This document shows positions 1-64,000 of a DNA stretch of 64,000 nt, in pieces. The stretch spans positions 125 to 64,124 of the forward strand of contig CAYUQR010000015.1 in the NCBI GenBank assembly GCA_964446825.1, read 5' to 3'. A program made the position numbers and the translations under genes. Within the stretch, counting starts at the first letter, position 1, and each line of letters starts with the position of its first letter. The notes under the pieces were generated by a model that saw only the letters and a program-made list of their open reading frames with translations, was not told the DNA's origin and made no database searches. The DNA is from an uncultured Rikenellaceae bacterium (GTDB lineage Bacteria > Bacteroidota > Bacteroidia > Bacteroidales > VadinHA17).

Positions 1-327
1 TTCTTCAGTATTATCATGATGAGGAACATACTTAAAAACTAGTCCATTTGCCCTGTCGGAGACAAAGTATAGAAATACAAGAACAATAACGACGACGATA
101 TAGTAACGATATTTCCTTGTTGTAAAAAAGAACTTTGGCACCAATACAAGGTAATTAATATAAAATATTATACCACCGATAATTGTATTGATATAGTAAA
201 GCCAGATAAAATCTGCTCCAACGTCCCATCTTTTAATAAAATACAGAGGCAATCCAAGAAGTATTGTCCAGGCGAGTACATGGAGCAAAACGTTTATTAA
301 ATTACCCTGGAAAAAGTTCTTTTTCAT
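1..327 (-). CDS. Membrane protein, N-terminal 109 codons only (gene continues past window start); possibly the membrane N-terminus of a LytS/His_kinase-type sensor kinase
   Basis: Not in ORF track because truncated. Reverse complement from ATG at 327..325 reads MKKNFFQGNLINVLLHVLAWTILLGLPLYFIKRWDVGADFIWLYYINTIIGGIIFYINYLVLVPKFFFTTRKYRYYIVVVIVLVFLYFVSDRANGLVFKYVPHHDNTEE, open to position 1. Three hydrophobic helices. The YINYLVLVPKFF..RKY pattern resembles what I recall from Bacteroidota LytTR-partner histidine kinases (tentative). Confidence 0.6.
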   Translation of the reverse strand, partial: MKKNFFQGNLINVLLHVLAWTILLGLPLYFIKRWDVGADFIWLYYINTIIGGIIFYINYLVLVPKFFFTTRKYRYYIVVVIVLVFLYFVSDRANGLVFKYVPHHDNTEE

Positions 328-417
328 TTGACAATACTATTCAGTTAATCAGCTAAAGATTAATAATATTTTGCAAAGTTTCACTTAAACAAGTCAAATT
401 TAGCAATTCACGATTGA

Positions 418-1638
418 TTATTCATACCTGAGAGCATCAATCGGATTTAAATTTGACGCCTTCCTGGCCGGATACCATCCAAAGAATACCCCTATTGCAA
501 AGCACACTGCAAACGCAAGAACCACCGACTGTGTTGTAATTACTGCATTTATGCTCATTAATGATCCGGCCAGTTCAGCAATCAGGTAACCGAATATTAC
601 CCCGAAAGCACCTCCTAATATGCTTAGTAACATCGATTCCACAAGAAATTGTTTAAGAATATCCTTGCCTCTGCCACCTACTGACATTCGTAATCCTATC
701 TCCCTTGTACGTTCAGTAACTGAAACAAACATGATATTCATGATCCCGATACCACCTACAAGCAGCGATATCCCTGCTATGGCTCCAAGAAGAATTGTCA
801 TTATATCGGTTATTGAAGACACAGTGGCTATTAATTCAGATTGCGACATAACCCTGAAATCATTCTCAGCTGATTCCTTTAGTTTATGTGTGGTTCGGAG
901 AGTCTCTTCAACCTCTGCCATTGCAGTGGGACTCTTCTCTTCACTTGCTGCAGAGGCATATATACCATTTATGTAATCAATTGCTGCAAGTCTGCGCTGA
1001 ACGGTTGTATAGGGAGCAAGTATAAGATCATCCTGGTCCTGTCCCATCCCGCTTTCACCTTTGTCTTCCAGAGTACCGATAATCTGAAACGGAAGGTTCT
1101 TGATGCGAATTGAAAGTCCGACCGGATCTGCTCCTTCGCCAAAGAGGTTTTCAACAACAGTTTGACCCAATATGCATACTTTAGCCATACTTTTTACCTC
1201 ATTGGCGTTGAATATCCTTCCGCTCTTTATCACGAGCTTCCTTATGTTAAGGTATTCCTCACTTACTCCATAAATTGTAGTCTGGGTGTTCTGATTACTG
1301 TATATCACCTGGCCATTGGCACGGACTTCAGGAGATACCGCTGCAAGCGCTGTCGCATCATTACGAAGAGCTACTACATCGCTATATTTTAGAGCCATTG
1401 AACTGGATGCACCTAAACTTACACCACCCCGCCGTTGAAAATTAGGCATAACCATGATCATATTCGTTCCCATTGATGACATCTCTTTTCTCATCCTTTG
1501 TTTTGAACCCTCCCCGATTGCAAGCATCGCAATTACAGAAGCTACACCTATTATAATTCCCAGCATTGTCAGAAAAGCTCGCAGCCTGTTTCTCACCAGA
1601 GCCCTTGTTGCGATCCTAAATAAATTTGAATAGTTCAT
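418..1638 (-). CDS. ABC transporter permease, MacB/FtsX family
   Basis: 406-aa ORF with an N-terminal TM (LTMLGIIIGVASVIAMLAIG), a large periplasmic insert and C-terminal FtsX-like helices (TREIGLRMSVGGRGKDILKQFLVES). Last gene of a tolC-adaptor-ATPase-permease string. Confidence 0.9.
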   Translation of the reverse strand: MNYSNLFRIATRALVRNRLRAFLTMLGIIIGVASVIAMLAIGEGSKQRMRKEMSSMGTNMIMVMPNFQRRGGVSLGASSSMALKYSDVVALRNDATALAAVSPEVRANGQVIYSNQNTQTTIYGVSEEYLNIRKLVIKSGRIFNANEVKSMAKVCILGQTVVENLFGEGADPVGLSIRIKNLPFQIIGTLEDKGESGMGQDQDDLILAPYTTVQRRLAAIDYINGIYASAASEEKSPTAMAEVEETLRTTHKLKESAENDFRVMSQSELIATVSSITDIMTILLGAIAGISLLVGGIGIMNIMFVSVTERTREIGLRMSVGGRGKDILKQFLVESMLLSILGGAFGVIFGYLIAELAGSLMSINAVITTQSVVLAFAVCFAIGVFFGWYPARKASNLNPIDALRYE

Positions 1639-1649
1639 CTTCCTGAATT

Positions 1650-2414
1650 TTAATTTTTTTTGTCAAATTCTTCAATATCTTCAACAGGCAGTGTCCTGAG
1701 TACTTCCTTTGCAGAAAGCCTGTCGGTGACGACATTCTCGCGCTGAATTTTTCCATCTCTGAAGATCACATTCCTGGTTGCAAACTTTGCAATATCTGTC
1801 TCATGAGTTACATATACTATTGTCCTTCCTTTTTCATTCAGATCCTGGAACAAGTCCATAATTTCAAATGAAGTCCTTGTATCGAGGTTTCCTGTTGGTT
1901 CATCGGCCAGTATCAGCACAGGGTCATTAACAAGAGATCTTGCTATTGCAACTCTCTGCTGCTGACCTCCGGACAACTGGTTGGGCATATGCCCCATACG
2001 ATCTGCAAGTCCTACTGCCTCAAGTGCATACAAGGCCCGCTCCTTGCGTTCCTTTGATCTTATTTTATCATTATAAAAGAGTGGCAGTTCAACGTTTTCC
2101 AGAGCTGTTGTTCTTGCAAGAAGATTATAGGCCTGAAAGACAAATCCCAGCTTTTTGTTTCGAAGTCTTGCCGTTTCATCCTTATCCATTGTATTAACAT
2201 CTACTCCATCAAGTAAATAGTCTCCATGTGTCGGTTTATCCAGACATCCAATGATATTTAGCATCGTGGATTTACCGGACCCGCTCATTCCCATTATTGC
2301 AACAAACTCTCCGGTATGTATCTTCAGATCCACTCCTCTTAAAGCGTGTACAGTAACCTCCCCTATGTGATAATCCTTCCTGAGGTTACTGATCTCTATG
2401 ATTGTATTATTCAT
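1650..2414 (-). CDS. ABC transporter ATP-binding protein (MacB/LolD type)
   Basis: Walker [10 protein letters not shown], signature [14 protein letters not shown], Walker [13 protein letters not shown]. The ORF track runs to 2453, but the family-like N-terminus [11 protein letters not shown] begins at ATG 2414 (either start is possible). Confidence 0.9.
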
Positions 2415-2449
2415 TACTCTTATTATTAGATTCTGTCTATTTGCTAGTT

Positions 2450-3748
2450 TCAAAATGGGAACGGACCTCTGGGACCATCATTTTTCTTTGTTGCAGTTTT
2501 TGCTGCTCCTTTATTCATGGCAATTATTACCTCATCTCCTTCATTCAGACCTGAAATGATTTCAACATTCGATCCGTTATCAACGCCAATCTTTACCATC
2601 TGAGGACGCAGTGTCATCTTATCATCTTTCACCCAAATAGTTTTTGTCTTGGGATCGCTTTTTATAGTTCCCGGGGCCATTCCGTTTGCAGGCATATTTG
2701 AAGCTGGGCCACCAGGACCGGTGGTTCTCACTGCCGGGGATCCCGTTGATGTTCCTGAAGAGGGACCTTGAGGCATCTTAGGAAGTGTACCGTCGGCCTG
2801 CATTTTGGCAAACATCTTCTGAAGGTATTCCTTATCAGGTGTAAATCTCATTGCCTTGCCTGACAATGTGAGTGTATTCTCCTTTTCCTCAACATAAATG
2901 GTAGCACTGGCAGTCATCCCCGGCATAAGCTTTTTATCGGGATTCGGAGCGCTTAATATTACCACATAGGTGACAACATTATTGGTAGTTACTGGCTGTA
3001 ATCTTACTTCAGACACATTACCTTCAAATTTCATGTCGGGATATGCATCAACAGTAAACTCAACACGCTGACCCTGTTTTACTTTTCCAATATCGGCTTC
3101 ATCAACACTTGTCTGTACTTCCATGCGTGTAAGGTCATTCACTATTGTAAACAATGTTGGGGTATTAAAGCTGGCTGCAACAGTCTGTCCCTCTTCCACG
3201 GCCCTGTTCAGCACTACGCCATCAATTGGTGATGTTATAGTAGCATAATCGAGATTGACCTGGGCCCGTGCCAGGGCAAATTTGGCATTTGCAAGGTTAC
3301 CTTTTGCATTCTCATAATTGTAAACTGCCTGGTCATAATCAGCCTTAGCTATCAGTTTCTTATCAAAAAGCACCTTTAACCGTTCATAAGTTGCTTCCTG
3401 AAAATTGAGCTGCGCCTGTGCCTGGTTGACTGATGCCTGGCTCTGGTCAAGCTGAGCCTTAAGAGCAGTTTCATCAAGCTTGGCGAGTAACTGACCCTGC
3501 TTTACATCCTGATTAAAAGTAACATAAACATGTTGCAGGATCCCCGATACCTGGGTACCAACATTTACTGTAGTTATTGCCTCAACGGTGCCTGTGGCAG
3601 TTACCGTGTTGGTAATGTTACCCCTTTCGACCTTTACAGTGTCGAAAGAAATAGTGTCATCCTTTTTAGTGAAGGATCTCAGTGCCATTATAGCGATAAT
3701 GACTGCTCCAACGGCAACTGCGATGATTATTAACGTTTTCTTTTTCAT
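2450..3748 (-). CDS. Efflux transporter periplasmic adaptor subunit (MacA/HlyD membrane-fusion family)
   Basis: 432-aa ORF with an N-terminal TM anchor, a coiled-coil hairpin region ([30 protein letters not shown]) and a beta-barrel region. Sits between tolC and the ABC ATPase. Confidence 0.88.
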
Positions 3749-3864
3749 TATTTTATTATTTTATCATTTTGGTTTTCATGTGATAATGGAACCCAAATGC
3801 CATCTAACCTGTAATTATTTGTATCATTATTTTATGTCGATGTGGGTGTCATTAAAAGTACCAT

Positions 3865-5193
3865 TTACAGTGACAAAGGAATTCCCATATAAAAATCAAG
3901 GATCTTATAACTGAAAATCAAATTATATTTTGATTGTAAGAGCTTGCTTTCCGCTACAATAAGATTCGTCTTTGAAACCAGGTAATCTGTGGAGTTGATG
4001 ATTCCCTGATTAAATTGTTCGTCTGAAAGAGATGATGCTTCCTGTGTAGCTTTATAGTTCTCGATGTTTGCTTCGTATTCAATCTGTGCTGAGGTGACAT
4101 CAAGGCAGGCCTGTTCAATACTCTTCCTCAACTGGTTTCTGGTGTCTATTTCGCTCAATTCAGCGTCCTGGTAACCTAGTTTTGCAAGAGATACATTTGT
4201 CTTAACCTGTTTTTTCTGATAGATAGGAATCGAAAGTGAAAATCCCACAGCGGGACTTATACCATTATTTAACTGATTATAATAGGGATCAGAAACCTGG
4301 CTTGAAAAACCTGAACTTAAACCAGCGCTGGCAGATAATACCGGGAAATATGATGACCTGGCAATTTTTTCATCAAGACCTGCAACTTCTTTATTTATGG
4401 AAGCATTTTTTACCTGAGGTTTTATTGCCAGGGCTGTTTCAAATACCGTTTTAACGTCCGGGATCAGCTTTTTATTAAGCACTGAATCCAGATCGGGATG
4501 TGCAACAGAGAAGTCCTCCTGCACAGGCAGTTCCATCAGTTGCATCAGTGTGATCTTTGCTATTGAGAGCTGGCTTTCTGAATTTGCAAGAGTAAGCTTC
4601 TCACTGGCCAGTTGAGATTTAACCTGGGCATAGTCTGCTGTAGATATCACCTGTAGCGTCAGTCTTTCTGCGGCTAAATTAAGCTGGCTGGTGGTTGATT
4701 CGATTTGTTTCTGACTGTTCTTTACCTGTTCCTCTGCATATAAAACCTGGAGATATGCATCCAGTATGTTCAGGCTGATCGATTCTTTAGTGGTTTCAAG
4801 AGAAAACTTCCCGGCTTCTATTCCCAGATCAGCCTGTTTGATCTGATTATTCAATCTTGAAGCGTTGTAAATTGTCACACCTGAGTTGACTGAGTAGTTT
4901 GAGCCATTTACTCCTGAAAAACCTGAACTACCGGTTAAATTGCTTTTGCTCCAGTTGAAATTCTCATTAACAGACCCATTTACAAATGGCATACGCTGAG
5001 CCTTTGCCTGATCAGCATAAACCACCGACTGCTGATTTGCCAGTTCGCTCTTTCTTATCTGGATATTCTGATCATAAGCATGCTCTATACATTTCTGAAG
5101 AGTCCATACACTGTCTTGTTGTGAAAGAATGAACATGCCATGGCATGTCCCTACTGTCAAACAAAAACTTAATATTAAAATCAATTTTCTCAT
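3865..5193 (-). CDS. TolC-family outer-membrane efflux protein
   Basis: 442-aa ORF with a signal peptide, two-fold repeated coiled-coil/beta architecture and typical TolC heptads (LDAYLQVLYAEEQV..., LIVAESKLLQSKYNLIFSYKILDFYMG). Confidence 0.85.
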   Translation of the reverse strand: MRKLILILSFCLTVGTCHGMFILSQQDSVWTLQKCIEHAYDQNIQIRKSELANQQSVVYADQAKAQRMPFVNGSVNENFNWSKSNLTGSSGFSGVNGSNYSVNSGVTIYNASRLNNQIKQADLGIEAGKFSLETTKESISLNILDAYLQVLYAEEQVKNSQKQIESTTSQLNLAAERLTLQVISTADYAQVKSQLASEKLTLANSESQLSIAKITLMQLMELPVQEDFSVAHPDLDSVLNKKLIPDVKTVFETALAIKPQVKNASINKEVAGLDEKIARSSYFPVLSASAGLSSGFSSQVSDPYYNQLNNGISPAVGFSLSIPIYQKKQVKTNVSLAKLGYQDAELSEIDTRNQLRKSIEQACLDVTSAQIEYEANIENYKATQEASSLSDEQFNQGIINSTDYLVSKTNLIVAESKLLQSKYNLIFSYKILDFYMGIPLSL

Positions 5194-5407
5194 AAATCTG
5201 TCTCCATTTTGGGATAAAAGTATGGACAGACCTATGCAGAAAAAAATTTAATAGAAGATCAGGTTGATTTTACCGACAGAAAGATGATTTTCAGATACAG
5301 AAACCACAGAGGATAGAACCAATAAATAAACAAGGAGTGCTGATTAAGCTATTTTCAACACCCCTTGCTTGGTAGTTTTAATATTTCAGCGCGACAGGTA
5401 TTCTGTT

Positions 5408-6355
5408 TTATATCGGATTTAAATAAGAGGGTTCTGATGACTTAATTAAGAGAAGATTTGCCCTTAGTCCGTCAAGATAGATAAGTGTCCATGAGAGAGT
5501 AGTGTCATTGAAAAGTCTTTTGGCCCATTTCTGTGGATCGATTGACGGTTCATCCCAATCAAAAATTGCCTGTGAATTCTTAACCAGTTCCTTCAATCCC
5601 GGATAAGTTTTCATCTCATTCAAAAGGCTTATAAGACTATTAGCCAACTTTTCCCCGGGATACGATTCCTGTAAAATTAATTCTGCACTTTTTCTTGCAT
5701 CAGGTCTAACAAGATTTCCGGGATTTTTAATCCATTGATCAAGAGGAATCTGCTCGAGATTTAAAACTGCAGCCTGGGTCTCATCTAAAATCTTTATTGT
5801 TTCATCAATTTTGCTATTTAAAGGTGATTTCAGACATGAATCTGGCAGTTGACCCAGAATAATTTCCAGCTTGCTATAATTTCGTGACAAATTATAACTA
5901 TCCTCTACCCTGTCTTTTGTGACATTCAGTGCCAACAGCGCTGAAAAAACAGAATTCAGGGCCAGTAGTAACAAAACAAAAACAGTATTATATATATTGA
6001 AATTCTTGTTTTTCGCGGTTACAATAAGGAAGACCGGTAGAAATACTACGTAAGGGAAGGGTAAAGCAATAGTAAGCATGACACCTGCAAAAGGCCAGTG
6101 CTGTATTTTGAACAGCATTGATATGAATATCACAAAACAGGTCAGGTATGTCACTATATACAGCAACAGGTTATGGTTGCTTTCTTCAGACTTATAATGA
6201 TTTATCAGGGCTGCCGGAAGAAAGATAAAAACCATGGTTAAAAGACCTAAAGTCAACATTACACCCGCACCGGGCATGTGGTTTACTTTGAAGATTGCCC
6301 CAATAAAAACGACCAGGGTGGTAATTACTCCCAAAATGTATATCTTTTGTTTCAT
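5408..6355 (-). CDS. Membrane protein with two 60-aa FK[VI][NQ]H[MW]P TM-hairpin repeats, a fifth TM and a ~170-aa extracytoplasmic C-terminal domain (GldL-like hairpins / GldM-like tail, tentative)
   Basis: 315-aa ORF with FKVNHMPGAG at aa 22 and FKIQHWPFAG at aa 82, each between two hydrophobic helices. A further TM (IYNTVFVLLLLALNSVFSALLALNV) is followed by TKDRVEDSYNL... Paralogous to the upstream 478-aa protein. Confidence 0.75.
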   Translation of the reverse strand: MKQKIYILGVITTLVVFIGAIFKVNHMPGAGVMLTLGLLTMVFIFLPAALINHYKSEESNHNLLLYIVTYLTCFVIFISMLFKIQHWPFAGVMLTIALPFPYVVFLPVFLIVTAKNKNFNIYNTVFVLLLLALNSVFSALLALNVTKDRVEDSYNLSRNYSKLEIILGQLPDSCLKSPLNSKIDETIKILDETQAAVLNLEQIPLDQWIKNPGNLVRPDARKSAELILQESYPGEKLANSLISLLNEMKTYPGLKELVKNSQAIFDWDEPSIDPQKWAKRLFNDTTLSWTLIYLDGLRANLLLIKSSEPSYLNPI

Positions 6356-6375
6356 TTTACAATGTATTAATTTGA

Positions 6376-7812
6376 TTATCTATGATTTGCAGCAGCAGTC
6401 AGCATTTGCCATTCAAAAGTAAGGATCCCGTTTTTAAGGACTTCAAGGGAGTGCAAGCCCGACATAAGCGATATTATATTATTTTCATTGATCTCCCCCG
6501 GTAAATAATTTGAAGGGTCCAGAAGATTTTCAAACTTCAGAAGATCTTTTCCCGGATTAATTCCGGAAATGAATTCTTCGTATTGCATTATAGCCGCATT
6601 AAGTTCCTGGCGTGAACTGCAGCCAGGGAGAAGAAAATCTCTGACCGGAGCCAAAGTGAAGGGTGCAGAAAGATACCTGTACTGAATAACGGGACCTGTT
6701 TCTGTCTGCTTTATCTGATCAGAACCGACTGCAGCAGTTGCTGGTCTTCCTTCTGATGCCTGCACCATCTGAACCTGTATGTTGTCAATAAGAGATAGTA
6801 ATCCTGCTGTTTTGGTATGAATTTGTTCCATCTGCGGATAGCTTGCAGAATCGTGGTACATGGTCATAAGTGAATTGTTATTACCATTCAGATAATTAAA
6901 CATTTCCTGTTGCTGCAGCTGGTTAGGATAAAAACCTTCTTCGTATGAACGCTGCAGGTTGAGGTTCAACAGAGCTCCGGGAACAATAATCAACAGAGCA
7001 CCTATTACCAGGTAGATGTATCGTGCTTTTATATGATTTTCCTCCTTCCATGTAATCCATGTATACCATGGGAAAGCCACCACACTAAGAACAACAACCC
7101 CCAGTATCATAAGAGCTGTAGCCAGAGGCCAGTGCTGTATTTTAAAGAACATCCCTGCGACATAAAAAATAATTCCGGCTGCGCCAATAATATATACAGG
7201 TCTCTTAGCCCTGTTTTCCTGATCAGTTATCCTGCTTACCATCAGGGCTGGTATAAAGAAGAGTACAGCGGATAATGCAGCAAGGCTCAAAATTATTCCG
7301 GCTCCCGGCCAGTGCTGTATTTTGAAAAGAGTTCCTGTAATAAAGAACAGCGATGCAAAAAACGCGGAGATAAACAAGAAGATTCTCTTTCTGTTGCGAG
7401 TTTCTTTCCAGAGGACGCTGAGGGCTGAAGGCATAAAGAGAAAGGCCAGGATCAGTGCCCCAAGGGTCATCAGGATTCCGGCACCTGGCCAGTGCTGTAT
7501 CTTGAATAAGGCTGCAAAGCCATACATAATAGTTCCGGCAACGCCGGAAATTTTCATTAGGTTTTTCATTTTTCTGTATTTGGTGTCAACTAAATAAAGT
7601 GTCTCTTCCTGTATTTCCCTGATTCTGCGTGATCCAATTTTTCTTTTTACCTTTTTATAGGCTTCGGAAAAATCCAGTCCTCTTTGCATTTCATACTCCA
7701 CATCGCAGCATACATGATCGATCAGTTCCTCAAGGAGATGGGAAAATGTTATATCCTGCTTCCTTAAGTCACGGCTTATCAGGTTAATATCATGAAGGCT
7801 CAGTTCATGCAT
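6376..7812 (-). CDS. PadR-coupled membrane protein: cytoplasmic helical N-domain, three 60-aa FKIQHWP TM-hairpin repeats, a seventh TM and a ~195-aa extracytoplasmic domain
   Basis: 478-aa ORF overlapping padR by 8 bp. FKIQHWP occurs at aa 103, 163 and 223 (exactly 60 aa apart). Lys/Arg-rich linkers lie between hairpins. The N-terminal EELIDHVCCDVEYEMQRGLDFSEAYKKVKRKIG resembles PadR-associated permease-prefix/HAAS-like helices (from memory). Confidence 0.75.
   Translation of the reverse strand: MHELSLHDINLISRDLRKQDITFSHLLEELIDHVCCDVEYEMQRGLDFSEAYKKVKRKIGSRRIREIQEETLYLVDTKYRKMKNLMKISGVAGTIMYGFAALFKIQHWPGAGILMTLGALILAFLFMPSALSVLWKETRNRKRIFLFISAFFASLFFITGTLFKIQHWPGAGIILSLAALSAVLFFIPALMVSRITDQENRAKRPVYIIGAAGIIFYVAGMFFKIQHWPLATALMILGVVVLSVVAFPWYTWITWKEENHIKARYIYLVIGALLIIVPGALLNLNLQRSYEEGFYPNQLQQQEMFNYLNGNNNSLMTMYHDSASYPQMEQIHTKTAGLLSLIDNIQVQMVQASEGRPATAAVGSDQIKQTETGPVIQYRYLSAPFTLAPVRDFLLPGCSSRQELNAAIMQYEEFISGINPGKDLLKFENLLDPSNYLPGEINENNIISLMSGLHSLEVLKNGILTFEWQMLTAAANHR
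7018..7557 (-). repeat. Three in-frame 180-bp (60-aa) intragenic tandem repeats encoding TM-hairpins
   Basis: The + strand 20-mer GGCCAGTGCTGTAT(T/C)TT(G/A)AA occurs at 7127, 7307 and 7487 (exactly 180 bp apart). The same 20-mer is at 6093 in the neighbouring gene, with a diverged copy at 6272..6292. Confidence 0.85.
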
Positions 7813-8149
7813 GGCTTAAGCCGGGTTGAATATCAATAATACGTTTTAACGATTCTATGAACTCGTTCATCTCTTTAATCTTTTCAATCACAAGTGATTG
7901 CCCTTTATCAGTAAGTGCATAATAGATCCTTACCCTGTTATTATAGTTATCCGATGCAGTTACGAGAATACCGTCGTTTTCAAGTTTATGAAGCACAGGA
8001 TATATAGCTCCGTAGGTAAGTTTGATTTCACCGCCGGTCAGTTCTTCCACTTTCCCTGTTAATGCATAGCCGTGCATGGGGCCTTCCTCTTTCAATACTT
8101 TCAGAAGTATTGTTTTCAGGGATCCTTTAAGAAGTTCGTTTGATATCAT
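7805..8149 (-). CDS. PadR-family transcriptional regulator
   Basis: 114-aa ORF with winged-helix pattern LKGSLKTILLKVLKEEGPMHGYALTGKVEELTGGEIKLTYGAIYPVLHKLENDGIL plus a C-terminal helix. Classic PadR size and layout. Confidence 0.9.
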   Translation of the reverse strand: MISNELLKGSLKTILLKVLKEEGPMHGYALTGKVEELTGGEIKLTYGAIYPVLHKLENDGILVTASDNYNNRVRIYYALTDKGQSLVIEKIKEMNEFIESLKRIIDIQPGLSHA

Positions 8150-8181
8150 GATTTATTTATATGTAAGTTTCTTATATATTG

Positions 8182-8189
8182 CAAATATA
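8182..8189 (-). promoter_or_regulatory. Candidate Bacteroidota -7 promoter box (TATATTTG) for padR
   Basis: Reverse complement of caaatata matches TAnnTTTG, 33 nt upstream of the padR ATG (8149), in a very AT-rich divergent intergenic region. Confidence 0.3.
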
Positions 8190-8542
8190 TTATATTATTT
8201 TTATATATTATTACCTTTTAATAATATTTTTTTATTTTAATATATTTCCCCAAGAATATTTTATTTTAGAAATATTATCTGCATTGCGATTAAATTTTTT
8301 ATAAATCCAAAATGACAGGTCCTGATAATTCCTAACAATAATAATTATTCATCCCTGGGATTGGTCGCATTAAATGTGGGGATAGGTCAGCGAGACCATA
8401 ATCAATTAAATTTAAACATATTAACGTTAATATCCAAAAATATTTTATAAAATATTTGCATAATTAATAAATACAAATTAATTTTGATCAGTTGGTTAAA
8501 CTAAATGGTTTATCTAATTAGTTAAATAATCTGGTTAAAATT

Positions 8543-9154
8543 ATGCCTGAGTTAGAGAGTCATACGGAGGAAAAAATATTTGAAGCGGCAAGCGATGTAT
8601 TCATTGAAGAAGGATCAGCCGGAGCAAGGATGCAGACTATAGCCGACAGAGCAGGGATAAACAAGGCCCTGCTCCATTACTATTTCAGATCAAAGGACCA
8701 TCTATTTGAAGCTGTGTTTTTAAAACTGGCTCAGAAAATGCTCAACAAGTTCTCCCCAATATTTGAGGAAAACCTTACCCTTGAAGATAAAATACGGTTC
8801 TTCTTCAGGGAACATATAAGTTTTATGCAACAAAACCCTAAACTGCCGGCATTTATTATCAGCGAAATAAACCGTAACCCCGAACGCATAAGGAAACTCC
8901 TCGCTAATGTCGATTTCAAAAAATTCTGGTCAGAAATTCTTACACAACATTCTGCAGAACTACATAAATATAATATAAGTGAAGAAAACCTCCCACAGAT
9001 AATGACAACCATTGCTTCATTATCCGTTTTTCCATTTGCAGCCAAAGGTATAATTGAAGTGATATTAAGCAAATCCGGAGTTGATTTTGAAAAATATGTT
9101 GAAGATCGTAAGCAATTTGCCGCTGATTTTGTTATAAAAGCTATAAGCCGATAG
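8543..9154 (+). CDS. TetR/AcrR-family transcriptional regulator
   Basis: 203-aa ORF with N-terminal HTH (ARMQTIADRAGINKALLHYYFRSKDHLFEAV). First gene of the efflux operon. Confidence 0.9.
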   Translation: MPELESHTEEKIFEAASDVFIEEGSAGARMQTIADRAGINKALLHYYFRSKDHLFEAVFLKLAQKMLNKFSPIFEENLTLEDKIRFFFREHISFMQQNPKLPAFIISEINRNPERIRKLLANVDFKKFWSEILTQHSAELHKYNISEENLPQIMTTIASLSVFPFAAKGIIEVILSKSGVDFEKYVEDRKQFAADFVIKAISR

Positions 9155-9157
9155 TAA

Positions 9158-10483
9158 ATGAAAATGAGAAATTTTAGCATATATATGAAAATGAAAATAC
9201 TAATAACATTAATCCTCGCATCGCTGTGGTCATTTAACTCACAGGCCCAGAAGATCCTTACCCTCAAAGAATGTTACGATCTTGCAAACACCAGTAACGC
9301 TCTGGCTGGCGAAAAGACTGCTTACTCCGAGATCTCAAGACTTAAGGATAACAACCTGTCGAAGGGCTGGCTTCCGACTCTCGACGCAAACGGAAGTTTT
9401 GTTTACAATTCTTCAGTTATTGATCTCAGTTCGGTACTTGGCTCATTGCCGGTTCCCGGAATTGCAAATGCTATAAAGCCGCTTCCAAATGAACAATATA
9501 AAATAACCATCGACATTAACCAGGTAATTTATGACGGAGGCGCCATAAAAGGTGCCAGAGACCTTGAAAAAGCAAATCTCAAAGTAAACGAAAAACAGAC
9601 TGAAACTGACCTGTATAAATTGCGTGAACAGATAAACGGATATTACTTTAATCTTATGCTTCTTGCACGGCAGAAAGAATTGCTCGATAACTATCATGAA
9701 TTAATAAAGAAAAAAATCGATGCTATGGAGTCAGCTGTTGCCAATGGTGTTATTTTGAAATCGGATATTGACGTTCTTAATTCGGAAAAAATCAATATTG
9801 AACAACAATTATCTGAAAATGAAATCAGGAAAACCACTTTGCTTAAAGTACTGTCTGACATTACCGGGAAAGAGATAGATGCTTCAACTGAGTTTATTGT
9901 CCCTTCTGTATCTGCAGAGCTGACAAATGAAATATCCCGGCCGGAACTTCAGCTTTTCGACATGAAAAAAGAGCAGCTTGACGCCGGAATAAAAGCAATT
10001 GACAGTAAAAGAATGCCGGTTGCTTTTGGCTTCGCTACTTTCGGGTATGGAAATCCTCCAGGAAGCAATTTCTTCAAGGATGAATTTGCTCCTTATTATA
10101 TTGTAGGGGCTGGTGTAAAATGGAACATATTTGACTGGAATAAAGTTAAAAACGAAAAACAGATTGTTACTCTTCAGCAGGGTATAATTGAGAACCGCAA
10201 AAACGACCTGACGGATAACCTTAAAAGACTCCTGGAGTCTAAAAATGCTGAAATAAAAAGCTATATAGCATTGACAGAATCAGACTCAGAATTGATAACC
10301 CTCAGGAAAAGAATTACTGCTACAGCTGAATCACAATATAAAAACGGCACCATTACTGCCACGGAATATCTTAATGAACTTAATTCTGAACGACAGGCCA
10401 TCTTAAATTATGAGATCCATAAATTAAACCTTGCCCTTGCAAGAGTCGAATACCTTAATATCAGTGGAAAAGAAATTGAATAA
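9158..10483 (+). CDS. TolC-family outer-membrane efflux protein
   Basis: 441-aa ORF. A signal peptide more likely starts at the internal MKMKILITLILASLWSFNSQAQ (ATG 9185). Coiled-coil repeats are typical of TolC. Confidence 0.85.
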   Translation: MKMRNFSIYMKMKILITLILASLWSFNSQAQKILTLKECYDLANTSNALAGEKTAYSEISRLKDNNLSKGWLPTLDANGSFVYNSSVIDLSSVLGSLPVPGIANAIKPLPNEQYKITIDINQVIYDGGAIKGARDLEKANLKVNEKQTETDLYKLREQINGYYFNLMLLARQKELLDNYHELIKKKIDAMESAVANGVILKSDIDVLNSEKINIEQQLSENEIRKTTLLKVLSDITGKEIDASTEFIVPSVSAELTNEISRPELQLFDMKKEQLDAGIKAIDSKRMPVAFGFATFGYGNPPGSNFFKDEFAPYYIVGAGVKWNIFDWNKVKNEKQIVTLQQGIIENRKNDLTDNLKRLLESKNAEIKSYIALTESDSELITLRKRITATAESQYKNGTITATEYLNELNSERQAILNYEIHKLNLALARVEYLNISGKEIE

Positions 10484-10498
10484 CAAACACTTAAAAAT

Positions 10499-11392
10499 AT
10501 GAAAATCAGATTACTAATAATTATTCTTGCTACACTTCTTTTCGGTTGTAAAAATAATACGGAAGAAGCTGATGCCTATGGAAATTTTGAATCCACGGAG
10601 GTCATTGTCTCTGCGGAAACAGGCGGACGTATAATGCAGTTTGACTGTGTTGAAGGTTCTCCCATTGAAAAAGGTTCAACAATAGCCCTGGTTGATACAA
10701 CACTTTTTCATCTGCAAAAAGCCGAAATTAATGCCGGGATAAAAAGCATTAAAACCCGTATTGCTTCAATCAATGCACAGAATGAAATTCTCTCACAGCA
10801 GATCGAAAACATTAATGTCAACATAGCACGTATAAGCAATATGCTTAAAAATGATGCAGCAACTCAAAAGCAGCTCGATGACCTTACCGGGCAGGTAGCT
10901 GTACTGCAAAAACAGATAAGTGCAAACAACACCCAGAAGATATCCGTTACTGCTGACATTACTGTGAATGCATCGAAAAAAACGACTCTTAATGAACAGA
11001 TAACCAGGAGTAGTGTAAAAAGTCCGCTGAAGGGTACAATTATTGAAAAATATGCTGAAGCAGGTGAAATGACGGCACCCGGCAAACCTCTTGTCAAATT
11101 ATCCGACCTGTCTGTTATGAAACTTAAGGTTTATGTGAGCGGAGCGCAACTGGGCAGTATCAAGACAGGTCAGCAATGTACTGTCAGAATTGATAAAGGT
11201 GACAAGGGATTCACTTCATTTCCGGGAACCATAAGTTACATATCAGATAAAGCTGAGTTCACACCTAAGATAATACAGACAAAAGAAGAACGTGTCATCC
11301 TGGTTTATGCAGTAAAAATAGATGTTGCTAATGACGGGGCTCTGAAATCGGGGATGCCGGGTGAAGCCATTTTCTCACCAACCGGAAAGTGA
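10499..11392 (+). CDS. HlyD-family membrane-fusion/adaptor protein (YbhG-like)
   Basis: 297-aa lipoprotein-like ORF (LLFGC) with a coiled coil and a biotinyl-lipoyl-like beta region. Precedes the ABC ATPases and ABC-2 permeases. Confidence 0.85.
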   Translation: MKIRLLIIILATLLFGCKNNTEEADAYGNFESTEVIVSAETGGRIMQFDCVEGSPIEKGSTIALVDTTLFHLQKAEINAGIKSIKTRIASINAQNEILSQQIENINVNIARISNMLKNDAATQKQLDDLTGQVAVLQKQISANNTQKISVTADITVNASKKTTLNEQITRSSVKSPLKGTIIEKYAEAGEMTAPGKPLVKLSDLSVMKLKVYVSGAQLGSIKTGQQCTVRIDKGDKGFTSFPGTISYISDKAEFTPKIIQTKEERVILVYAVKIDVANDGALKSGMPGEAIFSPTGK

Positions 11393-11396
11393 TAAG

Positions 11397-12311
11397 ATGA
11401 ATGCAATAATAGAATCATCAGGTGTAAGCAAAGTTTTCGGAACGACTAAAGCTCTGACCGATATCTCATTCACAATAAATGAATCTGAGATATTTGGATT
11501 TATAGGACCTGATGGTGCAGGGAAAACCACTCTTTTCAGGATTATTACCACCCTTCTCCTGCCTGACAAAGGAACAATGAATGTTCTCGGACTTAATAGT
11601 GTAAAAAATTATAAAGAACTAAGAAAATATATTGGTTATATGCCCGGAAGGTTCAGTCTTTACCAGGACCTTTCAGTTGAAGAGAATCTTAATTTTTATG
11701 CCACTGTTTTCGGAACTACTGTTGAAGAAAATTATGATCTGATCTCGGAAATTTATTCTCACATCGAGCCATTTAAAAAACGACTTGCCGGACAGCTTTC
11801 AGGAGGGATGAAACAGAAACTGGCATTGTCATGTGCGCTCATACATAAACCTAAACTTCTCGTACTGGATGAACCAACCACGGGTGTTGACGCCGTATCG
11901 CGTTCCGAGTTCTGGGATATGCTTGGAAAATTACGCAAATACAATATTACAATAATCGTTTCCACGCCATATATGGATGAAGCTATGCGTTGCGACCGCG
12001 TAGCTTTGATCCAGAATGGAACGATCCTCGCAATCGATTCCCCCGGGAAAATCAGGGAAGGATTCAGCAGAAGACTTTTTACTGTAAAATCAGCTGAAAA
12101 ATACAAATTAATAATTGCGCTGAGAAAATTCCCGGATACATTTACCGCTTACCCTTTCGGAGATTCTGTACATGTTACATTTGTGAACGACGATGCTGAA
12201 AAATCACTCTTTAGTTTTCTGCAGGGTGAAGGGCTTTTTGATGTCGAAATTAATGCAGCTGAAGCTGGCATTGAAGACAGATTCCTTGAATTAATGAACA
12301 AAGAACAATGA
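11397..12311 (+). CDS. ABC transporter ATP-binding protein (first of two; YbhF half-like)
   Basis: Walker A GPDGAGKTT, signature LSGGMKQKLALSCAL, Walker B LLVLDEPTTGVD. The track start (GTG 11361) overlaps hlyD; ATG 11397 (MNAIIESSGV) lies 4 nt after the hlyD stop. Confidence 0.9.
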   Translation: MNAIIESSGVSKVFGTTKALTDISFTINESEIFGFIGPDGAGKTTLFRIITTLLLPDKGTMNVLGLNSVKNYKELRKYIGYMPGRFSLYQDLSVEENLNFYATVFGTTVEENYDLISEIYSHIEPFKKRLAGQLSGGMKQKLALSCALIHKPKLLVLDEPTTGVDAVSRSEFWDMLGKLRKYNITIIVSTPYMDEAMRCDRVALIQNGTILAIDSPGKIREGFSRRLFTVKSAEKYKLIIALRKFPDTFTAYPFGDSVHVTFVNDDAEKSLFSFLQGEGLFDVEINAAEAGIEDRFLELMNKEQ

Positions 12312-13042
12312 TGGAAAACAAGGTCATAATAGTAAAGAATCTTGTTAAGAAGTTCGGAAATTTTGTTGCGAATGACAATCTTAATTTTGAGGTTTCCGGG
12401 GGAGAGATATTTGGATTCCTTGGTGCCAACGGAGCAGGCAAAACAACAGCTTTAAGAATTTTATCCGGACTTTCCAAGCCATCTTCAGGTGAAGTAAGCG
12501 TTGCAGGCTACGATGCGTATAAACAAACGGAGCTGATCAAAAAAAATATCGGATATATGTGTCAGAAATTTTCCCTTTACGAAGATCTTACCGTAAGAGA
12601 AAATATTATTCTGTACGGAGGTATTTATGGAATGAGCAAATCACTTATAAGGGAAAGGCTTACTGAACTCCTCTCAAAACTCAGGTTCCGTGAGTATGAG
12701 AACCGGATTATTGCAGATCTTCCCCTGGGACTAAGACAAAAACTGGCTTTCTCTGTGGCGGTCCTTCATGAACCAAGGATTGTGTTCCTTGATGAACCGA
12801 CAGGAGGTGTTGACCCGATAACCAGGAGACAATTCTGGGAAATGATATATGAAACAGCTTCAAGGGGAATAACAGTATTTGTTACAACACACTATATGGA
12901 CGAAGCCGAATATTGCGACCGGATATCAATAATGAACGAAGGGAAAATTGTAGCCCTTGACACTCCTGCCAATTTGAAAAAACAATATAATGCTTCATCG
13001 GTAGAGGAGGTATTCATTAAAATAGCGAGACCAAATTTATAA
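12308..13042 (+). CDS. ABC transporter ATP-binding protein (second; YbhF half-like)
   Basis: Walker A GANGAGKTT, Walker B IVFLDEPTGGVD, with a degenerate signature (LPLGLRQKLAFSVAV). ATGA overlap with the upstream ATPase gene. Confidence 0.9.
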   Translation: MMENKVIIVKNLVKKFGNFVANDNLNFEVSGGEIFGFLGANGAGKTTALRILSGLSKPSSGEVSVAGYDAYKQTELIKKNIGYMCQKFSLYEDLTVRENIILYGGIYGMSKSLIRERLTELLSKLRFREYENRIIADLPLGLRQKLAFSVAVLHEPRIVFLDEPTGGVDPITRRQFWEMIYETASRGITVFVTTHYMDEAEYCDRISIMNEGKIVALDTPANLKKQYNASSVEEVFIKIARPNL

Positions 13043-13063
13043 ACCAGACTATTAATACATTAT

Positions 13064-14173
13064 ATGAAAAAATTTCTGGGGTTTGTTAAAAAAGAGTTCC
13101 TGCATATCTTCAGGGATTACAGGACGCTCTTTATACTTTTCGGGATCCCTGCCGCTCAGATACTCATTTTTGGCTTTGCTGTAAGCACTGACATTAAAAA
13201 TGCCGGTGTGGCAGTGCTCGATCTCTCGCATGATGAGATAACAAGACAATTATCTGAAAAAATAATATCTTCCGGTTTTTTCAAAAGTACCGGAAGCCTG
13301 CTCAATTATAATGATATTGACCGTACATTTAAAAAGGGTAAAACTAAAGCTGTAATAGTTTTTGAGAAAGATTTCGGTCAAAAGCTGATTAATGAAGGAA
13401 ATGCTTCTCTCAATATAATTGCTGATGGTTCAGAGCCAAACACAGCCACCCTTGTAACAAACTATATAACTGCAATTGTTAGAGATTTCAATTCGGAACT
13501 GGCGGGTCCGGCTCCTAATAATTCAGTAAGGATAAAACCCGAAGTAAAAATGTTTTATAACCCAAATCTAAAAAGTCCTTTTATGTTCGTTCCGGGGGTA
13601 ATAACGCTGATACTCATACTCATCTGTGCGCTTATGACATCCGTTACAATAACCCGGGAAAAAGAGTTCGGTACAATGGAGGTCCTGCTCGTATCACCAC
13701 TGAGGCCTGTTCAGATCATTCTTGGAAAAGTAATGCCATATTTCATTCTCTCATTTATAAATGTCATTCTTATACTAATCCTGTCGTGGTTTGTGTTCGG
13801 ACTTCCTGTAAAAGGAAGCATGGCCCTGCTCCTTGCTGAGAGCATGCTCTATATACTTATGAGCCTTACCCTCGGAATTTTGATCTCAACCGTGTCAAGT
13901 ACCATGCAGCAGGCAATATTTATTTCTCTTATCGGATTGATGTTACCAACTGTACTTCTGTCCGGATTTATCTTTCCGATTGAAAATATGCCAAAAGTAT
14001 ATGATTATGTCAGTATGATTCTGCCACCAAGATATTTCATAGTAATAATTAAGAATATAATGATAAAGGGCACCGGTATACTGTACATATGGAAAGAGAC
14101 ACTTATACTGATCGCTATGACAGTAATATTTGTAGGGCTTAGTGTAAGAAATTTTAAGATCAGACTCGAGTAG
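13064..14173 (+). CDS. ABC-2 type transporter permease (YbhS/YbhR-like)
   Basis: 369-aa ORF with an N-terminal TM, a periplasmic loop and five C-terminal TMs, typical of ABC-2 permeases. Confidence 0.88.
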   Translation: MKKFLGFVKKEFLHIFRDYRTLFILFGIPAAQILIFGFAVSTDIKNAGVAVLDLSHDEITRQLSEKIISSGFFKSTGSLLNYNDIDRTFKKGKTKAVIVFEKDFGQKLINEGNASLNIIADGSEPNTATLVTNYITAIVRDFNSELAGPAPNNSVRIKPEVKMFYNPNLKSPFMFVPGVITLILILICALMTSVTITREKEFGTMEVLLVSPLRPVQIILGKVMPYFILSFINVILILILSWFVFGLPVKGSMALLLAESMLYILMSLTLGILISTVSSTMQQAIFISLIGLMLPTVLLSGFIFPIENMPKVYDYVSMILPPRYFIVIIKNIMIKGTGILYIWKETLILIAMTVIFVGLSVRNFKIRLE

Positions 14174-14319
14174 AAGGATGGGGAGAAGAGGAGAAGAGAA
14201 GAAGATGAAAAAAATAAAAGTAAAGAATAAAAAAAATAATAGTTCCCCCTCTTTACGAAGTTGAGAGGGGGCGGAGGGGGTGAGTTCATGAAGAAGAAAT
14301 GAATAATAAAGAGTAAACC

Positions 14320-15438
14320 ATGAGGACAATATTTTACCTGATAAGAAAAGAGTTTATCCAGATATTCCGGAATAAATTTATTTCAAAAGCAATTTTTGCA
14401 GTGCCGATTGTTCAGATGCTTATTTTGGTTCCCGCAGTAACATTCGAAATAAAAAACATAAATCTGGCAATTATTGACAAGGATATGACACCCGAATCGA
14501 GGGGTCTGATAAATAAGCTGGAAGGTTCAACCTTTTTTAAGGTTACATTTTCAACCTTCTCTGAAAAAGAGGCAAATAACCTTCTCCATAAAAACAAATG
14601 CAGTATGGTGCTTCAGATTCCATCAGGTTTTGGAAAGGATATCGGTAGTGGAAACCCGGGTAAATTAATGGCCACAATTGATGCCATAAATGCCTCAAAT
14701 GCCCAGCTTACATGGGCTTATTTCAATGGTGTTATAAGCGATTATAATTTGGATATCATCAAAGAGAATATAAACACAAACCCTCCTTATCCCCTGTCTA
14801 AGATAAAAATTTCCAATAGGTACTGGTATAATGAAACGTTAAACTATAAGTATTACATGCTTCCCGGAATATTGGTAATACTTGTCACAGCAGTAGGGTT
14901 CCTGCTTGCCGGATTAAATATGGTCAGGGAAAAAGAGATTGGTACAATTGAACAGATAAATGTTACCCCTGTTAAGAAGTATCATTTCATAATCGGTAAA
15001 ATGGTCCCTTTTTTGATGATCGGGCTTGTCGATCTTGCCCTCGGTCTTGTTCTTGGGAAACTGGCTTTTAATATCCCATTTGAAGGAAGTATTCTACTCC
15101 TGTTTCTTTCCAGTTCAATATTCCTGGTTGCAGTTCTGGGAATGGCTCTTTTCATATCTGCTTTTTCAGGAACTCAGCAACAATATATGTTCGTTGCATT
15201 TTTCTGTATGGTAATCTTTATTCTCATGAGCGGCATCTTCACTCCCTACGAAAGTATGCCGATGTGGGCCCAGGATTTCAATCTTATTAATCCTGTTGCA
15301 TACCTTATGCGCATAAACAGAATGGTAATGCTTAAAGGATCATCAATGCATAATATAAACCGCGAGATCTATTCGCTGATACTGATTGCCATAGTTTTTA
15401 CATTTCTCGCAGTAAGACGTTACCGCAAGACAGCATAA
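14320..15438 (+). CDS. ABC-2 type transporter permease (YbhS/YbhR-like paralog)
   Basis: 372-aa ORF with the same architecture as 13064..14173 (shared motif REKE(F/I)GT(M/I)E). Confidence 0.88.
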   Translation: MRTIFYLIRKEFIQIFRNKFISKAIFAVPIVQMLILVPAVTFEIKNINLAIIDKDMTPESRGLINKLEGSTFFKVTFSTFSEKEANNLLHKNKCSMVLQIPSGFGKDIGSGNPGKLMATIDAINASNAQLTWAYFNGVISDYNLDIIKENINTNPPYPLSKIKISNRYWYNETLNYKYYMLPGILVILVTAVGFLLAGLNMVREKEIGTIEQINVTPVKKYHFIIGKMVPFLMIGLVDLALGLVLGKLAFNIPFEGSILLLFLSSSIFLVAVLGMALFISAFSGTQQQYMFVAFFCMVIFILMSGIFTPYESMPMWAQDFNLINPVAYLMRINRMVMLKGSSMHNINREIYSLILIAIVFTFLAVRRYRKTA

Positions 15439-15537
15439 GAAGAAGGCTTTAAAAGCAGTAGCGACAGCAGAAGCAGCAGAGGCCTTATTTGCTGAAGAGA
15501 ATGAAAAGCGTTATTAACAGGCATGTACTTGCCAGTA

Positions 15538-16404
15538 CTATTTAAGCACAATAGTGGTCTTTACCGGCCAGTGATCAGAGATATATATGCCGTGTTCTTT
15601 TTTGATTATTGTCTTATGGTTAGTGACCTTCATGCCATTCCTGACAAAAACATAATCAATCCTCCCATTCCCGTTTTTATTGTCAAATCCGTTATAAGTA
15701 CCGGAAGGGACTGAAGGCTTCTTCTCTGATATTACAAAAGAATCTTTAAATAATGGTACACTCTCATCCGGGCCTGTCAGTATCTTATAGCCTATGCTGT
15801 TTGGGCGCATGTTAAAATCGCCTGTAATAATAAACGGGAATCCTGCTGAAATTTTTCCAACCTCTTTAAGCAACATTTTTGAACTCAAAATTCTTGCAGA
15901 ATGGGAATCGTGTGCAAAATGTGTATTAAAACAGAAGAAATGCTTTTCGCTATTCTCCTCAACAAGCTCCACCCATGTTACTATTCTGGGTAGTGATGAA
16001 CCCCATCCTTTCGATCCGGGAACTTCAGGTGTATCAGAAAGCCAGAATGTAATAGTCCTGACAAGTTCAAACCTGTCCTTTCTGTAGAATATCGGATTCA
16101 TCTCCCCTGCCTTTATGCCGTCGTCGCATCCGACTCCTACTGAATTATAATCAGTAAGGGCTGAATCAAGTACTTCATATTGATTCCATAATACCTCCTG
16201 CACGCCAATTATATCGGGTTTTTCGTTTGTTAAAAAATCACATACCTGCCGAGCCCTGTTTTTCCATGCAAAGGTGCTGTCTTCAGGATTATCAAATCTG
16301 ACATTAAATGTCATGACCTGTATAGCATCCTTGTCTGTATGCCTGGAACATGCAACAATAAATAAGATAAATAGAGAAATTATTAACGTAAGTCGCTTTT
16401 TCAT
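15538..16404 (-). CDS. Endonuclease/exonuclease/phosphatase (EEP) family protein, lipoprotein
   Basis: 288-aa ORF with lipobox FIVAC. EEP motifs VMTFNVR, IIGVQEV, GDFN and SDHWPV. Confidence 0.85.
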   Translation of the reverse strand: MKKRLTLIISLFILFIVACSRHTDKDAIQVMTFNVRFDNPEDSTFAWKNRARQVCDFLTNEKPDIIGVQEVLWNQYEVLDSALTDYNSVGVGCDDGIKAGEMNPIFYRKDRFELVRTITFWLSDTPEVPGSKGWGSSLPRIVTWVELVEENSEKHFFCFNTHFAHDSHSARILSSKMLLKEVGKISAGFPFIITGDFNMRPNSIGYKILTGPDESVPLFKDSFVISEKKPSVPSGTYNGFDNKNGNGRIDYVFVRNGMKVTNHKTIIKKEHGIYISDHWPVKTTIVLK

Positions 16405-16709
16405 TAGTAGGTTTGTTTTTTGTTAATGGTTCATAAAACTGGCCGTGATCTCAAACCATCTTTTAAAATCCTATCTGTAAACAAAATGAAGATTATGGAT
16501 TCCCTTTTCCCTTATTCAAATACAAATATAAGCAACTGAAATTAAAAAACGTTATAGTTACTTTATTGTAGCATCCCGGGTATTCTCAAAGCTAGTCTGC
16601 CAATTATTTATATATTTGTAAAATTGTTTAAACAAGGGATTCATTAATTTACTTAAAATCCTGAATTCCAGTACAATATTAACAATAAAGTATAAAATTA
16701 CCTTAATAA

Positions 16710-18518
16710 ATGCCTGATGTAATTAAGCTCTTACCCGATTCCGTGGCTAATCAGATTGCTGCAGGGGAAGTTATACAGAGGCCGGCTTCTGTGGTAAAAG
16801 AGCTGTTAGAAAACTCTGTTGATGCAGGAGGAAAAAATATCAGGGTAATAATTAAAGATTCAGGAAAAACTCTGATCCAGGTTATTGATGACGGATCCGG
16901 AATGTCTGAAACAGACGCAAGACTTGCGTTTGAGAGGCATGCCACGTCAAAGATAACAACAGCACAGGATTTATTTGCAATCACAACAAAAGGGTTCCGT
17001 GGAGAAGCTCTTGCCTCTGTTGCTGCTGTCGCTATGGTGGAACTTAAAACACGCAGGGAAGATAGCGATACAGGAATAATGATAGTCATAAGTGGCTCTA
17101 AAGTTGAAACACAGGAGCCCTGCAGCTGCTCTGCCGGGTCAAGCTTTTCGGTAAAAAACCTCTTTTTCAATATCCCTGCACGCCGCAAATTTCTTAAATC
17201 AGACAATACCGAAATCAGACATATTGTTAATGAATTTCAAAAAGTCGTTTTAGCACACCCTGATATTAAATTCTCTTTGCATCACAATGATAATGAAATC
17301 TATAACCTGATACCAGGTAATTTAAGACAGCGTATCATAGGTGTTTTCGGGAAACAGATTAATAATGAACTTATAACTCTCGAGACCGAAACAAGTCTTA
17401 TCATTATAAAGGGATTTATCGGAAAACCCGAGAATGCGAGACGAACTTACGGGGAACAATTCTTTTTTGTCAATAACCGCTTTATGAAACATCCTTATTT
17501 TCATAAAGCTGTAGTTGAAGCTTACCAGAATATACTACCTCCTGAAGCCATACCATCGTATTTCATCTTTATGGAGGCTGATCCTGCAAGTATTGACATA
17601 AATATACATCCCACAAAGACTGAAATCAAGTTTGAAGATGAAAGAGCTATCTGGCAGATACTTATGGCTTCAGTGCGGGAAGCCCTTGGCAGGTTTAATA
17701 TTGTCCCGTCACTTGACTTTGATAATGAAGCCCTTATAGAAATGCCGGTTATAAGTTCATCGGGCAATATACCCGGGCAGCCTGAAATTCAAATTAATAC
17801 ACAATTTAATCCCTTTACAGCTGACGAAAACCAAATAACCAGCCCGGGTTATATTGAACGGTTTGAAAGGGATAACATGGCTAACTGGGAAAAACTTTAC
17901 TCCTCGCTTGAAAAAGGAGATGATAATACTGAACCCATTGAAAACCTGAAGGAGTCACAAAGAAAATTATTCCAGATAAAAAATAAATATATCGTCTGTC
18001 CTGTAAAATCAGGTCTGATGCTGATCGACCAGAAAAGGGCACATGAAAGGATCTTATACGAAAAGTTCCTCGATTGTATCAGTAATAACCGGGCTGTAAG
18101 CCAGGTGGATATGTTCCCGGTTACAATGAAACTAAATCCTGCTGATTACTTTATTCTGAAAGAAATTGAAGCAGAACTTGAATTACTTGGATTCAAAATC
18201 AAACATTCCGGAAAAAATAAAGTTATTATTAAAGGAAGACCTTCAGGTAGTGATTACTCTGATCCTCTTGAGATGCTGGAAATCCTGCTTGAGGATTATA
18301 AAAACACACAGGAAGATCCGACTACAGGGGCAAAAGTTAAGGTTGCAGCTGCTATGGCGAGCGCTTCTGCAATTCCTTATGGCAAAACATTAAGCCAGCA
18401 TGAAATGGAAGACCTGTTCGATACCTTGTTCGCATGTCATGCACCCAATTACACCTCAAAAGGGAAGCCTGTAATCAGTATTATTTTACTTGATGAAATT
18501 GATAAAAGATTTAAATAG
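16710..18518 (+). CDS. mutL: DNA mismatch repair protein MutL
   Basis: 602-aa ORF. N-terminus LPDSVANQIAAGEVIQRPASVVKELLENSVDAG (GHKL ATPase), plus GFRGEALASV and a C-terminal dimerisation domain. Confidence 0.97.
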   Translation: MPDVIKLLPDSVANQIAAGEVIQRPASVVKELLENSVDAGGKNIRVIIKDSGKTLIQVIDDGSGMSETDARLAFERHATSKITTAQDLFAITTKGFRGEALASVAAVAMVELKTRREDSDTGIMIVISGSKVETQEPCSCSAGSSFSVKNLFFNIPARRKFLKSDNTEIRHIVNEFQKVVLAHPDIKFSLHHNDNEIYNLIPGNLRQRIIGVFGKQINNELITLETETSLIIIKGFIGKPENARRTYGEQFFFVNNRFMKHPYFHKAVVEAYQNILPPEAIPSYFIFMEADPASIDINIHPTKTEIKFEDERAIWQILMASVREALGRFNIVPSLDFDNEALIEMPVISSSGNIPGQPEIQINTQFNPFTADENQITSPGYIERFERDNMANWEKLYSSLEKGDDNTEPIENLKESQRKLFQIKNKYIVCPVKSGLMLIDQKRAHERILYEKFLDCISNNRAVSQVDMFPVTMKLNPADYFILKEIEAELELLGFKIKHSGKNKVIIKGRPSGSDYSDPLEMLEILLEDYKNTQEDPTTGAKVKVAAAMASASAIPYGKTLSQHEMEDLFDTLFACHAPNYTSKGKPVISIILLDEIDKRFK

Positions 18519-18603
18519 AAATAATGACAATTTGTCGGTTTAAAAATTAAAATGAATTTTGGCCCGACTATTGAAGTTTTAAAACAAAATTATAAATAAA
18601 TAT

Positions 18604-19347
18604 ATGAACGGATTCGGAAGAGGTTTATTAGGGATGCCCCCGGTAGTAAAGAATATTATCCTTTTAAATGTATTAATGCTTTTAATTACCTGGGCAGTTA
18701 AAAGTGTAACTGGGACCGATCTCACTATGGTTCTTGGTCTCTACTTCCCCAAATCAGAACATTTCATGCCGGTGCAGATACTTTCTCATATGTTTATGCA
18801 TGGTGGTTTTCTGCACCTTTTATTTAATATGTATGCTCTGTTCTTATTTGGACAGGTGCTTGAAAACGTATGGGGTCCCAAAAGATTTTTGTTTTTTTAT
18901 ATGGTTTGTGGTCTGGGTGCAGCATTTACGCATGAATCAGTTATTTTCTTCCAGTATCATCACCTTGTCCAGGTCCTTAGTCCTGATAATCTCAAACTTG
19001 TTTTTGACAAGGGAGCCGCTTATTTAAGTCAGGGAAAAGTATTTACAGATCCTGCAATGCAAAGTCTGCAGATTTTGCTTAATACACCAACCGTTGGTGC
19101 TTCAGGAGCGATATTCGGAGTACTTCTGGCTTTCGGCGTCCTTTTCCCGAACACTCAGCTGTTGATTATCTTTCCTCCAATCCCGATAAAAGCCAAATAC
19201 CTGGTAATTGGTTACGGAGCAATCGAGCTATACCTTGCCGTTACTCAACCCGGGAGCAATATAGCCCATGCCGCTCACCTGGGAGGTATGTTATTTGGTT
19301 ATATACTGATAAGATACTGGAGAAAAACAACTAACACCTTATATTAA
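18604..19347 (+). CDS. Rhomboid-family intramembrane serine protease
   Basis: 247-aa polytopic ORF with catalytic GASGAIFG (Ser) and AHLGGMLFG (His), plus an HxxxN motif (HLLFNMYAL). Confidence 0.9.
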   Translation: MNGFGRGLLGMPPVVKNIILLNVLMLLITWAVKSVTGTDLTMVLGLYFPKSEHFMPVQILSHMFMHGGFLHLLFNMYALFLFGQVLENVWGPKRFLFFYMVCGLGAAFTHESVIFFQYHHLVQVLSPDNLKLVFDKGAAYLSQGKVFTDPAMQSLQILLNTPTVGASGAIFGVLLAFGVLFPNTQLLIIFPPIPIKAKYLVIGYGAIELYLAVTQPGSNIAHAAHLGGMLFGYILIRYWRKTTNTLY

Positions 19348-20234
19348 TGGGAATCTGGGACGATATAAAGAAGACCTTCAGACACGGGAATAGTCTTACC
19401 AGGCTGATATATATAAATATTGCTGTATTCATCCTGATAACCCTAGCAGCAGTTATAGGTTTTCTTCTTAATAATCCGGAAATATCAGAAAAAGTACTCC
19501 ATTATGTTTCAGTACCTTCATCTTTTAAAGTCTTGTTATTAAGACCCTGGACGATAATCACATATATGTTTGTACACCAGGGAATCTGGCATATTTTATT
19601 CAATATGTTATGGCTATACTGGTTTGGTTCTATTTTCCTGGAATATCTCGATCAGCGAAAACTTGTGGCTGTTTACCTTATGGGAGGGATAAGTGGCGCA
19701 CTTGTATACATTTTATCTTTTAATATTTTCCCGGTTTTTTCAGCTGTTGTCACTGATTCCGTTGCAATAGGCGCTTCTGCTTCGGTAATGGCAATAGTTA
19801 TTGCCATAGCAGCTTATGTGCCTGATTATACAGTACATTTGTTTTTATTCGGACGTATCAGGATCAAGTACATGGCTCTTGCAATTTTTATTCTTACATC
19901 AGTCATGGATTTTTCGATAAATTCAGGGGGGAAACTTGCTCATATAGGTGGAGCTCTGTTCGGATATCTTTATACACTTAACTTAAAACAGGGAAGGGAT
20001 ATCGGAAAGGGATTCAACAGGATAATTGATTCCCTTGTAACAATCTTCAAGCCAAGAAAGAAGCTCAAAGTCACTCATAAAAAGCCTGCAAATGAATATG
20101 AATATAACAAGCTCAAAGCTGAGCATCAGGCCCTGATAAATAATATTCTCGAGAAAATTTCAAAAGGAGGATACGACAGTCTCACAAAAGAAGAAAGGGA
20201 AACTCTCTTCAGGGAAAGCCAGAAGAAAAATTGA
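19347..20234 (+). CDS. Rhomboid-family protein (second paralog) with ~85-aa cytoplasmic tail
   Basis: 295-aa ORF with HILFNMLWLY, GASASVMAIV and AHIGGALFG. The stop/start abuts the first rhomboid (TAATG). Confidence 0.85.
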   Translation: MGIWDDIKKTFRHGNSLTRLIYINIAVFILITLAAVIGFLLNNPEISEKVLHYVSVPSSFKVLLLRPWTIITYMFVHQGIWHILFNMLWLYWFGSIFLEYLDQRKLVAVYLMGGISGALVYILSFNIFPVFSAVVTDSVAIGASASVMAIVIAIAAYVPDYTVHLFLFGRIRIKYMALAIFILTSVMDFSINSGGKLAHIGGALFGYLYTLNLKQGRDIGKGFNRIIDSLVTIFKPRKKLKVTHKKPANEYEYNKLKAEHQALINNILEKISKGGYDSLTKEERETLFRESQKKN

Positions 20235-20407
20235 TCACCTGATTGGCCTCATTAACACACTCTTTGCTGTTGCTTGTCAAAATTCATGATACCATGATAA
20301 TCGATCTCGTCAAATAGCAATAATTTAGTATTCAATAATGTTTCTGCCAGTTGTTTATGATTATAATCATTATCCATTGTATACGGAGCTAATTAATTTG
20401 TTTTTAA

Positions 20408-21505
20408 TTGAAAAAGCTTGTTTATAGAGTCCTTCTTGCAGTAAATGTGGTTTTCGCTTTTACGCTTCTGATTTCATATCTGGCGGTTCATATTAGCCCG
20501 GAAAAATTTGCACTGCCAGCCTTTTTTGGTCTTGCCTATCCCTATTTACTATTTACAAATCTTATCCTTGTTATTATCTGGGCAATGCTCTTACGATTTG
20601 AAGCCCTGATATCAATTGTTGTGATTGCTGCCGGTTTCAACCATTTTTTAAATTATATTCAGCTTGCCAAACCTGCCGGAGATAAAGCAAATACATTTAA
20701 AGTATTAAGTTATAATGTACATCTTTTTAACTATTTCGAGAATAAAAAAGGATTAAACTCTGAAAAGCAGGTCCTTGAATTTCTTAAAACCCGGAAGGCA
20801 GATATTATATGTCTTCAGGAATTTTTTATCGTCGGCGATCCTTCCGCCAATGAGGAAGAAATTAAAACATCGCTGGGAGGACAATACTACTCCCATATTA
20901 AAGTCCTTGGAAGCGGTAAAAACAAGTATTACGGGATCGCCACTTTTAGCAAATTCCCTATTATCAGGAAAGGGGAAATTGTTCTTAACGGCTCTTCCAG
21001 TCTTTCAATCTATACTGACGTGTTAATTGATAAAGATACTTTCAGGATATTTAACAGCCATCTTCAGTCATTCAGGCTCAAGAGGATGGAGAGATCGTTA
21101 ATTGAGGAGATAAAGGCTTCAAACGATAAAGAGACGCTAGGAGAAGTAAGGAGTCTATCAGCAAGTCTAAAGAATGGTTTTGTCCGAAGAGCCATTCAGT
21201 CACGGATATTGAAGGAAAATATTAACCACTCTCCCTACCCTGTTATTGTTTTGGGCGACTTCAACGACACACCGGTATCTTACTCCTACAGAAAGATACG
21301 AAAAGGCCTGAATGATTCATTCGTCAATTCAGGATATGGTGCAGGGTTTACCTACAGGGGTAATTATCCGCCAAACAGAATAGATTATATATTATATGAT
21401 AATGTCCTTGTATGCAGCTATTTTGAAATAATAAAAGTAAAATATTCCGATCATTATCCCATAGAAGGATATTTCAGGAAGAAAATCAAAAAGGCAAATT
21501 CCTGA
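20408..21505 (+). CDS. Membrane-anchored endonuclease/exonuclease/phosphatase (EEP) family protein
   Basis: 365-aa ORF (TTG start per track) with three N-terminal TMs followed by an EEP fold (VLSYNVH, ICLQEF, GDFNDTP, SDHYPI). Confidence 0.8.
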   Translation: MKKLVYRVLLAVNVVFAFTLLISYLAVHISPEKFALPAFFGLAYPYLLFTNLILVIIWAMLLRFEALISIVVIAAGFNHFLNYIQLAKPAGDKANTFKVLSYNVHLFNYFENKKGLNSEKQVLEFLKTRKADIICLQEFFIVGDPSANEEEIKTSLGGQYYSHIKVLGSGKNKYYGIATFSKFPIIRKGEIVLNGSSSLSIYTDVLIDKDTFRIFNSHLQSFRLKRMERSLIEEIKASNDKETLGEVRSLSASLKNGFVRRAIQSRILKENINHSPYPVIVLGDFNDTPVSYSYRKIRKGLNDSFVNSGYGAGFTYRGNYPPNRIDYILYDNVLVCSYFEIIKVKYSDHYPIEGYFRKKIKKANS

Positions 21506-22430
21506 AATCAACATTCCCTCCGGAAATAATCAGTCCGATTTTTTTATCCCTGAAGTCATCAGGGTTTTCTTTAATAATTGCCAGTACTGTGGCAGAAGAT
21601 GGTTCGATAATAATTTTCATCCTTTCCCATACCATTATCATACATTCAATAATTGATTTTTCCTTCGCTGTATATATTCTATCAACATTCTTCCTGATTA
21701 TTGAAAAAGTGAGATCGCTTAATGATGTAAGCAACCCGTCAGCCACAGTTGACGGATTGACAGAAGGGGTAAGAATCCCTGTATTGAAAGAGACATATGC
21801 ATCATTTGCATTTAACGGTTCAGCTCCTATAACCTGTATTTTATCATTTATCCCCTTTACACATATTGATGTACCACTCATCAACCCGCCACCGCCTACC
21901 GGAGCAATAATAACTTCAAGATCATGATTTTCCTCAAGAAGTTCAAAAGCTGCGGTACCCTGTCCGCATATAACATTATAATTGTCATATGGATGCACAA
22001 GTGTTGCACCTGTAGCCTCCATTATTGTTCTTGTTGCCTCTTCACGTGCCTGAAGAGTGGGTTTGCAGAATGTTATATCTGCTCCATACCCTTCAACAGC
22101 GTTTTTCTTTACTACAGGAGCATTTTCCGGCATCACAATACGTGCTTTAACTCCATTCATCATTGCAGCAAGCGCGAGAGCAGCTGCATGATTCCCCGAT
22201 GAATGCGTAACAACTCCCCCTGCCTTTTCTTCAGAAGATAATAACATCACTGCATTGGTTGCGCCTCTGAATTTAAATGCGCCTACTTTCTGAAAGTTCT
22301 CACATTTAAAATAAAGCTCGCACCTAAAATGCTTGTTCAAAAGTTTTGAACTCAGAACAGGAGTGCGGTGTATTAATGGCTTTATTCTTTCATGAGCCGA
22401 GCTTATATCTGAAAGTGAAGGAAGTTTCAT
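21486..22430 (-). CDS. PLP-dependent threonine/serine dehydratase (serine racemase / threo-3-hydroxyaspartate ammonia-lyase-like)
   Basis: PLP-lysine motif FKFRGA, plus SSGNHAAALA and GGGGLMSG. I place the start at MKLPSLSDISSAHERIKP (ATG 22430); the track N-terminal extension to 22538 reads through a palindromic repeat. Confidence 0.88.
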   Translation of the reverse strand: MKLPSLSDISSAHERIKPLIHRTPVLSSKLLNKHFRCELYFKCENFQKVGAFKFRGATNAVMLLSSEEKAGGVVTHSSGNHAAALALAAMMNGVKARIVMPENAPVVKKNAVEGYGADITFCKPTLQAREEATRTIMEATGATLVHPYDNYNVICGQGTAAFELLEENHDLEVIIAPVGGGGLMSGTSICVKGINDKIQVIGAEPLNANDAYVSFNTGILTPSVNPSTVADGLLTSLSDLTFSIIRKNVDRIYTAKEKSIIECMIMVWERMKIIIEPSSATVLAIIKENPDDFRDKKIGLIISGGNVDFRNLPF

Positions 22431-22466
22431 TTTATCTGTTTTTTCAAATTTAATAAATAACGGAAT

Positions 22467-22629
22467 AAAAAGAGGGTGTTTCAAAAGTCGAAATCCATTA
22501 ACCGCAAAGGTCGCAAAACATTTACGCGAAAGTTGCAAAGATCTTAATATAAATATTTTACCTTTGCGTACTTTGCGCCTGCTTAGAGTTCTTTGCGGTT
22601 AAAAATGACTTTTGAAACACCCTCTTTTT
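22467..22629. repeat. 163-bp palindromic intergenic element (23-bp perfect terminal inverted repeats; CGCAAAG/CTTTGCG heptamer arms)
   Basis: AAAAAGAGGGTGTTTCAAAAGTC at 22467..22489 is the exact reverse complement of 22607..22629. The inner arms carry TTAACCGCAAAG / CTTTGCGGTTAA and further CTTTGCG copies. Confidence 0.85.
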
Positions 22630-22650
22630 ATAAGATTTATTTCCTGATTT

Positions 22651-24945
22651 CTAGAAAATGCTGTATGCAACTGTTATGCCTGCGAGAACAACAGATACCA
22701 TCGACATCAGCTTAATAAGTATATTCAGAGCTGGACCTGATGTATCTTTGAATGGATCACCAACGGTATCGCCAACAACACTGGCCTTATGGCAGTCGCT
22801 TTTCTTTCCGCCATAATTGCCCCTTTCAATATATTTTTTGGCATTGTCCCATGCACCTCCTGAGTTATTAAGCATGCTGGCAAGAGTAAAGCCTGTTGTC
22901 ATGCCTCCTGCAAGAAGACCAACTATGCCGGGTACACCGAATAACAATCCGACAATGAAAGGAACCGCGATAGCCATTAGTGATGGAACCATCATTTCTT
23001 TTTGTGCTCCAGCAGTAGAGATCTCAACACATTTAGCATATTCCGGTTTACCCGTACCATCCATTATACCTGGTATATCGCGGAACTGACGTCTTACTTC
23101 GTCAACCATTTTACCTGCTGCCCTGCCGACAGCCTTCATGCTCATGGCACTGAAAACAAATGCCATCATGGCACCAATAAAAATACCCCCTAAAAGTATT
23201 GGGTTGAATAGTGAAAGATCATAGGCAGATACAAAATCCCTTATTGTTGCCGAAGACAGGTTAACAGCCGTCTGTCCATTATGCACGGCAGGAATTGTAT
23301 TATGATAGAACAGGATATCTCCAATCTGTTTAAAACCGTCTGGTGCTTTGTCAGCCAGTCTTCCCAGCCACAGTTTAACCTCTTCCATATAAGCAGCCAT
23401 AAGAGCCAGAGCTGTGAGGGCAGCTGAACCAATAGCAAATCCCTTTCCTGTAGCTGCTGTAGTATTCCCGAGACCGTCAAGAGCATCGGTTCTTTCTCTT
23501 ACTTCTGCAGGCAGTTCAGCCATTTCAGCATTACCGCCGGCATTATCTGCAATCGGCCCGAAAGCATCAGTTGCCAGAGTTATTCCAAGAGTAGAAAGCA
23601 TACCTACAGCGGCAAAGCCTATCCCATAAACACCCTCTGCAAAGTCGCGGAATCCACCTGCAAAACCGAATGCAGCAATAATACCTGCAACAATGGTAAT
23701 AACCGGTACCCATGTTGAAAACATACCGACTGCCATACCTTCAATAATTACGGTAGCAGGTCCCTGCTGGGATTGTCTGGCAATTCCCTGTGTTGGTTTA
23801 TACCCGTCAGAAGTAAAATATTCTGTCGATTGACCAATGATCACACCAGCCATTAATCCTGAAACCACCGAACCAAATACACCCCATGTTATCCAGCCAC
23901 TAAAAGCCATAACAGCAAGAGCAACAAGGATAAATGCCGAGCTACCGCCTGTGCCCAGTAACAAAGCATTTAACAGGTTTTTCGGAGTGGCTGATTCCTT
24001 AGCCCTTACAAGGTATACGCCGGCAATGGACAATAATATACCGATTGCCGAAACGATCATAGGAGCAATTACTGCTTTCATCTGGAGGTCAACAGCGCCT
24101 GCAACAGCAGGCAATGCAGCTCCCAGAGCGGCAGTTGCAAGTATTGATCCCGCATATGATTCATAGAGGTCAGCTCCCATACCGGCAACATCACCTACAT
24201 TATCGCCAACATTATCAGCAATTGTAGCCGGGTTACGAGGATCATCCTCAGGTATGCCTGCCTCAACCTTGCCAACAAGGTCAGCGCCAACATCGGCAGC
24301 TTTTGTGAAAATGCCTCCGCCAACACGGGCAAAGAGAGCCTGGGTTGATGCACCCATTCCGAAAGTAAGCATTACTGCAGTTATTTCAATTAGTTTCTGC
24401 TGATCAGTAGTACCCGGATGAACAAATGTAAGGCCAAGAAACTTAAGCCCCGTATCCATATGTTCAGGAGTAAAAATAACCGTATTAAGAAGAAGAAACC
24501 AGAGAGCTATATCAAGAAGTCCGAATCCGACAACAACCAAACCCATGACAGCACCGCTTCTTAAAGCTACCTGTAATCCTTTATTAAGCGATTTTGAAGC
24601 TGCCCATGCTGTTCTGTTTGAAGCAAATGTTGCTGTCTTCATTCCCAGAAAACCACAAAGGCCTGAAAAGAACCCCCCGGTGAGAAAAGCAACTGGGACA
24701 AAAGGGTTCTGAACACCCATGTATGCCAGTATACCTAAAAGCACAACAAGAATTAAAAATACTTTTGTTACAACAGTATACTGACGTCTCAGGTAAGCCA
24801 TGGCTCCTTCCCTGACATACTCAGCTATCTCTTTCATCCGGTCTGTTCCTTCCTCCTGAGCTTTCATGCTTGAGTAAAAGATCCAGGCAAATAACAGAGC
24901 GAGAAGCGCTGAAACCGGCACAATCCAAAAAATACTACTAATCAT
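22651..24945 (-). CDS. hppA: Membrane-bound ion-translocating pyrophosphatase (K+-dependent subfamily signature)
   Basis: 764-aa polytopic ORF with GDNVGDVAGMGADL, DNAGGNAEM, GNTTAATGKGFAIGSA and GDTVGDPFKDTSGPALN. Confidence 0.96.
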   Translation of the reverse strand: MISSIFWIVPVSALLALLFAWIFYSSMKAQEEGTDRMKEIAEYVREGAMAYLRRQYTVVTKVFLILVVLLGILAYMGVQNPFVPVAFLTGGFFSGLCGFLGMKTATFASNRTAWAASKSLNKGLQVALRSGAVMGLVVVGFGLLDIALWFLLLNTVIFTPEHMDTGLKFLGLTFVHPGTTDQQKLIEITAVMLTFGMGASTQALFARVGGGIFTKAADVGADLVGKVEAGIPEDDPRNPATIADNVGDNVGDVAGMGADLYESYAGSILATAALGAALPAVAGAVDLQMKAVIAPMIVSAIGILLSIAGVYLVRAKESATPKNLLNALLLGTGGSSAFILVALAVMAFSGWITWGVFGSVVSGLMAGVIIGQSTEYFTSDGYKPTQGIARQSQQGPATVIIEGMAVGMFSTWVPVITIVAGIIAAFGFAGGFRDFAEGVYGIGFAAVGMLSTLGITLATDAFGPIADNAGGNAEMAELPAEVRERTDALDGLGNTTAATGKGFAIGSAALTALALMAAYMEEVKLWLGRLADKAPDGFKQIGDILFYHNTIPAVHNGQTAVNLSSATIRDFVSAYDLSLFNPILLGGIFIGAMMAFVFSAMSMKAVGRAAGKMVDEVRRQFRDIPGIMDGTGKPEYAKCVEISTAGAQKEMMVPSLMAIAVPFIVGLLFGVPGIVGLLAGGMTTGFTLASMLNNSGGAWDNAKKYIERGNYGGKKSDCHKASVVGDTVGDPFKDTSGPALNILIKLMSMVSVVLAGITVAYSIF

Positions 24946-25003
24946 GTTATCTGTTTTTAAATTAAAAAATTAAGGTTTAGAAATGAACAAAAATTCACCG
25001 GTA

Positions 25004-25011
25004 CAAAACTA
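25004..25011 (-). promoter_or_regulatory. Candidate -7 promoter box (TAGTTTTG) for hppA
   Basis: Reverse complement of caaaacta matches TAnnTTTG, 59 nt upstream of the hppA ATG (24945). Confidence 0.25.
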
Positions 25012-25078
25012 TACGAGTTTTTCAATAATTCAAATGAAAAAAAAATAATATTAAAATAAACTGTGTTAAATAAGATGA

Positions 25079-25226
25079 GGCTGTTGAAAAAGTGAGTTTT
25101 TTGACTTAATCCCTTAGTGTTCCTTAGTGATGTACTTTGTGATTCTTTGTGGTTCAATGATTTAGGTTTTAACACTAAGGTCACAAAGGTTAGCACAAAG
25201 TCGCACAAAGAACATTTTCAGCAGCC
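25079..25226. repeat. ~148-bp palindromic intergenic element (CTTAGTG/CTTTGTG vs CACTAAG/CACAAAG arms), related to 22467..22629
   Basis: Outer arms are GGCTGTTGAAAA (25079..) and TTTTCAGCAGCC (25215..25226). The left half has CTTAGTG x2 and CTTTGTG x2; the right half has CACTAAG x1 and CACAAAG x3. Confidence 0.75.
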
Positions 25227-25267
25227 CCATCCGGTTTATTATTTACCTGTCAGTCTATTGTTACGGG

Positions 25268-26032
25268 CTAGATGCCCCTGAAAAAATTGTAATTAATTTT
25301 TTCCAGTTCTGACATTTTGGGATAGGGATAAAAAAGGAAGTTGTCTTTTGCACCTATATAAAATCCGGTTTCAATGGTCCGGTAAAGAAGTTCCCCGGAG
25401 AAAATACGATGAACTGTTTTCATTTGTTTCTCATATTCTCCCCTTATTATTTCAAGGCAATCTCTCATATGTCCTATATTTGAGTATGGGAGATGTTCCG
25501 CGGAACCTTCCAGTGGATTTGTAGCCAGTTCACCGAGCTTCAATTCAACAAAAAAGAGTTTTGGCAGAACAATCGGAATGGACCCGTCAGTAAGTCGTTT
25601 AAGAAATGCTGAAGGAGCCAGGCTGCTTGCCACGAGAGGAGTTACCGGACTTAATTCCTGGTAAAGATGCAGATCGTTTAAAGGTTCTTTTGTTTTGTCG
25701 TAAGCTGCTTGTTTTAATTCGAGTGCAAGACCATGATCGGTTGTCAGATAAAGACTTTTAAGAGCATCCAGAGGTATCATTTCCAATACTTTGTATACCG
25801 AAAGATAAACGGAGCTTTTGGGGCTTCCGTCTGGCTTTGCCACGCAGCGCTTATTTAAACTCTCCGTATCAATAAGCTTTTCAATCTTTCCCAGATCAAC
25901 TTCAAAGAAAATTGTCTGGGCTTTATTACGCTTCTTGGTCCCTGTTGACAGGTAGAGACCAAAACCTTCAGGAGGAAGCATAGAAGCCACCAGGGCTTCA
26001 GGATTGCAGGTCAAATAAATGTACTTACTCAT
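25268..26032 (-). CDS. Hypothetical protein (no motif recognised)
   Basis: Long uninterrupted ORF. The likely start MSKYIYLTCNPEALVAS is at ATG 26032 (track start 26074). No TM or signal peptide. Codon usage looks like its neighbours. Confidence 0.65.
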   Translation of the reverse strand: MSKYIYLTCNPEALVASMLPPEGFGLYLSTGTKKRNKAQTIFFEVDLGKIEKLIDTESLNKRCVAKPDGSPKSSVYLSVYKVLEMIPLDALKSLYLTTDHGLALELKQAAYDKTKEPLNDLHLYQELSPVTPLVASSLAPSAFLKRLTDGSIPIVLPKLFFVELKLGELATNPLEGSAEHLPYSNIGHMRDCLEIIRGEYEKQMKTVHRIFSGELLYRTIETGFYIGAKDNFLFYPYPKMSELEKINYNFFRGI

Positions 26033-26172
26033 GAATTTATGTATTTGATTGTACAATAATATACCCGGCAACAATTATTTCAAAGATCAAATAATTGAAT
26101 CTATATCAAATTTAAGCTACTTTTTACAATTTACACAATGAAAGAATGCTATTTATTCAACAGATCAGTGTC

Positions 26173-27048
26173 CTAAAAGGGTTTATTCAGATCTTCCAGC
26201 ATTTCATCACTCAGTATTCCCCGCGCAATTTCGCGTACTTCGCCTGTCATGTGAATATTCCAGTCCTTATCGATTTGTATTTTCAATGTTCCTCCCTGCA
26301 TATGCATAGTAAGATCGCCTTTGATCAGACCTCTTTTTACAAGAATGCATGATGCTGCACAGGATGAACTTCCGGATGCCAGAGTATAACCAGCTCCCCG
26401 TTCCCAGATCAGAATCTGTGCATCGCGATCGGAAAGGACCCTGGCAAATTGCACATTGATACGGTTGGGAAACAATGGATGATTTTCCAGTAAAGGACCA
26501 TAGGTGCGGATTTCGTTCTCATCCAGCTCCTGTTTGATGACAACACAATGCGGGTTGCCTACCGATACACAATTCACTTCGAATTCCTTATCGCCTGCCA
26601 TTATTTTTTGCCCGAGGAATTCCTGTTGATCTGAATTAACCGGTATATCGCGCGATGCAAAGATTGCCTTTCCCATATCCACACGGATAAGCAGTGCTTT
26701 TCCTTTTTCTTCTTCAACAATTTCGGCATAAACAATATCGGTCAAAGTTTCCACAGAAAATTGCCGGGTCTTTGCATGGCCATAATCATAGAGATACTTG
26801 CATAAAATACGAAGCCCGTTCCCGCTTTTTTCCGCTTCCGAACCATCGGGATTATAAACCCTGAAACCAAAATCTGCTCTTGTCGACGGAACCATCAAAA
26901 CAATGCCATCGGAACCGATCCCCAAATGGATGTTGCATAAACGCATTATAGTCTGCCTAGTGAGCTGGAAATCAATAAGATTACTATTCAGGACAATATA
27001 TTCATTGCCCAGTCCATGCATCTTTACAAAACTGTTTCTTTCCATCAT
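26173..27048 (-). CDS. dapF: Diaminopimelate epimerase
   Basis: 291-aa ORF with MHGLGNEYIVL, GNPHCV and ERGAGYTLASGSSSCAA (the two catalytic Cys regions). Confidence 0.95.
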   Translation of the reverse strand: MMERNSFVKMHGLGNEYIVLNSNLIDFQLTRQTIMRLCNIHLGIGSDGIVLMVPSTRADFGFRVYNPDGSEAEKSGNGLRILCKYLYDYGHAKTRQFSVETLTDIVYAEIVEEEKGKALLIRVDMGKAIFASRDIPVNSDQQEFLGQKIMAGDKEFEVNCVSVGNPHCVVIKQELDENEIRTYGPLLENHPLFPNRINVQFARVLSDRDAQILIWERGAGYTLASGSSSCAASCILVKRGLIKGDLTMHMQGGTLKIQIDKDWNIHMTGEVREIARGILSDEMLEDLNKPF

Positions 27049-27222
27049 TAACGATATTGGCTATTTGCTAAAGTATAAATTTCTTCAGGGTAATATCGGG
27101 TCAGCATAATCGGGTCGTTTATTGCCAAAAAACTTCTTTTCACTGCTTACATTGGAATAAATATAATTCATTCTTTCAGGATGAAAACTAACTTTAATAT
27201 ATTTGCGGCAAAATTATATAAA

Positions 27223-28455
27223 ATGGCGCAGATTAACGATAATTATTTTAAACTTCAGGCTGGTTATCTTTTCCCTGAAATTGGACGTCGGGTTCGAGAA
27301 TTTCAGAAAGAACATCCGGAGGCTGACATTATCAAAATGGGTATTGGAGATGTAACGCAGCCACTTGCACCATCTGTCGTACGTGCTTTCCATGAAGGCG
27401 TTGAAGAAATGTCGAAAGTTGAAACATTTAAAGGGTATGGGCCCGAACAAGGTTATGATTTCCTGCGCGAAGCTATTGCAAAAAATGACTACCACGATCG
27501 TGGAGCTGATATTCGTGCCGACGAGATTTTCGTTTCGGATGGTTCAAAATGTGATACGGGCAATATTCTGGATATCTTTGGACTTAATAATGTTATTGCC
27601 ATGCAGGACCCTGTTTATCCTGTATATATCGACACCAGCGTAATGGCAGGAAGGACCGGGGAATACCTGGGAAATGGCTACTACGACAAGCTGGAATACC
27701 TGCCATGTAATGCTGAAAATGGCTTTATCCCGGAAATTCCGAAAAAGAAAGTGGATATAATCTTCCTCTGCTATCCTAACAATCCAACAGGAACAACTGC
27801 GGGCAAACCGGAGTTAAAAAGATGGGTCGATTATGCAATTAAGAACAGGGCCATCATACTTTATGATTCAGCATATGAGGCTTATATTTCTGACCCCGAA
27901 ATTCCGCACTCCATATATGAGATTGAAGGAGCAAGAGAAGTAGCTATCGAATTCCGCAGTTTTTCAAAAACGGCAGGATTCACGGGCACACGCTGTGCTT
28001 ATACGGTCATCCCAAAAAATCTTGTTGCCTCATCCGCGGATGGTACATTGAAACCCCTGCACCCCCTATGGTTCAGACGACATACCACAAAATTCAATGG
28101 TGTATCCTACCCTGTTCAGAAAGCCGCTGCAGCCATCTTTACCCCTGAAGGGAAAAAAGAAGTGAGGGCTACAATTAATTACTATATGAACAATGCTAAA
28201 ATCCTGCGTGAGAGTCTTGCCCTTATAGGATTTCAGGTCTTTGGTGGTATCAATGCGCCTTATGTATGGGTAAAATCGGGCAGGCAAATTAAATCGTGGG
28301 ACCTTTTTGACAAGCTTCTGCATGAAGCCTGGGTTGTCGGTACTCCGGGATCAGGATTTGGACCATCCGGAGAAGGGTATTTCAGGTTTTCTTCTTTCGC
28401 CACACATGAAAACGTGCTGAAAGCTATTGAACGACTGGGAAATCTGTCACTATGA
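27223..28455 (+). CDS. dapL: LL-diaminopimelate aminotransferase
   Basis: Start at [20 protein letters not shown] (ATG 27223; track start 27181). PLP-Lys motif [15 protein letters not shown]. Divergent from dapF. Confidence 0.92.
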
Positions 28456-28589
28456 TTTCCCGATAGGTCATTTTATCACGGCATGATATTTGATAATATA
28501 TAAAGATAAGTAACACTTAAGAAAGACTACTGTAACCCATAGATTTAAAAATACATTGTACAAAGAATTGCCAGTTGTCTATTTTATCG

Positions 28590-28597
28590 TAAATTTG
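28590..28597 (+). promoter_or_regulatory. Candidate -7 promoter box (TAAATTTG) for the GT2 gene
   Basis: Matches TAnnTTTG 27 nt upstream of ATG 28624, with a TTG about 19-20 bp further upstream (28568..28570). Confidence 0.3.
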
Positions 28598-28623
28598 AAT
28601 GCAATCCTAATTAATGCTATTGT

Positions 28624-29394
28624 ATGCCTAAAATATCAGCAGTTATTATAACTTATAATGAAGAACAATTTATAGACAAATGCCTTTCCTCTCTCAATGG
28701 TATTGCAGATGAAATAGTTGTTGTTGATTCATCTTCCACTGACAGTACGGAAGAAATTTGCAGGAAGTACAATGTCAGGTTTATAAAGCACCCCTTTGAA
28801 GGTTTTCGCGATCAGAAGAATTTTGCGCTTAATTTCGCCACATATAAAAATATCATTTCTCTTGACGCTGATGAAGCTTTAAGCACTGAACTCAGAGAAT
28901 CCATTCTCGCTATTAAAGACAAGTGGGACTTTGACGGATACCTGTTCAACAGACGAAACTACTATTGCGGTAAATGGATTCGTTATTCGGAATGGTATCC
29001 CGACAGGCAGCTGAGGTTATTCTTTTCCGATCATGGAAAATGGGGAAAACTCAATCTACATGAAAGATTCATTCTTTCAAATGGTGCCACTATAGGTAAA
29101 CTAAAAGGAGATCTCCTTCACTGGCCTATTACTTCGAGGCAGGATCACATCGCCAAGATGGAAAAGTATTCCAGGATTGGAGCTGAAGAGTTTCATAAGG
29201 CAGGCAGAAAAGCCTACATTTTCACTCCGTACATACATTCTATCTGGGGGTTTTTCAGATCTTACATAATAAACAGAGGCTTTCTCGACGGATATAACGG
29301 ATACCTGATCTGTTCACTCTATGCTAAATCAGCATTCAACAAATACAGGATGCTCAGACAGCTCAACCGAAACGATGTGGCCGGGCATAAATAA
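28624..29394 (+). CDS. Glycosyltransferase family 2 protein
   Basis: 256-aa ORF with ISAVIITYNEE, a DSSSTD motif and SLDADE (DxD-like). Typical GT2 N-terminal Rossmann fold. Confidence 0.85.
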   Translation: MPKISAVIITYNEEQFIDKCLSSLNGIADEIVVVDSSSTDSTEEICRKYNVRFIKHPFEGFRDQKNFALNFATYKNIISLDADEALSTELRESILAIKDKWDFDGYLFNRRNYYCGKWIRYSEWYPDRQLRLFFSDHGKWGKLNLHERFILSNGATIGKLKGDLLHWPITSRQDHIAKMEKYSRIGAEEFHKAGRKAYIFTPYIHSIWGFFRSYIINRGFLDGYNGYLICSLYAKSAFNKYRMLRQLNRNDVAGHK

Positions 29395-29398
29395 GCTT

Positions 29399-29968
29399 AT
29401 GCTTTCCCATGAAGATATAAAAGAATCGCTGAACACTCTGAAAAGCGGTGGTATAATCCTTTATCCCACAGATACAATATGGGGTCTTGGATGTGATGCC
29501 ACCAATTCCTCTGCAGTTGAGAAGATTTTCAAAATAAAATCCAGGATTGCGTCCAGGAGCCTGCTTATTCTTATCAATAATGAACAGATGCTCGAAAGAT
29601 ATGTAAAGGAAATACCTGAAATAGCATTTGAACTAATTTCCGTTGCTGATACACCTCTGACAATAATATACCCTGAAGGGAAAAATCTGGCGCCGGGCGT
29701 CTGCAGCGATGACGGGTCAGTCGGGATAAGAATTTGTCATGAGGAATTTTGCAGAGAGTTGATTGGACGCTTCATGAAACCGATCGTCTCCACATCAGCT
29801 AATCTCAGTGGGAAACCATCACCTTCTCATTTCGGTGAGATTGATAAGTCCCTGGTTCAAAAAGCCGACTATGTTGTTAAGTACCGTCAGGATGACCGGC
29901 AAAAACAGTCTGCTTCACCGGTCATAAAACTTGAACAAGACGGTACATTAAAAATAATAAGGGAATAA
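29399..29968 (+). CDS. tsaC: L-threonylcarbamoyladenylate synthase (YrdC/TsaC type)
   Basis: YrdC-domain motifs ILYPTDTIWGLGCDA and STSANLSGKP. Start taken at MLSHEDIK (ATG 29399), 5 nt after the GT2 stop; the track start 29321 overlaps GT2. Confidence 0.88.
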   Translation: MLSHEDIKESLNTLKSGGIILYPTDTIWGLGCDATNSSAVEKIFKIKSRIASRSLLILINNEQMLERYVKEIPEIAFELISVADTPLTIIYPEGKNLAPGVCSDDGSVGIRICHEEFCRELIGRFMKPIVSTSANLSGKPSPSHFGEIDKSLVQKADYVVKYRQDDRQKQSASPVIKLEQDGTLKIIRE

Positions 29969-29969
29969 G

Positions 29970-30674
29970 TTATCTTGATCTTATCTTGCCTGATCCTGAA
30001 ACCCTTGCATCGACCCTGGGATTACCCATGTAAGTAACATTCCCGCTTCCGGAAACACTGGCTCTAAGAGATTCTGTAACATTACAGGTGCAATTTCCGC
30101 TTCCCGATATTGATATATCTGCAGCCCCAATACTTATTTTCTCGCCTGAATAATTGCCCGACCCGCTGATTGAAATATCACCCCTGGCAATATTGCCATT
30201 ACCTGCTAATTCTATATTACCGGAACCTGAGATGCCACAATCGAGTCTGTCGGCAGTAAGATCGGATGTATAGATCTTTCCACTCCCACTGACATTAAGG
30301 TTCAAATCTCCGGTTTTAACAGCATCTTTTATTTCTGCCTTACCTGACCCCGATACACCTAATCCATCGATCTCGGGCATTGTAACATATACTGTGACTC
30401 TGTCATTCATCCTAAGTCGCCAGCTGTCCTTTCTGATAATAAGCTTCCCCCCTCTCACTTCAGTTATAATGTCATTCAGTAATGATCTGTCACCTTCAAG
30501 AACGACTTTAAATTCAGGACCGAAATTAATGTACAGATTTCCTGCCACACCAAAATTGACTTTTGTAAAACCGGTAAGATCCCTGGTCTCCTTTTCATCA
30601 GACTGATTGCCGGCAAAAGACGAGGTAACTACCATAAAAACCATAATAAACGATAAGAAAATACTCCTTTTCAT
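29970..30674 (-). CDS. Head GIN domain (DUF2807) beta-helical protein, secreted
   Basis: 234-aa ORF with a signal peptide, then seven [VI]SGSG[KN] rungs (VSGSGKAEIK, ISGSGNIELA, ...). Confidence 0.75.
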   Translation of the reverse strand: MKRSIFLSFIMVFMVVTSSFAGNQSDEKETRDLTGFTKVNFGVAGNLYINFGPEFKVVLEGDRSLLNDIITEVRGGKLIIRKDSWRLRMNDRVTVYVTMPEIDGLGVSGSGKAEIKDAVKTGDLNLNVSGSGKIYTSDLTADRLDCGISGSGNIELAGNGNIARGDISISGSGNYSGEKISIGAADISISGSGNCTCNVTESLRASVSGSGNVTYMGNPRVDARVSGSGKIRSR

Positions 30675-30757
30675 AGTGTCGAGATTTAATGAATTTAATG
30701 CGATACTTTTAAAAGACCTCTTTTTAGGAAAAAGGCTGCATAAAACAGTTAAAAATA

Positions 30758-31276
30758 TCAGTTAATCTCGGAAAGACCTTCAGGAATATCCATCACAATG
30801 ATTTTTTTCTTATGATCAATGCTGACAATAAAATCTTCATGAAGTGGAATGAGTATTTCTTTTTTCTGTGGAGAAACGATTTTGAGAAGCCATTGTCCGG
30901 AATTTGACATAAGCTCTTTTATGAAACCCAGGACAACGTCATGCCGGACAATAACATTATATCCGATGATATTGGATATGTCATCCGCCTTACTTGTTTC
31001 CGGAATGTTTTTAGTCAGATAAACATTGCATCCGGTAAACTCTCTTATCTTTTCAGCCGATTCATAGCCTTCGAACATGAGCTTAAGAATACCGGCACCA
31101 TTGTATTCTGAAAAAGAGATAAAAAAAGGAACCGGTCTTCCTTCAACTTCGAGAAAGACCGATTCCATTTCGGGTATATTTTCAGTAAATCTTTTCCCCA
31201 GTCTGATCGTTACGGCACCCTCATAACCGCTGATCTTTGTGATTCTTCCCAGTAATATGTCGCTTCTGTAAGCCAT
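30758..31276 (-). CDS. rimM: 16S rRNA processing protein RimM
   Basis: 172-aa product from MAYRSDILLGRITKISGYEGAVTI (ATG 31276), directly downstream of rpsP. The track extension to 31519 is an alternative frame of the S16 repeat region. Confidence 0.85.
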   Translation of the reverse strand: MAYRSDILLGRITKISGYEGAVTIRLGKRFTENIPEMESVFLEVEGRPVPFFISFSEYNGAGILKLMFEGYESAEKIREFTGCNVYLTKNIPETSKADDISNIIGYNVIVRHDVVLGFIKELMSNSGQWLLKIVSPQKKEILIPLHEDFIVSIDHKKKIIVMDIPEGLSEIN

Positions 31277-31304
31277 TGGATCGACGATCCTTCTGACCGC
31301 TTTA

Positions 31305-32087
31305 TTACTCCTGGGGTTTTTCCTCTGCAGCTGTTTCAGCAGTGGTATCTTCCGCAGCAGGTGCTTTATCCTGTTCTTCTGCAACAGGTGCCTGATCCTG
31401 CACTTCTGCAACAGGTGCCTGATCCTGTTCTTCTGCAACAGGTGCCTGATCCTGCACTTCTGCAACAGGTGCCTGATCCTGTTCTTCTGCAACAGGTTCC
31501 TGATCCTGCACTTCTGCAACAGATGCCTGATCTGGTTCTTCTACAGGTGCGGCATCTGGTTCTTCGACAGGTGCGGCATCTTCAGCTGTAACCTCTTCTT
31601 TGTCTCCTGCTGCAGCTTTAGCTGCAAGTTCTGCATTTCTCTTTGCAAGTTTTGCGGCCCTTGCTTCGTTAATGTCCCTTTCAACTATGAGTCTCTTACC
31701 CATTTCATCATCCTGCGATTTCTCAAGACCAGACTTCTTGGATTCGATCTTTGCCTCATTCTGTTTCATCCACTCCTCAAACCTCCTGGTGGCTTCTGCT
31801 TCATCAAATGCCCCTTTTCTCACACCTTCGAGAAGATGCTTCTTGATCAATACACCTTTATAAGACAGGATAGCTCTACATGTATCTGTAGGTATTGCGC
31901 CATTTTGCAGCCAACCCAGCGCTTTATCGAAATCGAGTTCGATTGTTGCGGGGTTAGTAACCGGATTGTACGATCCGATCTTTTCAATATATCTGCCATC
32001 CCGTGGCGACCTGCTATCTGCTACCACAATGTGATAGAAGGCCAGTTTTTTACGGCCTTTTCTAGCTAATCTGATTTTAACTGCCAT
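31305..32087 (-). CDS. rpsP: 30S ribosomal protein S16 with a long acidic repeat-containing C-terminal extension
   Basis: N-terminus [42 protein letters not shown] is canonical S16. The 260-aa total includes AAPVEEPD x2 and Q(A/E)(P/S)VAE(V/E)QD x7. Confidence 0.93.
31353..31577 (-). repeat. Intragenic tandem repeat (24-bp x2, then 30-bp x~7, alternating as 60-bp units) in the rpsP 3' region
   Basis: + strand CTGATCCTG(C/T)(A/T)CTTCTGCAACAGGTGC is reiterated through 31370..31530. All three overlapping reading frames stay open here. Confidence 0.9.
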
Positions 32088-32193
32088 TAATTCTTACGCT
32101 TTTATATTTAACCTGTTTTTAAAAATGTGGCTGCAAAGATAACAGTAAATATTTTATTGAACAAATGAATAATACTTATTTATATCAATAAGC

Positions 32194-32220
32194 AGAGGCT
32201 ATCCGTTTAAGATAGCCTCT
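32194..32220 (-). terminator. Stem-loop downstream of the PUL lipoprotein gene (putative terminator)
   Basis: AGAGGCTATC (32194..32203) and GATAGCCTCT (32211..32220) form a 10-bp perfect stem with a 7-nt loop. The U-tract on the - strand is weak (GCTTATTGAT). Confidence 0.45.
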
Positions 32221-32247
32221 AATAAAAACCTCATATTAAATTTACCC

Positions 32248-33045
32248 TTAATTTCTGGTAAATGTAAATGCATTGGTACCAAAATTAGCCTCATCAGTGG
32301 TAATTTCGAAATACATTATAAATGATCCATCGCATGAACTGTAGGTACCATTACCTGAATAGGCAATATTATGAAATCCCCAGGCATCTGATGCCAGGAC
32401 GGATTTATCGGCAATTACCGAATAATCAATTGGATTTATATGCATAACCAGAGGCCCCACGTCTTCAACAAGTCCTTCCATTTCCTCCAGACCTGTAACA
32501 TACAAAGTATACTGATCTGCAGGATCAGCTGTAATAGTAATATCCCCTTCAGATGCCCAGTCTGCTGAAACTGAATGATAACTCCCGGTAGCCAGATTCA
32601 CATCATAAGCACAGGCCACAGGTACATTTATAGCTGCACTGGAACGCGTGGTCAATCCATTGTAAGTAGTTACAAGTTCAAAAGTAAAAACTTCTCCATT
32701 ATGAATATCATCCAAAACGATTCCGATTTTCCCGGCAGCAACAGATGAATATATTCTTATAGTTGAAGGAAAAGTTGAAATTTCTCCAATTTCTGTTCTT
32801 TGAAGGTTTCCATTAAAAGATCCTTCGATGACAGCTTTTTCCACTTGTATTCCTGCAGCCAGATTTACTTCGAATTCTATATAAGAATTTTCGAGATCCT
32901 TGGAATCAAAAATTGCAGGATTTATATTTGAAATAATAGGTATTGGTGCCACATCTCTCTGCCCTGCCGGATCTTTTATCTCTTCACAACCAAAGACTAT
33001 CAGGATCAGCGTGAAGATTAATATTAATGAATTATTTTTTTTCAT
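32248..33045 (-). CDS. Hypothetical surface lipoprotein encoded downstream of SusD (possible SusE/F-like accessory protein)
   Basis: 265-aa ORF with lipobox LIVFGC. Beta-rich composition. Positioned directly after the susC/susD pair. Confidence 0.7.
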   Translation of the reverse strand: MKKNNSLILIFTLILIVFGCEEIKDPAGQRDVAPIPIISNINPAIFDSKDLENSYIEFEVNLAAGIQVEKAVIEGSFNGNLQRTEIGEISTFPSTIRIYSSVAAGKIGIVLDDIHNGEVFTFELVTTYNGLTTRSSAAINVPVACAYDVNLATGSYHSVSADWASEGDITITADPADQYTLYVTGLEEMEGLVEDVGPLVMHINPIDYSVIADKSVLASDAWGFHNIAYSGNGTYSSCDGSFIMYFEITTDEANFGTNAFTFTRN

Positions 33046-33087
33046 TTTTTTAATATTATTTAGTTTGACTTTTCAAGAGGTGTAAAC

Positions 33088-34536
33088 TTATCGGGTCCCT
33101 CCGGCCCACCATACATTTTCAGAGTAAACATATGTGCCATCACCATAAGCAGTATCAATATTCGGATTTGTAGTAACGTCATCTGATCCATAGGTATAGC
33201 GAAGAGGGAACAAGGTTGAATTCAGCGGGTTTTCAAGATTGATAATATTATCCCCCATCGCCTTCAATCGTCTGTAATCATTGTAAGCCTCCAAAGCCTC
33301 TTCCTCATAAAAAGCAATATACTTCTGGTTCATTATTTCGGATAATGGATTGGCCGTGAATTTGGCAGCCACATTATTATCAAAATAATCATCTGCATCA
33401 GTAGCGGATAAACCAATGTTCACCTTTTGAAAAGCTGCCACAACTCCTTCCCGTAATGAAGCTTCCGCATCAGTTATATCATTTAACCTGACATAAGCCT
33501 CGGCTTTTAAGAATTCAATCTCATGATAGCTTAAAAGGTATGTAGGTGCTGTGTTTGTGCTGATAGCCGAGATTGAATAATAACCCTGAATCTGGTTTGG
33601 ATTCCCATTGGGAGCAAATACAATCCCATTTCCTTCCGTGCCCGGGTAAGGTTTGAAAAAAACATTATCCCTGGGATCATTCCTTTCCACCAGTTTATCA
33701 TGCAGGCTCTGACTTGCACCATAATAATCTCTGTCGAGAAACATTTGGTAAAACGGACTGTTGGTTGTGGTGCCATTATAAACAAACTCTGCCTGTTCTG
33801 CGCTTGAACTGAAGGACTGGCTGGCAAAGCTGATAACATCAGCATAAGCCGGAGTCCTGTACGAAAGTCGCATTGTGTACCGGGCTTTCAATCCATAAGC
33901 AAATTTTTTCCACAGGTCAATATCGCCACCATAAATAAGGTCCTGAGCACCCAGTGATGGAAATTCAGAATCTTTATCCAGGTTTGCTATTGCGTCATCA
34001 AGCAGATTAAAGACCTGCACATATATATCTTCCTGCTGATCCAGCAGAGGAGTAAATATTTCACCTGGCTTAAGAGCCTCGCTCCATGGGACGTCCCCCA
34101 TTACATCCGTCAATATTGCCAGGTTATATGCTGTAAGTACCTGTGCAATACCCAGGGTATGATAATTGCCCTCTTCGGAACCACCTGTTGAGCATTTATC
34201 AATAATCACCTTCAGGTTGTAGAGAGTCTGATAGGTTGCATCCCATGTATTATTATAGGTTGTTGAATTTGTGGGCTCTGCTGATCTTATCTCAGCATTA
34301 TAAAACTGACCCCACGTTCCGACATTTTGTTCAATATAGATTGATGCATAAAATGTAAAATCGGTTCCCGTAACAGAGAATGCAGTACTTGTCATTGCAT
34401 CTGTAATTATCAATCTCGATCCCATTTCGGTCGGATCGTTCACGTCCTTGTTTATATCATCCATGACTTTTTCAGAACACGACGACATAAACAGGATCAG
34501 GATTGCCGTATATAATATATAAATTGGCCTTTTCAT
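33088..34536 (-). CDS. SusD/RagB-family nutrient-binding outer-membrane lipoprotein
   Basis: 482-aa ORF with lipobox FMSSC and a TPR-like helical core. Immediately downstream (11 bp) of the SusC-like gene. Confidence 0.88.
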   Translation of the reverse strand: MKRPIYILYTAILILFMSSCSEKVMDDINKDVNDPTEMGSRLIITDAMTSTAFSVTGTDFTFYASIYIEQNVGTWGQFYNAEIRSAEPTNSTTYNNTWDATYQTLYNLKVIIDKCSTGGSEEGNYHTLGIAQVLTAYNLAILTDVMGDVPWSEALKPGEIFTPLLDQQEDIYVQVFNLLDDAIANLDKDSEFPSLGAQDLIYGGDIDLWKKFAYGLKARYTMRLSYRTPAYADVISFASQSFSSSAEQAEFVYNGTTTNSPFYQMFLDRDYYGASQSLHDKLVERNDPRDNVFFKPYPGTEGNGIVFAPNGNPNQIQGYYSISAISTNTAPTYLLSYHEIEFLKAEAYVRLNDITDAEASLREGVVAAFQKVNIGLSATDADDYFDNNVAAKFTANPLSEIMNQKYIAFYEEEALEAYNDYRRLKAMGDNIINLENPLNSTLFPLRYTYGSDDVTTNPNIDTAYGDGTYVYSENVWWAGGTR

Positions 34537-34547
34537 TTTATTAATTT

Positions 34548-37500
34548 TTAAAAAGTTATATCTAAACTAACCCCAAAGCTGGTTGTCTGGGGCATGGAAA
34601 ATCTTTCAAAAGCACCTCCCATGTTATTATTTCCCTGACTCGATTCCGGATCGAAGTTCGGCAGTGCAGTCCATATCAAAACATTTCGTGCAAAAACTGA
34701 AACACCCAGATCAACTGTGTTGAACAGTCTCTTCTCAGGTTTGTACTTAAGTGAGAGCTCCCTGAGTTTCACAAATGAGTTATCATAAATAAAATACTCA
34801 TCAATGTTATAAAGTACATTTGTATATAGATCCTGTAATGCCCTCGGGTCGTCGGGTCCACCGCGGACTATATCGTTGGGAGTACCATCAGGTTTGACGC
34901 CATCGAAAATAAAAGTTGCGTCACGATTTTCTGTTCTTGCCGACATACCATAATTATCAAGCAGACCATTGCTTCCTGAGTACATATGACCGCCGCTTTT
35001 CCATTCGAACAATGCATTCAGGGACCAGTTCCTGTAAGAGAATGAATTGGTGGCTCCAAGAATAAAATCAGGAGAGACAGAAGCTATCACTTTTGGTTCC
35101 CCGACTGCTGGCATGCCATGGTTAGGTGCGCCCGGGTTATCAACGACGACAATTTTGTTATTCGCATCACGAACAAATGAAGTACCATAAATTACAGGAT
35201 AAGAAGCACCAATACCTGCCCTTACCTGAGGAATATCAAAACCTCCTAAAAAGATACTTCCTACTCCGGGAGCCAGCTCATCAACGATATTGTCAATTTT
35301 TGAGAAGTTGATATTCATGTTCCATTGAAAATTCTCAGTTGCAACTGGTGTCAGGTATAGTATAACCTCATGACTGATAGTATGCACTTTACCACCGTTC
35401 ATTAATAACTGAGCCGCACCGGTGGACCCTGCAAGCGGGACATTAAATATCTGATCTATTACATTCTGGCGGGAGAAAGTATAATCAATTCCAAAACGAT
35501 TATTGAAGAATTTCAGATCAGCACCAATCTCGTATGATTTAGTGTTCTGAGGTTTTAAGTTTGGATCAAACTGTATATTATTAGGTATATATGAGCTTAT
35601 TCCTCCAATAGGATAAAGTATTGGGGAACCTGACCACCAGCTACCAGCATAATTCGGTATGGTAAAGAAATTTTTATAGTACTGACCTGCCTGCCCTACC
35701 TCCGCGTATGAAAAACGCAACTTGGTAAACGAAATCCAGTCAAGATTTTTGATCGCATCAAGTTCGGATGCCACAAAACTCAAAGAAGCAGACGGATAGA
35801 AGAAAGTCCGATTATTTGTGGGCATGCTCGACACAACATCATTCCTGCCTGTTGCATTAAGGAAAAGCATCGATTTCCAGGCCAGCGATAAATTTCCGAA
35901 AAAACCAACTGTTCGATCCTGACTAATAGATTCATTGGCAGTGACTATATTGGCATTTCTGATATGTGCCCAGCCACCAAAATTAAAATCTTCTCCATGC
36001 TCGGAATAAGTCTTATAACTACCCTGGTTAAACTCATTTCCAAAAAGAGCATTAAAGGAAAGATCGTTATTAATCTTACAGTCATATGTGGCTGTAAGAA
36101 GAGAGTTAACTGTTGAGGATGAAATACCATAATTATCCATATATCCGGTATTTCCCGCATGTCCATACTCGAAAATGTCCTGGAAATTGGTTGTATATGA
36201 ATCGATACCTAACTGGTAGCGCACTTTTATATTCATTATATCATTAAACCTGGCGATATAGTTTATATAACCATTCCCAAAAAACCTGTTCGTCTTTTCA
36301 TTAAAGACATTATGTTTGGCAGCCCACAGTGGGTTGTCAAAAGGGTTCACACCACGGTAATATATCTGGGTATAAGGATCACCCGGAACATTATAAGGAT
36401 ATCCTTTCAGATTATAAGTCGTCGGTGCTGCCAGTACCCCTGCCAGCGATGCGTCATTACCTGATGAAAGCTTATCAATATCGGTCTGCGAAAAGTTTGA
36501 GCTGAAACCAATATTGAAGTTGTCATTTAATTTTCTTTCTGCAGAAGCTTTTGCGTTCCACCTGTTCATCCCGGCTGGTTCTGCAATACCACTCTGGGAT
36601 GTCTCGCTTAAACCCAGTGCAAAATTTCCTTTTTCCACTGCCTGGCTGACATTTATATTATTGGTTATGGAATAACCTGTCTTGTAAAAATCAGACCAGT
36701 TCTTAAATACCTGGGGAACAGCCCATGGATCAAGCTGTGCAGTTGCCAGCTGGGGAACATAGAACATTCCCGGATGACCGTTACTATTGCCTCCGTTTAC
36801 CGGGTCATCCGGAAGATCACTTATCTTTGGCCCCCACGACATTGCCGAATTTGGCACATAGGCTCCATAAGTACCCTGAGCGTATGTAGACTGGTAATCA
36901 GGTGTTCTGGAAACCTTTGAAAAACTGCTTATATGAGAAATTGATACAACCGGCTTTCCAATTGCATTATTTCTGCCACTCTTTGTTGTAATAATCACTA
37001 CTCCATTCGAGGCTCTGATACCGTATAGGGCAGCTGCAGCCTGACCTTTGAGTATGTCGATACTCTCAATATCGGAAGGGTTAATATCAACTGCACGGTT
37101 TGAAAGATCTGATCCGGTTACACCATATCCTGACTGGGAAAAGTCACCTCCTGCTCCTGATTGTATATCAGCTGTGGAGGCAACTGGCATACCATCGACA
37201 ACATAGAGAGGTGAATTATTCCCGGTAAATGAGCGGGCGCCGCGAATAGTAACCTGCGATGATGCCCCTGGCATACCGCTTGACGGTTTAATGTCGATAC
37301 CCGAAAGCTTACCCTGCATGGCTCCTGACAAATCAGTATTGCCGGCTCGTTCAATTACATCACTTTTAACATCCTGTACTGCATAACCAAGGGCTTTTTT
37401 CTCCCGTGAAATGCCTAAAGCAGTAACAACGACTTCGTCCAATCCCAGGATATCAGGCTCCATGCTGACATCCACAATTGATCTGGTGCCGATTTCAACA

Positions 37501-37745
37501 TCTTGCGTTTTCAATCCTATATATGAAAAAACAAGGGTTGTAGCGTTCTGAGGAACAGCCAGGGTATACTTACCGTTTATATCAGTAGAAATACCAATAG
37601 TTGTTCCTTTCACTTGTACTGTACATCCGATAACGGGTTGTCCTTCTTCAACCGCGGTAACAGTACCTGTAACTATCTTCTGCTGAGCCATCGCCGAAAA
37701 CGAAAACCCGCAAAAAATTAAAAATAACAAGAGAGCTTTTCTCAT
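34548..37745 (-). CDS. SusC/RagA-family TonB-dependent outer-membrane transporter
   Basis: 1065-aa ORF with a signal peptide, a carboxypeptidase-regulatory-like domain (VTGTVTAVEEGQPVIGCTVQVKGTTIGISTDINGKY), plug motif LGISREKKALGYAVQDV and a C-terminal aromatic residue (F). Confidence 0.95.
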   Translation of the reverse strand: MRKALLLFLIFCGFSFSAMAQQKIVTGTVTAVEEGQPVIGCTVQVKGTTIGISTDINGKYTLAVPQNATTLVFSYIGLKTQDVEIGTRSIVDVSMEPDILGLDEVVVTALGISREKKALGYAVQDVKSDVIERAGNTDLSGAMQGKLSGIDIKPSSGMPGASSQVTIRGARSFTGNNSPLYVVDGMPVASTADIQSGAGGDFSQSGYGVTGSDLSNRAVDINPSDIESIDILKGQAAAALYGIRASNGVVIITTKSGRNNAIGKPVVSISHISSFSKVSRTPDYQSTYAQGTYGAYVPNSAMSWGPKISDLPDDPVNGGNSNGHPGMFYVPQLATAQLDPWAVPQVFKNWSDFYKTGYSITNNINVSQAVEKGNFALGLSETSQSGIAEPAGMNRWNAKASAERKLNDNFNIGFSSNFSQTDIDKLSSGNDASLAGVLAAPTTYNLKGYPYNVPGDPYTQIYYRGVNPFDNPLWAAKHNVFNEKTNRFFGNGYINYIARFNDIMNIKVRYQLGIDSYTTNFQDIFEYGHAGNTGYMDNYGISSSTVNSLLTATYDCKINNDLSFNALFGNEFNQGSYKTYSEHGEDFNFGGWAHIRNANIVTANESISQDRTVGFFGNLSLAWKSMLFLNATGRNDVVSSMPTNNRTFFYPSASLSFVASELDAIKNLDWISFTKLRFSYAEVGQAGQYYKNFFTIPNYAGSWWSGSPILYPIGGISSYIPNNIQFDPNLKPQNTKSYEIGADLKFFNNRFGIDYTFSRQNVIDQIFNVPLAGSTGAAQLLMNGGKVHTISHEVILYLTPVATENFQWNMNINFSKIDNIVDELAPGVGSIFLGGFDIPQVRAGIGASYPVIYGTSFVRDANNKIVVVDNPGAPNHGMPAVGEPKVIASVSPDFILGATNSFSYRNWSLNALFEWKSGGHMYSGSNGLLDNYGMSARTENRDATFIFDGVKPDGTPNDIVRGGPDDPRALQDLYTNVLYNIDEYFIYDNSFVKLRELSLKYKPEKRLFNTVDLGVSVFARNVLIWTALPNFDPESSQGNNNMGGAFERFSMPQTTSFGVSLDITF

Positions 37746-37967
37746 AACATTTAGGTTAGATTAATTAAAATACTGAGGAACTTATGATTCCTTTTTACTG
37801 TCTTATTAAACTGTGAACTAGTCACCTTAACAAAATAAATCATTAGCTGAAAGCAATTTTATCCCAATTAACAGAATGCAGATTCCGCTTAACAATTATC
37901 AATTTTCATTCAACGGATTATTTTTCCACAGATATTCACAAGTGCCTAATCTTAATTCTATTTTACG

Positions 37968-37975
37968 TATTTTTG
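37968..37975 (+). promoter_or_regulatory. Candidate -7 promoter box (TATTTTTG) for dnaE
   Basis: Matches TAnnTTTG 36 nt upstream of ATG 38011. Confidence 0.3.
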
Positions 37976-38010
37976 TTACCTGTTGAAACTGGTTTTTAAT
38001 ATTCTGAAAA

Positions 38011-41000
38011 ATGGCAGGATTTTCACACTTACATGTTCATACTCAATACTCTATACTGGATGGAGCGTCCAGTATCAGCCTGCTTATGGACAAGGTCAAA
38101 TCGTTGGGAATGGAAGCTCTTGCCATCACCGATCATGGAAATATGTTCGGAGTTAAAGAATTTCATAACACTGCAACTAAAAAGGGGATAAAACCTGTAA
38201 TCGGCTGTGAGATTTACGTTGCAAAAAGATCTATCGGTGAAGTAAGCGGGAAAGAGGACAGATCGGGCGATCATCTTATTTTGCTGGCTAAAAATCTTGT
38301 CGGATATAAAAACCTTGTTAAGCTTGTTTCAATTGCATGGATAAAAGGATTTTACTATAAACCAAGGATTGACAAGGAAATTCTGGCAAAGTACAGCGAA
38401 GGACTTATTGCTTCTTCTGCCTGCCTTGCCGGAGAAATTCAGGATGAGATCCTTAACGGAACACCTGAGGGTGCTGAAAAAGCCCTGAAGAGTTATCTTG
38501 ATATTTTCGGAGAAGATTTTTACCTCGAGATCCAACGGCATGAAACATATGATCCTGATGCTGACCGGTCTGCCTTTCCGCTTCAACAAAAGGTGATTGA
38601 AGCATTTAAAAAGCTGGCGGTGAAATATAATGTAAAGGTCATAGCCACCAATGATGTCCACTTTATTAATGCCGAAGATGCCGAAGCACACGACAGGCTG
38701 ATATGCATTAATACAGCAAAGGATGTTGATGATCCAAACAGGTTAAGATATTCAAAACAGGAATATATTAAAACTGAGGAGGAGATGCGTTCTATCTTCA
38801 GTGATATTCCTGAAGCTATCGATAATGTGGAAACACTGGTAGCAAAAATCGAGAAATACAAGCTCGACCACGATCCTATAATGCCGGAATTCGATTTGCC
38901 TGAAGGTTATACCGACAAGGATGAATACCTCAGGTTCCTGACACACGAGGGTGCTGCTCAGAGGTGGGGAACACTGACTACTGAACAAACTGAAAGACTG
39001 GATTTTGAATTGGCTATGATTGCCAAAATGGGATTCCCCGGTTATTTCCTGATTGTGCAGGACTTCCTTCGTGCAGCCAGAGAGATGGGAGTGTCAGTTG
39101 GTCCGGGAAGAGGCTCTGCAGCCGGATCAGCAGTAGCTTATTGCCTGAGAATAACCGACATAGATCCTATTAAATATGGACTTCTGTTTGAACGGTTCCT
39201 GAATCTCGACCGTATTTCCATGCCTGATATTGATATCGATTTCGATGAAGACGGAAGAGAAGCAGTATTAAAATACGTTGTCAATAAATACGGGCACGAT
39301 AAAGTGGCCCATATAATTACTTTTGGTTCAATGGCAGCCAAAATGGCTATCAGGGATGTTGCAAGAGTCCAGAAACTGCCATTACCTGATGCCGACCGGC
39401 TTGCCAAGCTGGTACCGGAACGACCCGGGATTACTCTTTCAGCAGCTTACTCGGAAGTTCCAGAACTGGCAAAAGAAAAAGAATCATCCAACAAGCTTAT
39501 TGCCCAGACGTTAAAGTATGCTGAAGTACTGGAAGGATCAGTAAGACAAACAGGAGTCCATGCATGTGGCATAATAATAGGAAAAGACTCCCTCGATAAC
39601 TATATACCTCTGTGCACTGCCAAGGATACTGATCTTTATGCAACACAATACGACGGAAGCCATGTTGAATCGGTTGGCCTTCTTAAGATGGACTTCCTGG
39701 GATTGAAAACATTATCAATTATTAAAGATGCTATTGATAACATTAAGAAATCCAAAGGGGTAGATATAGATATTGATGCCCTGCCTCTTGATGATAAAGA
39801 AACCTTTGAGCTCTTCAGCAAAGGCGAGACAACAGGCATCTTTCAGTTTGAATCAACCGGGATGAAAAGGTATCTGCGTGACCTTGAACCCAACAGGCTC
39901 GAAGACCTTATAGCAATGAATGCCCTGTACAGGCCAGGACCAATGGAATATATCCCGAAGTTTATCCGCAGGAAACATGGAACGGAGAATATTGACACAC
40001 CACTTCCGGTAATGGAAAAATATCTTAGCGATACCTATGGAATAACGGTGTACCAGGAACAGGTGATGCTATTATCGCAGGAACTGGCAGGATTCTCAAA
40101 AGGGGAAGCCGATTCCCTCAGGAAAGCCATGGGCAAGAAGAAGCGTTCCATTATGGATGAAATGAAGCTTAAGTTTCAGGAAGGGTGTCTGAAAAATGGG
40201 TATGATATTGAAATTGTAAACAAGATATGGTCCGATTGGGAAGCTTTTGCTCAATATGCATTCAATAAATCGCATTCAACCTGCTATGCTCTCATTGCTT
40301 ATCAGACAGGATATCTTAAAGCTAATTACCCTGCTGAATACATGGCAGCTGTCCTGAGCAGAAATATCAGTGATATTAAAAAGATCACCACTTTCATGGA
40401 TGAGACACGAAGGATGGGAATGGAAGTTCTGGGTCCGGATGTGAATGAAAGTAATGTAAAATTCACAGTTAACAAGGATGGCAATATCAGGTTCGGCCTC
40501 GGAGCAATAAAAGGAGTTGGAGAGAGTGCTGTGCTTCAGATGATTGAAGAGAGGGAAAGTAATGGATTATATAAAGATATTTATGACCTTGTTGAAAGAG
40601 TAAACCTTAACGCATTAAATAAGAAGAACCTCGAAGCAATGGCTGTTGCAGGCGCATTTGATTGTTTCCCCGAAATAATAAGAGCCCAGTATTTCTCCCT
40701 CGACACGAAAGGATCGAGCTTTATTGAAAGCCTGATAAGGTATGGTAATAACGCCAAAGCAGTTAAGAATTCAAGTCAGCAATCGTTGTTCGGCGAATCG
40801 GGAGGATTTGATATGATCAAACCTGAGCCTGCGCAATGCCCCGACTGGCCTAAACTGGAAAAACTTAACAGGGAAAAGGAAGTTATAGGGATCTATTTAT
40901 CATCTCATCCACTTGATGATTTCAAACTTGAAATCAACACCTTTGCAACGGCAACACTGGCCGACCTGCAAAACCTTCGCGAATACCTTGAAAGAGATGT

Positions 41001-41496
41001 TACCGTTGCAGGTATGGTTACTGATACAAGAAACGGGATAGGCAAAAACGGGAAACCATATGGAGCTTTCACCCTCCAGGACTATTCAGATTCCTTCAGG
41101 TTCATGTTATTCGATAAAGACTATATTGAAAATAGCAAATTTCTGATTTCAGGATATTACCTGTTGATAAAAGGAAGAGTTCAGAAACGCAAATATAAAG
41201 AGGACGAAATAGAATTCAGGATAAAAAACATTAATCTGCTATCAAGCGTTAAGGATGAACTTATAAAATCAGTTACAATTAAGATAGACCCTGAAAATAT
41301 CAGTTCAGAGATGATCAAAGACCTTAAAGAGCTGACAAATAATAACAAGGGAGAAACAGAACTGAAATTCCTTTTCCTCGATGCCGAGGATAAAATCTCA
41401 CTACCTATGTTTTCAAGGACTATGCGGGTAAGATTAAACAATGAGTTAATAGCTTACCTTGAAGATCATCCCTGGTTAGAATATAAAGTTAATTAG
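38011..41496 (+). CDS. dnaE: DNA polymerase III subunit alpha
   Basis: 1161-aa ORF with PHP domain FSHLHVHTQYSILDG, plus GPGRGSAAGS, PDIDIDF and a C-terminal OB fold. Confidence 0.98.
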   Translation: MAGFSHLHVHTQYSILDGASSISLLMDKVKSLGMEALAITDHGNMFGVKEFHNTATKKGIKPVIGCEIYVAKRSIGEVSGKEDRSGDHLILLAKNLVGYKNLVKLVSIAWIKGFYYKPRIDKEILAKYSEGLIASSACLAGEIQDEILNGTPEGAEKALKSYLDIFGEDFYLEIQRHETYDPDADRSAFPLQQKVIEAFKKLAVKYNVKVIATNDVHFINAEDAEAHDRLICINTAKDVDDPNRLRYSKQEYIKTEEEMRSIFSDIPEAIDNVETLVAKIEKYKLDHDPIMPEFDLPEGYTDKDEYLRFLTHEGAAQRWGTLTTEQTERLDFELAMIAKMGFPGYFLIVQDFLRAAREMGVSVGPGRGSAAGSAVAYCLRITDIDPIKYGLLFERFLNLDRISMPDIDIDFDEDGREAVLKYVVNKYGHDKVAHIITFGSMAAKMAIRDVARVQKLPLPDADRLAKLVPERPGITLSAAYSEVPELAKEKESSNKLIAQTLKYAEVLEGSVRQTGVHACGIIIGKDSLDNYIPLCTAKDTDLYATQYDGSHVESVGLLKMDFLGLKTLSIIKDAIDNIKKSKGVDIDIDALPLDDKETFELFSKGETTGIFQFESTGMKRYLRDLEPNRLEDLIAMNALYRPGPMEYIPKFIRRKHGTENIDTPLPVMEKYLSDTYGITVYQEQVMLLSQELAGFSKGEADSLRKAMGKKKRSIMDEMKLKFQEGCLKNGYDIEIVNKIWSDWEAFAQYAFNKSHSTCYALIAYQTGYLKANYPAEYMAAVLSRNISDIKKITTFMDETRRMGMEVLGPDVNESNVKFTVNKDGNIRFGLGAIKGVGESAVLQMIEERESNGLYKDIYDLVERVNLNALNKKNLEAMAVAGAFDCFPEIIRAQYFSLDTKGSSFIESLIRYGNNAKAVKNSSQQSLFGESGGFDMIKPEPAQCPDWPKLEKLNREKEVIGIYLSSHPLDDFKLEINTFATATLADLQNLREYLERDVTVAGMVTDTRNGIGKNGKPYGAFTLQDYSDSFRFMLFDKDYIENSKFLISGYYLLIKGRVQKRKYKEDEIEFRIKNINLLSSVKDELIKSVTIKIDPENISSEMIKDLKELTNNNKGETELKFLFLDAEDKISLPMFSRTMRVRLNNELIAYLEDHPWLEYKVN

Positions 41497-41497
41497 C

Positions 41498-41505
41498 TAT
41501 CTTTG
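41498..41505 (+). promoter_or_regulatory. Candidate -7 promoter box (TATCTTTG) for trxA
   Basis: Matches TAnnTTTG 41 nt upstream of ATG 41546, immediately after the dnaE stop. Confidence 0.35.
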
Positions 41506-41545
41506 CGGCTGATAAAAATGTTGAAATTTTAAAATATTATTCATT

Positions 41546-41863
41546 ATGGCATTAGAGGTAAATGATGGCAATTTCGAAGAAATAGTCATAAAATCGGACA
41601 AAACTGTTATTGTTGATTTCTGGGCGGAATGGTGCGGCCCCTGCAGAATGATTGCTCCAATTGTTGAAGAGATTGCAGAAGAATATTCAGGTAAAGTTCT
41701 TGTTACAAAATGTGATGTGGACAGTTGCCCTGCTGTTTCTGCCAAATACGGAATCAGGAATATCCCAACTGTTCTTTTCTTTAAGGACGGCAAAATAGCT
41801 GACAAACAGGTTGGAGCTGTTCCAAAAGCTAATTTTGTGACAAAACTTATAGCTCTTCTTTGA
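41546..41863 (+). CDS. trxA: Thioredoxin
   Basis: 105-aa ORF with active site WAEWCGPCRM. Confidence 0.97.
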   Translation: MALEVNDGNFEEIVIKSDKTVIVDFWAEWCGPCRMIAPIVEEIAEEYSGKVLVTKCDVDSCPAVSAKYGIRNIPTVLFFKDGKIADKQVGAVPKANFVTKLIALL

Positions 41864-41883
41864 TAATATTAATGTTGAAATAT

Positions 41884-41915
41884 GGCCGTTATGCTTACCT
41901 GTAACGGCCTTTTTA
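41884..41915 (+). terminator. Rho-independent terminator of trxA
   Basis: GGCCGTTA (41884..41891) and TAACGGCC (41902..41909) form an 8-bp stem with a 10-nt loop, followed by TTTTTA. Confidence 0.7.
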
Positions 41916-41925
41916 ATTATTTTAC

Positions 41926-42501
41926 ATGAAAATATGTGTCTTTGCTTCATCAAGCAGCCTTATTGACGTTGAATATGCGGTTGCGGCCTCCAGGCTGGGG
42001 TTTCTGCTTGCCAGAGAGAAAATGGAAGTAATATTCGGAGGTGGGGGCATCGGGCTGATGGGAAAGCTGGCAGATTCTGTTCTTGAAAACGGAGGTAAAA
42101 TAACCGGCGTCATTCCGTCTTTTATGAAAGATGAAGGATGGGACCATGCGCATGTTAATGAGATGATTATAACTTCCGATATGGGAGACAGAAAAAAAAC
42201 TATGTTCTCAATGGCAGAAGGCATTGTGGCTCTCCCGGGAGGTGTCGGAACACTTGAAGAACTGACTGAAGCAATAACACTTAAACAGCTGGGCATTTTT
42301 AAAGGGCCCATAGTAATACTGAATACTCTTGGCTTCTATAATTCACTGGTTGAATTCCTCGATCATATGATCTCAGGTCATTTCCTGAGATATCAACACA
42401 AAGGAATGTGGGAAATTGCAGATACTCCTGAAAAAGTTATGGAATATCTCACAAAAAATGAGGAATGGATCCGCGATCCCAGAAGCATTGCAAAAATTTA
42501 A
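41926..42501 (+). CDS. LOG-family (TIGR00730) nucleotide phosphoribohydrolase
   Basis: 191-aa ORF with GGGGIGLMG and PGGVGTLEEL motifs. Confidence 0.88.
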   Translation: MKICVFASSSSLIDVEYAVAASRLGFLLAREKMEVIFGGGGIGLMGKLADSVLENGGKITGVIPSFMKDEGWDHAHVNEMIITSDMGDRKKTMFSMAEGIVALPGGVGTLEELTEAITLKQLGIFKGPIVILNTLGFYNSLVEFLDHMISGHFLRYQHKGMWEIADTPEKVMEYLTKNEEWIRDPRSIAKI

Positions 42502-45500
42502 TTACCAGGTATTTTGGTACCGATGAACAGAATATCATCAACCTGATCCAGATCACCTTTCCAATCCAATATTGTCTTTTCCAGCTTATTCTTCTGTTCA
42601 TTCACCGGGAGATCCCAGATTTCTGAGAGCAGCCTTTTAACATTAACTGATTTGAATTTTTTAACTTCAGGCGACCCGAACTGATCTGCGTACCCGTCTG
42701 AACAAATATATAACATATCACCAGGCTGTATATCAACTGTTTGATTTGTAAAAGTCTTTTTTTCATCCATAGTTGTCATACCAATCGGAAACCTGTCACC
42801 TTTATAAACAAATACTTCACCTTTCCTGACTACATACAGCGGGTTATAGGCTCCTGCAAATTCAACTGTAAAATTCTTTTTATTAAAAGCTATCAGGGCC
42901 AGATCCATCCCATCTTTAATTTCTTTTTCATGACGTTGCAAAAGAGACTTCATTACCTCTATATTGAGCTGATCAAGAATTGCTGATGGCCTGGTAAGAC
43001 CATATTCCCTGACGACTTTATTAAATGAGTTATGACCAATTATTGACATAAATGCTCCCGGTACACCATGACCTGTGCAGTCAACAGCGGCAATAAACTG
43101 CCAGTCTCCGTTATCATACATCCAGTAAAAATCCCCGCTGACAATATCTTTCGGCATAAACAACACAAAAGTTTCCTTAAAAATATCTTCCCTCGGAAGC
43201 ATGGCCCTCTGTATACGCTCGGCATACCTTATGCTTGCCGTTATATCCCTGTTTTTCTCTTCAATCACTTTGCTTTTCTGAACAACCTCTGCCGTCCTTT
43301 CCTTAACCTTTTGCTCAAGGATAATCTTCTCCTTTTTCAGATTCTGTTCCCTTATATTAATGTATGCCACAATAATAAGGATCGTAAAAACAACTACAAT
43401 CATGATAAACCACCATGTCTGATAAAAGGGAGGTTTTATAATAAAATGAAATGTAACAGGTTTACTGTTCCATATTCCATGACTGTTGCTGGCTATAACC
43501 ATGAATGTATATTTCCCGGGAGGCAGGGCAGAATATATTGCACGTGTCTGATCTGTCACCGGACGCCAATCATCATCTGCACCCTCGAGTTTCACTTTGT
43601 ACTTTACAACATCCGGGTTAGTAAGACAAATACTGTAATAGTCAAACAGTATTGATCGCTCATTATAATTTAGTTTCATACCCGGAACCATTTCCCTCGA
43701 CTCATAGTTCACTCTCATCCCCATAATATGGGTAAGAGGTTCCATCTCATCTGTTGAAGTCTTTTCAGGATCGAGACGTGTAGCCCCGGTTGCTGTTCCA
43801 AACCATAAATCACCGGATGAGTCTTTATATACAGCATTTGGTCGTGTTTCAATCCCGGGGAAGCCGTTTCTTTCAGTATAGGAAAATATTCTTTTAGTGT
43901 TGGGGAAATACCTGTTCAACCCATTATTGGTACCAATGTAAATACTTCCATCTTTATCAATGGCCAAAAGATTTATATTATTAGAAAGAAGCCCGTCGTC
44001 CTGGGTAACCGACTTTAATATAGAATCATTCCTGAATGCCAGTAATCCCTCGCTGGTACCTGTCCATAGTACCCCTTTACTGTCCATCACCATTGTTTTT
44101 GGTATAATGCCCCGGAAAACATTTATGGGTTTAAAATCCTTTCTAACAGTTTCATATTTTATCAGACCGGGTTTGTCTCCTTTTGGTTCTGCCCCAATCC
44201 ACATATCACCATGCGGATCACAATAAAGGGATGTTATATTGAAGACAGTCAGGCTGTCAAGAAGGGTATATCGCTGGAAATCCTGTTCACCAATTGTCCC
44301 AACATCAACACCCTCCTGGGTTCCAATCCAAAGATGGTTTTCCCTGTCAATTTCAAGAGCTGTTACCTGTCCGTCGCGGGGAAGAGTTGAGTTTATATAC
44401 GGCTGAGCTTCAAATTCTGAGGTCTTCATATTGTAAAGTATCACACCTCCTTCATTAGCCCCAACCCACAAATTACCGGCACTATCCTGTCTGAAAAACC
44501 TGATATCCTGGTAGATTAAATTATTAGCTTCATTATATATCACCGGGGCTTTAAAGGACCATGGCAAATATTTCGAAATACCGGCATTGGTGCCGAACCA
44601 CATTTCTCCTGATCTATCCTGGTAAATTGCATTGACATTAGGGTCAGGTAATATCTCTTTTTCATTGATTGTAACAAAGGCATCCCCTTTAAAAATAGTA
44701 AGACCGTTATTTTGATCGGCAATAAGTATATTACCTTCAACATCTTCAATTATAGCATATATTCTTGTTGCTTTCAGGCCGTTTTCTGCATTAAATATCT
44801 GTATTTTATCCCCCTTAAAAACGACTATGCCCCCGTCCCAGGTCCCAACCCAGATCCGGCCTTTGCTATCCTCGGTAAGACACATTACAAAGTTGCTTGA
44901 GACTCCAAGCTTCATCAGGTCAATGAACTCCATCCTGCTTTCAGACATTATATACTTATAGAGCCCTCCATTATATGTGCCGAACCATATATTCTCCCTG
45001 CTGTCCTGAAGAAGGCATGTGGAGCTAAAATAGGTTGTCATATGAGGCATCCTGTAGTTCTCAAACTTATCCTCTTCTCTATTATATCGTCTGAGCCCGA
45101 CATCAGCAATACATACAAGTGAACCATCCCTGGTTAATTTGGATCCAAAGACCTGATCGCTAAGACCTTCTTTTCCTCTGTAAAGTTTAGCCTTTATATG
45201 TTTAATATTCTTGACCGGAAAATCAGCCTGAATTGCTCCGTCACTATTTGAAGTAAACCAGATCTTGCCATCCTTTATTACAATGCTGTTAATATCGCCT
45301 GTTATTTTGACAGAATCGAAAGCTATCTGTTCAAATTTACTGCCATCGTACCTTGATATTCCTCCACCGCTCATATGACCAAACCAGATAGATCCCAATG
45401 AGTCCTGTATAATACATCTCACACCTCCGGAACCCAAATTATTTCTTGAGGTAAAATTTTCAAACTTTTTCCCGTCAAACCTCGAAACTCCATTAGCTGT

Positions 45501-45707
45501 TCCAAGCCATATAAAATCTTTTGAATCCTGAAACAGTGTATACACTTTCTGCCCGCTTAACCCCTGTTTTACACCATAATTATCAAAAAAATACTTTTGC
45601 GCCTTTAGTTGTATTACAGTAAGAATCAATAAAAGCACTGACCAGCCAAAAAATTTTACCTGGCGATTAATGAAGTTTATGACTGACATACTATTACTAT
45701 TTTGCAA
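42498..45707 (-). CDS. Periplasmic beta-propeller / Y_Y_Y sensor fused through one TM to a cytoplasmic PP2C (SpoIIE-type) phosphatase
   Basis: 1069-aa ORF with an N-terminal signal/anchor and many two-component-regulator-propeller repeats (WFGT..G..). Y_Y_Y region YKVKLEGADDDWRPV...PGKYTFMVIASN, TM WWFIMIVVVFTILIIVAYINI, a coiled coil, then PP2C motifs SGDFYW, DCTGHGVPGAFMS, DGMDLALI and SDGYADQFG. Confidence 0.88.
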   Translation of the reverse strand: MQNSNSMSVINFINRQVKFFGWSVLLLILTVIQLKAQKYFFDNYGVKQGLSGQKVYTLFQDSKDFIWLGTANGVSRFDGKKFENFTSRNNLGSGGVRCIIQDSLGSIWFGHMSGGGISRYDGSKFEQIAFDSVKITGDINSIVIKDGKIWFTSNSDGAIQADFPVKNIKHIKAKLYRGKEGLSDQVFGSKLTRDGSLVCIADVGLRRYNREEDKFENYRMPHMTTYFSSTCLLQDSRENIWFGTYNGGLYKYIMSESRMEFIDLMKLGVSSNFVMCLTEDSKGRIWVGTWDGGIVVFKGDKIQIFNAENGLKATRIYAIIEDVEGNILIADQNNGLTIFKGDAFVTINEKEILPDPNVNAIYQDRSGEMWFGTNAGISKYLPWSFKAPVIYNEANNLIYQDIRFFRQDSAGNLWVGANEGGVILYNMKTSEFEAQPYINSTLPRDGQVTALEIDRENHLWIGTQEGVDVGTIGEQDFQRYTLLDSLTVFNITSLYCDPHGDMWIGAEPKGDKPGLIKYETVRKDFKPINVFRGIIPKTMVMDSKGVLWTGTSEGLLAFRNDSILKSVTQDDGLLSNNINLLAIDKDGSIYIGTNNGLNRYFPNTKRIFSYTERNGFPGIETRPNAVYKDSSGDLWFGTATGATRLDPEKTSTDEMEPLTHIMGMRVNYESREMVPGMKLNYNERSILFDYYSICLTNPDVVKYKVKLEGADDDWRPVTDQTRAIYSALPPGKYTFMVIASNSHGIWNSKPVTFHFIIKPPFYQTWWFIMIVVVFTILIIVAYINIREQNLKKEKIILEQKVKERTAEVVQKSKVIEEKNRDITASIRYAERIQRAMLPREDIFKETFVLFMPKDIVSGDFYWMYDNGDWQFIAAVDCTGHGVPGAFMSIIGHNSFNKVVREYGLTRPSAILDQLNIEVMKSLLQRHEKEIKDGMDLALIAFNKKNFTVEFAGAYNPLYVVRKGEVFVYKGDRFPIGMTTMDEKKTFTNQTVDIQPGDMLYICSDGYADQFGSPEVKKFKSVNVKRLLSEIWDLPVNEQKNKLEKTILDWKGDLDQVDDILFIGTKIPGN

Positions 45708-48033
45708 TAAAGAAGAATGTTCCGTTCATATCTTCAAGCCCCTGAATCTTTCCAAATTTTGGAGTCTGTCCATTGGTACTTGATACCGCTGCAGTAACAA
45801 ATTTAACAATAGTCTCAATGGGGATACAGGCGTTTCTGTTATTTATAAGCGCGTTTGCAAATGTTGCCGTAAATTTTGAATTATCAGAAGCAAGTTCAGT
45901 ATTGGCAGAAGTAAACACCTGCGCCGACTTGGCACCGGCAACCTGGGTATTATCGCACGTCGGGGCATCATGCGCGGTTCGAGTAGCCATGTAGAATCCG
46001 GGACCTGATTCACATGCATCAGAAACAACAAGAGTGTGGACAATACCGTCACCATAGCCCTGAAGTCCTGCTTTAAGGGCATTGATATTAAAATAGGTAA
46101 ACTCATCATCCCTTTTTGCATCAACTGGGATCCAGTAACCTATATCATTTATGAATTTACCATGACCCGCATACCATATCAATAAAGATTTAACCTGGTT
46201 TTTCTTTACAAGATCGCGAAGCTCGATATTGAAAAACTTCTCCAATTCCGCCTTGGTCATATCTTTCTTGGGAATAAAGTTATTTATCTGGTAATTAGCC
46301 AGGGCTCTCCGTATGGTACTAATATCATTTATTGGGCCATCAAGGCTTGCAAAAGTTTCATAACTTGAATTTTCTATAAAAACAACCCATGTTTTGCCCA
46401 TGGGATTATTGGCTGCGATACCTGCCCCTTCGCGGTTCAGGGTAAATTCTGTTTCCTTCTTATTGCCATAAATATCTTCCGCAATCACAGTAAATTTATT
46501 CAGATTAGAAACATTCAGGATTGCTGTAAAGGCCGGGTTCAACTCATTCCTGTTATAACTGGCGGTAACATCGCCGATAGTAATGGATTTAATCTGGCTT
46601 TGGTCAGAAATTTTTCCCTGAATTGCAATATTTGGAGTGGAAGAATCCAGGAAAACCTGTCCCTCCTCTGATGTGTATGGTGCAATGATATATATTTGCG
46701 GGGGATTTATTTCGGTCCTCTTAAGAGCATAGGTAAGGTCCTTCTCATTGTCATAGTCGTCTTTTGCAGATATCGTAATTCTATTTACTCCTTCAACATT
46801 TATGTTTGCCAAAAAATCATATTGCCCGTTTTTTTCCGCAATGGTCACCGGTTCATTATTGATTGTCATGGACTTAATTTTGCTCTGGTCCTTAAGCTTG
46901 CCTGAAATAATAAGGGAGGTATTGTCCCCTTTTATCTCTATTGTATCCGCAACCGGAACAGGGCTAAGGATCGATATGCTTGGCGGCACTGTTTCCCGGT
47001 TTAACTCGTATAGCCTGTCCTGAGCCTCTTTCAGCAATTTGCGGGCTCTCATGTCAAATTCCGAGAGACTGGTAATTTTATTATAGTCAGCAATTGCCTT
47101 ATCATAATTCAATATTCCTTCATAGGCCTGGGCCCTGGCTGCATAACCGGCAGGATCATCGGGCCTGAGAGAAATAAATTTTGTATAATCGTTAACTGCA
47201 TTTGCCTGCTGGTTAAATTCCATGTAACATTTGCCACGTGCATAATAAAAATCGGAATTTGACGGATCAATTATTATGTCTTTCGAGATATCGTTTATTG
47301 CATTCGGATAATCAAGGTTCCTTTTATAAATATCGCTTCTTACGAGATAGGCATCAGTATTTCTGTCATCATATCTAAGTACCTCATTGCACTGGTCCAT
47401 AGCTTCCTTGGGATCGATGTTAGTAAGGAGTCGTGCCAGCTCAAGCCTGGGTTCAGGCAGTCTCTTGTCTTTTGAGATTGCTTTCTCCAGTTCCTTTTTC
47501 CCCAGCACGTCGTTATTCAATCTCCTGTATATCAGACCCCTCCAATAATAATCCATGGGAGTATCCTTAATTATCAGAGCAGTATCTGAAACTTTCAGAG
47601 CCTGATCATATTTTTCAAGGTTATATAAAGTGATTACCTTTTCAGGATATATTTTAGAATTGCGTTTATCCATGGCAGATGCATGATTAAGGTATTTCAG
47701 GGCCTCATCATAATTATCGGTCTTATTGCACAGGGCTCCGATACTGATTACCAGGTCAACATTCTTTGGTTCAAATACGATTGCCTTTTCATAATCGGCT
47801 TTGGCCTCTGAATATTTTAACAGCTGTTCATAAGCCTGGCCACGGGCATAATAATAATCGGCATCGGAAGGCTCAAGATTGATTGCATTTGTAAATTGCG
47901 CAACTGCATCTTCGTATTTCAGGTTTTCAACAAATTCCTTTCCGGCCTTGTAATACTTCCTGGCATTCTGACCAAAAACACTTAGTGTCACCAGCGACAT
48001 TAAGATTGCCATAAAAAATATTCTCTTATTCAT
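45697..48033 (-). CDS. Secreted TPR-repeat protein with two Ig-like repeats and a C-terminal caspase-like (peptidase C14) domain
   Basis: 778-aa ORF with a signal peptide (MAILMSLVTLSVFGQ) and TPRs at aa ~25-335. There are two ~92-aa internal repeats (aa ~350-441 and 443-535). Caspase dyad: YAGHG (His624, nt 46162..46164) and SDACESG (Cys674, nt 46012..46014). Confidence 0.85.
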   Translation of the reverse strand: MNKRIFFMAILMSLVTLSVFGQNARKYYKAGKEFVENLKYEDAVAQFTNAINLEPSDADYYYARGQAYEQLLKYSEAKADYEKAIVFEPKNVDLVISIGALCNKTDNYDEALKYLNHASAMDKRNSKIYPEKVITLYNLEKYDQALKVSDTALIIKDTPMDYYWRGLIYRRLNNDVLGKKELEKAISKDKRLPEPRLELARLLTNIDPKEAMDQCNEVLRYDDRNTDAYLVRSDIYKRNLDYPNAINDISKDIIIDPSNSDFYYARGKCYMEFNQQANAVNDYTKFISLRPDDPAGYAARAQAYEGILNYDKAIADYNKITSLSEFDMRARKLLKEAQDRLYELNRETVPPSISILSPVPVADTIEIKGDNTSLIISGKLKDQSKIKSMTINNEPVTIAEKNGQYDFLANINVEGVNRITISAKDDYDNEKDLTYALKRTEINPPQIYIIAPYTSEEGQVFLDSSTPNIAIQGKISDQSQIKSITIGDVTASYNRNELNPAFTAILNVSNLNKFTVIAEDIYGNKKETEFTLNREGAGIAANNPMGKTWVVFIENSSYETFASLDGPINDISTIRRALANYQINNFIPKKDMTKAELEKFFNIELRDLVKKNQVKSLLIWYAGHGKFINDIGYWIPVDAKRDDEFTYFNINALKAGLQGYGDGIVHTLVVSDACESGPGFYMATRTAHDAPTCDNTQVAGAKSAQVFTSANTELASDNSKFTATFANALINNRNACIPIETIVKFVTAAVSSTNGQTPKFGKIQGLEDMNGTFFFIAK

Positions 48034-48098
48034 AATCGTATAACTTAATTTTTAACTCCTATCAACTATCAAAAATACAAATATTTATTAATAATATA

Positions 48099-49160
48099 TC
48101 AATCCTTTTTTGGTGTGTTCCAATACGTCTCGAGAGTACTGCCACTATATTCAACAACAGAATCCGGATGTCCTGGTATCAGTGGAGCCTGAATTCCTGA
48201 ATTAAAAAAGCGATTCCCCCTGAATACTCTTGCCTCATCCCATAAACCGCTCTCTATAAAATGATTAAGTACTTTTGCGCCTCCCTCAATGAATAACGAT
48301 TGTATTCCCTCTTTGTACAGATATTCCACTATCTGAAAAGAGGAAGGAGAGTTGTCGCTCAGTTTCACCATTCTGGCATCAGGTATCTTCATCTGAATAT
48401 TATGAGTAAATACTATCAGCGTGCTTTTAGCTTCTCCAGCTGTCAGATCAGCCCCCAGCTTTCCCGAAGCGCTGAGGATTATTCTCAGGGGATCATTCCC
48501 TTTCCACTCTCTTACGTTGAGCCTGGGATTGTCTGCTCTTACAGTTCCGGCTCCTACAAGAATTGCCTGTTCCGAAGCTCTCCATTTATGTACAAGCACT
48601 CTTTCAGGCTTACCCGATATCCAGTGCGGTCCTGTTTTATTATCATCCGATCTCAATATATCTATGTATCCATCAGCACTCTGAGCCCATTTCAGTGTAA
48701 TATAGGGCCTCTTTTTTTCATTAAAGGTGAAAAACCTTCTGTTAAGCCACCTGCACTCTTCCTCAATAACACCTGTAACAACCTCACAACCTGCTGCTTT
48801 TAGTTTCTTAACTCCTTCACCTGATACTTTTTCACTTGTATCAATTGTACCAATCACTACTTTTGGAATAGAACCGGCTATAATATAATCAGAACAGGGA
48901 GGTGTTTTCCCAAAATGAGAACATGGTTCAAGATTGACATACAAAGTTGAATCTTTCAATTTTGATTTATCGGCGACACTGTTTATTGCAATAACTTCTG
49001 CATGAGGCCTACCTGCTTTAAGATGGTAACCTTCTCCAATAATTTTACCATCATGAACAATAACTGACCCTACCAGAGGGTTTGGATAAGTCATGCCTTC
49101 AGCACCTGAAGCAAGCTCAAGGCATCTTCTCATGAATTTATTATCGTCATTCTCTCCCAT
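48099..49160 (-). CDS. ribD: Bifunctional riboflavin biosynthesis protein RibD (deaminase/reductase)
   Basis: 353-aa ORF with zinc deaminase motifs HAEVIA and PCSHFGKTPPC, plus a C-terminal RibD reductase domain. Confidence 0.95.
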   Translation of the reverse strand: MGENDDNKFMRRCLELASGAEGMTYPNPLVGSVIVHDGKIIGEGYHLKAGRPHAEVIAINSVADKSKLKDSTLYVNLEPCSHFGKTPPCSDYIIAGSIPKVVIGTIDTSEKVSGEGVKKLKAAGCEVVTGVIEEECRWLNRRFFTFNEKKRPYITLKWAQSADGYIDILRSDDNKTGPHWISGKPERVLVHKWRASEQAILVGAGTVRADNPRLNVREWKGNDPLRIILSASGKLGADLTAGEAKSTLIVFTHNIQMKIPDARMVKLSDNSPSSFQIVEYLYKEGIQSLFIEGGAKVLNHFIESGLWDEARVFRGNRFFNSGIQAPLIPGHPDSVVEYSGSTLETYWNTPKKD

Positions 49161-49186
49161 TTAACTGAAAACACTAAATTTGACTT

Positions 49187-50053
49187 ATGAGTGTCAATAT
49201 ACACACAATTAAAGATATCAGGTTTTATCTTTTAAAGGAACTTGATAAAATCTACCGGGAACCGGAAACAAGTTCCCTTATAAATATTATCATTAAGACT
49301 GTAACAGGAGTCTCAAAGTTGCATCAGTTATATAATTCTGATGAACCTGTCAGCAAATTGCAGGTTGAAAGAATTATTGAAATCAGTAATGAGCTTAAAA
49401 CCGGTAAACCTGTTCAGTATATACTTGGAGAAACGGATTTCTACGGCTGTAAAATCAGGCTGAACAGCGAAACTCTGATCCCGCGCCAGGAAACAGAAGA
49501 GCTGGTTCATCTTATCATATCTGAAAACAGGAATTACAGGGGGAATATAATTGATCTTGGCAGTGGCTCCGGTTGTATAGCTATTGCTCTTGCTGCCAAT
49601 ATTCCTGGCTCATCGGTCACGGGCATTGATATATCCGAAAGTGCTGTTTCAATGGCAGGAGAAAACGCTTTACTAAATGGGGTGAATGTATCTTTTTTGA
49701 AAAGTGATATATTTACTTTAAATAATAAAACAGTTGGAAAGGCAGGTATTATAGTGAGCAATCCTCCTTACGTTCGTGATTCCGAAAAAAAGTCGATGAA
49801 CAGGAATGTACTCGATTTTGAGCCTCACAGAGCACTCTTTGTCCCGGATTCGAATCCAATGATGTTTTACAGTGCCATATTAAAAGCATCAGAAACAATT
49901 CTCCTCCCGGGTGGCAGACTGTATTTCGAGATAAATGAGGTTATGGGGTCTTCAATGATAGAACTACTTGGATCTGCCGGTTACAGGGGAATTAATGTAA
50001 TTAAGGATATAAATAATAAGGACAGGATTGTGAAAGGAATAAAAGATGTCTGA
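49187..50053 (+). CDS. prmC: Release-factor glutamine N5-methyltransferase
   Basis: 288-aa ORF with SAM motif IDLGSGSGCIA and catalytic NPPY (VSNPPYV). Confidence 0.92.
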   Translation: MSVNIHTIKDIRFYLLKELDKIYREPETSSLINIIIKTVTGVSKLHQLYNSDEPVSKLQVERIIEISNELKTGKPVQYILGETDFYGCKIRLNSETLIPRQETEELVHLIISENRNYRGNIIDLGSGSGCIAIALAANIPGSSVTGIDISESAVSMAGENALLNGVNVSFLKSDIFTLNNKTVGKAGIIVSNPPYVRDSEKKSMNRNVLDFEPHRALFVPDSNPMMFYSAILKASETILLPGGRLYFEINEVMGSSMIELLGSAGYRGINVIKDINNKDRIVKGIKDV

Positions 50054-50513
50054 GAATACACTATATAAAACTGCACTCGCCAGGGCGATGGCTCACTGTT
50101 CCCGAAGGGAATATTGTATCGATGATATACGTAAAAAATTACAAGCATGGGAGGTAAGTAACAGGGATTCCGAAAAGATAATTTCTGTCCTGATCAAAGA
50201 AAATTTCATAAACGAGTCACGATATGCAATAGCTTATGTGAGGGATAAATTTAAATATAACAAGTGGGGCAAAGTTAAAATCGCGGCCCATTTAAAAAGC
50301 AGGAAGATCCCTCATGATTTAATAAATTCAGCACTTGATATAATAGATAATGAGTCATATATAAAATTTTTGAAAGAGCTTATCCAGGGACACAGAAAGA
50401 CAGTGAGAGCTAAAAATCAGTATGACCTGAAGGCAAAGCTATTGCGGTACGGATTATCAAAAGGTTTTGAAAGCAGTTTGCTTTACGATATTTTGAATGA
50501 TCTTGAAGACTAA
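50046..50513 (+). CDS. recX: Regulatory protein RecX
   Basis: 155-aa helical-repeat ORF (YCSRREYCIDDIRKKL..., INESRYAIAYVRDKF...). Overlaps prmC by 8 bp. Confidence 0.8.
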   Translation: MSENTLYKTALARAMAHCSRREYCIDDIRKKLQAWEVSNRDSEKIISVLIKENFINESRYAIAYVRDKFKYNKWGKVKIAAHLKSRKIPHDLINSALDIIDNESYIKFLKELIQGHRKTVRAKNQYDLKAKLLRYGLSKGFESSLLYDILNDLED

Positions 50514-50518
50514 ATATT

Positions 50519-50971
50519 TTACAAACCTGAAAATATTCTCGCTATAAACGGCCAGAATGCAATAAGGAAGATCAGTCCCGATCCGATGCAGTCGATAATG
50601 ATCAACTGTTTGCGGGTATCGGGATATTTAATATAGAAAGCTGAGAAGGCAATTCTGAGAATAAGCTGTGAAAAGAAAAAAAGGAACACTCTCAGACCAT
50701 ATATGTTCCATTTGAATGCCTCATCTATCCTGCCTCGTACAATAAGGGAGAAACTATGAGACAACCCGCATGAGACACATGGCTGACCGGTAAGTTTTTC
50801 ATGTATACACACAACCGGGTAGTTATTCTTTTCGGGAGAAAAAATGCCGGAGTAAGCTATTATCAGCAATATTACCCCGGCAAAAAATATATTGATAATA
50901 AGGTAAGGTTCTTTTCTGATCCTTGCCTTAAAAGTCAGCTTTGAATTACTTTTTCTTTTGTAAAGTGTCAT
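50519..50971 (-). CDS. DUF2752-like membrane protein
   Basis: Motif CIHEKLTGQPCVSCGLSHSF followed by TM helices. Start uncertain (track 51022; internal MTLYKRK at 50971); either one overlaps the upstream gene. Confidence 0.6.
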   Translation of the reverse strand: MTLYKRKSNSKLTFKARIRKEPYLIINIFFAGVILLIIAYSGIFSPEKNNYPVVCIHEKLTGQPCVSCGLSHSFSLIVRGRIDEAFKWNIYGLRVFLFFFSQLILRIAFSAFYIKYPDTRKQLIIIDCIGSGLIFLIAFWPFIARIFSGL

Positions 50972-51455
50972 TCTTTTGCAAAGTATCTTCCTTTTGTTTG
51001 TTTCCGCCTTCAAGATCTTCAAGCTTGTGCTCCATATCTTCTTTCTTGGGACTGGTTGTTATTTCAACTTTGTCGCCATTGCTTTCAACCTTAATGGAGA
51101 CATTTGCATCTTCAAGATTTTTCATTACATTATCCTGCACATCATTAATGACATTCTGAATGTCTCCCGGCCATTTACCGGCATGTTGGGCGATCTTCCC
51201 TGCAACAAATATCTGCGAAAAAGAAATCATTGTAGCAATTATCCCGATTATCAGTCCGGCAATCAGTACTCCCTTAGGAGAATCATTTCTTGATGCCTGG
51301 GAAAGACCAACCGATGCAAGAATAATTGCAATGATACCGGGTATAATAGCAATCAGACCCACACAGGGAATGACTGCAAGGACAAATGTTATTATTGCTG
51401 TAATAAGTGCAGCAATCCCCAGATTTTGACCCGTGTTGTTTCGTACCTCTTCCAT
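50946..51455 (-). CDS. DUF4190-like small membrane protein with an acidic C-terminal tail
   Basis: 169-aa ORF with two glycine/isoleucine-rich TM hairpins (IAALITAIITFVLAVIPCVGLIAIIPGIIAIILASVG). The C-terminal DTLQKNDTLQKKK comes from an 18-bp duplication. Confidence 0.6.
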   Translation of the reverse strand: MEEVRNNTGQNLGIAALITAIITFVLAVIPCVGLIAIIPGIIAIILASVGLSQASRNDSPKGVLIAGLIIGIIATMISFSQIFVAGKIAQHAGKWPGDIQNVINDVQDNVMKNLEDANVSIKVESNGDKVEITTSPKKEDMEHKLEDLEGGNKQKEDTLQKNDTLQKKK

Positions 51456-51475
51456 GATATTAAAATTATTTGTTT

Positions 51476-52051
51476 TTATTCATTCCTGCTAAGGATGTTT
51501 ACCATATCCTGTTCTAAAGACGTCGAAGGATTCTCAATGATGCGTCCGGCTTCAATATTATTTTTATAAATAATAAAAGTTGGCACTCTGTGGATATCCA
51601 GATTGGAGTATTCACCAACCGGCGACTGCTTTAAATCATCCACACCTATAAAAGTAACTCTTTCTTCAGGAAAATGCCAGGCATCCAGTATTCTCAGAAA
51701 ACGTGGGGTTTCCCTTCTGCTGTCAGGACACCATGTCCCCATTACAATTTTTATGGTAATCCCGTCTGTCCCTATTTCCAGCAATTTGCTGATCGCATTA
51801 CTATTCATCTGATAATCATCATATCCTTTAAGAAACCATGTGGAATATGGAGGACTGGTCAGCCTGTTCCGGGTAAAGTAACCCATAATCCACGTAGATT
51901 GTTCAGAAAAATTCTCATGCAGTGGAACAGTATCCCTGACAGCTGATAAACCCCCGGCGGTTTCCTTATTTAACTGGGCAACAGCAGTCATAGTCGTATA
52001 ACCGCTGAAACAAAGAACCAGGAAAATGAACAAAAAATAAATTCTTTTCAT
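51476..52051 (-). CDS. Secreted thioredoxin-fold protein (monothiol WCPDS motif)
   Basis: 191-aa ORF with a signal peptide and GTWCPDSRRETPRF (CxxS rather than CxxC). Confidence 0.7.
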   Translation of the reverse strand: MKRIYFLFIFLVLCFSGYTTMTAVAQLNKETAGGLSAVRDTVPLHENFSEQSTWIMGYFTRNRLTSPPYSTWFLKGYDDYQMNSNAISKLLEIGTDGITIKIVMGTWCPDSRRETPRFLRILDAWHFPEERVTFIGVDDLKQSPVGEYSNLDIHRVPTFIIYKNNIEAGRIIENPSTSLEQDMVNILSRNE

Positions 52052-52140
52052 TTAGAAAAATTGAAGATTACAAATTAAAAGGATTTTTTTTAATGCATAT
52101 TATAATTAGGTGAGAATATGCTTTAACGATGAAATTGTTT

Positions 52141-53787
52141 CTAATTACCGGGTTTTTTAATCCTCTGGGTATAGTAAATTGAGATCCCTATTGATAAGGC
52201 AGCCAGGAAAAGTAATGCCAGTACACGGTATATCAGCTCAATCCTCGCAAGGTCAACTATAAACAGATAAACAGCTGCACAAATCAGGGTTCCAAGCGCC
52301 ATATATCTGTATTTCACATTTTTAAGAAGCAAGCTTATTAAAAAATAAAGAAGTGCGGCTATTGTCCAGGAAAATGTTACAAATTGCCTGGGAATAGCGT
52401 GGAATAATGCGAAAAGCACCATAAAAAACCCTTCAATCATATACAGGTTTCTTATCATGTCAGTCTTAATTTGTAAGCGGGAATGCTTCCAGTTTATTAC
52501 CCTGGCCGAAATGAGAGAAATCAGAGCGAATGAAATATTAGCTCCCTCAACGGACTTTGATGAGAAAAGATATATCAGCAGGATTATGAGAAACAATATA
52601 CTATTCATGATTACGATCACCCTGTTGCGAAACCATAATGCCATTGAAACTACAACAAGGCTTTGAACCGAAAGAAGCAGATAAACCTTTGGAAATCCAT
52701 ATAGCCCAAACAGAGCTATACTCATCGCCATAAAACCATATAATGCGTAAAAAGCTGATGCAAAGTTCCATTCATACCTGGAATGCAAAATTATGGAATA
52801 TATAAGACAGGCAATAGTTATTACAGAGAACAGAACTACATAAGTTTTGCTGAAAAATCCTAAGGCAACAAATATGAGCAGAAGAGTATATAATATCCCA
52901 TTGAGTAATGTAATTCCTGTTAAAAAATTATCAGCAGATCCATCGCTCCTCCTTAGCAGTAATGGAATGGAATAAACTGCTGATACTCCCAAAAAATAAA
53001 TTACACCTGAATTTTGAAGTGGTATAAGTTTCAAGGGATGGCCAACGACTGGATTTCCGAGAAGCCATATAAAAGCAGAACTGTATGTAAGAATAATTGC
53101 TGCAATAAGTAAGTGTTTCCAGTTAAACCTGTAATAATAATAAACGCAACCAGCAGCTGTAAGAAATACCAAAGGCAGAATAATATTTGCTGAATCACCT
53201 GCAATCCCGGTTGTCAGCGCAAAAATTACAGATAACGCAGCAAAAGCCTGGGATTTTTCGCGAAATGATAAATATCCCTGAAGAGCAATAAGTAATAACA
53301 GGAGAATTAAAGAAATAGTTTTATTTGAAAGTAACGGTGAATTGGTGAAAAAATGCAACTTGAGAGTGATATAAAAAAGCAGTATCTGGGCATTCATCTT
53401 AAACATAAATGCCAGGTGAACATTTGATTTCTTTAAATAATTTGCTAATAAGTAAATTAAACCGGCAGAAACATATCCAAGCAGAATTGAATAGTAACTG
53501 TGTCCCTGAATCATAAGTAATTGTATCAGAAAGACAAAGCCAAAGAGAAGAACTATATTTCCCAGCCAGGCCAGGCCAATTCGTCCGATTTGTGATTCAA
53601 GACCTTTTTCTTCTTCATCCGTGAGGTCCGAATTAAGAGACTGATCCGAAGTCTGAACTTTCTCTTCATAATTATCCAGATTTTCACCCCCTCTTAATAC
53701 AGATGCAGATTCCAACCGGCCCAGCCTTTTTTCTAATGATTTCAGGCGCTTTTCAATTTTCTCCAATTCATTTTCCAGATCGGCCAT
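52141..53787 (-). CDS. DUF2339-like polytopic membrane protein with N-terminal coiled coil
   Basis: 548-aa ORF. MADLENELEKIEKRLKSLEKRLGRLE is followed by about 16 predicted TM helices. Confidence 0.65.
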   Translation of the reverse strand: MADLENELEKIEKRLKSLEKRLGRLESASVLRGGENLDNYEEKVQTSDQSLNSDLTDEEEKGLESQIGRIGLAWLGNIVLLFGFVFLIQLLMIQGHSYYSILLGYVSAGLIYLLANYLKKSNVHLAFMFKMNAQILLFYITLKLHFFTNSPLLSNKTISLILLLLLIALQGYLSFREKSQAFAALSVIFALTTGIAGDSANIILPLVFLTAAGCVYYYYRFNWKHLLIAAIILTYSSAFIWLLGNPVVGHPLKLIPLQNSGVIYFLGVSAVYSIPLLLRRSDGSADNFLTGITLLNGILYTLLLIFVALGFFSKTYVVLFSVITIACLIYSIILHSRYEWNFASAFYALYGFMAMSIALFGLYGFPKVYLLLSVQSLVVVSMALWFRNRVIVIMNSILFLIILLIYLFSSKSVEGANISFALISLISARVINWKHSRLQIKTDMIRNLYMIEGFFMVLFALFHAIPRQFVTFSWTIAALLYFLISLLLKNVKYRYMALGTLICAAVYLFIVDLARIELIYRVLALLFLAALSIGISIYYTQRIKKPGN

Positions 53788-54266
53788 ATTATGAAAATTA
53801 TTTTATTCATGGTCTGCCAAGAATGCAGAAACCTGATTTTTCAGATGCAATATGAGAATAAAAACCATAATCATAAACTAAAAACTGCTTTCAAAAAAAT
53901 TGAAACTCATGAAATGTATAATTATTATTCGAATTACCAATTTGTATATGATAAATATGAGCCTATAATAATATGATTTTAATTTATTATTAAATTGACC
54001 CGTGATTTTTTTAATCTTAATTTCATTATTGGGAAACGGATTTAACAGATATCTTCTCAATGAATCAAATATAATAAAGAATGATGATGTCTGTTAAAGT
54101 ATTCATAAAGATTAACTTAATACCAAAAATTGAAAATAATTCAATATTGTGCTTAAATTAGTATATTGGCTGTTTCAGAATATCTTATTACATGCTTAAT
54201 GTTCTTTACTTCTGACAATTAGTCCCTTTTTTAAAAATGTTATGTTAATTGAAAAAGCAATAAAAG

Positions 54267-54845
54267 ATGAAAGATATCTTCAAAACATTATTTAAAATAC
54301 ATTCCTTACTTTTTTTGTCAGTGTCTATTATTATTATCAGTTGTAACGATACACCCGAAGTATATAATTTAGGTCAGACTGTTACATCCCCCCTGGAGGG
54401 TGCGGCTAACAAAAGTCATGAAGAAATTGCCGTATCTCCTCCTCCGTTTTCCGATGGCATTTTCCCATGCAATGACTGTCATGCATTTCAAAAACCAAAT
54501 CCGGTAAGAAGAACTTTGACATGGCATGAAGATATTACGGAAATATTTAATCATGACAGCAAGAACCGATGGTGTCTCGACTGCCATGATCTTAATAACA
54601 GGGATTCATTAAGACTTGCCAGCGGGAAATTACTGGATTTCAAGGAATCCTATAAGTTATGCGGTCAGTGTCATGGTGATAAATTAAGGGATTGGAAGGT
54701 AGGAGTTCATGGAAAAAGAACCGGATACTGGAATGGGCCAAAGCAGTACTATCTATGTGTAAGTTGTCATAATCCTCATTCTCCTAAATTTAAACCTATT
54801 AAACCGGAACCTCCTCCGTTCAGGGAGGATGAACAAATTAAATAG
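54267..54845 (+). CDS. Tetraheme c-type cytochrome (cytochrome c3/NrfB/DsrJ-like), lipoprotein
   Basis: 192-aa ORF with lipobox IIISC and four CxxCH motifs: CNDCH, CLDCH, CGQCH, CVSCH. Confidence 0.88.
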   Translation: MKDIFKTLFKIHSLLFLSVSIIIISCNDTPEVYNLGQTVTSPLEGAANKSHEEIAVSPPPFSDGIFPCNDCHAFQKPNPVRRTLTWHEDITEIFNHDSKNRWCLDCHDLNNRDSLRLASGKLLDFKESYKLCGQCHGDKLRDWKVGVHGKRTGYWNGPKQYYLCVSCHNPHSPKFKPIKPEPPPFREDEQIK

Positions 54846-54867
54846 AAATGGGTAAAAACTGATATTT

Positions 54868-55767
54868 ATGAAGAAACCAGTTAATTATTCAGGCCGTCGA
54901 AAATTTTTAAAGAACCTGTCATTATTTGCAGTTGGTTCTTTAGCGCTTTCCGGATGCGGCCAGGTTACAATGAAAGAATTTTTACAGAAAAATTTCAGAA
55001 CCTTATCTAAAAAAGAGAAAGATGATATTATAAAGGCCCTGGAAAAAAAATACACAGCCAAGTATGGTAAAGAATTCCATGTAACAGATGAACCTGCAGC
55101 CGATGGAGTAGAATTTGGCTATGCGCTTGATTTATCAAGATGTATCGGATGCAGAAGATGCGTATATGCCTGTGTAAAAGAAAATAATCAATCGCGTGAT
55201 CCTCAGATTCAATATATTCAGGTCTTGCAGATGGAAAAGGAAAAAGGCATTGACTTTGCCCATTCCGACGTTCATTATAATCCTGAATTAGTACCTGAAG
55301 AAGGCTATTTTTATGTTCCTGTCCAATGTCAGCAATGCAGAAATCCTCAATGTACTGAGGTCTGTCCTGTAAAAGCTACATGGCAGGAGCCCGACGGAGT
55401 TGTTGTTGTTGATTATAACTGGTGTATTGGCTGCAGATATTGTATGGCTGCCTGTCCTTATGGAGCAAGACATTTTAACTGGGGCGAACCCTATATTCCG
55501 GCTGCGGAAATAAATCCGGAAACTCACTATTTAGGAAACAGACCAAGGATGAAGGGTGTAGTTGAAAAATGCACCTTCTGTATAAAAAGGGTGAGGGATG
55601 GTAAATATCCCGCATGCGTCGAAATATGTCCGGTTGGCGCAAGAAAATTTGGGAATTTACTGGATCCTGAGAGTGAAATCCGTTATATCCTGGCAAATAA
55701 AAGGGTACTTGTGTTAAAGCAGGAACTTAACACCCAACCAAGATTTTACTATTTCTTCGGAGTATAA
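54868..55767 (+). CDS. TAT-exported 4x[4Fe-4S] ferredoxin-like subunit (NrfC/HybA/PsrB/DsrO family)
   Basis: Twin-arginine signal GRRKFLKNL. Four cluster motifs: CIGCRRCVYAC, CQQCRNPQCTEVCP, CIGCRYCMAACP and CTFC...CVEICP. Confidence 0.9.
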   Translation: MKKPVNYSGRRKFLKNLSLFAVGSLALSGCGQVTMKEFLQKNFRTLSKKEKDDIIKALEKKYTAKYGKEFHVTDEPAADGVEFGYALDLSRCIGCRRCVYACVKENNQSRDPQIQYIQVLQMEKEKGIDFAHSDVHYNPELVPEEGYFYVPVQCQQCRNPQCTEVCPVKATWQEPDGVVVVDYNWCIGCRYCMAACPYGARHFNWGEPYIPAAEINPETHYLGNRPRMKGVVEKCTFCIKRVRDGKYPACVEICPVGARKFGNLLDPESEIRYILANKRVLVLKQELNTQPRFYYFFGV

Positions 55768-55807
55768 ATAAATTTATTCTGCAAGTAATAAATAAAAAAT
55801 TAATCAT

Positions 55808-57064
55808 ATGAATTTCTTTCGATTTGTAAGGGGCGTTTTCAAAATAATCACTAAAGGAAGTTCAGCATATTACGCATGGATAACTTTTCTGATTTTATTA
55901 ATTGTCTGGGGGGGATTTGGTTATGCCAACCAATTGGCTCACGGACTAATCGTAACTCATATGCGAGATTCAGTCTCATGGGGATTTTATATCGGAAATT
56001 TCACATTTTTAGTAGGAGTTGCTGCTGCTTCTGTAATGCTGGTAATTCCGGCATATGTTTATCACTGGAAACCAATCAAAGAAATTGTGATTTTTGGAGA
56101 ATTATTAGCCATATGCGCTGTTATTATGTGCCTGTGTTTCATTATTGTTGATATCGGGAATCCCTTAAGATTCTGGCATATGCTTCCAGGAATTGGTATC
56201 CTGAACTTCCCTTCATCACTTTTATCATGGGACTTTTTCGTTCTGAATTCCTATTTTATACTCAATTTAATCATTGTGGTTTATTTATTGTATTGTCATT
56301 TTTACAAGAAAGAATACAAAGTATCGTTTGTGAGGCCTCTTGTATTATTCAGTATACCTATGGCAATCGCAATTCATACAGTTACAGCCTTCTTATTCAA
56401 TGCCTTACCCGGACGACCATTTTGGAACAGTGCCCTTCTGGCTCCCAGGTTCTTAGCCTCTGCTTTTTGTTCAGGTCCGGCAATACTCCTTATTCTTTTC
56501 CAGATTTTACGCAAAATAACAAAGTTCGAAATAAAAGATGAAGCAATCTGGAGAATAGCTGAATTAATGGTATATGCTATGTTTATATATCTGTTTTTCA
56601 CTGTAGCGGAACTTTTCAAAGAATTTTACTCGGGAACCGAAAATATTTTGTACTGGAAATATCTACTGTTCGGGATTGGAAAAAATCATGAAATTGTTGT
56701 TTATAGCTGGTCTTCAATAATAATGGGGAGCGTCGCGTTTCTGCTATTCCTTATTCCAAGTACACGAAAAAATTTCCTGACACTTAATATCGGAGCTGTT
56801 CTGATTTACGGTAGCGTATATATTGAAAAAGGAATAGCTTTGATAGTTCCGGGATTCACTCCTGACACGTTAGGACAAATATATGTTTATACTCCTTCTA
56901 TCACTGAAGTCAAGACTGCAGTAATGATATTTTCAAGCGGCTTTTTACTTTTTACATTTCTGAGTAAAATAGCAATAGCAATTGTTTTTGAAGATTACTG
57001 CATAGATGATCTCAGTTCAAAGAAAAGGGAAGATAAGTTGAAAGAAATCACCATAGCCATGTAA
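55808..57064 (+). CDS. NrfD/PsrC-family integral membrane quinone-interacting subunit
   Basis: 418-aa ORF with about 10 TM helices. Its position after the cytochrome c and FeS subunits is typical of NrfD-like complexes. Confidence 0.8.
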   Translation: MNFFRFVRGVFKIITKGSSAYYAWITFLILLIVWGGFGYANQLAHGLIVTHMRDSVSWGFYIGNFTFLVGVAAASVMLVIPAYVYHWKPIKEIVIFGELLAICAVIMCLCFIIVDIGNPLRFWHMLPGIGILNFPSSLLSWDFFVLNSYFILNLIIVVYLLYCHFYKKEYKVSFVRPLVLFSIPMAIAIHTVTAFLFNALPGRPFWNSALLAPRFLASAFCSGPAILLILFQILRKITKFEIKDEAIWRIAELMVYAMFIYLFFTVAELFKEFYSGTENILYWKYLLFGIGKNHEIVVYSWSSIIMGSVAFLLFLIPSTRKNFLTLNIGAVLIYGSVYIEKGIALIVPGFTPDTLGQIYVYTPSITEVKTAVMIFSSGFLLFTFLSKIAIAIVFEDYCIDDLSSKKREDKLKEITIAM

Positions 57065-57139
57065 GAAAAGCAGCGTTTTGAAGTTTATAATTGATCAGAA
57101 CATTAGATTAATATTGATAAGCAATCCGAGTAAAAAAAT

Positions 57140-57174
57140 AAAAGCCGTCCTTTTCGGAACGGCTTTTATTTTCA
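57140..57174. terminator. Hairpin between convergent genes (likely bidirectional terminator)
   Basis: AAAAGCCGTCC TTTTC GGAACGGCTTTT (57140..57166) forms a ~9-11 bp stem. It is flanked by an A-run upstream (AAAAAAATAAAA) and a T-run downstream (TTTTATTTT). Confidence 0.7.
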
Positions 57175-57189
57175 GAAGATGTATTTATA

Positions 57190-57594
57190 TTATTTCTTTA
57201 ATGATCTTAAATAGTTAACAATTTGCCAGAGTCCGTTATCATCAATTTTACCCTCGTATTTGGGCATATCTCCACGACCGGCTCTAGATTTATAAAACAG
57301 TTCACCATCAGTTTGACTCTGGCATTCCGTTGTCAGAAAACTTGCAACATGGGTTTTTAATCCTTTAGATTTTGGACCATCGCCTAAACCAGTTCTCCCA
57401 TGACATGCTGCGCAATTCTTATTAAAAAGATCCTTCCCTGCCTGAATACTTGCTGCATCTGATTTAACAGGATTTTGCATAGTTTTGAAATCTGCCGGCA
57501 CCACCCATGGCTTTGATTTCTGTCCAACAGAAGTCGCTGAAATTCCAAAGATCAGTACAACACCTATGATCATAATCTGTTTTAAATTTTTCAT
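57190..57594 (-). CDS. Monoheme class I cytochrome c, secreted
   Basis: 134-aa ORF with a signal peptide, a single CAACHG heme site and a distal Met region (GDMPKY). Confidence 0.85.
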   Translation of the reverse strand: MKNLKQIMIIGVVLIFGISATSVGQKSKPWVVPADFKTMQNPVKSDAASIQAGKDLFNKNCAACHGRTGLGDGPKSKGLKTHVASFLTTECQSQTDGELFYKSRAGRGDMPKYEGKIDDNGLWQIVNYLRSLKK

Positions 57595-57754
57595 ATTTCT
57601 ATATTTTTAAGATTTTGTTCAAAGTTAGAAGATAATATGCAATTCCGACAATTTTTCCTTGAATTATTTAGATGCTAATTACAAGCAAGGAATAAATTTT
57701 TATCTGCTTTACAATATGCTGACTTGAAATAACGCTTTATTCTGTTTACGAATT

Positions 57755-59923
57755 TTAAATTTCCAGTAATATTTCCAGTATCTGTTTTGCTGCTTTTGAT
57801 ACAGATGTTCCGGGACCAAATATTGCAGTTACACCTGCATTATAGAGAAAATTGTAATCCTGGGGAGGTATTACCCCTCCTGCTATTACAAGAATATCTT
57901 CTCGTCCAAGTCGTTTCAATTCATCTATTACCTGGGGAATGAGAGTCTTATGTCCGGCAGCCAGACTGGAAACTCCCAGAATATGGACATCATTTTCCAC
58001 TGCCTGTTTTGCAGCTTCGGAAGGTGTCTGGAAAAGTGGCCCGATATCCACATCAAAGCCAATATCAGCATAACCGGTTGAGATAACTTTTGCTCCCCGG
58101 TCGTGGCCATCCTGGCCCATTTTGGCAATCATAATACGGGGTTGCCTGCCATCCTTTTTTGCGAACAGGGAAACAAGATCCCTAGCCTTCGTAAAGTCAT
58201 CATCGAGTTTATACTCGGATGAATAAATACCTGAAATTGTTCTTATCACAGCTTTATACCTCCCAACTATTTTTTCACATGCATAAGATATTTCGCCGAG
58301 GCTGGCACGTTTCGCTGCAGCCTCAACAGCTAACTCCAGAAGGTTTCCTTCACCTGTTCTGACACAATTGGTTATTGCATCAAGTGCAACCTGGCATTCT
58401 TTTTCATTTCTTCCGGCACGTAATCTTGCAAGCCGTTTTATCTGCGAATCACGTACCATTGAATTATCTACCTCCAGAGTTTCCAGGGGAGCTTCTTTTT
58501 CGAGCCTGTATTTATTTGTTCCTACTATGGTTTGTACTCCGGAGTCAATTTTAGCCTGCAAGCGGGCAGCAGCCTCTTCAATCCGCATCTTGGGGACACC
58601 CGATTCACAGGCCCTGGCCATTCCTCCAAGGCTTTCGATCTCCATAATATGTTCCCATGCACGATGAGCTATTTCGCTGGTAAGGCTCTCCACATAATAT
58701 GAACCCGCCCAGGGATCAATTACCCTGCCAACCTGAGTCTCTTCCTGGATATAGATCTGAGTGTTCCTGGCAATCCTGGCTGAAAAATCGGTTGGCAGCG
58801 CCAGAGCCTCATCAAGAGCATTTGTATGAAGGCTTTGAGTATGCCCCAGCACTGCAGCCATTGCTTCTATGCATGTTCTTCCGACATTATTGAAAGGATC
58901 CTGCTCGGTAAGACTCCAACCGGAAGTCTGACAATGTGTTCGTAAGGCAAGTGATTTTGGATTTTTAGGATTGAACCCCCTTACAATTTTTGACCAGAGC
59001 ATACGGGCTGCCCTCATCTTGGCAATCTCCATGAAATGGTTCATCCCGATAGCCCAGAAAAATGATAGCCTGGGGGCAAATGCGTCAATATCAAGTCCTG
59101 CATTTATACCGGCACGCAGGTATTCAAGGCCGTCTGCAAGGGTGTAAGCAAGCTCAATATCGCATGTTGCTCCCGCCTCCTGCATATGATATCCGGAAAT
59201 ACTTATTGAATTGAATTTCGGCATCCTGGCCGATGTATACCTGAAGATGTCCGCAATGATCTTCATGGAAAATTCAGGGGGATAAATATATGTGTTCCTT
59301 ACCATAAACTCCTTCAGGATATCGTTCTGAATTGTTCCGCTCAATTCATCAAGCCTGGCTCCCTGCTCAAGTGCCGCAACAATATAAAATGCCATTACCG
59401 GTAGAACGGCACCATTCATAGTCATCGAAACAGACATTTTGTCCAGGGGTATCTGGTCGAAAAGCAAATTCATATCAAGTACAGAATCTATTGCAACACC
59501 TGCTTTCCCCACATCCCCTGTAACTCTCTCATGGTCTGAATCATATCCCCTGTGTGTGGCGAGGTCAAAAGCCACTGACAAACCTTTTTGACCTGCTGCA
59601 AGGTTACGCCTGTAAAAAGCATTTGATTCTTCCGCAGTGGAAAAACCAGCATACTGTCTGATAGTCCACGGCATCATCGCATACATTCCTGAATAAGGTC
59701 CGCGGAGAAATGGCGGCAGACCGGCAGCATAATCCAGATGCTCCATCCCTGCAAGATCCTCTTTTGAATAAATGCTCTTAACCGGAATCATTTCAGGTGT
59801 CATCCATTCTTTCTTTATAACATCCTTCTTCTCCTGTTCAGGAAGTCCAGGTTTCTTTATAGAAAGAGTATCAAGGTCACTATTTCTGAACTTTGGTCTC
59901 ATCTTTTTTCTGGTCATATTCAA
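57755..59923 (-). CDS. mutB: Methylmalonyl-CoA mutase large (alpha, B12-binding) subunit
   Basis: 722-aa ORF with a TIM-barrel region ([25 protein letters not shown]) and the C-terminal B12 motif [11 protein letters not shown]. Exact start ambiguous (M1, M3 or M8). Confidence 0.95.
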
Positions 59924-61790
59924 GGGTTATCCCCATCTGTTCATTAAATTTATTAAGTGTGTCAACTACACTTAACCCGGAGTATATGAAATGATTTATT
60001 CCAAGTGCTTTCAAATCATTTGAGCATGGTGGATTACCCGCGACGACAACAATTGCCTTATCTTTTAATCCCCTGTAAATCTCGGGTGCGTAAAGAGGAT
60101 ACTCTTCATCAGAACTGCAAATCACTACTATATCAGCTTCCGACTCAAGGGCATTGGCAATTCCTTCCACAGCTGTATTGAAACCGTAATTATCGATAAC
60201 ATTGTACCCGGCACATTCGAAAAAATTATGCGAAAACTGCGATCTTGCTTTTCTCATTGCATGATCCCCGACAGGGACAAGAAAAACAACCGGCCGGAAT
60301 GGTGACCTGTCAACTGCGATCCTTAATTTCTCATATTCTTCTGAACCTCTGAAAAGTGTAATGGGATCCACAACCAGATCCTTCTCATAAATCCTTTTAT
60401 TGAATATCTTATTAAAATCAACTGAGGACGATATTTTTTCATATGGATCAGGATACTGATTTGTTCCGAGAAGTATCAGTTTCCTGTTTGATATTTCTTT
60501 TTTACGCCTGGCTGCAGATTCCGACAGGCTTTTCTGAATAAATCCCGACTTGAGACAACTGAGAAATCCCCCCTTTCCCTCTGTTTCAAGAAATAATTTC
60601 CAGGCCTTATCTGCAATCATGCTTGTAAGGTTCTCGATATAATATGATCCTGCAGCCGGGTCAATAACCTTATTAAAATATGCCTCTTCCTTAAGAATGA
60701 GCTGCTGATTTCGTGCTATTCTTTCGGAGAACTCACCAGGTTGCCTGAAAACAATATCAAATGGCTCAACAGTAAGCGAATCAGTCCCGCCCAGAATAGC
60801 TGCCATAGCTTCCGTCTGTGTTCTAAGCATGTTCACATAAGGATCATAAATTGTTTTATTCCATTCACTTGTGACGCAGTGAATATGCATTTTTATGCTC
60901 TCATAATCTTCCTGTTGGAAACCTGTCTGGACTGCTGACCAGAGGAGACGGGCGGCTCTTAACTTCGCAATCTCTGCAAAGTAATTTGAACCTGTTCCGA
61001 AACTGAACCGTATCCTGGATGCTGCAACTCCGGCATTTATACCTCTTTGAGTAAGCTGCACCATGTATTCGTTGCCCATTGAAATACCAAATGCGAGCTC
61101 ACGTACAATATCCGCTCCGGAATTGTTAAAATGCGATGCATTAAGGTGAATAGTACGGAGATTTGGGAAAAGGGAGGCAGATTCGGTCAGGGAAGCAAGG
61201 TAATCAAAGCCATCCTCAACATTTATACATAGTTTGCCATTCAATATCATCCGCCCGAGAGGGTCTGTCTCAATTGCTCCGTTTATACTCTCAGGAGTCA
61301 ATCCTCTTTCCTGCGATATTGTTGTTATATTATCAACTATTTCCCTGGCTTTTCCATTACATAGAAAATTCAGTTCAATCATTTCAAAATGAATTCCCCT
61401 TAGAAGAGTATTGAAATTTTCCAGGCTCACAGTCTCAGGATCAGTTATTATAAACCCGAGTGAATCAACACCTTTCATTAGTATATCGAGTGCTTTCCTG
61501 TTTGCTTCGGAATAGTTATACACTTCAATGTCCTGCCTGACGTACCAGTTATTTTCCCTGGTCTTTACACCTCTTATATAGGGATATTGCCCGGGCAGAG
61601 TATCTGAATAGTTTAAATTTTCAATATCCTCCATCCGGTAAAAAGGCTTCACCTCAAACCCTTCTTCTGTTTTCCAGACCATTTTTTTATTAAAATCGGC
61701 TCCCTTCAGATCGGAACGGATCTTGTTCATCCACTCCTCAGTTGTCACCGGCGGGAACTGATCAAATAATCTTTCTTTTTGAGCCATCAT
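59880..61790 (-). CDS. mutA: Methylmalonyl-CoA mutase small (beta) subunit
   Basis: 636-aa ORF homologous to the alpha subunit but lacking DxHxxG. Overlaps the alpha gene by up to 44 nt. Confidence 0.88.
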
Positions 61791-61881
61791 ACTTCCAGTT
61801 ACAGAAACTGGTGCAAAATAACGACTTACATTTCACATTTTATATGAAATTTGTCATACTCAAACTATTGCAGGCATCAGA

Positions 61882-62971
61882 CTATTTGCCGGCAAATTCC
61901 ATAAGGTATGATTTTATGAATGCATTCAGGTCCCCATCAAGTACGGCCAGAACATTGCTTGTCTCGCGGTCTGTGCGATGATCCTTGACCATTTTATAAG
62001 GATGCAATGTGTAGGATCTTATCTGCGAGCCCCATTCTATCTTTTTCTTTTCGCCTTCAATCTTTGCCTGTTCCTCCTGCTGCTTCCTGAGCTCGAGTTC
62101 ATAAAGCTGTGATTTCAGGATCCTCATTGCGTTTTCCTTATTGTTAAGCTGAGATCTTGTTTCCTGGTTTTCAATGACAATGCCTGTAGGCTGATGCCTC
62201 AGCCTTACGGCAGTCTCAACTTTATTAACATTCTGACCTCCTGCCCCGCTCGACCTGTAAGTTTCCCAGGTAATATCCGCGGGATTAACCTCAATCTCGA
62301 TATTATTATCAACAAGAGGTGAGATGAATACCGATGCAAATGTGGTCTGACGTTTTCCCTGCGCATTGAAGGGCGATATCCTTACAAGGCGGTGTACCCC
62401 GTTTTCGCTTTTAAGATAACCATAGGCCCTGTCACCATCGATCTCAAGAGTCACTGTTTTAATACCAACCTCATCTCCGGGCTGGTAATCGAGTTCCTTA
62501 ACTTTATAGTTATTTCTTTCAGCCCACCTGAGATACATTCTCATGAGCATTGCTGCCCAGTCGTTGCTTTCTGTGCCGCCTGCTCCCGAGTTTATTTTAA
62601 GTATTGCGCCCAGCTGATCTTCCTCTTTCTGCAACATATTGCGTACTTCGAGGTCCTCAATCATCGACAGGCAGGTTTCATACTGGTTATCAATATCCGC
62701 TTCAGTAGCTTCCCCTTCCCTGTAAAAATCGTTTAAAACAACCAGGTCATCAAGTGCTGAATTGACTTTATCAAAATCATTTGTCCAGCTTTTTATCAGA
62801 GCAATACCCCTGAGCAGCTCTTCAGCTTTTTTCGGATCGTTCCACAAACCAGGCTGCTGAGACAGGTTTTCTTTTTCCGCAATCAGTTCAAGCTTGCCTT
62901 CAATGTCAAAGATACCTCCTCAACGCATCGCGGCGTTCCAATAACCCTTTTATCTGTTCGTTGGTTGTCAT
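61882..62971 (-). CDS. prfB: Peptide chain release factor 2, requires programmed +1 frameshift
   Basis: ORF0 from ATG 62971 reads [21 protein letters not shown] then TGA (62908..62906). The +1 frame continues [28 protein letters not shown] into the 321-aa track ORF, which carries the SPF and GGQ motifs. Confidence 0.95.
62905..62920 (-). promoter_or_regulatory. RF2 autoregulatory +1 frameshift site (AGGAGG-TAT-CTT-TGA-C)
   Basis: On the - strand, AGGAGG (62920..62915), a 3-nt spacer and CTTTGAC (62911..62905) match the canonical prfB shift cassette. Confidence 0.9.
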
Positions 62972-63089
62972 CTGGTCAGTTTAAATTTATGCAAAATTAA
63001 GATTTTATATCATACTTATTAGTAATGAGGCTTAATGAGATATTTTTATCTTTGAGCCGAATAGTTTTATAAGTATTAGATATAAGATT

Positions 63090-63503
63090 ATGATACGGTT
63101 AATAATTTGGTGCAAGCCATTTGCCAAATACCTTCTGGCGGCCTGGATAATAGCTGTTATCATTGTATCGTCAATTCCTCACCTTCCCACATTAAAAATT
63201 CATACAGCAAAGTCTGATATCAGGCTTGACTATTTCATTCATTTTTGCGAATACGGGATAATGGCTTTTATGGCCTTTCTTTCCTTTGCCGGCAAGGAGT
63301 TTAAAATGAATTACAAAAGATGGATCCTTCTTACCCTGGGGCTCATTCTTTTTGCTGTCCTTGATGAGTTTCATCAGAAGCTCATTCCAGGAAGGTCATT
63401 CAATACAAAAGACATTTTTAGTAACATCTCCGGAATACTGGCCGTATTGGTTTTCTGTATTATTATTTTCAGGATGATCATTCATAGAGAGTTTGATCAT
63501 TAG
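63090..63503 (+). CDS. VanZ-family membrane protein
   Basis: 137-aa ORF with 4 TMs and the motif DEFHQKLIPGRSFNTKDIFSNISGIL, typical of VanZ-like proteins. Confidence 0.8.
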   Translation: MIRLIIWCKPFAKYLLAAWIIAVIIVSSIPHLPTLKIHTAKSDIRLDYFIHFCEYGIMAFMAFLSFAGKEFKMNYKRWILLTLGLILFAVLDEFHQKLIPGRSFNTKDIFSNISGILAVLVFCIIIFRMIIHREFDH

Positions 63504-63536
63504 TTAACACATTACTCTTATTCACAAAATATAAGT

Positions 63537-63628
63537 GGAACCGCTCCGCGGTTCAAAAAACATTATCGCATTAATTTGGCTAGCATTGATGGAATCGCTC
63601 CGCGATTCATACGGAATGCCAAATATCG
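63537..63628 (-). repeat. About 1.4 diverged copies of the 53-bp repeat in inverted orientation, abutting the array
   Basis: Reverse complement reads GAATCGCGGAGCGATTCCATCAATGCTAGCC...TTTTTTGAACCGCGGAGCGGTTCCAC, collinear with the unit GAACACCGGAGGTATTCCATCAATACTAGCA. Hairpin stems differ but stay complementary. Confidence 0.7.
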
Positions 63629-64000
63629 GAACACCGGAGGTATTCCATCAATACTAGCATAAAGGATACAATCTATAATTCGAACACCGGAGGTGTTCCA
63701 CCAATACTAGCATAAAGGATACAATATATTTTTTGAACACCGGAGGTATTCCATCAATACTAGCATAAAGGATACAATCTATAATTCGAACACCGGAGGT
63801 GTTCCACCAATACTAGCATAAAGGATACAATATATTTTTTGAACACCGGAGGTATTCCATCAATACTAGCATAAAGGATACAATCTATAATTCGAACACC
63901 GGAGGTGTTCCACCAATACTAGCATAAAGGATACAATATATTTTTTGAACACCGGAGGTGTTCCACCAATACTAGCATAAAGGATACAATATATTTTTTG
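63629..64000 (+). repeat. Tandem array of 53-bp units (at least 7 copies, order A-B-A-B-A-B-B), truncated by window end; non-coding
   Basis: Unit A is GAACACCGGAGGTATTCCATCAATACTAGCATAAAGGATACAATCTATAATTC. Unit B is GAACACCGGAGGTGTTCCACCAATACTAGCATAAAGGATACAATATATTTTTT. Each starts with the hairpin GAACACC-GGA-GGTGTTC. Unit starts: 63629, 63682, 63735, 63788, 63841, 63894, 63947. Confidence 0.95.

Follow-up and report, generated by a model that had tools for sequence, protein, structure and literature searches.

A minus-strand gene unit from an uncultured Rikenellaceae bacterium encodes a PadR-family regulator and two membrane proteins, here called A and B, in which GldL-type transmembrane (TM) hairpins are joined to units resembling the TM helix and first periplasmic domain (D1) of GldM/PorM. 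Because the residues of proton coupling are absent from both proteins and the pair is wired to a PadR repressor, A and B most likely serve in signalling and not as a motor. The window, the whole stretch of DNA analysed, spans 64,000 nucleotides (GCA_964446825.1 CAYUQR010000015.1:125-64124), and within it the unit consists of padR (7805-8149), protein A (6376-7812, 478 aa) and protein B (5408-6355, 315 aa). An initial annotation of this DNA had proposed a concatenated GldL/GldM-like 5:2 module; its open reading frames, motifs and coordinates were all recovered, and every detail that was checked proved correct. We found no earlier description of this PadR-linked GldL-GldM fusion system in the literature. 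The features of the locus are listed below.

8154..8215, minus strand: predicted promoter/operator of the padR-A-B unit (62-nt consensus in related loci)
7805..8149, minus strand: padR, 114-aa standalone PadR-family winged-helix regulator (Pfam PadR, 2.2e-19)
7558..7812, minus strand: protein A residues 1-85, cytoplasmic helical N-domain, probably perm_prefix_1/HAAS class (NCBIfam perm_prefix_1 and model)
7399..7557, minus strand: protein A hairpin 1, GldL-type TM, about residues 86-138, FKIQHWP at 103 (hydropathy, profile and PDB match)
7225..7386, minus strand: protein A hairpin 2, GldL-type TM, about residues 143-196, FKIQHWP at 163 (profile)
7045..7206, minus strand: protein A hairpin 3, GldL-type TM, about residues 203-256, FKIQHWP at 223 (profile)
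6379..7029, minus strand: protein A residues 262-478, seventh TM helix and periplasmic helical domain, GldM/PorM TM + D1-like (fold and relatives)
6188..6355, minus strand: protein B hairpin 1, GldL-type TM, residues 1-56, FKVNHMP at 22 (profile)
6008..6172, minus strand: protein B hairpin 2, GldL-type TM, about residues 62-116, FKIQHWP at 82 (profile)
5411..5998, minus strand: protein B residues 120-315, fifth TM helix and periplasmic helical domain, GldM/PorM TM + D1-like (fold and relatives)
5318..5370, minus strand: intrinsic-terminator-like element 3′ of B (16-bp stem-loop, then UUUAUUUAUU)
3865-5193, minus strand: TolC-like gene, context (Pfam)
2450-3748, minus strand: HlyD-type adaptor gene, context (Pfam)
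1650-2453, minus strand: ABC ATPase gene, context (Pfam)
418-1638, minus strand: MacB_PCD/FtsX permease gene, context (Pfam)

GldL-type hairpins and their pairing

Translation places FKIQHWP at residues 103, 163 and 223 of A and residue 82 of B, and FKVNHMP at residue 22 of B, as first reported. The DNA motif noted at 6093, 7127, 7307 and 7487 is also present at these positions. It is the mere coding image of the peptide repeat, which at the DNA level appears as five 51-nt copies of 61-80% identity, spaced by 180 nt inside each gene. Hydropathy analysis detected six of the seven TM helices of A and five TM helices in B; the first TM helix of A is visible in the hairpin-HMM domains and as a helix in the predicted model. 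A five-hairpin profile recovers each hairpin at E = 1e-23 to 1e-26 and gave no further matches in the window. The hairpin repeat is far from chance expectation.

The likeness to GldL suggested in the initial annotation is substantiated by Pfam GldL_N (PF22827), which scores 60.6 bits over three stretches of A and 60.0 bits over two stretches of B (cutoff 24), and by the PDB GldL chain 7sau_C, which matches the hairpins at E = 5e-4. GldL_N also matches 32/32 members of the B family, and NCBIfam GldL_gliding matches 31/31 members of the A family. The full-length GldL equivalog TIGR03513 remains below its cutoff of 68.3 bits with both A (31.8) and B (45.9), its match covering only profile positions ~7-48. 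The next TM helix begins within ~10 residues of each hairpin end, and both proteins lack the cytoplasmic C-terminal domain of GldL. The cytoplasmic linkers are rich in Lys/Arg, as had been noted, and this puts the HWPGAG loops in the periplasm together with the C-terminal domain of each protein, as in GldL and GldM. A two-TM hairpin with an FKxxH (K27/H30) loop and an identical membrane topology are common to A/B and GldLM/PorLM, the motor of type IX secretion and gliding in Bacteroidota (cryo-EM 6YS8, 7SAT, 7SAU, 7SAX, 7SAZ; PorM 6EY0, 7CMG). The K27/H30 equivalents do not vary in any of the five hairpins among the 31 + 32 family members.

The two-hairpin partner is present in 74/75 and 42/42 determinable related loci. 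This 3+2 pairing is near-absolute and essentially obligatory in the class, so that the locus encodes five hairpins and two GldM-type units. Three-plus-two loci thereby encode the 5:2 block ratio of GldLM/PorLM, known here from the genes alone, with the blocks concatenated in two polypeptides as against seven in the motor. Gene counts, together with this analogy, suggest an A-B heterodimer in 5:2 geometry. A sister class differs in having two hairpins and one GldM unit, a block ratio of 2:1, with a partner gene in 0/14 loci. The repeat total of five anticipated by the initial annotation consequently holds for the 3+2 loci but is not a family-wide rule, which tells in part against the annotation by its own standard. 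Since the sister class cannot make a 5:2 assembly, a closed five-hairpin ring is not needed for the role of the superfamily. Across both classes no constant neighbour other than padR was found.

In GldL, the invariant membrane-embedded Glu49 (TMH2) and Tyr13 (TMH1), and in GldM, R9 and Y17, are functionally essential or important (10.1101/2020.05.11.089193). The positions of E49 are occupied by L122, A182 and L242 in A and by M41 and P101 in B. Those of Y13 are Ser, Ser and Ile in hairpins 1-3 of A (by hand, in the register of the 7sau_C alignment), while R9 and Y17 correspond to F126 and N134 of B (register from hhalign to GldM). No equivalents of these four residues, and no Arg or Glu in the TM helices, were found even when the least diverged relatives were included. 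TM7 of A contains no Arg, likewise in relatives with the LLALNVSK junction, and neither family has an invariant Asp/Glu in its TM segments. The second helices thus lack a membrane Glu, a point that the initial annotation had itself raised against a motor.

The GldM/PorM-like units

AlphaFold models of the two proteins have pLDDT values of 75 and 77, rising to 85-91 over much of the C-terminal domain of A. When the A model was compared with the PDB using Foldseek, the top six matches (7sau_A, 7sax_A/B, 7cmg_B and 6ey0_D/B) were all GldM/PorM, with E = 0.013-0.3 and a TM-score on the target of up to 0.70; the identity of 7sau_A as GldM was inferred from the five chains exemplified by 7sau_C being named GldL. 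For the B model, GldM/PorM chains account for nine of the top ten. The E-values for the two models are modest, from 0.013 to ~1.

Neither C-terminal domain of the window proteins matches Pfam GldM_1st (PF12081). Direct hhalign comparison with GldM gave a weak match for B (E = 8e-4, 24.6%), in the correct register, and no significant match for A. The two C-terminal domains show no similarity to one another detectable by hhalign. Relatives of the same architecture found with the A profile do match Pfam GldM_1st (up to 3.8e-22) and NCBIfam GldM_gliding (9.5e-24), with GldM_1st reaching 80 bits across 190 mostly non-membrane residues. By hhalign, these GldM_1st-positive relatives align with real GldM at 99.1% (E = 7e-19), with A at 95.7% (E = 1e-8, 204 columns) and with B at 94.7% (E = 6e-8). 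At the level of sequence, the TM + periplasmic units are thus linked to GldM transitively, through relatives. A GldM-only profile matches the A-type and the B-type gene of 3+2 loci that have diverged less (1e-8 to 1e-16), and there the junction after the TM helix reads LLALNVSK[DE]V; that of B is LLALNVTKDRV. The GldM junction motif cited in the initial annotation is confirmed, since source-named GldM proteins have the consensus LALNMSKEV. The annotation's proposal of GldM-like units stands on fold and relatives, but direct sequence matching is weak for B and absent for A. A single TM helix leading into a helical D1, with an LALNxSKxV junction, is held in common with GldM/PorM. A and B differ from GldM in that both stop after this ~190-residue domain, without D2-D4.

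PadR, its probable partner domain and the locus

Besides the Pfam match, the padR product matches NCBIfam padR_acidobact at 3.2e-17, under the model cutoff. The gene lies directly upstream of the A-type gene in 76/79 and 58/58 related loci (two sets). The 8-nt overlap of padR with A described in the initial annotation was confirmed, and an identical overlap occurs in 63/76 related loci.

The N-domain of A has three to four helices in the predicted model and, in the family alignment, an invariant DHxCCDxExEM motif at residues 32-42. NCBIfam perm_prefix_1 (NF038403) matches residues 26-61 of the window protein at 0.017, scoring 14.9 bits where the cutoff is 30. The model matches 18/31 A-family members (best 1.1e-4) and a two-hairpin relative at 1.5e-8, which by E-to-bits scaling is ~35 bits and probably above the cutoff. 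These recurrent matches favour the earlier suggestion of a PadR-partner helical domain, with the window protein itself under the cutoff. No match to Pfam DUF1700/HAAS was found at E <= 1, and a sequence search of the PDB with this domain gave no informative match. The GxP kink of the third HAAS helix is missing; the family consensus there is MGSRRLKEIQ, with G60 conserved and no Pro after it.

HAAS-PadR-like wHTH dyads have been described as a concept and tied to envelope-stress modules; in their sensor architecture, a cytoplasmic PadR-partner domain is N-terminal to a multi-TM + periplasmic module (10.1101/2020.09.24.301986). FtsX/MacB permeases encoded beside PadR genes, among them PadR of the acidobacterial type, are the usual fusion partners of perm_prefix_1 domains (NCBIfam description; 10.1101/2020.09.24.301986). 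The present system likewise has a short standalone PadR gene immediately upstream, here overlapping, and an N-terminal cytoplasmic helical domain with an ELxDHxxxxxExxxxxGxxxxEA pattern followed by a multi-TM + extracytoplasmic module. Both follow the logic of an alternative two-component system. It differs in the GldL/GldM-derived module, which is not among the partners in 10.1101/2020.09.24.301986, in an N-domain that has the family-specific DHxCC, lacks GxP and is below curated thresholds in the window protein, and in a second subunit, B, which has no N-domain and is obligatory in this class. It also differs from GldLM, which lacks such a fused PadR-partner domain and a padR gene in the same predicted unit; no gldK, gldN or gldL/M genes were found within the window or in 165 related loci.

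The predicted promoter region contains a -33 TTTG-like box and a -7 TAnnTTTG-like box (TATATTTG), which we take, from their likeness to the consensus, to be a putative Bacteroidota promoter. Downstream of both is an inverted repeat, TATATAAG-N3-CTTA(C/T)ATA (8160-8178). The 62-nt consensus is present in 62/73 related loci, in most of which it ends 33-36 nt 5′ of the padR ATG. The palindrome occurs as a single copy within the 64-kb window. The terminator-like hairpin after B has a fold energy of -25.9 kcal/mol (z = -2.86), with 2/200 shuffles folding equally well or better. The unit is thus bounded by a conserved predicted promoter with a unique palindrome and, after B, by a terminator-like hairpin, and the padR-A-B operon appears self-contained.

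Downstream of B on the minus strand, a block of exporter genes occupies 418..5193. In 29-39 of the related three-hairpin loci the best matches to these genes likewise follow downstream in the same orientation; B + TolC would fit within 65 loci. The linkage is absent from the two-hairpin class. B and tolC are separated by a 214-nt gap that holds the terminator-like hairpin, and no padR palindrome was found upstream of the exporter genes in the 64-kb window.

Proposed mechanism and alternatives

With moderate confidence, we favour a HAAS/perm_prefix-type signalling system with PadR, in which a tethered, proton-dead GldLM derivative would serve as transmembrane transducer. PadR would be a small DNA-binding repressor, acting most likely on the palindrome over its own promoter. 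The cytoplasmic N-domain of A, of a kind always beside PadR genes (perm_prefix_1/HAAS), probably binds PadR or lets it go. Beyond this domain, A would present three GldL-type hairpins head to tail, then a GldM-type TM helix and first periplasmic domain; B would contribute two GldL-type hairpins and the second GldM-type unit. Pairing of A and B is most likely through the GldM-like parts, much as GldM dimerises in the motor, and the pair would form a 12-helix bundle with five hairpins round two central helices. Because its parts are tethered and the coupling residues are replaced by apolar or non-equivalent residues, the bundle should be no rotary proton motor; most likely it is a conformational relay. 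The bundle could respond to a cue from the periplasm or the membrane, received by the GldM-D1-like domains or by the ring of conserved Lys/His residues at the hairpin loops; its shift would alter how the N-domain engages PadR. What the analysis shows is the identity of the domains, the logic of the topology, the obligatory pairing of the genes, the lost coupling residues and the conserved palindrome at the promoter; the A-B heterodimer in 5:2 geometry, the contact between PadR and the N-domain, the cue and which way regulation runs are what we infer.

Alternatively, A and B may themselves be the effector, a complex that maintains the envelope or membrane and is kept at its level by PadR, while the N-domain titrates PadR as feedback in the manner of PspA on PspF. 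This is a possible explanation, though we think it doubtful. The palindrome confined to its own promoter in the window, the terminator-like hairpin, the seemingly self-contained operon, padR as sole constant neighbour in both classes and the envelope-stress modules linked to HAAS-PadR dyads all fit it. Against it, neither protein contains a domain of enzymatic or known protective function, their architecture is that described for sensors (10.1101/2020.09.24.301986), and PadR may have distant targets, since the palindrome search was limited to the 64-kb window. We consider it unlikely that padR, A and B serve the MacAB-TolC-type tripartite ABC exporter next to them as a dedicated regulator or an accessory, perhaps sensing the pump or its substrate. 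The TolC, HlyD, ABC ATPase and MacB/FtsX genes downstream in many three-hairpin loci would suit such a role, as would the usual fusion of perm_prefix_1 to FtsX/MacB permeases; the linkage is however not universal, the gap and hairpin intervene before tolC, and tolC has no padR-type palindrome 5′ of it.

A motor-type module is not borne out. If A and B made up a functional rotary motor driven by ions, a 5:2 GldLM condensed into two polypeptides that powers secretion, gliding or some other process of the envelope, its expression switched by PadR, this would account for the homology to both GldL and GldM, for exactly five hairpins and two GldM-type units per locus and for the conserved K27/H30 at the periplasmic interface. 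Such a motor is nevertheless very improbable. The E49/Y13 and R9/Y17 equivalents are lost and the TM helices have no Arg/Glu; the ~10-residue cytoplasmic linkers join the hairpins to each other and to the central helix, and these tethers should block continuous, full rotation topologically; without D2-D4 the periplasm is not spanned; gld genes are absent from the window and related loci; and the sister class has 2:1 units. Least credible of all is that the GldL/GldM resemblance is convergent or of low complexity, with A and B generic multi-TM proteins carrying a helical periplasmic domain. TM segments do inflate profile scores, the Foldseek E-values are modest and Pfam GldM does not match either C-terminal domain directly. 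Yet two independent motor-subunit families occur in one polypeptide with the topology and order of the motor itself, GldL_N scores far exceed the cutoff, the GldM_1st matches of the relatives extend over mostly non-membrane residues, these relatives align with real GldM at 99.1% by hhalign, and two independently modelled proteins have almost only GldM/PorM as top fold matches.

The transducer that we favour may also resemble MotAB, ExbBD, TolQR and ZorAB (review PMC9389320) in having two central helices, each a single TM with a periplasmic domain, surrounded by five outer units. In those systems the subunits are free and an acidic residue embedded in the membrane is used, whereas A and B are tethered and have no such residue. 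One relative gave a sub-threshold MotA_ExbB match.

The padR-A-B unit and its GldL-type hairpins

The three minus-strand reading frames proposed in the initial annotation are confirmed, as is the 8-nt overlap between padR and A. The features discussed here are as follows.

Features of the window around padR-A-B
418-5193, minus strand: TolC/HlyD/ABC/MacB-FtsX efflux cluster, downstream of the unit and on the same strand
5318-5370: 16-bp stem-loop and U-run, directly after B
5408-6355, minus strand: B, 315 aa; two hairpins, TM5 and a periplasmic domain
6376-7812, minus strand: A, 478 aa; N-domain, three hairpins, TM7 and a periplasmic domain
7687-7719, minus strand: DHxCCDxExEM motif, residues 32-42 of A
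7805-8149, minus strand: padR, 114 aa
8154-8215: 62-nt element upstream of padR
8160-8178: 8-bp inverted repeat
8543-15438, divergent: TetR/TolC/HlyD/two ABC ATPases/ABC-2 permeases efflux cluster, upstream of the unit

The FKIQHWP motif was found where it had been placed, at residues 103, 163 and 223 of A and residue 82 of B, with FKVNHMP at residue 22 of B; the 20-nt DNA motif likewise lies at 6093, 7127, 7307 and 7487. At the DNA level there are five 51-nt copies of 61-80% identity, spaced by 180 nt inside each gene. The 180-bp DNA repeat was considered as an independent feature and rejected, being merely the coding image of the peptide repeat. Searching the whole window with a five-hairpin profile yields these five hairpins only.

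The suggested likeness to GldL is borne out. Pfam GldL_N matches three stretches of A with 60.6 bits and two stretches of B with 60.0 bits (cutoff 24), and NCBIfam GldL_gliding matches both proteins under its full-length cutoff. In the Schleiferia GldLM structure, the family profile also matches the GldL chain 7sau_C with E = 5e-4. By these profile matches the hairpins of A and B are GldL hairpins.

Hydropathy detects six of the seven TM helices of A and all five of B; the first TM helix of A is seen in the hairpin-HMM domains and in the structure model. The Lys/Arg-rich linkers sit on the opposite side of the membrane from the HWPGAG loops, so that the N-domain of A is placed in the cytoplasm and the C-terminal domains of both proteins in the periplasm, in agreement with the topology originally put forward. 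On the plus strand, opposite A and B, a mechanical listing also gives ORFs of 62-91 aa (6234-6422, 7033-7275 and 7322-7597); nothing supports them, and in all likelihood they are spurious.

The C-terminal units and GldM

AlphaFold2 models of A and B were built from alignments of 31 and 32 sequences and have pLDDT values of 75 and 77, reaching 85-91 in the C-terminal domain of A. When the A model was compared with the PDB using Foldseek, the best six matches (7sau_A, 7sax_A/B, 7cmg_B and 6ey0_D/B) were all GldM or PorM, followed by unrelated helical proteins. GldM/PorM chains also account for nine of the ten best matches to the B model. Because the E-values for both models are modest (0.013 to about 1), evidence was sought in sequence. 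The A profile, run exhaustively with HMMER, gave 2,015 clusters at 50% identity, including proteins of 372-432 aa that share the N-domain and have two hairpins only. Of ten relatives scanned, six pass Pfam GldM_1st (five with two hairpins, and a 504-aa protein with three), the best at 3.8e-22 (79.7 bits; cutoff 25), and NCBIfam GldM_gliding reaches 9.5e-24 in relatives. These relatives connect the C-terminal domains of A and B to GldM.

Profile-profile comparisons of the C-terminal domains (relatives are those that pass GldM_1st)
A with relatives: 95.7%, E = 1e-8, 204 columns
B with relatives: 94.7%, E = 6e-8, 185 columns
Relatives with 58 source-named GldM: 99.1%, E = 7e-19, 191 columns
B with GldM, direct: 24.6%, E = 8e-4, 161 columns; register LALNVTK / LALNMSKE
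A with GldM, direct: 0.3%, E = 0.2, 132 columns

The GldM assignment made at the outset thus stands by fold and via the relatives, but is weak for B and absent for A by direct comparison: Pfam GldM_1st has no match in the window proteins or in 32 B-family members even at E <= 10, and hhalign found no significance for the C-terminal domain of A against real GldM, nor for those of A and B against each other. A GldM-only profile matches both genes of several other loci with a three-hairpin and two-hairpin pair, at 1e-8 to 1e-16 in L137, L148, L154 and L162, the junction there reading LLALNVSK[DE]V. Since it does so, the window pair is, as judged by these profiles, a more diverged branch of the family, with GldM TM-D1 in both subunits. 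About 1 kb downstream of the pair in L162, a 354-aa ORF (6644-7708) matches the GldM-D1-like profile, yet no hairpins were detected in it; possibly it is a third paralogue that lacks them.

Pairing, PadR and transcription signals

The family comprises about 2,000 clusters at 50% identity, and the genome scan matched 232 species-level genomes. The 80 genome loci listed from it all belong to MAGs of uncultured Bacteroidota, for the most part with the label Bacteroidales, whose sources are fens, peat, soil and sediments. Among these, padR lies upstream of 76 of 79 A-type genes, overlapping by 8 nt in 63 of the 76, and a B-type gene follows in 74 of 79, mostly at 11-23 nt; a contig end cuts four of the other five. 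In a second sample of 80 more diverse metagenome loci, PadR is upstream in 58/58, all 42 determinable three-hairpin genes have a two-hairpin partner beside them, and none of 14 two-hairpin genes has a partner. The total per locus is therefore either five hairpins with two GldM units or two hairpins with one. The fixed total of five that had been predicted holds as an obligatory three-plus-two pairing and fails for this sister class (L081, L085, L086, L089 and L143-L163 among those listed), in which PadR is accompanied by a single protein of 400-430 aa, made up of N-domain, two GldL hairpins and GldM TM-D1, with no partner gene. In another relative, P0334 (355 aa), four GldL-type hairpins come after the N-domain and the C-terminal domain is lacking, which may reflect either truncation of the gene call or an additional architecture. 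Members of the family are currently named hypothetical, 'DMT family transporter' or 'PQ loop repeat' in databases, names which the GldL/GldM assignment corrects.

The window PadR is a short standalone PadR. The N-domain of A had been proposed to be of the type paired with PadR. NCBIfam perm_prefix_1, a small helical domain found N-terminally in membrane proteins encoded beside PadR genes, matches it weakly (0.017), recurs in 18 of 31 family members and reaches 1.5e-8 in one two-hairpin relative; the Pfam DUF1700/HAAS models did not match A. A PDB sequence search with the N-domain returned designed helical repeats only and was uninformative. The arrangement of membrane proteins with such a helical N-domain beside PadR genes has been described as the HAAS-PadR dyad, for which a role in place of two-component systems has been proposed (10.1101/2020.09.24.301986). 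The padR-A-B unit fits the logic of these dyads, but its sensor module is absent from those listed for them and would add a new one to the proposed class. The cytoplasmic motif DHxCCDxExEM is invariant in the N-domain of A, and DHxCC is retained even by distant two-hairpin relatives. With two adjoining Cys residues beside His, Asp and Glu, the motif may be a site sensitive to metal or redox state, and possibly an input of its own to PadR control.

A sigma-70 promoter scan was dropped as uninformative for Bacteroidota, giving many AT-rich matches, and 73 upstream regions were instead compared. The 62-nt element is common to 62 of 73 loci, mostly ending 33-36 nt before the ATG (consensus ATTTGcATTT..TAATATTTTATATTTGCAATATATAAgaAACTTAtATATA); it looks like a Bacteroidota -33/-7 promoter. 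Directly after these promoter-like boxes comes the inverted repeat TATATAAG-N3-CTTATATA, whose window copy is a candidate PadR operator; no second copy was found before tolC or elsewhere in the 64-kb window. The stem-loop after B (-25.9 kcal/mol, z = -2.86) is a strong terminator-like element parting padR-A-B from the tolC-macAB-type genes. Given the conserved promoter-like element, the palindrome unique to the window and this hairpin, padR-A-B looks like a self-contained unit, probably autoregulated. In 29-39 three-hairpin loci a MacAB-TolC-type exporter follows the unit on its own strand (65 loci have room for B and TolC), and the TetR/ABC-2 cluster is divergently upstream in 45/72 loci. For both clusters, synteny extends to about 60% of three-hairpin loci. 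Neither efflux cluster was found at two-hairpin loci, where the flanking genes have no relation to efflux pumps (isochorismatase, MFS, glycosyltransferase).

Motor residues and proposed role

The proton-coupling core of GldLM consists of GldL E49 (invariant) and Y13 with GldM R9 and Y17, while GldL K27 and H30 form the periplasmic GldL-GldM interface (10.1101/2020.05.11.089193). Equivalents of K27 and H30 are invariant across all five hairpins.

Equivalents of the proton-coupling residues in A and B
GldL E49: L122, A182 and L242 in A; M41 and P101 in B
GldL Y13: Ser, Ser and Ile in hairpins 1-3 of A, assigned by hand from the 7sau_C alignment register
GldM R9: F126 in B
GldM Y17: N134 in B

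The absence of a membrane Glu, noted originally as counter-evidence to a motor, is thus upheld. TM7 of A has no conserved Arg, and the least diverged relatives also lack equivalents of E49, Y13, R9 and Y17. GldM D2-D4 and the GldL cytoplasmic domain are missing from A and B. Some 10 cytoplasmic residues tether each block to the next and should block continuous rotation. Canonical gldL/gldM were sought in the window and all fetched loci without a match, and no gldK/L/M/N gene lies in any of them. The unit's kinship with GldL and GldM is one of domains; it lacks their defining functional features, and for this reason is not a GldLM motor.

Most likely padR-A-B is a signalling unit built on PadR, with a tethered, proton-dead bundle of GldLM type as its transmembrane relay. 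A and B would pair via their GldM-like parts, on the model of the GldM dimer in the motor, and so surround two helices with five hairpins, and the conserved Lys/His loops would touch the D1-like domains. On a cue from the periplasm or the membrane, the bundle would then shift and alter the engagement, by the single N-domain, of PadR sitting on the palindrome. Of this scheme, the domain identities, the reasoning on topology, the obligatory pairing, the residue loss and the conserved promoter-like element with its palindrome are shown; the A-B heterodimer in a 5:2 geometry, its contact with PadR, the cue and the direction of regulation are what we infer. Since the single-gene class has only two hairpins, a closed five-hairpin ring would not seem essential to what the family does, and because of this we put a 5:2 assembly of A and B at less than an even chance. 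A bolder version of the relay, which we consider unlikely, makes the superfamily the first 5:2-type stator turned receptor, its residual swivel reporting periplasmic or membrane state to a transcription factor. The tethered bundle would consist of five hairpins and two axles in the A-B pair and of four plus two in homodimers of the single-gene class, and the ring of hairpins would swivel against the GldM-like dimer. One candidate cue is periplasmic pH or surface charge, read through the conserved ring of five Lys/His pairs.

To our knowledge, no role is known for GldLM/PorLM beyond that of a motor dedicated to type IX secretion and gliding, and its subunits have hitherto been treated as motor-specific. 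In the full-text literature neither GldL-GldM fusions nor a link to PadR were found described, a review of 5:2 motors mentions no fusions, and searches for GldL-like, GldM-like, PorL-like and PorM-like proteins and the relevant Pfam identifiers gave nothing relevant. The family shows the GldL hairpin and GldM TM-D1 fused, multiplied, stripped of proton coupling and joined to PadR-type one-step signalling, and gives evolutionary comparison its first relatives of GldLM that are not motors. The main interest lies in stator evolution and in a potential natural concatenated 5:2-like assembly. Were A and B to form a 5:2 complex, this would be a naturally concatenated, asymmetric stator with each hairpin position separately mutable; such a rotation-locked, genetically defined assembly would be a tool for studying stator assembly and symmetry breaking.

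We also note that residues 50-106 of the two-hairpin relative P0368, covering the last part of the N-domain together with the first hairpin helix, give a sub-threshold match to Pfam MotA_ExbB (E = 0.0012, 19.1 bits; cutoff 22.9), which possibly bears on the debated GldL-MotA relationship or is noise.

Follow-up and report, generated by a model that had tools for sequence, protein, structure and literature searches.

A predicted Bacteroidota operon encoding an exported caspase-fold protein and a Reg_prop/Y_Y_Y sensor with a SiaA-type phosphatase end

HTCS-type ectodomains are regarded as glycan sensors, and the inner-membrane receptor LapD of Pseudomonas fluorescens controls the periplasmic cysteine protease LapG. 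The TPR-CHAT and caspase-like defence proteases, such as Csx29 of type III-E CRISPR and the gasdermin-activating proteases, are cytoplasmic and encoded in defence loci. To our knowledge, hardly any of the many bacterial caspase homologues has an assigned function, and we know of SiaB/SiaC switches only from Pseudomonas biofilm control. The SiaABCD system of Pseudomonas aeruginosa is comprised of the PP2C phosphatase SiaA, the kinase SiaB, the phosphoprotein SiaC and the diguanylate cyclase SiaD (PMC7647112, PMC8457831), and TPR fusions are common among bacterial caspase homologues (PMC3501461). The latter source, a 2012 survey of the operons of prokaryotic caspase homologues, does not describe the arrangement reported here, the pairing of a caspase gene with the gene of a Reg_prop sensor; a full-text search combining the domain names gave no paper linking them, and no publication on the pair was found.

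The pair is located in a stretch of 64,000 nucleotides (the window) from an uncultured Rikenellaceae bacterium (GCA_964446825.1, CAYUQR010000015.1:125-64124), and both ORFs lie at the coordinates given in an earlier note made from the sequence alone (Table 1). On comparative sequence grounds the two genes are one predicted operon, conserved across several Bacteroidota orders. Among the sequencing runs searched, the window sequence was present in salt-marsh DNA metagenomes only; none of the RNA runs searched for the locus contains it, and an exact-match look-up of the window's protein returned no record. The operon was also found in a MAG labelled Draconibacterium orientale and, because this is a cultivated species, cultivable carriers may exist.

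Table 1. Coordinates of the two genes and of their predicted features in the window.
Feature	Coordinates	Strand	Description and basis
Gene 1	45697..48033	minus	778 aa; TPR / Ig-like x2 / C14; ORF and translation, Pfam, AF2
Gene 1 signal peptide, residues 1-21	47971..48033	minus	predicted cleavage between VFG and QN; hydrophobic core residues 3-23
Gene 1 TPR region, residues ~24-345, ~9 repeats	46999..47964	minus	Pfam TPR families; AF2 helices 40-344, pLDDT ~90
Gene 1 duplicated beta-sandwich (Ig-like) pair, residues 350-535	46429..46986	minus	internal repeat, AF2 strands
Gene 1 caspase-fold C14 domain, residues 546-778	45700..46398	minus	PF00656, AF2, Foldseek
Gene 1 His624 codon	46162..46164	minus	catalytic dyad member
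Gene 1 Cys674 codon	46012..46014	minus	catalytic dyad member
Gene 2	42498..45689	minus	1063 aa from ATG at 45689; longest ORF from TTG at 45707
Gene 2 longest ORF	42498..45707	minus	1069 aa, TTG start
Gene 2 signal peptide	45600..45689	minus	predicted cleavage between LKA and QK; hydrophobic residues 10-29
Gene 2 periplasmic Reg_prop double beta-propeller and Y_Y_Y ectodomain (predicted)	43428..45599	minus	Pfam, solved relatives
Gene 2 single TM helix	43344..43430	minus	residues 754-782 (ATG numbering), hydropathy maximum 2.94
Gene 2 cytoplasmic helical linker and SiaA-type PP2C (predicted)	42516..43322	minus	NCBIfam SiaA, PDB 6K4E, metal-site motifs
Terminator-like hairpin within the gene 2 start	45642..45663	minus	CCAGGTAAAATTTTTTGGCTGG; 7/8 consensus pairs kept, one G.G mismatch

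By inspection, the N-terminus of gene 1 consists of MNKR, a 17-residue hydrophobic core and the putative cleavage site, after which Gln22 is invariant among the 20 orthologues aligned. This N-terminus, like that of gene 2, resembles a Bacteroidota Sec/SPI signal peptide and agrees with the Bacteroidetes Q-rule (PMC5837995), in line with the cleavable signal peptide proposed earlier, and the gene 1 product looks like a Sec-exported, soluble periplasmic protein. A lipoprotein was considered and rejected, there being no Cys near the cleavage site and no lipobox, as was a T9SS cargo: Pfam gave no Por_Secre_tail match, and in the AF2 model the caspase fold extends to the C-terminus, which forms one of its strands. 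The roughly 300 aa of TPRs that had been noted correspond to Pfam matches over residues ~24-325 and to 18 TPR-type helices modelled with a pLDDT of ~90. Likewise, the two duplicated beta domains of ~92 aa were recovered: they share 32% identity (E 4e-14), are modelled as beta-sandwiches (residues 352-440 and 446-533), and weakly match the Ig-like families Glucodextran_B and Big_3_3.

The C-terminal part of gene 1, which gives no PF00656 hit in the whole-protein Pfam listing, matches Peptidase_C14 when residues 536-778 are scanned alone (55.2 bits with a cut-off of 21.4, E 1e-14). From a shallow alignment of the whole protein, AF2 modelled this domain with a pLDDT below 50; a rerun with a deep alignment of 71 diverse sequences gave a pLDDT of 88 and a pTM of 0.88. 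Foldseek matched the resulting model to MALT1, to caspase-1, -4, -9 and -11 and to metacaspases with a probability of 1.0 and a TM of ~0.6. His624 and Cys674 follow neighbouring strands of the domain model (87-93 and 137-143, respectively), and the family motif YAGHG aligns with MALT1 YYAGHG at the His position, the Cys being placed by the model only. Both residues are invariant in 20 orthologues, and the dyad is present in 196 of 197 full-length relatives, a set whose His count is biased, the search pattern having contained WYAGH. The intact His/Cys dyad reported earlier thus sits in a confidently modelled caspase fold, and from model and alignment the domain looks catalytically competent; neither of the two pseudo-caspase lineages looked up (n=2 only) has a sensor neighbour.

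For gene 2, the propeller/Y_Y_Y sensor, single TM helix and SpoIIE/PP2C domain described in the earlier note were all found by Pfam (Reg_prop 170 bits, Y_Y_Y 52 bits, SpoIIE 62 bits) and hydropathy, with Reg_prop and Y_Y_Y located between the predicted signal peptide and the TM helix. The best solved relatives of the ectodomain are BT4663 (4A2L/4A2M, E 8e-55), 3V9F and 3OTT, and the predicted mature N-terminus QKYFFDNYG aligns with that of a distant kinase-type sensor (L284, see below). Because Pfam finds only SpoIIE/PP2C after the TM helix, and no HisKA-HATPase-REC-HTH_AraC output, gene 2 is not an HTCS, though the sensor is common to both. All PP2C metal-site motifs (GDF, DCTGHG, SDG, DDI) are kept. 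NCBIfam SiaA covers residues 796-1064 (E 2.8e-54), and the stretch formerly called a coiled coil aligns with the SiaA helical linker; the full-length SiaA cut-off is missed (184.8 bits versus 700); the match is confined to the C-terminal 270 residues, and the sensor part differs. The best PDB match of the PP2C domain is SiaA-PP2C (6K4E, E 1.3e-34), the next reaching 2e-4. By these matches the phosphatase is SiaA-type, and the gene 2 product is a predicted type-I membrane sensor with a SiaA-type PP2C as its cytoplasmic end.

The two ORFs had been described as overlapping by 11 nt. Such an overlap exists but requires a TTG start at 45707, whereas the ATG at 45689 lies 7 nt past the gene 1 TAG stop, and in 97 of 185 locus records of relatives the first ATG is located 5-8 nt past the stop of the caspase gene. 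The ATG is the more likely start, and the overlap is probably an artefact of start-codon choice. The conserved terminator-like hairpin falls within the first 30 codons of gene 2. Its consensus structure shows compensatory changes (31 sequences), and hairpins at the gene 2 start are stronger than controls (139 loci); the window's own copy folds weakly. This hairpin, weakened in the window, may set the protease-to-sensor ratio.

In the window's family (54-81% identity), whose loci were the only ones that a narrowed alignment scan returned, all assessable loci retain the caspase-sensor pair, and synteny of the whole block extends to all 117 loci as well as to most distant ones. Two protein searches gave just close relatives (at least 62% and at least 77% identity) with the whole neighbourhood, and are uninformative on linkage. 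Within Bacteroidales, ribD-caspase-sensor-LOG-trx-dnaE is a synteny block of long standing, so some of the adjacency reflects inheritance and not selection, and the two genes could encode independent envelope proteins that are merely co-transcribed in a housekeeping block, with no direct functional link. Such an account would also fit six loci with an intact caspase gene but no sensor gene, including L142, L158 and L185, where the sensor gene was cleanly deleted and the caspase gene kept, and three further clade representatives in which no sensor gene adjoins the caspase gene; because of these loci the partnership is not obligatory. Conversely, sensor-PP2C paralogues occur without a caspase gene at L187 and L209. 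Against a mere passenger relationship, the sensor-PP2C gene lies directly downstream of the caspase gene in 72 of the 78 assessable distant loci (35-38% identity to query P0161), among at least 13 upstream and 15 downstream neighbour families, while the spacing within the pair is kept at 5-16 nt, mostly 5-8 nt from stop to ATG. The pair also moves with siaB-siaC into other contexts, and in the deepest clades a C14 gene is once more found beside that of a Reg_prop sensor with another output, a recurrence that would rarely arise by chance, as Reg_prop genes are by our own estimate a small fraction of a genome. We consider independence of the two proteins improbable. Three outcomes had been named beforehand as refuting the proposal: lack of co-conservation of the two genes in other genomes, dyad residues off the structural position of the caspase catalytic site, and failure of the signal peptide prediction. 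None of them was borne out by these comparisons and models, and the pair proved to be co-conserved far beyond the local block.

The deep clades are also informative on which part of gene 2 is retained. At L284, 36 nt separate a caspase-TPR gene from the gene downstream, which encodes a Reg_prop/Y_Y_Y-HisKA-HATPase-REC protein; the ectodomain of this protein is colinear with that of the window (30% identity over 724 aa, E 2e-97). At L289 and L290, a Reg_prop sensor gene lies 9-10 nt downstream of a C14 gene, and the L289 sensor bears a LytS-type kinase. Judged from these architectures, the conserved neighbour is the Reg_prop ectodomain, and its output swaps between PP2C, hybrid histidine kinase and LytS-type kinase. 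Because the protease family also adjoins Reg_prop sensors with kinase outputs, the periplasmic link between the two proteins that the earlier note suggested is favoured. One form of such a link would be that the exported caspase cuts the sensor ectodomain or its juxtamembrane linker and so turns the phosphatase or kinase on or off, much as anti-sigma factors are cut at site 1. This idea draws on the same comparisons as the explanation preferred below, the ectodomain being conserved whatever the output, and the dyad is strictly retained where a sensor adjoins. An irreversible cut, however, suits a reversible phosphatase or kinase switch poorly, as does the co-encoding in one operon of a 1063-aa sensor with its own destroyer, and work on BT4663 reportedly indicates that HTCS-type ectodomains act by ligand-induced movements of a stable dimer. 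Cleavage of the sensor itself seems unlikely to us.

The cytoplasmic partners of the phosphatase were sought among its relatives. In eight distant loci (L120, L129, L132, L135, L139, L145, L181 and L201), siaB (DUF6272) and siaC directly follow the phosphatase gene, as they follow the paralogous phosphatase gene at L187. The DUF6272 protein matches SiaB (6KKO_A, E 6e-16) and the siaC product matches 6KKO_C/6K4F (E 4e-16), with a phospho-Thr motif that is invariant among the homologues (the conserved Thr in LEYFNTSSSK) and that corresponds to T68 of Pseudomonas SiaC (PMC7647112). Neither tblastn nor HMM searches found SiaB/SiaC-like genes in the window, and no siaB or siaC occurs within 7 kb on either side in the window's family; nor did Pfam scans find STAS, kinase or sigma factor genes among the 12 neighbouring ORFs, including ribD and the LOG-like gene, in keeping, for these ORFs, with the earlier statement that the window has no such genes. 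Five assemblies of the family carry siaB-siaC on other contigs (L224, L250, L256, L262 and L278), among them JBJKPQ01 (L224), the closest relative of the window. The suggestion that the substrate of the phosphatase is encoded elsewhere gains from both the nine relatives and these five assemblies: the window's genome most likely has siaB and siaC elsewhere on the chromosome, and the phosphatase end of gene 2 would most likely drive such a SiaB/SiaC-type switch. Over 75 loci, the commonest neighbours of siaB-siaC are genes for an RlmL-like methyltransferase, an S41 peptidase and a convergent ABC-2 transporter, and no GGDEF protein that would indicate a SiaD-like cyclase was found among the Pfam-checked neighbour families.

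This partnership also bears on the likeness to caspases of conflict and cell-death systems drawn in the earlier note, under which the caspase would be an executioner activated by the sensor. Repeat-fused caspase-like proteases have a general precedent in defence (gasdermin-linked and CRISPR-associated), and one distant clade (P0201, L287) has ORF6N and AAA_14 genes beside it, of mobile or defence-like appearance. PADLOC, however, matches neither protein, the gene 1 product is predicted to be exported, the genes around the pair are housekeeping genes kept in synteny throughout the family, and the partner downstream is most likely a regulatory switch of the SiaABC type. No support for the likeness was found, and we regard a programmed-death module as highly implausible.

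The explanation that we prefer, tentatively and at slightly below an even chance, is a periplasmic protease or co-sensor acting upstream of a SiaABC-like partner switch. On this view the periplasmic role of the exported protein would be that of a co-sensor or of an enzyme that generates the signal. An envelope or imported protein would be captured by the TPR and Ig-like parts and cleaved by the C14 domain, perhaps after Arg or Lys, as we guess from the DxC context. Either the cleavage product or the enzyme-substrate complex would be perceived by the propeller ectodomain, whose state would set the activity of the PP2C, which would dephosphorylate a SiaC-type phosphoprotein at the conserved Thr; SiaB would re-phosphorylate it. 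Free SiaC would then bind some target, no SiaD-like cyclase lying among the checked neighbours. That proteolysis, be it of a ligand or of the ectodomain, provides the signal is purely what we infer. Control could also run from the inside out, as in LapD-LapG, with the propeller holding the protease and the internal state of the cell deciding its release onto an envelope or surface protein. An inner-membrane receptor controlling a periplasmic cysteine protease offers a precedent, and the tight linkage between the genes of a protease and of a membrane protein agrees; the PP2C, HisKA-HATPase-REC and LytS-type modules are, however, transmitters and not receivers of cytoplasmic ligands, and the siaB/siaC linkage puts the phosphatase upstream of a cytoplasmic switch, which makes this direction of control very unlikely. 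A wider version of the preferred reading, possible but rather doubtful, is that, all through Bacteroidota, Reg_prop/Y_Y_Y sensors have exported caspase-fold proteases as their dedicated partners in the periplasm, where proteolysis creates or gates the signal read by the propeller, the outputs are interchangeable, and a translation-sensitive intragenic terminator sets the protease-to-sensor ratio.

A periplasmic protease wired to signalling in this way would be previously undescribed. If the wider version is true, a bacterial caspase homologue would for the first time have a signalling role beyond the cytoplasm, and SiaB/SiaC partner switches would have an input logic of a new kind. One subfamily of bacterial caspase homologues gains a role that can be tested, together with a probable location and a specified partner. 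The comparisons suggest that SiaB/SiaC switches are widespread in Bacteroidota, fed by HTCS-type sensors and operating without a SiaD cyclase, and the protease-linked branch suggests that HTCS-type ectodomains can read protein-derived signals too.

Compared with the described systems, the locus combines features of several. It resembles SiaABCD in its PP2C, which is closest to SiaA (PDB entries 6K4E, 6K4F and 6KKO for the system), in the order phosphatase, siaB (DUF6272), siaC among the relatives, and in the retained phospho-acceptor Thr motif. It differs in that the input of gene 2 is an HTCS-type double propeller/Y_Y_Y instead of the N-terminal part of SiaA itself, no SiaD-like cyclase is nearby among the checked Bacteroidota siaB-siaC neighbours, the window's family shows no linkage of siaB and siaC to the phosphatase gene, and the gene of a putatively exported caspase lies upstream. 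With the Bacteroides HTCS sensors (BT4663, 4A2L/4A2M; 3V9F; BT4673, 3OTT/3VA6), gene 2 shares the Reg_prop and Y_Y_Y architecture and the membrane topology, whereas its output is PP2C in place of HisKA-HATPase-REC-AraC, it is located outside any polysaccharide utilisation locus, and it is paired with a protease gene where theirs are SusC/D and glycosidase genes. Gene 1 shares its fold and His/Cys dyad with orthocaspases and metacaspases (MEROPS C14) and with the MALT1 paracaspase, the YAGHG...VPVDA context being common to MALT1; unlike these homologues, it is predicted to be periplasmic, has Ig-like spacers, and is linked to the gene of a transmembrane sensor. The TPR-CHAT defence proteases likewise fuse a TPR array to a caspase-fold protease, but gene 1 is apparently exported, has no PADLOC match and resides in a housekeeping block. 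As in LapD-LapG, a cysteine protease of the periplasm would work together with a signalling protein of the inner membrane through the latter's periplasmic domain; LapG, however, is transglutaminase-like (C93) and not of caspase fold, and while the input of LapD is intracellular c-di-GMP and its signal runs outward, the cytoplasmic modules encoded here are transmitters.

Gene 1, which encodes the exported caspase-fold protein, and gene 2, which encodes the Reg_prop/Y_Y_Y sensor with a PP2C phosphatase, are located in DNA with an even G+C content of ~0.40, and the DNA runs containing the window sequence come from salt-marsh metagenomes. On the upstream side of the pair, the divergent genes prmC and recX lie beyond ribD, and on the downstream side the LOG-family gene is accompanied by a thioredoxin gene and dnaE. 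The stop codons of gene 2 and of the LOG-family gene overlap, which leaves no space for an intervening terminator. Between ribD and gene 1, ~35 nt 5' of the gene 1 ATG, the sequence reads TATTTTTG; this candidate, picked by eye, fits the Bacteroidetes -7 promoter motif, TAnnTTTG.

Features of the caspase-sensor locus in the window, and genes located 3' of the caspase gene in three relatives
Locus (representative protein)	Feature	Coordinates	Strand	Remark
Window	LOG-family gene	41926..42501	plus	convergent, downstream of gene 2
Window	overlap of gene 2 and LOG-family stop codons	42498..42501		4 nt
Window	gene 2, longest ORF	42498..45707	minus	1069 aa
Window	terminator-like hairpin	45642..45663	minus	window copy, inside start of gene 2
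Window	gene 1	45697..48033	minus	ORF, 778 aa
Window	Cys736 codon of gene 1	45826..45828
Window	Cys693 codon of gene 1	45955..45957
Window	Arg685 codon of gene 1	45979..45981
Window	ribD-gene 1 spacer	48034..48098		65 nt
Window	ribD	48099..49160		upstream of gene 1
L284 (P0148)	Reg_prop/Y_Y_Y-HisKA-HATPase_c-Response_reg hybrid kinase			gap 36 nt
L289 (P0218, outermost clade)	Reg_prop sensor with LytS-type His_kinase			gap 10 nt
L290 (P0224, outermost clade)	Reg_prop protein, interrupted by contig end			gap 9 nt

The gene 1 product is predicted to be a soluble periplasmic protein, since it carries a signal peptide and has neither a lipobox cysteine nor a T9SS C-terminal domain. This predicted signal peptide (MNKR, 17 hydrophobic residues and VFG/QN, with Gln22 invariant among the orthologues) supports the export proposed in the earlier note, and its cleavage site is of the kind that the Bacteroidetes Q-rule describes for signal peptidase I (PMC5837995). 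Pfam TPR families span residues ~24-325, and AlphaFold2 places 18 paired helices up to residue 344 (pLDDT ~90). C-terminal to the TPR region are two beta-sandwiches, at residues 352-440 and 446-533, which align with one another at 32% identity (E 4e-14), so that the internal duplication noticed earlier is real.

The C-terminal 240 residues of gene 1 match Peptidase_C14 with 55.2 bits (cut-off 21.4). A first AlphaFold2 model of this part was poor; a second, built from a 71-sequence alignment, reached a pLDDT of 88 and a pTM of 0.88, and its best structural matches are MALT1, caspases-1, -4, -9 and -11, and metacaspases (probability 1.0, TM ~0.6). Alignment of the family profile with MALT1 (LLiwYAGHGkf..GYWiPvDA on L-LYYAGHGYE..SFMVPVDA) puts His624 on the paracaspase catalytic His, and Cys674 (SDACESG) comes after the next core strand of the model; both residues are invariant among the orthologues, and the His/Cys dyad described as intact from the sequence is thereby upheld. 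When the Ig-Ig-caspase part was used as query in an exhaustive HMMER search, the matches made up a large family of signal-peptide-bearing proteins of ~780 aa, comprising 112 clusters at 50% identity (E up to 1e-30). Several of its lineages have lost the catalytic His and/or Cys (representatives P0154, P0158, P0170, P0199, P0214, P0219, P0225 and P0231) and are referred to as pseudo-caspases. Cys693 and Cys736 are invariant family-wide, pseudo-caspases included (alignment A2), and may form a structural disulfide in the exported protein. Arg685, 11 residues C-terminal of the catalytic Cys, shows at least 90% conservation among the 71 aligned sequences and is located in a lower-confidence loop of the caspase-domain model; orthocaspases possess autoprocessing sites, and Arg685 is a candidate for such a site. 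At four loci (L146, L180, L191 and L199) extra caspase-family gene copies, full or partial, are found in tandem directly upstream of the caspase-sensor pair.

The longest gene 2 ORF begins at a TTG codon and shares 11 nt with the end of gene 1; 18 nt 3' of this TTG, and 7 nt past the gene 1 TAG, is an ATG. Among 185 locus records, the first in-frame ATG of the sensor gene lies 5-8 nt past the caspase stop in 97 and 2-16 nt past it in 144. The ATG at 45689 was therefore taken as the gene 2 start, and the gene overlap reported in the earlier note is probably an artefact of the TTG start. From this ATG, gene 2 encodes a predicted signal peptide (LKA/QK), ~720 residues of Reg_prop repeats and Y_Y_Y (Pfam), one TM helix, a helical linker, and a PP2C domain in which every metal-site motif is present; Pfam, hydropathy-type topology and metal-site motifs agree with the first description of a periplasmic propeller/Y_Y_Y sensor joined through a single TM to a phosphatase. 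Among solved structures, the ectodomain is closest to periplasmic domains from Bacteroides hybrid two-component system (HTCS) sensors: BT4663 (4A2L/4A2M, E 8e-55), 3V9F and 3OTT. Judged from profile and PDB matches, the PP2C part is specifically SiaA-like: residues 796-1064 match the NCBIfam SiaA model (E 2.8e-54), and PDB entry 6K4E, the PP2C domain of SiaA, matches gene 2 at E 1.3e-34, with the next PDB match at 2e-4. Gene 2 scores below the full-length SiaA cut-off because its sensor part differs.

The gene 1/gene 2 junction also contains a hairpin. For the best 44-nt hairpin in the first 150 nt past the caspase stop, the median over 139 non-duplicate loci is -17.1 kcal/mol, versus control medians of -11.2 kcal/mol both at the gene 1 start and in the gene 2 interior (paired Wilcoxon p ~1e-19, for loci that are not phylogenetically independent), and a T-rich run is found 3' of the hairpin in 78 loci. 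Hairpin and T-run fall within the first ~30 codons of the sensor gene and keep the same position across loci L043-L201, with stems that are wholly different among clades (AGCCAGACAAG/CTTGTCTGGCT, ATTATTCGCC/GGCGAATAAT and GTCATCAGG/CCTGATGAC). In the window's family 8/8 consensus pairs have pairing-preserving double changes; the window copy has one G.G mismatch and a weak fold. A possible role is that of a terminator whose action would depend on the translation of gene 2.

The block recX-prmC-ribD-caspase-sensor-LOG-trx-dnaE is whole in all 42, later 80, close loci (54-81% identity). As close relatives keep the whole block, pairing and inherited synteny cannot be told apart from them, and distant loci were therefore examined. 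A locus scan centred on a distant family member gave 80 new loci with 35-38% identity to that query, labelled in their record titles as Bacteroidales, Prolixibacteraceae/Draconibacterium, Flavobacteriales/Vicingaceae and others. When all ORFs were searched with profiles, a sensor-PP2C gene was located directly 3' of the caspase gene in 72 of the 78 distant loci whose downstream DNA was long enough. ribD remains the most frequent gene upstream of the pair, and the block is therefore old; the pair also occurs after 12 further upstream gene families and ahead of 15 different downstream families, and on separate metagenome contigs it follows pyrH (L120) or tilS (L121). Co-conservation of the two genes, the first check on the proposed pair, thus extends beyond local synteny. 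The comparison with conflict and cell-death systems drawn at the same time fared worse: a defence or cell-death role is disfavoured, as there were no PADLOC hits and the block is of a housekeeping type and syntenic across the family. One contig filed as a Chloroflexota MAG (L069, JBLNAO010000319.1) has a complete Bacteroidales ribD-caspase-sensor-LOG-dnaE block with 67% identity, and is probably mis-binned.

The sensor gene is cleanly missing, with no remnant, from L142, L158 and L185, which read ribD-caspase-LOG-trx-dnaE, and is also missing from L122, L125 and L196. The dyad is intact at all six loci, and the link between the caspase and sensor genes is therefore strong but not obligatory. 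Pseudo-caspases P0219 and P0158 have no Reg_prop sensor neighbour on the two contigs inspected (L282 and L283), which fits catalysis mattering for the partnership (n=2); P0183, P0167 and P0201 have neighbours other than a Reg_prop sensor. A rival reading of the linkage is co-transcription alone, with no functional contact between the two products.

Bearing on such contact are the outputs that accompany the ectodomain. In the tree of family representatives deeper clades lie outside the window's clade, and Reg_prop proteins with other outputs are encoded directly 3' of the caspase gene in L284 and L289 (see table); in L289 a LytTR regulator lies 1.2 kb beyond the LytS-type sensor. The L284 ectodomain is colinear with that of the window from the mature N-terminus to Y_Y_Y (30% identity, E 2e-97). 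One kind of periplasmic module thus occurs with the same protease family and three output types, a pattern of domain combinations which argues that the functional protease-sensor contact is periplasmic. We propose that the exported gene 1 protein may grip a periplasmic protein via its TPR and Ig-like parts and then cleave it; the propeller would sense the cleavage product or the loaded enzyme, and this sensing would set PP2C activity and, through it, the phosphorylation state of SiaC. A rival to this scheme is that the caspase cuts the sensor ectodomain itself. Inside-out control resembling LapD/LapG is less probable, since each of the three output types is a transmitter.

For the downstream part of the proposed scheme, the model is Pseudomonas, where Thr68 of SiaC is phosphorylated by SiaB and dephosphorylated by SiaA in a partner-switch mechanism (PMC7647112), and free SiaC activates the cyclase SiaD (PMC8457831). 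At L120 a DUF6272 (PF19788) gene, the siaB homologue, and a SiaC (PF09345) gene come after the sensor-PP2C gene, as also seen in L129, L132, L135, L139, L145, L181 and L201. L181, with this four-gene form, belongs to a MAG labelled Draconibacterium orientale. At L187 the siaB and siaC homologues come after an additional sensor-PP2C gene, a paralogue, 3 kb upstream of the caspase pair. This Flavobacteriales contig (L187:1-13481) carries two to three consecutive sensor-PP2C paralogues, with siaB-siaC after one and the caspase gene before another, an arrangement which suggests a single SiaB/SiaC switch fed by several sensors. DUF6272 matches 6KKO chain A (E 6e-16) and the SiaC gene matches 6KKO_C/6K4F_U (E 4e-16), 6KKO and 6K4F being the Pseudomonas SiaB-SiaC and SiaA-SiaC structure entries; the motif LEYFNTSSSK, which holds the phospho-acceptor Thr, is invariant in the Bacteroidota SiaC sequences.

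siaB and siaC are absent from the window; in the window's family they are also missing from the 7 kb on either side of the pair. With the SiaC alignment as query, 78 of 80 loci showed a free-standing siaB-siaC pair, and five siaB-siaC loci belong to window-family assemblies (JBJKPQ01, the closest relative with 81%, in which siaB-siaC was confirmed with Pfam; JBEKFE01; DATALC01; JAXLTU01; and CAZTXH01). In each of these five, siaB-siaC and the caspase-sensor operon occupy separate contigs, and on the complete chromosome OY762280 the distance between the two loci is 2.3 Mb. The L158 assembly retains siaB-siaC (L213) despite the loss of its sensor gene. The commonest neighbours of siaB-siaC (L203-L281) are, upstream, genes for a CtpA-like S41 peptidase and for an RlmL-like THUMP methyltransferase and, downstream, a convergent gene for a fused ABC-2 transporter of ~1025 aa whose N-terminal cytoplasmic part is long (46 of 75 loci). 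Among these commonest neighbours there is no GGDEF gene.

C14 homologues with TPR fusions have already been described (PMC3501461), and HTCS-type sensors and the SiaABC switch are each known separately; the literature searches turned up no paper that joins them. The 2012 survey that covered the operons of prokaryotic caspase homologues makes no mention of a caspase-sensor pairing (PMC3501461), and a full-text literature search for the combined domain names returned unrelated papers only, none linking the components. Gene 2 resembles SiaA in its PP2C part but differs in its sensor part. We rate the system as a probable partner switch of the SiaABC type in which the input is HTCS-like and an exported protein with a caspase fold serves as the accessory component.

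Follow-up and report, generated by a model that had tools for sequence, protein, structure and literature searches.

At the downstream edge of the window, by which we mean the whole stretch of 64,000 nucleotides that was analysed (G000:C15:125-64124, where G000 is the source assembly and C15 its contig), lies a tandem array of 53-bp units that we interpret, with a probability of about three in four, as a REP-like cluster of single-stranded DNA hairpins belonging to a RAYT-like, IS200-related Y1/HUH gene that would sit on the opposite strand just past the point where the contig breaks off. An initial annotation of this DNA had offered several readings of the array, namely an iteron array for a binding protein, a tandem array of small or structured RNAs, or the edge of a mobile or replicative element, and it is the last of these that comes closest, given that a contig of the same species (L053) presents the units as REP-like repeats of a Y1/HUH gene, whereas the iteron and small-RNA readings are not supported.

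Structurally, the part of the array inside the window comprises seven units, which begin at 63629, 63682, 63735, 63788, 63841, 63894 and 63947 and follow the order A-B-A-B-A-B-B. Tandem Repeats Finder describes the same span (63629-64000) both with a period of 53 (7.0 copies, 90% matches) and with a period of 106 (3.5 copies, 98% matches), and thus agrees with the sequence itself and with the unit number, order and 106-bp higher period reported earlier; the differences that had been listed between variants A and B, GGTATTCCAT versus GGTGTTCCAC and CAATCTATAATTC versus CAATATATTTTTT, are likewise exact. No reading frame is open through the array, where only ORFs of 40-44 amino acids are listed, and the array is non-coding, as had been stated. 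Each unit is built from a hairpin, a box and a linker (Table 1), with the hairpin of the A units (for example, 63629-63645) weakened by a C.A mismatch, and the box, whose family consensus is CCAYCAATRCTAG, is a candidate recognition or cleavage region. A CRISPR array was considered and rejected, as the units abut without spacers and their "variable" part comes in only two alternating versions. To the left, the repeat-bearing intergenic region is bounded by a gene whose product matches the Pfam family VanZ (PF04892) with 39.6 bits.

Table 1 Features at the downstream edge of the window, in window coordinates.
Feature	Position	Strand	Evidence
VanZ-like membrane protein gene, left boundary of the repeat-bearing intergenic region	63090..63503	+	ORF, Pfam
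Inverted two-hairpin module	63538..63608	-	Sequence, pattern matches
Head-to-head junction between inverted module and first unit of the array, forming a long imperfect palindrome (REPIN-like foldback)	63579..63660	.	DNA fold
Head-to-tail array of 53-bp units	63629..64000	+	Tandem Repeats Finder, contig tail, own-genome DNA search
B-unit hairpin GAACACC-GGA-GGTGTTC (7-bp stem, 3-nt loop)	63682..63698	+	DNA fold, family covariation
Conserved box CCACCAATACTAGC, immediately 3' of the hairpin (consensus of the family, CCAYCAATRCTAG)	63698..63711	+	Alignment consensus
Linker, constant in length, varying in sequence between arrays	63712..63734	+	Spacing census

Past the window, contig C15 runs on for another 233 bp, all of which are B units, and then stops inside the array at C15:64357, equivalent to window position 64233, so that about 11.4 units are visible on this contig in all. 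The repeat broke the assembly, as the initial annotation had suspected. The array itself is not an assembly artefact, since two independent conspecific metagenome contigs carry it with differing unit counts and since larger, probably long-read, assemblies of relatives have arrays of ~30 units.

Immediately upstream of the array is the inverted module, in which the inverted and diverged copies noticed earlier are found at the expected places. Read on the minus strand, it consists of a first hairpin, GAATCGC-GGA-GCGATTC (hp1, 63608-63592), followed by the box CCATCAATGCTAGC (63592-63579), a 24-nt linker and a terminal hairpin, GAACCGC-GGA-GCGGTTC (hp2, 63554-63538), with no box behind it. The same succession of hairpin, box, linker and hairpin also adjoins Y1 genes at two other loci (L013 and L053). 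Folded as DNA, the segment 63535-63680, which holds the head-to-head junction, reaches -26.5 kcal/mol (z -4.67), with none of 200 shuffles as good, and a B unit on its own reaches -5.4 kcal/mol (z -2.83). The A-unit hairpin is missing from the minimum-energy fold as a result of its C.A mismatch, which is uncompensated, and these weakened variant A hairpins suggest that at least some units are decaying.

The units of the window belong to a wider repeat family with one common design, a hairpin of the form (G)AAC-NN-C GGA G-NN-GTT(C) followed by the box CCAYCAATRCTAG and a linker of ~20 nt whose sequence is variable (the consensus from the unit alignment is nGAACCGCGGAGCGGTTCCATCAATnnTAG). When a single genome of each prokaryote species was scanned with a degenerate pattern of 28 nt, in which the inner stem positions were left free, 18 loci were recovered, all of them in uncultured Bacteroidales MAGs, some of which are labelled Rikenellaceae; the family is confined to a narrow group of uncultured Bacteroidales, and within the genus it is patchy. 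The arrays at these 18 loci hold from two to ~30 units and usually end in a hairpin plus CCAT(AAT); internal units have the box, whereas the final hairpin is as a rule not followed by one. The 24 pattern matches in G000 fall into three or four loci, each of them at the end of a contig; outside C15, these are the end of C145, where six units of a different 53-bp sequence are followed by a terminal hairpin, and the starts of C77 and C154. In G082 the pattern matches number 28, and in the other positive genomes 2-11, unit counts in short-read assemblies being lower bounds, and the reversed-pattern control gave 0-1 matches per genome. Spacing is part of the design as well: across 26 loci with unrelated linkers, 83 of the 102 adjacent same-strand pairs have hairpin starts 51-55 nt apart, and most of the remaining spacings are double this, at ~107 nt.

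The covariation of the stem, which the initial annotation had read from the few stems within the window, is family-wide. In a set of 101 distinct units, gathered with a pattern that did not demand complementary inner pairs, pairing is kept in 95.3% of cells, and 63 cells, at four of the seven pairs, carry double-sided changes, compared with 12.9 +/- 3.0 in shuffles (0 of 500 reach 63) and at most three when partners are slid out of register. At least 10 stem types occur across the family, so the compensatory changes that had been proposed as a check are present in copies elsewhere, and the covarying stems bear out the earlier view of a selected structure rather than simple satellite DNA. Because the pattern used for collection prescribed the loop and closing pair (C-GGA-G) as well as both A-T pairs by the foot of the stem, the alignment cannot test their conservation; looser hairpin scans still recovered a GGA loop from almost every unit, and GGC loops occurred in the array of L014.

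Genomically, the question of what lies beyond the contig end can be approached through gene order. In relatives, prfB is followed by the VanZ-like gene, a convergent surface-protein gene, a 166-aa gene and rnhB. In G000, the surface-protein gene, the 166-aa gene and rnhB are on C145, where an array starts right after the stop codon of the surface-protein gene, and this synteny places the ends of C15 and C145 on either side of a single intergenic region; the arrays at the two ends have the same polarity. The equivalent site is occupied in G007 by inverted hairpins, a ~30-unit array and an orthologous Y1 gene, and in G123 by a different, class-2-like Y1 gene; it is empty in G099 (~110 bp) and G131 (~27 bp).

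Two metagenome contigs of the same species, L053 and L054, were recovered by scanning for the core of the B unit. Both are close to G000 by blastn (98.8% over 1617 bp and 99.4% over 5072 bp, respectively), and the flank of L053 departs from window positions 62700-63640 at 8 of ~940 aligned columns. Read in the orientation of the window, L053 bridges the break: it carries the VanZ-like gene, the inverted module, six units (A B A B B' B'') and then, on the opposite strand, a Y1 gene at 386..850 with its stop codon within the box of the last unit, after which come the gene's own same-strand two-hairpin module, two head-to-head units and C-type units identical to those of C145. Nothing near-identical to positions 121-839 of L053, the segment with the Y1 gene, is present in the G000 assembly, and this segment corresponds exactly to the gap that separates C15 from C145. 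In L054 the array has a third form (A B B' B' B'...), and both the number and the composition of the units differ between strains that are ~99% identical. From the layout of L053 together with the synteny, we infer that the array in the window is the 3'-flanking, inverted array of a RAYT-like gene that lies in the assembly gap; that the exact strain behind G000 would carry this gene is a prediction from its conspecific L053.

The linkage between gene and repeats extends well beyond this one site. In L014, an array of ~30 units runs directly into a small gene with HUH (HIH) and YVLNQKEHH motifs, and tblastn and whole-genome searches found its orthologues, which share 59-79% identity with one another, in single copy in G003, G005, G007, G010, G012/G070, G077, G082 and G115. 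At the nine loci made up of the eight orthologue-bearing genomes and contig L053, same-strand units lie upstream of the Y1 gene in every case, 55-120 nt away, and inverted units lie downstream in five. Within the genus sample, all four gene-bearing genomes have repeats adjoining the gene, and the gene is absent from genomes with 0-1 pattern matches. Units with no gene in sequence are found in G000, G131 and G129, the last of which is a complete single-contig genome, with G129 and G131 carrying a few units; units can thus outlive the gene or become separated from it.

Evolutionarily, the protein falls close to the IS200 transposases. The product of the L053 gene is 154 aa long with the motifs DHIHIL, SWQEG and YILNQEVHH, and the Y1 protein matches Pfam Y1_Tnp with 92.2 bits. 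The L014 orthologue scores 79.7 bits against the NCBIfam model for IS200/IS605 transposases (NF033573, cut-off 55) and 16.6 bits against that for class 2 REP-associated tyrosine transposases (NF047646), which is below the cut-off of 80. The closest solved structure to the Y1 protein is IS608 TnpA (2a6m, E 3.7e-9); apart from two designed proteins, all structures retrieved from the PDB were transposases of the IS200/IS605 family, with no RAYT structure among them. By its length and sequence motifs (DHIH, WQ, Y-ILNQ-EVHH), we place the gene in subclass 1.2 of TnpA-Y1. Paralogous genes that resemble this subclass and have hairpin arrays of their own are found on C57 of G000, on L032 (repeats of 153 nt and 52 nt) and on L033 (four copies of a 137-nt repeat). 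The C57 gene, the only Y1 gene in G000, was rejected as the partner of the array, as its identity to the cognate lineage is only 37-39% and the hairpins on its flanks are of another, GC-rich family (GGCCGTAGGCC, GGGCAAAGCCC); of the cognate Y1 gene itself, the G000 assembly holds no copy.

Mechanistically, the behaviour of IS608 TnpA and E. coli TnpA-REP offers an analogy. The Y1 protein would bind the hairpin on single-stranded DNA through its loop and its foot, both of which are fixed, leaving the middle of the stem free to covary, and it may cut and rejoin the strand near the box CCAYCAATRCTAG. By the same analogy, arrays might gain and lose whole units, either through the enzyme or when replication slips between direct repeats that bear hairpins. 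For the B-B junction in C15 to form, an exchange must take place somewhere from the unit tail to position 13, and slippage could account for this as well as a site-specific cut could.

A bolder proposal, which we put forward tentatively and consider rather doubtful, is that the Y1 nucleases of subclass 1.2 represent a second, independent domestication of an IS200-type enzyme into a REP-type partnership, in which the substrate is the phase-locked tandem array rather than scattered palindromes and the enzyme itself adds and removes whole 53-nt units. These could move, for example, as single-strand circles that are cut at successive boxes and re-inserted at a box. If this were true, the arrays would be enzyme-driven hypervariable loci, and both the 51-55-nt spacing over unrelated linkers and the differences in unit number at 99% identity would be explained.

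The main reading has to be weighed against the simpler idea that the array in G000 is an orphan satellite or VNTR, a continuous array with no enzyme gene here that is left over from a lost RAYT-like gene and now changes only by replication slippage or unequal recombination. This would fit with the absence of the cognate Y1 gene from the G000 assembly, the same polarity of the arrays at the C15 and C145 ends, the uncompensated C.A mismatch in the A units and the orphan units in the complete genome G129, and the A/B pattern can arise by unequal exchange within the first 13 nt, in which the units are identical. However, in L053 the gene is flanked by arrays built from the same two types of unit, with the polarity seen in G000, and a unique segment of ~720 bp between two arrays is just what short-read assembly and binning would lose, which leads us to regard an orphan array as unlikely. 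An ordinary IS200/IS605 insertion sequence, with the units as duplicates of its left and right ends, or a plasmid-like element whose iterons or origin form the array, is the least probable of the readings and hardly credible to us, even with a protein above the NCBIfam IS200 cut-off, IS608 TnpA as the best solved relative and a 53-bp period near five helical turns. Each gene-bearing genome has one copy of the gene, the multi-copy IS200-like paralogues of G007 and G099 being other lineages at 41-44% identity; the flanking hairpins are mutually inverted, unlike those of IS608, which are on one strand; units are also found far from the gene; and the surroundings are those of a chromosome, with the housekeeping genes prfB and rnhB but without a replication gene. 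The suggestion that the units are iterons for a double-strand binding protein founders on the stem, whose sequence changes while its complementarity is kept, since a sequence-specific site in duplex DNA would not tolerate such compensatory changes.

A further reading is an array that acts as RNA, with transcribed GGA-loop hairpins serving as a CsrB/RsmZ-like protein sponge, as tandem small RNAs or as stabilisers of mRNA 3' ends. A GGA loop on a covarying stem does resemble the hairpins that CsrA binds, transcription of a Y1 gene with the position seen in L053 would run towards the array and could bring minus-strand hairpins into the 3' UTR of the gene, and REPs of E. coli are known to act on mRNA ends. 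Yet the array matches no Rfam family (at a permissive threshold there were chance matches only, with a miRNA-precursor match caused by the head-to-head palindrome), and CsrA (PF02599) is absent from G000, with the control genomes positive. Promoters and terminators are not in excess and no U-tract follows the hairpins; the scan for them found nothing inside the array, where the TATAAT of variant A is without an acceptable -35 partner. The initial annotation had also pointed out that the mismatch of variant A becomes a G-U pair in a minus-strand transcript, but this loses its force at the level of the family, where the non-Watson-Crick cells are transitions on either arm and show no strand bias (C.A/A.C 12 versus G.T/T.G 9). 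Moreover, units stand in both orientations relative to neighbouring genes, and their constant partner is the gene of a DNA nuclease. From a functional perspective, then, we think it very unlikely that the array is primarily an RNA element, though minus-strand hairpins may have a secondary role at the 3' end of the Y1 mRNA.

REP/RAYT is the classic example of a domesticated transposase and the repeats that belong to it, and it has been described for class 2 enzymes, mainly in Proteobacteria. What differs here is an IS200-like subclass 1.2 lineage in Bacteroidales with a cognate hairpin family, characterized by a GGA loop, a 3' box, low copy number and phase-locked arrays of ~53 nt, which supplies a concrete and testable substrate for an uncharacterised group of enzymes. 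There is a practical side as well, since such arrays break short-read assemblies (all family members in G000 are at contig ends) and hide the enzyme gene from the bin, so that surveys of gene content will under-count it.

Several known systems share parts of this organization. The BOX elements of Streptococcus pneumoniae (boxA-boxB(n)-boxC) are modular intergenic repeats whose middle module, of ~45-53 bp, is reiterated head-to-tail in numbers that vary between strains, much like the units here; they differ in having no nuclease gene and no such covarying hairpin, and there is no sequence relationship. The IS200/IS605 elements (IS608, ISDra2) and the gene-less PATEs are nearer, as the protein belongs to the same fold family and the likely substrates are small imperfect hairpins in single-stranded DNA near a short conserved sequence. 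Those insertion sequences are recognized by several near-identical copies with end hairpins on the same strand, a combination that was not seen for the present lineage, which has one copy in each genome that carries it; the gene here is accompanied by no TnpB gene, its flanking hairpins are inverted and its arrays are long.

The closest parallel is with the REP/BIME-RAYT systems, or "REPtrons" (E. coli TnpA-REP, Pseudomonas REPIN-RAYT), in which, as here, short hairpin repeats surround the single-copy Y1/HUH gene to which they belong, with opposite orientations on its two sides, head-to-head doublets are able to form REPIN-like foldbacks, and further repeats are found away from the gene and as orphans, with a patchy distribution within a genus. 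In both cases the repeat is a short extragenic hairpin whose complementarity is kept through sequence change. A domesticated Y1 gene with its own hairpins is a well-established idea (PMC2817692, PMC5581495), and tandem head-to-tail REP clusters have already been described for class 2 systems in Pseudomonas and others (PMC3733652). Our family is nevertheless distinct: the protein is below the cut-off of the class 2 model (NF047646), with a tyrosine motif YILNQEVHH where that of class 2 ends in NP; nGAACCGCGGAGCGGTTCCATCAATnnTAG has no GTAG or CGTC tag and instead a 13-nt box, CCAYCAATRCTAG, 3' of the hairpin; the loop is fixed as GGA; copies number in the tens rather than the hundreds (~100 or more per genome in REP systems); and direct arrays phase-locked at 51-55 nt predominate over alternating BIMEs. 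For the enzyme, the nearest described group is TnpA-Y1 subclass 1.2, with ~148 aa, the motifs DH[IV]H, WQ and Y---Q--HH, low copy number and hosts in Bacteroidetes or Cyanobacteria (Quentin, Siguier, Chandler and Fichant 2018, PMC6006769), and the proteins studied here share its length (~150 aa), its motifs, its low copy number and its Bacteroidetes hosts (all Bacteroidales in our case), as well as a position near the IS200 transposases without the behaviour of an insertion sequence. That subclass is listed as generally without terminal or REP-like secondary structures (PMC6006769), whereas here hairpin repeats, often in tandem arrays, flank the gene at all nine loci of one lineage and in three paralogous lineages as well.

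In a metagenome contig about 99% identical to the window flank (L053), in which the hairpin array and a Y1 gene lie on opposite strands, the stop codon of this gene falls within the final unit of the array, in its degenerate box (843-856), where the sequence reads CCACCAATACTAA on the array strand and TTAGTATTGGTGG on the gene strand; the gene end and the repeat therefore overlap.

Paralogous Y1 genes, subclass-1.2-like, were found at two further loci, L032 and L033, with identities of 46-48% to the L014-type gene and 46-49% to the L013 gene, these being orthologues of the cognate IS200-like gene in relatives. Both are followed by tandem arrays of their own, with periods of 153 nt and 52 nt and CCGCGTAGCGG hairpins in L032, and with four copies of a 137-nt repeat in L033. 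The window's own genome assembly (G000) holds a single Y1/HUH gene, which is located outside the window at one end of contig C57 and is flanked on both sides (C57:1-960) by GC-rich hairpins (AAGGCCGTAGGCCTTGCAT, GGGCAAAGCCC, GAGCGAAGCTC, GCCCCTACGGGGC) of a family different from that of the 53-bp array, with further copies at the end of contig C132. This gene and its hairpins look like a second enzyme-plus-repeat pair of the genome.

The hairpin of the main array is also present in three genomes from another genus of the family (G031, G044 and G056; loci L039-L045), as AACCTC-GGA-GAGGTT followed by CCATTATTGTAG, and there it occurs not in arrays but as single modules dispersed over many contigs. 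Of these three incomplete MAGs (74-83%), none yielded a cognate Y1 gene of more than 43% identity. In the relative G123, the intergenic region that corresponds to the position of the array, with the VanZ-like gene on one side and the surface-protein gene on the other, is occupied by a different, class-2-like Y1 gene fragment; HUH genes may land at this site repeatedly.

Coordinates noted for the Y1 genes, the arrays of the paralogues and the prfB site
Feature	Location	Strand	Remark
Paralogous Y1 gene, subclass-1.2-like, with array	L032 1993-2346		
Paralogous Y1 gene, subclass-1.2-like, with array	L033 2015-2562		
Sole Y1/HUH gene of G000 assembly	C57:265-708	minus	YIQNQKKHH motif
Class-2-like Y1 gene fragment	L051 (G123:C3) about 4511-4786		MPNHFHGII motif
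Split RF2 gene (prfB)	window 62847-62975	minus	programmed +1 frameshift site

Elsewhere in the window, tandem repeats with 27/54-bp and 24-bp periods lie within a coding region (31348-31581; TRF scores 292-332). The main ORF of prfB (61882-62847) continues in the +1 frame past the split, where the minus strand reads AGGAGG TAT CTT TGA C, a classical programmed frameshift site.
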